From Thermoplasmatales archaeon SW_10_69_26 (GTDB lineage Archaea; Thermoplasmatota; SW-10-69-26), in assembly GCA_003009755.1 (NCBI GenBank), contig PXUB01000039.1, positions 1 to 19,336 on the forward strand: a stretch of 19,336 nucleotides of DNA, in the 5' to 3' direction. Shown in pieces: positions 1-19,336 of this stretch. The notes under the pieces were generated by a model. It was not told where the DNA came from. It worked only from the letters and a program-made list of their open reading frames with translations, and ran no database searches. A program made the position numbers and the translations under genes. How positions within the stretch are numbered: position 1 is the first letter of the stretch; every line of letters begins with the position of its first letter.

Positions 1-20
1 GGGAGGTCGTCGTTGCTCAT
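1..20 (-). CDS. 5' start of a gene running off the left edge (MSNDDL...)
   Basis: ATG at 20 in the same orientation as the element operon; only 6 full codons visible. Confidence 0.35.
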
Positions 21-106
21 GCCTGGGGATGGGGGCCTTGGCGGGAGGCGTTGTCCGCGAACGGTTCGATGTCTATTGAGAGGGCGCGTTCAGCACCCTC
101 TTGATA

Positions 107-124
107 CTCTCTCTCTCTCTCTCT
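107..124. repeat. (CT)9 dinucleotide microsatellite in an intergenic spacer
   Basis: ctctctctctctctctct read directly, between ORF 155-397 and the ATG at 20. Confidence 0.9.
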
Positions 125-154
125 TGGGTTTTTCGGAGGCTCAGCCGGGTCAGG

Positions 155-397
155 TCAGACTTGGATTTGTCCCTTGCCGGAGACGGGGTCGCCGTTGTAG
201 TCCAGGACTTCTTTGACGCTGGCCCAGCCGCCGGAGCCATAGGTGGCAAGCGTCCCGTCCCAGTTGATCTCGGCGTCCTTTCCGGGTCCGTTGAAGAGGA
301 GCTCGACGGAGTTGGGGCGGCTGCCTGTGCCTTCAAAGACGACGGTGCCGACCCGGTCGCCCCGGTAAACCAGGGGTACTTCTTCTGTGCCTGCCAT
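155..397 (-). CDS. small beta-rich hypothetical viral protein (80 aa)
   Basis: ATG preceded by GGAGGGGGT (SD-like); operon orientation; normal composition. Confidence 0.7.
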   Translation of the reverse strand: MAGTEEVPLVYRGDRVGTVVFEGTGSRPNSVELLFNGPGKDAEINWDGTLATYGSGGWASVKEVLDYNGDPVSGKGQIQV

Positions 398-433
398 ACC
401 CCCTCCAGCCTCTCTCTTGAGCTTTTCGGGGCC

Positions 434-604
434 TCAGCGGGGTGGGTCGACGGGGATGAGGGGGCCCTCGAGGGCGGTGCGGTCGGTGTAGCCGGCGCCC
501 GTCTCGTCCTCGAGCAGGAGGACTCTCCAGCCCTCTTGGACCTTGACGAACGTTCCCAGGTCGGTGCTCCAGTAGTAGCCGGGCTCGGCGTCCGAGGGAT
601 CCAT
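434..604 (-). CDS. hypothetical protein, 56 aa (MDPSDAEPGYYWSTDLGTFVKVQEGWRVLLLEDETG...), absent from the ORF track
   Basis: Manual translation from ATG 604 to TGA 434; fills the gap between the ATPase and ORF 155-397; acidic, GC3-rich codons. Confidence 0.7.
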   Translation of the reverse strand: MDPSDAEPGYYWSTDLGTFVKVQEGWRVLLLEDETGAGYTDRTALEGPLIPVDPPR

Positions 605-625
605 GCCCGACCGAGAGGCGGGCCG

Positions 626-1258
626 CTACTTAGGCGGTTGGAGCGGGAAGGGCTCGCGCCAGGTGAGGTCCCCAGCGTGGGCGTGCAAGTAGTGATGCTC
701 GGGCAGACGGTCGGCCAGATGCATCTGTGGGGTGCTGGCGATCTCGGCGAGGTCCTCGGCGTCGTCGCTGGGCAGCCGCCAGGCCAGGACGTGGTCCGCC
801 CGTCGGCAAATCTTGGGAATCTCGTTGCTGCGGTGGATCTCGACCAGTAGGCTGGTGTCCTGCTTGTGGGCGGTCCGCCACAGGGTCGACACGTTGTCCG
901 GGGTCGCCGAGGGACTGGTCCCAGGTACCGCCCGGCTAAACTCGAGCAGGACCACCGCGAGGCCGGGGGCGAGGTTTTCGAGGGCGAGGCCGGCGACGTC
1001 GTCGAGCTGGTCGTAGCCGACGTGCAGCGAGACGCAGGGAGTGTCGACGTCGGCGAGGGCGTCGAGGCTGCGGATCTGGGTCCAGCGTTGGGGCTGCATC
1101 GTGGGCGGCGGGTCGGCTGGGTCGAGCTCGCCTTCGGGGTCGTGGACGATGGCCCGGCGGTGCAGCTCAGCAAGAAAGCAAAGCCCGGTCGTTTTCCCCT
1201 GCTCGAAGTCGCCGGCGGCAAGCACCTTGTCCCCGGGCTCGAGCTGCTGGCCGGTCAT
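626..1258 (-). CDS. divergent FtsK/HerA-superfamily viral packaging ATPase-like protein (210 aa)
   Basis: Walker A GDFEQGKT; Walker-B-like VVLLE; WRTAHKQDTSLLVEIHR at the position of the GRH...Q motif of P9/A32-type ATPases; ATG 1258 overlaps the upstream stop (ATGA). Confidence 0.75.
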   Translation of the reverse strand: MTGQQLEPGDKVLAAGDFEQGKTTGLCFLAELHRRAIVHDPEGELDPADPPPTMQPQRWTQIRSLDALADVDTPCVSLHVGYDQLDDVAGLALENLAPGLAVVLLEFSRAVPGTSPSATPDNVSTLWRTAHKQDTSLLVEIHRSNEIPKICRRADHVLAWRLPSDDAEDLAEIASTPQMHLADRLPEHHYLHAHAGDLTWREPFPLQPPK

Positions 1259-1467
1259 AGCACCCCCAGGGTCTTGGCTTGGCTCAGGAGGTTCTCGAGG
1301 TCCTCGAGGCACCGACGCTCGCCGATGGGGACCGCCGCCTCTACGCTGCATCCGTCGCCGCAGGTAATGCAGGTGAGGCTTGCCAAGTGAGGAGACTGTT
1401 TGGCAGATTGGTCGGCGTAGAGATGCCCCTCGGGGCAGGTCCAGAGGCGGAGGTAGACCTCAGTCAC
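1255..1467 (-). CDS. small Zn-ribbon protein (CPEGH...CITC), 70 aa
   Basis: GTG 1467 overlaps the upstream TGA; CxxxH and CxxC pairs. Confidence 0.65.
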   Translation of the reverse strand: MTEVYLRLWTCPEGHLYADQSAKQSPHLASLTCITCGDGCSVEAAVPIGERRCLEDLENLLSQAKTLGVL

Positions 1468-1691
1468 CGGTGTTGCCCCCCGCGGCCGCGACGGCGCTGT
1501 TGGCGTTCTTTGAAGCGTTGGGCGGCGGTTTGGACGTCGCCGACGGGGAGGGTGACGCCGTAGCCGCCGCAGCATTTGACGTCGTAGACGATCATCACGC
1601 CGTCTTCTCCGCCGGCTTTGGCGTACTGGCTATCGGGTAGCGGTTCGCCGCACGTCACGCAGTGCTCGGGTTCGGGCGTCTCGTCGGTCAT
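1464..1691 (-). CDS. small Cys-rich (CVTC...KCC) hypothetical protein
   Basis: 4-nt start/stop overlaps at both ends; acidic N-terminus. Confidence 0.7.
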   Translation of the reverse strand: MTDETPEPEHCVTCGEPLPDSQYAKAGGEDGVMIVYDVKCCGGYGVTLPVGDVQTAAQRFKERQQRRRGRGGQHR

Positions 1692-2527
1692 GCTTTCAGT
1701 TGCTCCTTGAAGCGGGCTTTGCGGGCGTCGAGGTCGGCGTCGTCGGGTTCGGCATCGGGGCCGGCGTGGTCGGTGGGCGTATGGTCTTCGAGGTCGTCCT
1801 CGGTGGCGTCGTCCTGGTCTTGACGGGCGTTTTGGCGGGCTTCGAGGACGCGGGGGCCGAAGACGGCGACGGTGGTGACGGCAGCGCTCACCTCGGCGCC
1901 GTAGTGGGGGAGGTATTTGGCCACGACGGGACTCCAGGCGTCGACCAGGGCGTCTTCTTCCTGTTGGGAGAGGGGTTGGGCGCCGTGGTTCTCGAGGCGG
2001 CCGCTGACGACGCGGACGGTGCTGGTGACAAGCGGGGCGGCCTCGGCGGGATCCATCGCCGGCGGCTCGTCGTCAAGGCCGCCGCGGGAGGTCTCCTTTT
2101 CGGGGGCGGTCTCCTGGTCCTCGTCCGTGGCCTCGGGGGCATCGCGTCGGGGCTTGGGGCGGTCGTCTCCGCCGGGGAGGCTCCAGGTGGTGGCCTGGGG
2201 CTTGTCGACCTGGGCGGTGGCGGGCTCCTGGTCGCGGAGGTCCTCGAGGTTGCGTCCCCCAGCCTCGGGCCCAGGCTCGGCCTCGGCCTCGGATTCGTGC
2301 TGGGGATCGGGCTCGGTTGGGGCCTCGTCGGCGTCGGGATCGTCGGTGCTGGGGGTCCAGCCGTCGTCGGCGGCCTCGAGCTTGGTTTTGTGCTTCTCGC
2401 GGACGTGGTTGGCCATCGGACCGGCGGGGGCCTGTTTCTCACATATTTGGCATTTGTAGCGGGTTTGCCAGGGCGGGGCGTCGTCGCCCTTGTCATCGAC
2501 CCGGTTGGCGAGGTCTTTCCATCCCAT
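1688..2527 (-). CDS. C2H2 zinc-finger protein with acidic linker and a C-terminal hydrophobic segment
   Basis: CQIC-x12-H-x4-H; D/E/P-rich middle; VSAAVTTVAVFGP; start placed at ATG 2527 (2554 is an alternative). Confidence 0.75.
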   Translation of the reverse strand: MGWKDLANRVDDKGDDAPPWQTRYKCQICEKQAPAGPMANHVREKHKTKLEAADDGWTPSTDDPDADEAPTEPDPQHESEAEAEPGPEAGGRNLEDLRDQEPATAQVDKPQATTWSLPGGDDRPKPRRDAPEATDEDQETAPEKETSRGGLDDEPPAMDPAEAAPLVTSTVRVVSGRLENHGAQPLSQQEEDALVDAWSPVVAKYLPHYGAEVSAAVTTVAVFGPRVLEARQNARQDQDDATEDDLEDHTPTDHAGPDAEPDDADLDARKARFKEQLKA

Positions 2528-2560
2528 CCAGCCCAGCCATGCCAACCCAGACACAAGTAA

Positions 2561-3427
2561 CTACCCGTCTGTGAGTTCCAAGGTCGGGATTTGGCGGCGG
2601 AGTTGGCGGGCGACGGCGCGGCCCATGGCGAGGGGGACGCTGTCGCCGATGGCTGCCGCGGTGGCGGTCTTGGTCTCGGGGAAGGTCCATTTGTCGGGGT
2701 CCATCCCGTGCAGGCGGGCCATGTCATCGGTGTCCAGCCATCGGATGCTGCTCCGGTTGGCCTCGTCCCAGAGCAGGAATCCGTTGACGGATTTGCTGGT
2801 GAGGGTGTAGCCGGGTTCGTGGCCAGGCAGGACGGGCAGGCGGTTTCGGTCCCGATACGCGGCTTGTTGCTGGAAGTCGGCCATGAGGTTCTCATCGCCG
2901 GGGAGGGCTTCGGCCCAGCCGTTGATGGGTTCGAGGCGTTGGCCGTCGAGGCGGGCCTGGCCGGGGTCGCCGTGGGTCCGAGGGGGGGGGTTGTGGAGGC
3001 CTTTGAAGCCGCGTTCGCGGATCGTGTAGCCGCCGACGTCGCAGTCGCGGACCTTGGTGACGTTGTCGATGCCTTGCCAGCCGAGCATGACGTTCTCGAG
3101 CGCGGTGGCTGCGGGGTCGTAGGCGTCGACGAGGTCGAGCACCGCATCGCGGAGGCTGGTGTCGTGCTCGGCGTTGTTGTTGGCTTGGCTGTAGGTTTGG
3201 CAGGGGATGCCGCCGATGACGACGGTTTGGTTGGGGGGCGAGTAAGCGGCGAGGTCGGCGGCGTCCAGGTCGGTGACGTCGGCGACGTTGCAGGTGGCGT
3301 CGGTGTTTTGCTCGTAGCAGCTGGCCCGTTTGTCGTCGAGTTCCCAGGCGGCCATGACGTCGAAGCCTTCGAGCTCGAAGGCCCGGCCGAGGACCCCGAT
3401 ACCGCCGCACAGATCTAGGACGTTCAC
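2561..3427 (-). CDS. DNA (cytosine-5) methyltransferase, orphan in this window
   Basis: Motif I variant LDLCGGIG, motif IV GGIPCQ, motif VI ENV, motif VIII RER, motif X IGDSV; GTG 3427 with GGAGG SD, overlapping the upstream TGA. Confidence 0.9.
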   Translation of the reverse strand: MNVLDLCGGIGVLGRAFELEGFDVMAAWELDDKRASCYEQNTDATCNVADVTDLDAADLAAYSPPNQTVVIGGIPCQTYSQANNNAEHDTSLRDAVLDLVDAYDPAATALENVMLGWQGIDNVTKVRDCDVGGYTIRERGFKGLHNPPPRTHGDPGQARLDGQRLEPINGWAEALPGDENLMADFQQQAAYRDRNRLPVLPGHEPGYTLTSKSVNGFLLWDEANRSSIRWLDTDDMARLHGMDPDKWTFPETKTATAAAIGDSVPLAMGRAVARQLRRQIPTLELTDG

Positions 3428-4245
3428 AAGGGACCTCCCTCGGTCCTCGGAGTCGTCCCGTTTCCGCAGGTGGAGCAAAGCATCGCCTGGCTGGGATCGA
3501 GCTCGGCGCGGACGGCCCGGCGCTCGGACTCGGTCATCCCGCCCCAGGCCCAGAGGAGGCGGTGGGCCTGGTCGACGTCGTCGGCGAGCTCGTCCTCGAC
3601 GAGCCCCTCGAGGTTCTCGAGCCAGTCGGCGTGTTCGTCCTCGCCGGCGGCGCGGAGATCGAGGAGCTCAGCCGGGCTCCCGTAGAAGCCGCAGAAGCAG
3701 TCGCCGGAGCGGCCAAGGTCGGCCCACAGGGGGTTTTCGGGGAGGTCGTTCTCGGCGATGTGTTCGCAGACCTGGTTCTTCGTCCACTCAGCGAGGGGCG
3801 CGACCCAGGTCCAGCGGTCGGCCTCTTGGACGGGCGTCACGCGACCCATGCGGTTGCGGCTCTCCCGACGCCGGACGCCGGTCCACAGGTGGAGCCCTTC
3901 ACCCTGGCCCCGGCCGCCGACGGTGGTAGCGAGGCGTTCGAGTGGCCTCTCCTTGAGGCGACGGTAGAGGACAGGGTGGTCTCGGGGGCCGGGGAAGCCG
4001 TGCGTGGTGACGATCTCCGCGTAGCTCTCCCGCGTTCGGAGGGTCCAGAGGTGGGCGTCGAGCTCGTCGGCCAGGTCTTCGACGTATTGGCGGTTGCTCT
4101 CGAGGCCGGTGCCGGTGTCGAGGTAGACGAGGAGGCCGACGCCGTGCTCAGTGACAGCGACGTGGGCCGCGGCGGTGCTGTCCATCCCGCCGCTGACAAG
4201 GGCGACGTGGGTCTCGCCATGCGACGGCTCGGGTAGGTCAGCCAA
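3424..4245 (-). CDS. PAPS-reductase-family (PP-loop) protein
   Basis: SGGMDS PP-loop, DTG, LKERP, TGVRRRESRNR, PLAEW, SGDCFC and C-terminal CSTC. Confidence 0.88.
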   Translation of the reverse strand: MADLPEPSHGETHVALVSGGMDSTAAAHVAVTEHGVGLLVYLDTGTGLESNRQYVEDLADELDAHLWTLRTRESYAEIVTTHGFPGPRDHPVLYRRLKERPLERLATTVGGRGQGEGLHLWTGVRRRESRNRMGRVTPVQEADRWTWVAPLAEWTKNQVCEHIAENDLPENPLWADLGRSGDCFCGFYGSPAELLDLRAAGEDEHADWLENLEGLVEDELADDVDQAHRLLWAWGGMTESERRAVRAELDPSQAMLCSTCGNGTTPRTEGGPL

Positions 4246-4696
4246 GGCCGGGAGCCTCCTCGAGCTCGTCGGTGATGTCGGCGCCGGCGAGCAGGCGCCA
4301 GGTCCTCGCGAAGATGAAGCGAGCGCCGGCCTGGCTGGCGGCTTTCAAGTCGTAGAGACGGTCGCCGATGTAGACGTCGGCGCCGATCTTCGCGAGGACC
4401 TCGGCCTTCCACGCTCGAGCATCTTCGATGCCCTCCCACGGCTCCGGCTGGAAGTGGACGTCTTCGAGCGGGGGGGTATTCACGTTAGCGAGCTGGTGGG
4501 TCGTCGCACCGGCAAGCCGGGTGGTGCGGGCGGTGACGATGTGGACGTAACAGCGGTGCGCGATGCGGGATAAGAGATTCATCGACGGCCTGTGCGGTCT
4601 TGTCGAGGCCCGGACGCTGACGGGATCGGTGAAGTCGGCGTCCTCTTCTCCGGTGAACAGGGTCCCGTCGAGGTCGACGGCGAGCGTGTTCAACAC
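4238..4696 (-). CDS. HAD-superfamily phosphatase (PNK 3'-phosphatase/nucleotidase-like), 152 aa
   Basis: AVDLDGTL (motif I), VTAR (II), K (III), IGDRLYD (IV); GTG 4696 after GAGGGGG. Confidence 0.85.
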   Translation of the reverse strand: MLNTLAVDLDGTLFTGEEDADFTDPVSVRASTRPHRPSMNLLSRIAHRCYVHIVTARTTRLAGATTHQLANVNTPPLEDVHFQPEPWEGIEDARAWKAEVLAKIGADVYIGDRLYDLKAASQAGARFIFARTWRLLAGADITDELEEAPGLG

Positions 4697-4881
4697 GGAC
4701 CCCCCTCGGTGGCGTGGTCGCCGTATCGGCACCAAACGCAGAGGCGGTTGCAGAAGTACGTGTGGAGCTCGCAGCCGGGCTCGCACTCCTCGCAGGGGCA
4801 CGGGTCTTTGGGTCGGCCGCTTTCGAGGGCCACCGCCTCGTAAAGGTCGGTGACGGCCTCGCAGGAGTTCGGACGGCTCAT
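4690..4881 (-). CDS. Cys-rich small metal-binding protein (63 aa)
   Basis: CPCEEC, C/H-rich tail with CVWC; ATGA overlap and SD GAGGGAGG. Confidence 0.7.
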   Translation of the reverse strand: MSRPNSCEAVTDLYEAVALESGRPKDPCPCEECEPGCELHTYFCNRLCVWCRYGDHATEGGPC

Positions 4882-5105
4882 GTTGGCCCTCCCTCATCAG
4901 GGAGCAGGTCGCGGGGCGTGGGGCCATAGCAGCCCAGGGGTACGCGGTCGTGCCAGACCGCGCAGTCGGCGATGTAGCTTTGGATGAGGTGGCCTTGCTC
5001 GAGATCCTGGGCCTCGAGGACGTCAGGGCCGTCCAGGTCGAGGAGCAGGGCGCCGGGGTCGCCTATGGGTTCGTCTGGCATCGGGTCGTGGCTGTCGCTA
5101 TTCAT
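4878..5105 (-). CDS. small acidic hypothetical protein (75 aa)
   Basis: Overlaps the rep stop; GGAGG SD; operon continuity. Confidence 0.65.
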   Translation of the reverse strand: MNSDSHDPMPDEPIGDPGALLLDLDGPDVLEAQDLEQGHLIQSYIADCAVWHDRVPLGCYGPTPRDLLPDEGGPT

Positions 5106-6750
5106 CGTTGTCCTCCTGTCGTTTGATCTCGTGGTCGCGCATCCGCCAGCTGATCGCGTCGTGGCGGAGGCGGTCGGTGTCGGCCGCGTCGATCAGCCGG
5201 CCGCGGCGGACGCTGGGCTCGACGTCGACGGGGTCGCGGTCCTCCTCGGCGGGATCGTGGCCCAGGCTAGCCTGGGCGTCCTCGCTGGCTCCGTCCCCGA
5301 TGGCCTGCTCGCACAGGCGAGCGACGTCGGTGCGGTTGAGGCCGCCGTGCTCCTCGAGCTGCTGCCCGCAGCGGGTGCACATCTCGGCCTCCGGCAGGGT
5401 TACGTAGGTGGCCAGTCGGTCGCGGGCCCGCCATTCGAGCCCGCGCATGTTCTCCGGCGTCGGGGGGTCCAGCCCGTCGCCGCCGGCCGCCTCGTGGACC
5501 AGGGCGCTGGCTATGTCCTCGCGGACGAACGCGAGCCAGCCGGTGTCTTCGAGCTGGCCCCAGAGGTTCTCGCCGGCGTCGGGGTCGGGGACGCCGAGCT
5601 CGTCGGCGAACGCCTGCCAACCGCGGTGGCCGAGCTCGCCGTACCAGCGGCTCATCTGCCAGTTCTCCGGCGTTAGGGCCTGGACGGTCAGGACGCCGGC
5701 GGTGAACTCGTCGAGGGGGACGGTTTGGGTGTCGTGGTCGAGGTCGTCGCGGTCCTCGACGTCGAGCCGGACCCAATCCTGGCCGACGCTCAGGAGGCGC
5801 CGGTTGACGTCCTCGAGGTGGGGCCGCGTGTTGTACTTGGCTCCGTGGCTGAGTTTCGCCAGGTCCTCGCGGTCCCGGACCCACAAGGGCCGGTAGCGGA
5901 GGTTCTGGGTGCCCTCGAGGTCGCGGCCGCTCCAGTCCTCGAGGAGGTCCTTCCAGAGCTCGCGCATCTCGTCGAGCTCGCTCGTGGGCCGGTACAGCGG
6001 GCGCTGGCTGCCCGGCTCGCGCTCGAGGGCCCGCAACTCGCCGTGCTGATTACGGTAAACGGCCGGCGCCCAGACGTGCAGGTGGGGCCGGATCTGGTGG
6101 GGGAGGCTGCTGCTCGTCCGGTGGATCGAGACCCATGCCCCGACGGGCTCGCCCGGCAGGCCCATCAGCCGCCAGGCGTGCTCGAGGAAGGTCTCGCCGA
6201 GCCGGGCGAAGTCCCCGCCGCCTTCGTCCACGATCTCGCCCCAAGCCTCAGCCTCGAGCTCGGGCGGCAACGTGAGCTCGCACCGGATGAGGCCGAGCTC
6301 GCCCCCGCGGCCGCCGACGGCTTTCGCCATCCGCTTGAAACGGTCTCTGGCGGTCGATCCTCGCCCTTGGAAGGCGTTCCAGCTCCGGCCGTGGGGGTCC
6401 CAGCGGTCGCCGCTCAGGTAGGGCCGCCAGGAGGGGTCCTCGTGGCGCTCGCCGTCGCCGGCGTCGGGGCAGGAGACGGCGACGTAGCCCTCGCAGCCGC
6501 CGATCTCGTCGATTCGCTTTTCGTCGGGCAGCCGCGTGGGCAGCTCGCTGAGGACGCCGCGAGGCACGAGCTCGCCCTCGGCCTGCATCCGGTCGTAGGT
6601 GGCCAGGGCCTCCAGCCACGACATGTAGGGGGCCTTGGGCCGGCGCTGCTCCCAGTAATCGAGCACGCCGTCCACGGGAGAGGACTCGTCGGCCACGTCA
6701 TCGAGCAGCCATGCGGGGGCCCGCGCTCCGAACCGATCGGCGGCCGTCAT
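5098..6750 (-). CDS. rep: HUH rolling-circle replication initiator, IS91-transposase-like (SNJ1 RepA-type), about 550 aa
   Basis: Motif 1 ELTLP, motif 2 IH...RPHLHVW, motif 3 AKYNTRP, downstream RWYG; ATG 6750. Confidence 0.8.
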   Translation of the reverse strand: MTAADRFGARAPAWLLDDVADESSPVDGVLDYWEQRRPKAPYMSWLEALATYDRMQAEGELVPRGVLSELPTRLPDEKRIDEIGGCEGYVAVSCPDAGDGERHEDPSWRPYLSGDRWDPHGRSWNAFQGRGSTARDRFKRMAKAVGGRGGELGLIRCELTLPPELEAEAWGEIVDEGGGDFARLGETFLEHAWRLMGLPGEPVGAWVSIHRTSSSLPHQIRPHLHVWAPAVYRNQHGELRALEREPGSQRPLYRPTSELDEMRELWKDLLEDWSGRDLEGTQNLRYRPLWVRDREDLAKLSHGAKYNTRPHLEDVNRRLLSVGQDWVRLDVEDRDDLDHDTQTVPLDEFTAGVLTVQALTPENWQMSRWYGELGHRGWQAFADELGVPDPDAGENLWGQLEDTGWLAFVREDIASALVHEAAGGDGLDPPTPENMRGLEWRARDRLATYVTLPEAEMCTRCGQQLEEHGGLNRTDVARLCEQAIGDGASEDAQASLGHDPAEEDRDPVDVEPSVRRGRLIDAADTDRLRHDAISWRMRDHEIKRQEDNDE

Positions 6751-6921
6751 CTCGGCCCCCCGCAGAGACCAAATGCACACGTCTGTACATCAGGGGGTAT
6801 TTGAATGGGGGTCGGCGCCCGCGGAACCTGTCTCCCCATTCCCACCAAGGGGGAGCCGACCATACTGGGCGCGCCTCGCGGCACCCTTGGCTGGGATGGG
6901 CTGCCTGGTAGTCGGGATAAC

Positions 6922-6950
6922 CCCGCGCGGCCGCGGGGCGGCCGCGCGGG
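6922..6950. other. perfect 13-bp all-GC hairpin; candidate replication-origin or regulatory stem-loop
   Basis: cccgcgcggccgc-ggg-gcggccgcgcggg, about 170 bp upstream of rep. Confidence 0.6.
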
Positions 6951-6990
6951 TTCGGTGGTGGACTGTTGGCTCGGTGCTCGAGCCGTAGAA

Positions 6991-7069
6991 GGCCGCCGGC
7001 CGGACTCGAACCGGCGTGGCCCCCGGCTTCGGGCCAGGGGCCGGATCGGCCTGGCTACCTCACGGCGGC
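6991..7069 (-). ncRNA. tRNA-like RNA (79 nt) with a non-canonical anticodon arm
   Basis: Acceptor stem GCCGCCG/CGGCGGC; T arm GCCGG-TTCGAGT-CCGGC; U8; D-loop-like TAGCCAGGCCGA; 10-bp stem with CCGAA loop in place of the anticodon arm. Confidence 0.75.
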
Positions 7070-7189
7070 AGCGGAGGGCCACCACACGTCGTGTGTGGTG
7101 GTCTATGACCCCCGACATGTTGTGGGGGTGGTCGGTGGGCGGGCCGGCCGCCGACCTGTGGTGGGGTCGGCAGTCGGCCCGCCGGAGGC

Positions 7190-7414
7190 TCACGGTGGGG
7201 TCTCGCCTCCCTCGTCGGTCTCGATCACCAGGGCGAGCGGGGCGGTGGACGTGTCGCCGCCGCTGGCCTGACTGAGGTAGCTATCGACGGCCTCGGTCAC
7301 CCAATTCTCGGGCCCCCCGCTGACGGGGACGGGCAGCCGCCAGCGATCAGTGAGGAACCATATCTCGCCGAGCGGGGTGTGGAGGAGGGGCGTCAGGTAG
7401 GCGGTCTCGGCCAT
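7190..7414 (-). CDS. hypothetical protein (74 aa)
   Basis: TGATG coupling with the upstream ORF. Confidence 0.6.
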   Translation of the reverse strand: MAETAYLTPLLHTPLGEIWFLTDRWRLPVPVSGGPENWVTEAVDSYLSQASGGDTSTAPLALVIETDEGGETPP

Positions 7415-7716
7415 CAGGGCCGCGCCTCCCGGGGCTCGAGGATGCCGACGGTTCGGCCCTCGAGGGCGTCGGGGACGTCTTCCCGGGGGCCGTCGTCGAG
7501 CGCGAGGCGGGCGGCCTGGGCGAGGACGCGCTCGGCCCGATCCTGACGGCTCACTCGGAAGACCTTGGCGAGGCCGGGCCGGTCCGGGTCGCCGATGCCG
7601 ACCTCAGCGATGACGACCTCGCCGGCCGAGGCCATGATGCGGACCTCGACGGTGGCCGGAGCCTGGTCGCGGACCTGCTCGAGCAGCTCGCCGGCGGGCG
7701 CCGGGTCGGAGCTCAA
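7414..7716 (-). CDS. hypothetical protein (100 aa)
   Basis: TTG start overlaps the upstream TGA; alpha/beta pattern. Confidence 0.65.
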   Translation of the reverse strand: MSSDPAPAGELLEQVRDQAPATVEVRIMASAGEVVIAEVGIGDPDRPGLAKVFRVSRQDRAERVLAQAARLALDDGPREDVPDALEGRTVGILEPREARP

Positions 7717-8156
7717 GGGCGACCGCCCCCGGCGATCTTGCAGCCGAGCCGGTGGGCGTGCTCGCCGACGTCCTCGGCCTCCTGGCGGATCTCCTCGCGG
7801 AAGCTCTCGAGGGTGCCCGGCCTGACGCCATCGAGGTCGAGGGTGTCGAGGAGCTCGGTGAGCCGGTCGGCGACGTCGTGCAGGGCTCGGGCTCGGCCGC
7901 GTTGGACGGCGTGGGCGTAGGCGAGCGAATCGCTTGCCGGGTCGCCGTCGAGGCGAGCCCGCAGGTAGTCGAGTTGAGTGGAGAGACGGCGGACTTGCTC
8001 AAGAGCGAGGGCAGCCGCCTCGAGCTGCCGTTGGCGCCCGCCGCCATGGCGGCGAGCGTCACCTCGCAGCCGTGAGATGGTTGCGCCGAGGTTGTCGGGC
8101 AGTTGGTCAGAATCTGAGCGCGAGAGGTCGGGGTTGTAGGGTGTCTCGTCGTTCAT
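7713..8156 (-). CDS. helical/coiled-coil hypothetical protein (147 aa); first gene of the leftward operon
   Basis: ATG with GGAGGGT SD; heptad-like Leu pattern. Confidence 0.75.
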   Translation of the reverse strand: MNDETPYNPDLSRSDSDQLPDNLGATISRLRGDARRHGGGRQRQLEAAALALEQVRRLSTQLDYLRARLDGDPASDSLAYAHAVQRGRARALHDVADRLTELLDTLDLDGVRPGTLESFREEIRQEAEDVGEHAHRLGCKIAGGGRP

Positions 8157-8242
8157 CGGGACCCTCCAGCCTCCCCCGTTCGTGGGGGAGGGTCCGGCGG
8201 GTCCCGACCTGACTGAGGGGCTCGCGCCCGTCAGCCCCGCCC

Positions 8243-8270
8243 TACGGCGGCAGGCTTATACGGCGGAGGC
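8243..8270 (-). promoter_or_regulatory. putative TATA box (TATAAG on minus, 8255-8260) flanked by a tandem direct repeat
   Basis: tacggcggcaggc (8243-8255) and tacggcgg-aggc (8259-8270) around cttata, upstream of the operon. Confidence 0.45.
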
Positions 8271-8695
8271 AGGGGGACGCGGTGGTTCCCCGGAGGGATC
8301 CAGTTGACGACCTCGTTTCGATGACTCCGCCAGATGCTTCAAGTGGTCCCGCGAGAGAGCCATCGGTGCGAGGTGACACCGTGTACGAGTGGCTCCCCAC
8401 GTCGATCGTGATCGCCACCTTCCTCTTCGGCATCCTAGCCGAAGCCATCGAATCCGGGCGGCTCACCGCCTGGACGACCAAGGCCTAACCGATAGAGCCC
8501 TCGCCGGTGTCCCTTCCCTCACCCTTGCTCCCGCCAGCTCAGGCCAGAGCCCGGGCCGGGGACGTTGATCCCGGCATCGGTCGGATCGCGAGACCGGATC
8601 GGGCGTCGACGGCCTCGGGCGACCACCGTCGTTCGCCTGGGTGAGGGAAGACCTGCAGGAGGGGAGAGCCTCGAACCCGGATGGTCGACGGCGGG

Positions 8696-9144
8696 CTAGC
8701 GATGCTCGCGTTTCGTACGAGCGGTCCGAGGGAAGTGTGCCTTAGGCGTTTCCACTCATCGCAGGTCGGCTTGACGTGATGGGGGAGCCGACCTGCGATT
8801 TCGCACGGGCGCCCGGAACGCTGTGAGGGCGGGCGCCCGTGCTCACTGAGAACCGCCTCGGGCCAAGCGTCTCGAGGCGGACTAGCGATGCTCGCGTTTC
8901 GTACGAGCGCCCGCGGGAAGTGTGCCCTGAGCGTTTCCACTCATCGCAGGTCGGCTTGACGTGATGGGGCAGCCGACCTGCGATTTCGCACGGGCGCCCG
9001 GAACGCGGTGGGAGGGGGCGCCCGTGCTCACTGAGAACCGCCTCGGGCCAAGCGTGTCGAGGCGGTTCTCAGTCACGTACGTCCGGCCGCTGGCCGGACG
9101 TAGTGATCGACAGACGGCCGCCGTCGTGTGGCATGCCGTCTGTC
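8696..9144. repeat. hairpin array with a 186-bp tandem duplication (8696-8881 and 8882 to about 9065), each unit starting with CTAG
   Basis: Near-identical copies; back-to-back perfect stems of 14, 12, 16, 11 and 10 bp. Confidence 0.9.
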
Positions 9145-11266
9145 AATCCCGCACCAACCGGTAGTGGTCGCCGTTGTCGGGCGAGTACAGCGTGCCGCGC
9201 TGGTTCTTCAGCATCTTGATCGTGTCCTCGACCTGGTGCTCGGTGATGCCGCGCTCGGCGGCTTGGGCCACGATCACGTCGTAGGGCGCGCCGTCGGGGT
9301 TCTCCTCGCTGAGCTCCCGCACGATGTCCAGCAGGATGCGGATGCGCTCGCGCTGGCTGTGGCCGACACCGCTGGCGACCAGATCGATGTCCATGAGCCC
9401 GCTGCCGCCCCCGATCTTCCGCAACCAGTACTCGACGATGTCGATGGCTCGCTGGGCGTCCTCGAGCTCGGCCTCGTTCGACAGCCGGATGCGAGCCGAG
9501 GCCTCGGTCAACCGGACCAACGCCTCGAGCTGGCGAGGCGTCAACGGGATGCGGCCGCTGTCCTCGCCGCCTTCGCCGCGGATCTGGACGTAGTAGTCCT
9601 GCAGGTGCTCGCGCGCCTCCTCGGTGAGCACCGGGAAACACTCCCGGCGAGCGTAGGCGACGTACTTGCGCAGGAAGTCCTCGTCGACAGGCGGCTCGAC
9701 GACCTGGTTGGCCTCCTCCTGGTCGTCCTCGGTGAACAGGCCCTCCTCGTGCCGGTCACGGTACTCGCGGATCGCGCCGGCCCTGTGCACGCCCATGATG
9801 TGGTCCGCCAGCTCGCGGTCCTTCTCCTCCTCGGGGTCGTCGGTGAGCGTGAAGATCACGTCGAAGCGGCTCATCAGCGCCGGCTCCATCGTGATCTGCT
9901 CGGCCAGCGGCTGGTTCGGGTCGAAGCGGCCGAACTTCGGGTTGGCCGCGCCCAGGATCGCGCACCGGCTGCGCAGCTCCGCCTGGATGCCGGCCTTGGC
10001 GATCGAGACCGTCTGCTGCTCCATGGCCTCGTGCATCGACGACTGATCCTTGCGGTCCATCTTGTCGATCTCGTCGACCGCGCACAGGCCCTTGTCGGCG
10101 AGCACGAGCGCGCCCGCCTCCAGCGTCCATCGCCCATCGGCCAGATCGTCGCGCACGGCCGCCGCCGTCAACCCGGCCGCCGAGGACGATTTCCCGCTCG
10201 TGTACACCGAGCGGGGCGCGATCTTCTCGGCGAACCCGAGCAGCTGGGATTTCCCCACGCCCGGGTCACCGACGAGGAGCACGTGGATGTCCCCGCGGAT
10301 GCGGGACCCGTCCGGCATGCGCTTGGCGACGCCGCCGAACAGCTGCATCGCCAGCGCTTGCTTCTCCATCTCCATGCCGCGGATCGTGGGGGCCACGCTC
10401 TCCACGATCTTCTGGTAGAGGTCGGGATCGCGGGCGAACTCCATGATCTCCTCGACCTCGTCCTCGCCGATGTCCACCTCGTCGAACTCCTGCTCTTGAA
10501 CCTCGACGCTGTTGACCTCACTGTAGAGGTCGAAGAGGGTGGACGGTTGCCCGTTGATGCGGCGCTGGTCGCTGCGGAGCACCCCGTTGAGGATGATCCG
10601 ATCGCCGGGAGCGACGTCGCCCGCCAGATCCCCTTCGACGTAGGCTTCCAGCCGCTCGGGCTGCTCCCCGCCGCGCAGCCCCTCGGGAGCCTCTTGCAGC
10701 TCCAGACGCTGCGTGTCGACGTAGGTCGAGTCGCCCTCGTCGAACCGGAACTGGCTCTGCTTCTCGCACTGCTGGCAGCCTTGGGGCTCCTTGAACGTGA
10801 GATGGTCGTCCTGCTCGACGTGCTCGGTGTGGCCGCACCGCAGGCACTCGAAGGCGCCGACCTCGAGCTTTGGGCGGACCTCGCTGGCCTTCTTCACCAA
10901 CCCGCGGATCGCGACGAACCGACCCAGGTGTTCGGCCCGCAGCTGCCGGATCGGGACCAGCCAGTGCTCGGGCAGCTCGTAGACGCGCACCGTGATGTCC
11001 AACGGCTCGTCGACGGGCGTCTCCAGCCGCCGCACCGCTTCCTTGGCCGCCTCCAAGCTCTCGACGGGGTTCTCCAAGGTCGCGTCCGCCAGCTCGTCGT
11101 CGTGCTTGGCCAGCTGCCAGTACGGGACCAGCAAGGACGACTCCTCGGGGTAGGCCAACGCGACCTGATCGAGCTGGCTGCGCTGGTACGTTCGGAGGTA
11201 CTGTTCCCAGGAGCGACGGAGGGCTTCCTTCGTGAGGGTCGTGGAGACTTGGACAGGCGTGGCCAT
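9143..11266 (-). CDS. mcm: MCM replicative helicase (about 707 aa, no intein)
   Basis: C4 Zn finger CLRC/CQQC, GDPGVGKSQ, VDEIDKM, SRFD arginine finger, C-terminal winged-helix-like region. Confidence 0.97.
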   Translation of the reverse strand: MATPVQVSTTLTKEALRRSWEQYLRTYQRSQLDQVALAYPEESSLLVPYWQLAKHDDELADATLENPVESLEAAKEAVRRLETPVDEPLDITVRVYELPEHWLVPIRQLRAEHLGRFVAIRGLVKKASEVRPKLEVGAFECLRCGHTEHVEQDDHLTFKEPQGCQQCEKQSQFRFDEGDSTYVDTQRLELQEAPEGLRGGEQPERLEAYVEGDLAGDVAPGDRIILNGVLRSDQRRINGQPSTLFDLYSEVNSVEVQEQEFDEVDIGEDEVEEIMEFARDPDLYQKIVESVAPTIRGMEMEKQALAMQLFGGVAKRMPDGSRIRGDIHVLLVGDPGVGKSQLLGFAEKIAPRSVYTSGKSSSAAGLTAAAVRDDLADGRWTLEAGALVLADKGLCAVDEIDKMDRKDQSSMHEAMEQQTVSIAKAGIQAELRSRCAILGAANPKFGRFDPNQPLAEQITMEPALMSRFDVIFTLTDDPEEEKDRELADHIMGVHRAGAIREYRDRHEEGLFTEDDQEEANQVVEPPVDEDFLRKYVAYARRECFPVLTEEAREHLQDYYVQIRGEGGEDSGRIPLTPRQLEALVRLTEASARIRLSNEAELEDAQRAIDIVEYWLRKIGGGSGLMDIDLVASGVGHSQRERIRILLDIVRELSEENPDGAPYDVIVAQAAERGITEHQVEDTIKMLKNQRGTLYSPDNGDHYRLVRD

Positions 11267-11401
11267 GATCGTGCACCCCATCGCTTCCAGCGGGGACGGC
11301 CGCCATCCCGGGGCCCCTTCACCAGGTTTCTCCGGAAGCAGGGGAAAAACCACCCCGGGGGCACGCCCACCCCCCTGTTGCGAGTGGAGGGCCCAACCCT
11401 C

Positions 11402-12341
11402 TCACGCCCTATCCTGCTTCCCGCGAACGGTTCGACGGGTTTTCGGTTCTTCTGCGAGCCAGGGCAGATCCGCCCTGAGCAGGCGAAGAGGTCCCGTGCG
11501 ATGCGCCAACGTGGGGCGGTCGGTGATGAGGTCCATCAGCGAGGGATGGCTCGTGGCCCGAGCCAGCTGGCGTTGGCCGTTCACCGTCCAGACGACGATG
11601 GGTCGATCCAGCGAGAAAACGCGAGGCCGGCCTAACCGGAACAACCGGCGCTCGAGCACGAGCCTGTCCGGGTCGGCCTCCTCGACCCACCAGCGCAGCC
11701 GGCGCATGCGGCGGCGCGAGACCAGCAAGCGGTCGGCCCGGTAGGCCCAGGATCAGCCCGGTCGGGCTGGGGTTCCCGGCGTCGTCGGTGTCGCGGACGA
11801 GGTCACGGTGGACCCCGGTCACGACCGCGGCCGGGGTCTCTGCATCGTCCAGCGTCTCCAACACAGCGTCGGTCGCTTGCGGGGCCTCGATCTCGGGGTT
11901 CGCCGGTCCCCGCGAAGACGTCCTCGCCGACGGACCATCGACCCTCGCCAGCTCCTAGTCAAGCTAGACTGCCGGACGTGTTTTGCTTAAGCTCTCGCGC
12001 CGGTCTCGGCAGACCGGGCACGGTCTGCCGAGAGTACGGGCGCCAAGCCCGTGCGAATGAGCGAGGCAAGGTCGCGGAGCCCGAGGAAGGAAACCCCCTG
12101 TGGGTTTTCTCGGTCCCCGAGCTCGGACGAGGAGGTCTGCGAGACGGGGAGTCCGGCCAGCGTCCGGTCGCGGGGAAGAATCGGGATGCCATCGGCCGTC
12201 GAGCGAGGGTCGAGATCGACCGCGTCCGCCAGAGGCGAACGCGGCTTCGACGCTCTCGATCGTGTGCTCGTGGTCGACGACCGGGGCTAAACCGCGATGG
12301 GAGACGACCGGCGGCCGGGTGGCCGGCCACCCCTCCCCCAT
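11402..12341 (-). pseudogene. glycerophosphodiester phosphodiesterase (GDPD/GlpQ/UgpQ family) pseudogene, frameshifted and interrupted
   Basis: Fragments in different frames and correct order: VVSHRG..EHTIES, DAVDLDPRSTADGIPIL, EIEAP..AVVTG, VWTVN...LITDRP. Confidence 0.85.
11964..12109. mobile_element. one-ended copy of the CTAG MITE-like element inside the GDPD pseudogene
   Basis: Near-identical to 12826-12918 apart from an extra two-hairpin segment of about 50 bp. Confidence 0.8.
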
Positions 12342-12353
12342 CGGGTCGGCCGC

Positions 12354-12782
12354 CTACCCCTCGTCCTCGATCTCGACGAGCTCGACCTCGAACGTGAGCT
12401 CGCGACCGGCGAGGGGGTGGTTGCCGTCGAGCGTGACGGTCTCCTCCTCGATCTCCGCGACCGAGACGCGGGCGCGCTGTCCGTTGGGTTGCTGGACCTC
12501 GAGCTGCTCGCCGACCTCGATGTCGTCGGGGACCTGCTCGCGGTCGACCTCGATCATGCGCTCCTCGTCGCGCTCGCCGTAGGCACGGTCGGGCTCGACC
12601 GTGGCCGTCTCCGTGTCGCCGGGGTTCATGCCCTCGACGATGTCCGTGAAGCCCGGAATGACCTTGCCCTCGCCCAGCGTGAACTCCAACGGCTCGCGGT
12701 CCCGCGAACTGTCGAACTCGGATCCGTCGGGGAGCTTGCCTGTGTAGTGGACGCGGACCGTGTCGCCTTCGTTCGCCGACAT
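12354..12782 (-). CDS. slyD: FKBP-type peptidyl-prolyl isomerase (short SlyD type, no His-rich tail)
   Basis: VHYTGKL..G..FDSS, LG.G.VIPG, AYGE, LDGNHPLAG.L.F. Confidence 0.95.
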   Translation of the reverse strand: MSANEGDTVRVHYTGKLPDGSEFDSSRDREPLEFTLGEGKVIPGFTDIVEGMNPGDTETATVEPDRAYGERDEERMIEVDREQVPDDIEVGEQLEVQQPNGQRARVSVAEIEEETVTLDGNHPLAGRELTFEVELVEIEDEG

Positions 12783-12825
12783 ACCCTGCGCTAGAAGCTC
12801 TTCCCAAGTAAGGGCTTGCGTCCTG

Positions 12826-13155
12826 CTAGACTGCCGGACGTGTTTTGCTTAAGCTCTCGCGCCGGTCTGAGCGAGGTAAGGTCGCGGAGCCCGAGGAAGG
12901 AAACCCCTGTGGGTTTTCGACGGATGCTGGGTGGCCAGGAAATGTTCACCAAATCGAGGGGGAGCGGTCTCCGTGACCCCCCTCACGGCGGGGCCGCCCT
13001 CAGGCGGCGACGACGCAGGTTCCCCATGTCCGCGGGTTGTAAGCGTTGTCGCCGTCGACATCGAAGTAGCCTCCGGCTACTCCTTCGTCTCGGCTCCGCG
13101 CTTTCACCGCCTGAGGCCGAGCGAGAGCTGAACCCAAGCATCGCCGGCAGTCTAG
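12826..13155. mobile_element. MITE-like element, 322 bp between two CTAG sites, with long imperfect terminal inverted repeats
   Basis: CTAG-actgccgg...ccggcagt-CTAG; about 95 bp of end similarity; no credible ORF; right CTAG contains the stop codon of the next gene. Confidence 0.8.
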
Positions 13156-13976
13156 TCCTCGCGCAGTTGGCGGTACCTGCGCCGCGTCGCCCATCCGGCG
13201 GCCGCGATCGCGGCCACGAGCGCCCCGTAGGCGCCGGTCTGCACCGGCTCCCGCGAGCCGGCGCTGGCCTCCTCGATCGCGAACGAGGTCCGATCGCCGT
13301 CGGCGGGCGTGGTCACTGACAGGGGGACCGTGAGGCCGGTCGGGTGGTCGGTGTCGGTGTGGATCCGCCACTGCGGTTGGGTGGCGCGCTGGTCCCCGCG
13401 GTCGACCTGGTGGACGGACAAATCCACAGAGAGGCCGCTGCCGGCGCGCAGCAGCTCCTGGGTGACGTCGAACGTGAACCGGTAACGCGTGACGTCGTCC
13501 TCGGTCGGCGTGGACACGATGGTCGCCGTCAGGTTCTGCCTGGCGGTGGTGCGGTCGCCGACGTGGACCTGGGCCTCGATCGTCAACGACGGGGCGGCCC
13601 CGGAGCCGTCGTCGACGGGGGTGGCCGCGGGGCCGTCGTCGTCGGAGGGACCGGCCCCGGCGTAGACGTCGAGCACGATCGGCCGCGAGGGGTCCAGGTC
13701 CAGGTCACCGGCCGGCCCGAGGGACCCGTCCGGGTTCTCGAGCACGAGCTCGAAGGCGTGCTGGGTGCCGGCGGTGGACGAGCCCGGGACGAGGGGGGCA
13801 TGCGAGCGGTCCTCGGCGACCGGCGGCCCCGGCAGCAGACGGATCGGCTCGCTGCGGGCCTGCTGGAAGTCCTCGGGCCACTCCGGGTTCAGCCGCAGCG
13901 CGTCGCGGGTCTGGGCCGAGACGGTCCCCACCGCGGCGAACGTCACGGCCAGCGCGAGGGGGATGGACCACCGCAT
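13152..13976 (-). CDS. secreted, C-terminally anchored hypothetical protein (274 aa)
   Basis: Signal peptide MRWSIPLALAVTFAAVGTVSA; C-terminal TM segment followed by an Arg cluster. Confidence 0.8.
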   Translation of the reverse strand: MRWSIPLALAVTFAAVGTVSAQTRDALRLNPEWPEDFQQARSEPIRLLPGPPVAEDRSHAPLVPGSSTAGTQHAFELVLENPDGSLGPAGDLDLDPSRPIVLDVYAGAGPSDDDGPAATPVDDGSGAAPSLTIEAQVHVGDRTTARQNLTATIVSTPTEDDVTRYRFTFDVTQELLRAGSGLSVDLSVHQVDRGDQRATQPQWRIHTDTDHPTGLTVPLSVTTPADGDRTSFAIEEASAGSREPVQTGAYGALVAAIAAAGWATRRRYRQLRED

Positions 13977-14120
13977 CACTCCGGCGGTTCGCCGACGCGC
14001 TGAAAAGCCTTCCGGGCCAACCGACCATCGCGCCCACCGACCGCCGTCGGCGGGCCCGCCAGGCCCTCCCGAGGGGGGTCCAGCCCGTCGATTCTTAAAC
14101 GTCACGCACGTAGGGGGGCC

Positions 14121-15017
14121 GTGGATCTGGGTCTCGTCGCGATCGCGGGCTCGGCCCTGCTCGCCATCGCCCTGCTCGCCTGGGCGGTCGCCCGCGTGTC
14201 CCGTCGCGCGCGGGAGATGCACGGCGAAGCGATGGGTCTGCTCGACCACCTGCGCGAGCTCCGCTACCGTGCCCTGGCCTCCTTGGGGGCGATCACGGCC
14301 GCCAGCGTTGCCCTGTTCTCCTTCGACGTGCGCCGGGCGCGCTTGGCCGGGTACGAGGTGTGGGCACCGGTCCCGACCGTCATGGAGAGCCTGGCCTCGC
14401 GCGGGCTCGACTGGATCTTGACCCACGCGCTGCCCGACACGGTGGACGTGGTCGTGATCCAGCCCTCCGAGGCGATCATGGCTCAGTTCCAGGCCTCGCT
14501 CGTCGGCGCGCTCGCGATTGCGGCCCCGTTCGTCGCCTACCAGGTCGCCGCCTTCCTGGCCCCTGCCCTGCATCCGGAGGAGCGACGGGCGGTGGCTTGG
14601 ATCTTGCCGATCGCTCTGTTGTTGTTCCTGGCCGGCATGGCCTTCGCCCTCTGGCTGATGGTGCCGCTCACGCTGCAGACGCTGTACCAGTACGCCGAAC
14701 CGATCGGCGCCAACCCGCTGGCTCAGCCCCAGGAGATCGTGACCTTCGTCCTGTTCACGACGCTGTTGTTCGGGCTGGCGTTCGAGACCCCGCTCGTCAT
14801 GGCCGGCCTCTCCCGATCGGGTCTGGTCTCGCCGGACGCGATGGGGGCCCACTGGCGGGGCGTGGTCGTCGGCGTGCTCGTGCTCGCGGCCGTCGTGACG
14901 GACCCGAACCCGATCACGCAGCTGCTGGTCGGCGTGCCGCTGGTCGTGTTGTACTTCGCGGGCCTGGGCTTGGCCAAGCTCTTGTGGCGGGAACCGTCGA
15001 CGCCAGCCCCCCCCTGA
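14121..15017 (+). CDS. tatC: twin-arginine translocase subunit TatC
   Basis: LLDHLRELR.R, PSE, YQ..AFLAPALHPEE, FETP, TDPNPITQ; multiple TM helices. Confidence 0.93.
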   Translation: MDLGLVAIAGSALLAIALLAWAVARVSRRAREMHGEAMGLLDHLRELRYRALASLGAITAASVALFSFDVRRARLAGYEVWAPVPTVMESLASRGLDWILTHALPDTVDVVVIQPSEAIMAQFQASLVGALAIAAPFVAYQVAAFLAPALHPEERRAVAWILPIALLLFLAGMAFALWLMVPLTLQTLYQYAEPIGANPLAQPQEIVTFVLFTTLLFGLAFETPLVMAGLSRSGLVSPDAMGAHWRGVVVGVLVLAAVVTDPNPITQLLVGVPLVVLYFAGLGLAKLLWREPSTPAPP

Positions 15018-15068
15018 GGCGAGGGAGATACGGAAACCTTCTCAAGCGGCCACGGCCTCGGGCCAGCG

Positions 15069-16022
15069 ATGCGTCCCGCCGCCTCGAGCCTGCTGCTCGT
15101 CGTCGGCCTGTTCGCCACCGTCTGGGTCCCCACGACCGTCGGGGACCCCCAGTTGACGGTGACCGACAGCCCCGACGTCGTCGTCGCCAACGATCCCGAG
15201 ACGATGCGGGACGATCCCGACACCGAGCAACGGGAGTTCAACCCCGAGTACGTGTTCTCCGCGCAGGCTCGCGTGAGCAACGACGCCGAGCAGCGTGACG
15301 TGCAGGCCGAGGCGATCGTCTACCCAGCCCAGGACGTGGAGGAGGATTGCCCCCGCGATCGGCAGGCGTTCCCGGTCTCGTTCGTCTTCAAGCGGCTGAA
15401 CCTCTCGGCCGGCGAGCAGCGCGACTTCGGCGGATCGGCCGACGGGCAGGACGCCCAAGGCGACGAGTACTGGCCGATGGCGATCGCGAAGACGTACCGC
15501 AACGCTCGCACCGGCGACAACGTCTCGATCGAAGAGGGCGAGCACACGTTCTGCACCGCGATCCGCACCACCGGTGAGGATCCCGCCTGCGACCGGGATG
15601 CCAACCGGACCTGCGTGCTCGCGACGGCACCCTTCCAGAGTTACGTGCGCCGGGAGAACGCTGCCCCCGCCGTCACCTCGATGTCGGCCAACCCCGAGAA
15701 CCCGCGACCCGGACAGCGGACGCTGCTCGAGGCGGAGGCGATCGACAACTCCACCGACCCGCGGGAGGACACACTGACTTACGAGTGGAACCTCGAGGAA
15801 CGAACCGTCCAGGGCGCCAGCGTGCAGCACGAGTTCGGCACCGAAGGCGTCCACGAGGTCGAGGTCACCGTCTCCGACGGCTTCGACGAGGAGAGCCGGA
15901 CCCTGCAGGTCCCCGTAGGTGATGTCTCGCTGGACGAGGACCCCCAGACCAGTCCCGTGGCCGGGTGGTTGGCCTCGGCGGTGCTGATCGCGTTCGCGGC
16001 GCGGATCCGCTCCCGAGCCTGA
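15069..16022 (+). CDS. PKD-domain cell-surface protein with C-terminal membrane anchor
   Basis: Signal peptide; LTYEWNL...VQHEF..EG.H.V.VTVSDG; C-terminal TM segment and basic tail. Confidence 0.85.
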   Translation: MRPAASSLLLVVGLFATVWVPTTVGDPQLTVTDSPDVVVANDPETMRDDPDTEQREFNPEYVFSAQARVSNDAEQRDVQAEAIVYPAQDVEEDCPRDRQAFPVSFVFKRLNLSAGEQRDFGGSADGQDAQGDEYWPMAIAKTYRNARTGDNVSIEEGEHTFCTAIRTTGEDPACDRDANRTCVLATAPFQSYVRRENAAPAVTSMSANPENPRPGQRTLLEAEAIDNSTDPREDTLTYEWNLEERTVQGASVQHEFGTEGVHEVEVTVSDGFDEESRTLQVPVGDVSLDEDPQTSPVAGWLASAVLIAFAARIRSRA

Positions 16023-16025
16023 TCG

Positions 16026-16244
16026 TCAGTTCATCGAGGGCCCGGAGAGGTCCGGCTGCAGGCGATCGTCCTCCTCGGCGGCCAAAAGCTCGAAGAACTC
16101 GCGGTAGCCGTTCAGCTCCTCGGGCGGGATCCGGGACAGCTCCGGGAGTTGGCCGAGCTCTTCCTCGCAGAAGTCGAGGAACTTCTCCAACTGCCAATCG
16201 GCCAGATGGACCGTGGCCTTGACGTATTCGCGATCCTCCTCCAT
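16026..16244 (-). CDS. small acidic hypothetical protein (72 aa)
   Basis: Typical acidic composition; convergent with the PKD gene. Confidence 0.7.
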   Translation of the reverse strand: MEEDREYVKATVHLADWQLEKFLDFCEEELGQLPELSRIPPEELNGYREFFELLAAEEDDRLQPDLSGPSMN

Positions 16245-16347
16245 CGTGAGGCACCTTGCCCCGAGGCACGCCGGGGCAAGGATGGCCTACCCCGGCCCTG
16301 CTAATGAACGTTTCCGAAGGACCACGGGAGGTGTCAGGTGTCTTCGA

Positions 16348-17403
16348 TCAGCGCTGGATCTCCACGTAGTCGTCCGCGATCTCCCTCACGCGACCCGGGA
16401 TCGAGGCGTGTAGACCGACGGAGAGGCCATCGGCGGGGTGGCCTAGGGCCTGCCCCTCGTCGACGCTTTCACCCTCCTCGATGGTCAGACGCGCCGGTTT
16501 CCCCACCGCGTCCGTGCGCGGGATCCGCACCCGGTCGACCTCGTCCTCGATGTTCACGATCTCGTCCGGTGCCCACGGGGCGTCGATCGCGTTGTGCTCG
16601 TAGTCCGGGTCAGGGTAGTAGCGGTTCTTGGGGTGCTTGTCGGGGTCGGCCACGAGGAGGGCGTTCGTGGTCCGCGTGACGGGAGCCTTGGGGTTGTCCG
16701 CGATCGGGTCGGCCACTTTGTCGGACAGGATCGGGCCTCCGTCCCACGCCTGGTGGTCCCGGTGGTCGTCGATGTCGGAGCCGTGGATGGCGAACAGGTC
16801 CTCGAGCAGCGTCCCGATCGGGGCCTCGTACACGGTCAACGGCTCGACCTCGCCGTAGAAGTGGGTGAACTTCGTCGTCACCGGCTCGGCGCGGAACACA
16901 GCGTTGTAGACGTTCCACAGCGTCTCGTTGTTGTTCACGACGATCCCGTGATCGATCGGCAGATCCGAGGCGGGGATCTCCCAGCCCAGCAGCTCGCGGC
17001 ACAGCGCCCGCTCCTCACCGTACTTGTACTTCGGTTCGAAGTAGCCGACGCTGAACTTGCGCAGGTCCTCGGCCAGCTCCTGCAGCTCCTCCAGGTAGGG
17101 TTTGGCGACCTCTTCGGCGCCGATGATCGCCACGTCCATGCTGAAGCAGGCGTCGAGGTAGTCGAACACGTCGACGAGAGCCTCGGGCTCGTCGCGGAGC
17201 AACAGCTTGTCCGCGTAGTACCCGGGCTCGCTCTCGGCTGCGTTCACGATGAGCAGGCGAGGCGCCGTCTCGTACTTCTTGTACGTCGGGAAGCCGCCTC
17301 CGCCGGCTCCCACGACCCCGGCTTCCTGCATCATCCCGATCGCGTCGTCCGGGGACCACGTGACCGGGACGTCGACACCACCCAGAGACGCCGTGTGAGG
17401 CAT
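16348..17403 (-). CDS. RnfC/PduS-like flavoprotein (Complex I 51K FMN domain + SLBB + C-terminal barrel-sandwich hybrid)
   Basis: AGVVGAGGGGFPT..K, IVNAAESEP, Y.YGEE, V.N.ET, GGP, GE.V..GQ...LHASIPG.V. Confidence 0.85.
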   Translation of the reverse strand: MPHTASLGGVDVPVTWSPDDAIGMMQEAGVVGAGGGGFPTYKKYETAPRLLIVNAAESEPGYYADKLLLRDEPEALVDVFDYLDACFSMDVAIIGAEEVAKPYLEELQELAEDLRKFSVGYFEPKYKYGEERALCRELLGWEIPASDLPIDHGIVVNNNETLWNVYNAVFRAEPVTTKFTHFYGEVEPLTVYEAPIGTLLEDLFAIHGSDIDDHRDHQAWDGGPILSDKVADPIADNPKAPVTRTTNALLVADPDKHPKNRYYPDPDYEHNAIDAPWAPDEIVNIEDEVDRVRIPRTDAVGKPARLTIEEGESVDEGQALGHPADGLSVGLHASIPGRVREIADDYVEIQR

Positions 17404-17469
17404 GACCAAGCCACGATGCCACAAGGCCTTGAGTCTTTACCCGTTCACCGTCAGCTACCCAAGCGTGAG

Positions 17470-18465
17470 TTACGGGGGCGTAGGGATCTGTTGGGTCAGA
17501 CAGTGACAGGCACCGTACCCCGCGACCAGCGGCTCGGCAGGGATGGGGACGATGCGGCGGTCTCCGAACGCCGCCGTCAGCCGCTGGCGAGCCACCTCGT
17601 CGTTGGGGTCGTCGTACACCGGCAACAGGACGACCTCGTTGCCGATCGCGAAGTTCGCGTACGTGGCCGGCCGCGGCGAGCCGCGGACCGTGACCGGGTC
17701 CGGCTGGGGGAGGCCGACCACGTCGAGGTCCCCGCGAGCCGCGAGGGCCTCGCGGTTGGCGGCCAGCGGCTCGTGGGCCGGCTGGCCCGGGTCGGCGGTG
17801 GCGAGGGCGAGCGTGTCCGGGTCGACGAAGCGGGCCACCGTGTCGATGTGGCCATCGGTGTCGTCGCCCGGCAACCCCGCCTCCAGCCAGACGACCTCCT
17901 CGGCGCCGAGCACACGCTCGAACAGGGCGTCGACGGCGGCCTCGCTGGCGTGCCCTCGGCCCTCGATCAGGCACTCGCGCGTCGTGAGCACGGTCCCCTG
18001 GCCGTCGGTCTCGATCGCGCCGCCCTCGCAGACCGCCTCGACACGGGTCCGCGGCAGACCGTGGGCCTCGGCGACGAACGCGGCGAGGTCGTCGTCGCGC
18101 TCGAGGTCCTCGTACTTGCCACCCCACGCGTCGAAGCGCCAATCGATCGCCGCCCGCTCGTCGCCGCGGTGGACCACGGTCGGGCCGGTGTCCCGCAACC
18201 AGGCGTCGGCGTGGTCCTTCTCGTGGAGGACGAGATCGCCCACCGAGCGCGTGCTCAGGATCGCCTCGGCCTCGGATCGGTCCTGGGGTCGCACGAGCAG
18301 GTGCACGGTCTCGCCGCGGGAGAGAGCCCAGACCATGCGGGCAACGGCCTGGCGGGCCTCCTCGAGACCCGCGATCCAGGTCCGTTCGTCGTGGGGCCAA
18401 GCCAGCCAGGTCGCCTCGTGGGGTTCGAACTCGGCCGGCCAGCGGACCTCGGGAGCCTCAGTCAT
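17470..18465 (-). CDS. aguA: agmatine deiminase (peptidylarginine deiminase family)
   Basis: PAEFEPH..TWLAWP, WLRDTGP, F.AWGGKY, EGG.IETDG, DTDGHID, YANF, GACHCLTQQ. Confidence 0.95.
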   Translation of the reverse strand: MTEAPEVRWPAEFEPHEATWLAWPHDERTWIAGLEEARQAVARMVWALSRGETVHLLVRPQDRSEAEAILSTRSVGDLVLHEKDHADAWLRDTGPTVVHRGDERAAIDWRFDAWGGKYEDLERDDDLAAFVAEAHGLPRTRVEAVCEGGAIETDGQGTVLTTRECLIEGRGHASEAAVDALFERVLGAEEVVWLEAGLPGDDTDGHIDTVARFVDPDTLALATADPGQPAHEPLAANREALAARGDLDVVGLPQPDPVTVRGSPRPATYANFAIGNEVVLLPVYDDPNDEVARQRLTAAFGDRRIVPIPAEPLVAGYGACHCLTQQIPTPP

Positions 18466-19333
18466 CGAGCAGCCGCCTCGTCAGCCCCTCGTACAGGTCC
18501 GGTCGGCGGTCGCGGAGGAACGGCCAGGTCTTGCGCATCTGCTGTGAGCGGTCGAGGTCCAGGGTGGCGTGCAGCACGTGCTCCTCGCCGACCGGGGCTT
18601 GCTCGTGGACCTTGCCCAAAGGACCGGCGACGAAGCTGGCGCCCCAGAAGGTGATCGGGGCCTCGCGCCCGACGCGGTTGGCGGCAGCCACGTACACCTC
18701 GTTGGCCAGGGCGTGGGCGCGCTGGGCCAGCAGCCAGGCCTCGCGCTGGTCCTCGGCCACGTCCTCGTCGGCGTCGGCGTGTCCGATGCAGGTCGGGTAC
18801 AGGATGACGTCGGCTCCCTCGAGGGCGGCCAGCCGCGCCGGTTCGGGGAACCACTGATCCCAGCAGATCATCAGACCGATCGTGCCCGCGCTCGTTTCGA
18901 CGACGAGCGGTCCCTCGTCGCCCGGCGTGAAGTAGTACTTCTCGAAGAAGTTGGGATCGTGGGGGATGTGCGTCTTGCGGTAGACCCCGGCGATCGAGCC
19001 GTCCTGCTCGATCACGGCCGCGCTGTTGTGGTAGACGCCGGGCGTGCGCTTCTCGAAGATCGGGGCCACGATGACGACGTCGAGCTCGTCGGCCAGCGCG
19101 CCGAGCCGGTCGGTGGTCTCGCCGGGGATCTCTTCGGCCCAGTCGAAGCGGTCGGGGTCCTCGACGCGGGGCAGGTACTCGGTGCGGAACAGCTCCTGCA
19201 GGCATACGAGCTCGGCTCCCTGCTCCACGGCTTCCCGGACGAGCTGCTCGTGGCGCTCGAGGTTCTTCGAGGGATCCCCGCGGTCGGGCGACTGGATCAA
19301 GGCGAGCTCGATCTCGCCGGCGTCCGATGCCAT
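18458..19333 (-). CDS. aguB: N-carbamoylputrescine amidase (nitrilase superfamily)
   Basis: LQELF, YRKTHIP, EKYYFTPGD, ICWDQWFPE (E-K-C triad); overlaps aguA. Confidence 0.92.
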   Translation of the reverse strand: MASDAGEIELALIQSPDRGDPSKNLERHEQLVREAVEQGAELVCLQELFRTEYLPRVEDPDRFDWAEEIPGETTDRLGALADELDVVIVAPIFEKRTPGVYHNSAAVIEQDGSIAGVYRKTHIPHDPNFFEKYYFTPGDEGPLVVETSAGTIGLMICWDQWFPEPARLAALEGADVILYPTCIGHADADEDVAEDQREAWLLAQRAHALANEVYVAAANRVGREAPITFWGASFVAGPLGKVHEQAPVGEEHVLHATLDLDRSQQMRKTWPFLRDRRPDLYEGLTRRLLDD

Positions 19334-19336
19334 CGG

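Follow-up and report, generated by a model that had tools for sequence, protein, structure and literature searches.

The window analysed here is the initial 19,336-nt portion of contig C39 (54.7 kb) of genome G000 (2.8 Mb, 95% complete). DNA from position 1 to about 9146 had no match in any of five family relatives, and the MCM, FKBP and TatC genes, together with the genes rightward of them, matched the five relatives at 66-79% DNA identity. The MCM gene (9143-11353) is the only one in the genome, and in one of the relatives, G001, the neighbours of MCM have their counterparts at the start of a different G000 contig, C49. These two observations identify the left part of the window, from 1 to about 9146, as a strain-specific island. 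Its right limit falls between ~8160 and 9146 and its left limit lies beyond the contig end. The island encodes a 5mC methyltransferase, a PAPS-reductase-like gene, a HAD/PNK-like gene, orphan ORFs and a 550-aa protein to which we refer as rep. The tRNA-like element studied here had been described in the original prediction as element-encoded, and its position in DNA lacking from five family relatives supports that description. The features that concern us are the following:

1-9146, no strand: the G000-specific island, recognised from the lack of a DNA match in five of five family relatives and from its Pfam gene content.
5098-6750, minus strand: rep, an orphan protein of 550 aa with HUH-type motifs, starting at an ATG at 6750, with a GC3 of 0.93.
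6798-6806, minus strand: a TATA-like sequence, ATTCAAATA, 52 nt before the rep ATG.
6922-6950, minus strand: a perfect 13-bp hairpin, CCCGCGCGGCCGC-CCC-GCGGCCGCGCGGG, lying after the tRNA-like element and before rep; a related strain keeps it.
6991-7069, minus strand: the tRNA-like element of 79 nt, recognised from its sequence, an ARAGORN call, a drawn structure and a tRNA-Arg D-arm signature; RF00005 is silent on it.
7079-7101, minus strand: a 9-bp hairpin, CCACCACAC-ACGAC-GTGTGGTGG, directly upstream of the element in a stretch conserved in related strains.
7190-8156, minus strand: ORF147, ORF100 and ORF74 (147, 100 and 74 aa), co-oriented and overlapping in the ORF list, with a GC3 of 0.80-0.92.

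No known family was matched by ORF147, ORF100 or ORF74, although their GC3 resembles that of coding sequence. The tRNA-like element lies 120 nt past this operon of small ORFs, within a hairpin-rich, non-coding stretch of 440 nt, and all flanking genes have the same orientation. It precedes rep, as predicted, but not directly, as 240 nt separate it from the rep ATG. The sequence at 6798-6806, which we take to be TATA-like by the archaeal consensus, is a possible promoter of rep's own.

Repeated sequences were observed elsewhere in the window. MITE-like repeats lie on either side of the FKBP gene (11964-12109 and 12822-13155); dozens of copies with 74-99% identity occur in the genome, many of them at contig ends. 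Two tandem units of ~185 bp (8690-9065; 94-97% identical) fill the space from a small membrane ORF to the 3' end of MCM. Positions 1-99 are an exact inverted copy of 54643-54741 at the opposite end of the same contig and are 92% like an end of contig C4; the assembly breaks within this repeat. A small membrane ORF (VYEW.P.SIV...) is found at 8380-8488 on the plus strand and at about 70-190 of C49, with ~75% DNA identity over 85 nt. It occurs once in G001, beside MCM, and the two copies in G000 may mark both sides of the island. The MCM gene of G001 (G001:C89:2478-5606) contains, relative to that of the window, an insertion of ~1.5 kb, possibly an intein, and has an open frame of at least 1003 aa.

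The rep protein had no Pfam, PHROG or NCBIfam match. It contains the motifs ELTLP and HLHVW (with invariant H223 and H225) and an invariant Tyr, and its family has an invariant CxxC near the C-terminus. The ESM Atlas gave Rep_1 clusters at 0.95-0.97 and, by structure, the IS91 Y2_Tnp (TM 0.49/0.69). One relative, P0005, gave a weak Y2_Tnp match (E=0.011, below the cut-off), and the AF2 model of rep was poor (pLDDT 41). The motifs and the Atlas leads make rep plausibly an HUH enzyme, either a rolling-circle Rep (Rep_1, PF01446) or an IS91-like Y2 enzyme (PF04986). The identity first proposed for this gene stands to that extent, but no Pfam match exceeded the threshold, and the label rep is reasonable but unproven. 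The family is very small: one search returned five proteins, and another gave 10 representatives among 1.84 billion; the relatives of the window's protein are four (P0003-P0006). Searches by tblastn with the protein and with alignment A1 recovered no loci of these relatives from the genome, viral and metagenome collections, and tblastn of rep against plasmids and phages gave no match.

Read on the minus strand, 6991-7069 reproduces exactly the predicted sequence, including its perfect acceptor stem and T arm. Positions 7063-7069 pair with 6992-6998 in the acceptor stem (7/7 Watson-Crick), the discriminator is C (6991), and the T arm at 6999-7015, GCCGG-TTCGAGT-CCGGC, has a stem of 5/5 Watson-Crick pairs. 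The D region, of the GTGAGGTAGCCAGGCCGATCC type, occupies 7043-7062. In the place of the anticodon arm, 7018-7042 form a 10-bp stem with one T.G wobble and a 5-nt loop, CCGAA, and the linker AC (7016-7017) between this hairpin and the T stem is the entire variable region of 2 nt. The long stem, short loop, missing U33 and vestigial variable region of the original prediction were thus all recovered. The elbow nucleotides are intact, namely the equivalents of U8, A14, G18-G19 and A21 and the T-loop TTCGAGT. The element therefore has the 7-bp acceptor stem, the 5-bp T stem and the TTCRANY kind of T-loop found in a canonical tRNA; it does not have an anticodon stem of 5 bp closed by a loop of 7 nt, U33, a readable anticodon, a variable region that is 4-5 nt or long, or a D stem of 3-4 bp.

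ARAGORN placed a tRNA at exactly 6991-7069 with a D stem of two G-C pairs and labelled it tRNA-Ser(CGA). The label needs the closing C-G pair of the hairpin to be opened, which gives a 7-nt loop, CCCGAAG, with C33. Since ARAGORN outputs Ser(CGA), the statement that the element has no decodable anticodon is a judgement and not the output of a program. At the gathering score (29 bits for RF00005; the tRNA-Sec cut-off is 47 bits) Rfam reported nothing on the element. At E<=10 on 351 nt, tRNA-Sec alone was displayed, at 17.1 bits (E=0.85), overlapping matches of clan CL00001 being merged. Across the whole genome, RF00005 at E<=1 found 41 host tRNAs with 42.9-73.5 bits, and the element was not among them.

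Mobile elements often carry tRNAs, and this, with the ARAGORN call, would fit a working tRNA, be it the Ser(CGA) of the label or an unusual Arg decoder. A tRNA-Ser of this kind would, however, have no long variable arm, C33 for U33, a 5-nt loop and a two-pair D stem, and would be passed over by RF00005, and the host has a normal 88-nt tRNA-Ser(CGA). A decoy for tRNA-targeting defences, one of the roles originally offered, is made unlikely by the loss of the anticodon loop, the usual target of such toxins. A working tRNA or a decoy is highly improbable on this evidence.

ARAGORN by itself is weak evidence here, as about 12 of its calls in this genome (69% G+C) are plainly false. Another of its calls in the window, a 'tRNA-???' at 7126-7222 on the plus strand that overlaps the end of ORF74 and hairpins, has a 2-nt anticodon and was dismissed as a GC-rich false positive. 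A genome scan for shapes with a T arm and a 7/7 acceptor stem, G-U pairs allowed, returned 53, of which about seven (at least 99 nt long) were unexplained, approximately the chance expectation of several such shapes per genome. The folding z-score of the element against shuffles was -2.6. Its cloverleaf-like fold (-46.5 kcal/mol) is not that of minimum energy and accounts for ~22% of the ensemble. What settles that the element is more than a chance shape is its sequence ancestry, in the T arm and 3' acceptor strand and in the D arm.

The D arm of the element, GTGAGGTAGCCAGG..ATCC, is an archaeal tRNA-Arg signature and agrees with the D arm expected of tRNA-Arg, GTGAGGTAGCCNGG..ATCC. The pattern TGAGGTANCCNGG..ATC..GGTTCRANTCC matched 52 metagenome stretches, which ARAGORN called as tRNA-Arg (TCG, GCG or CCG) in 46 cases and as tRNA-Pro in one; five received no call, two of which end at a contig end. 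In an alignment with four tRNA-Arg genes, GTGAGGTA was invariant. The top 5 bp of the long hairpin (CTGGC/GCCGG) correspond to the anticodon stem of Arg(TCG) (CCGGC/GCCGG; CYGGC). The T arm and 3' acceptor strand, 25 nt, are identical to those of a tRNA-Asn from a distant genome of the phylum. When a covariance model of the element was run on 151 phylum genomes, 18 of the best canonical matches were checked and proved to be Pro (10), Arg (6), Leu (1) and Glu (1).

Compared with archaeal tRNA-Arg (TCG/GCG/CCG), the element shares the D arm GTGAGGTAGCC(A/T)GG..ATCC, the anticodon stem CYGGC/GCCGG and the T loop. It differs in that the partner of A10 is G and not U, the D loop is 2 nt longer, and the discriminator is C, whereas the tRNA-Arg sequences examined mostly have G. 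About 5 bp (GGCCC/GGGCC) are inserted below the anticodon stem, where nucleotide 26 and the variable loop would stand; 2 nt of the latter are left. The 7-nt Arg loop CTTCGGA is replaced by the 5-nt CCGAA, which has neither U33 nor an NCG anticodon. The identity nucleotides of ArgRS are C35 and G36/U36, and neither NCG nor YCU in a 7-nt loop is present. Both the derivation of the element from tRNA-Arg and its inability to decode are well supported. The proposal of a tRNA shape with an archaeal D loop and no normal decoder is upheld, and the D arm can now be assigned to tRNA-Arg.

Had the host genome contained a nearly identical normal tRNA or a duplicated att sequence, the element would have been taken for a recent remnant. 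Both were looked for and neither was found. The genome holds the element once and contains no parent tRNA for it; the longest match elsewhere, 19 nt, is to the T arm of tRNA-Phe. The host tRNA-Phe was rejected as the parent because it shares that arm only. Five host tRNA-Arg genes were reported by both ARAGORN and RF00005. A tRNA of the selenocysteine or pyrrolysine type was rejected on scores and anticodon. An archaeal tRNA with an intron was also rejected: a bulge-helix-bulge has two 3-nt bulges with a 4-bp helix between them, surrounding an insertion that lies within the anticodon loop or close to it, and the 10-bp stem has no bulge. The element is ~5 nt longer than a normal tRNA. The intron mode of ARAGORN, the output of which is mostly spurious in this genome, added nothing for the element, and an in-silico deletion series on it gave no consistent isotype.

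A further observation concerns the host tRNA-Phe gene. An integrase-like ORF (59113-59667 of contig C19, minus strand) lies 121 nt downstream of it, and copies of the 3' part of tRNA-Phe, 14-18 nt long, occur at 72370-72742 of the same contig. The region (58919-72742) is probably a separate integrated element of ~13.7 kb.

The tRNA-like element is most likely a pseudo-tRNA. We give a probability of about 0.5 to the reading that it is a copy of an archaeal tRNA-Arg that has been remodelled, lies in a strain-specific mobile island, does not decode and is cleavable if transcribed. A tRNA-Arg that was borne by the mobile element or captured by it would have had its anticodon arm remade in one or a few events that create palindromes, such that the 5-bp Arg stem kept a 5-nt loop and the new pairs absorbed position 26 and the variable loop. 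With the anticodon arm rebuilt, the RNA can neither be charged via the anticodon nor read codons. The minihelix of acceptor and T arm plus the elbow is all that RNase P, tRNase Z and the CCA-adding enzyme require, so excision by RNase P and tRNase Z, in the manner of a t-element, would be expected if the region is transcribed. Transcription from the upstream ORF147-ORF100-ORF74 unit would expose the element to such cutting, and the module may benefit the mobile element.

The original prediction had taken the intact stems as an argument for selection. All 12 acceptor and T-stem pairs and the elbow are intact and the rest is heavily altered, which counts against a mere relic, and selection on the top half would also yield this pattern. 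The argument is weakened by the replacement of this stretch in related strains (see below) and by the report that perfect hairpins can arise by template switching, a palindrome-making mutation, without selection (PMC8794818). One or a few such mutations could account for the changed arm. If few independent events were involved, it is no statistical surprise that the acceptor and T stems were left untouched, and perfect stems need not mean selection.

The closest parallels are t-elements, defined as non-canonical cloverleaves that keep the T arm and acceptor stem (PMC1920247), a shape that the element has. In Haloferax, RNase P and tRNase Z cleave such t-elements (PMC4326828; PMC3296008). In plant mitochondria the T arm is conserved, and RNase Z cuts after the 74-nt t-element of Arabidopsis cox1 to give an mRNA 5' end at -241 (PMC1920247). 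Like the t-element upstream of 5S rRNA in Haloferax volcanii and those of plant mitochondria, the element has a kept acceptor and T arm and adjoins a gene as a non-coding, potentially RNA-forming unit. It differs from them in being known here from DNA sequence alone, in lying on a mobile island and not in a core operon, in having a 10-bp hairpin instead of the anticodon arm, and in not being retained in near relatives.

The mimic might, in line with the main idea of the original prediction, be kept by selection because RNase P and tRNase Z cut there, setting the 3' end of the ORF147-ORF100-ORF74 transcript and/or the 5' end of the rep leader, or freeing a stable small RNA. We consider this somewhat unlikely. 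It would account for the intact top half and elbow and for an orientation shared with all flanking genes, the single T.G pair fitting this strand only, and it has the archaeal and organellar precedents given above (PMC4326828; PMC3296008; PMC1920247). The TATA-like box of rep, however, lies downstream of the element. As rep has such a box of its own, the cutting of a polycistronic transcript in front of rep, as first suggested, is not needed. A distant rep homologue in G001 also has no tRNA-like element upstream.

Comparison with closely related strains, from four halite-metagenome DNA runs of another study, bears on the same question. Contigs of these strains are collinear with the window over 6372-6678, 6893-6945 and 7076-7295 at ~90% identity, and span parts of 7190-8156; run X3 had no contig over 6671-7162. 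In a related strain the 130 nt from 6946 to 7075, which hold the element, are replaced by 76 letters that could not be aligned at >=80% identity. The X2 (838 nt) and X4 (153 nt) contigs align from 7076 upward, and the contig of a second strain departs at 7076 too; over 6893-6945 the X2 contig has seven differences. Closely related strains therefore retain the neighbouring hairpins and, at >=80% identity, not the tRNA-like element, which argues against its being selected as a processing site and suggests that the module is dispensable. The 76 replacing letters may themselves form a different tRNA-like module.

Among 21 genomes of the class, the model of the element found one clear relative, at 3282-3382 of contig C202 in genome G003, a member of the same archaeal family (49.7 bits). 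It agrees with the window's element in its D arm, T arm and short variable region (3 nt), has a hairpin in place of the anticodon loop, is called by neither ARAGORN nor RF00005, and adjoins foreign-looking DNA. It differs in its length of 101 nt, in its irregular central hairpin of 34-36 nt, and in having unrelated flanking genes and no rep nearby. When 29 nt were removed from it in silico, ARAGORN called a tRNA-Arg(CCG) with C33, and the G003 element may be an interrupted tRNA-Arg. Around it, positions 3000-4500 of that contig form a 1.5-kb islet of low GC content (54-61%), in which a 284-aa orphan ORF ends 10 nt before the tRNA-like gene and a stretch of masked N stands beside it.

The elements of the window and of G003 differ by four double-sided changes, three in the acceptor stem and one in the lower anticodon stem, but 41 of 500 shuffles matched that count. 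The two could also come from different tRNA-Arg genes. The shared architecture and the paired changes, which would favour a selected processing site, hint at a maintained class. Against a selected processing site, the matches listed from the 151 phylum genomes included no more members of the anticodon-less class. Pattern scans of viral sequences for the element returned a jumbo-phage tRNA-Leu only, or nothing. Taken further, the mobile DNA of this halite-dwelling family would carry a maintained class of anticodon-less tRNA-Arg mimics, represented by 6991-7069 of the window and by the G003 element. Selection would preserve their acceptor stem, T arm and elbow, either because RNase P and tRNase Z cut them as a module that shapes the transcripts of the mobile element or because the neighbouring HUH enzyme recognises them as a hairpin. 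The central arm could then vary freely or be exchanged from strain to strain. We put this forward tentatively and regard it as rather doubtful.

Recombination could have produced such a sequence in another way. The mobile element or a predecessor may have entered or left a tRNA-Arg gene and taken most of it along, the hybrid then being reshaped. Archaeal integrating elements usually target tRNA genes, and IS91-like enzymes can capture flanking DNA. The same genome offers a case at tRNA-Phe, where an integrase-like ORF adjoins the gene and repeats of its 3' end lie ~13.7 kb away, and the G003 copy borders the low-GC islet. Like the tRNA-gene att sites and pseudogenes of integrating elements, the element is tRNA-derived sequence within mobile DNA; unlike them, it has no direct repeat or adjacent integrase, and both acceptor strands are present. 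The 5' strand, perfectly paired here, is not needed in an att copy of a 3' half. No second copy of any part of the element longer than 19 nt exists in the genome, and no att direct repeat was found there, the left border of the island being beyond the contig end. There is no integrase among the window ORFs scanned, and the three PF00589 matches of the genome are on contigs C1, C2 and C19. The element also lies inside the island, ~1.1 to 2.1 kb from its right limit, and both its flanks are collinear in the related strain. A scar of this kind is accordingly an unlikely origin, and we retain the remodelled pseudo-tRNA as the preferred reading.

A role at the level of DNA appears more improbable. 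The element would be part of a cruciform or single-strand hairpin cluster of a rolling-circle origin, as a single-strand origin or a site recognised by the HUH enzyme, and its T-loop-like hairpin would expose GTTC. The 440-nt stretch packed with hairpins does stand beside an HUH gene, and the element folds on the rep-sense strand, the strand usually displaced in rolling-circle replication. Its minimum-energy fold is rod-like on both strands (-49.8 kcal/mol on its own and -46.8 kcal/mol on the other). The hairpins conserved in relatives, however, are the neighbours and not the tRNA-like element; no nick-site motif was identified; and descent from tRNA-Arg explains the sequence without an origin. 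A replication primer, also among the roles first suggested, gained no support, as no reverse transcriptase or primase was found among the ORFs scanned.

New here are the tRNA-Arg origin, the ~5 extra base pairs and the 5-nt loop. If the element is a relic only, it calls for caution in annotation, since the tRNA-Ser(CGA) label of ARAGORN would inflate the tRNA count of this metagenome-assembled genome. Should selection maintain its top half, this would be the first case of a t-element-like module linked to a mobile element of archaea, and also to an HUH Rep family that is rare and unclassified. It would then also be a natural example of the release of RNA between RNase P and tRNase Z sites, an arrangement that Haloferax workers now build artificially (PMC4326828).
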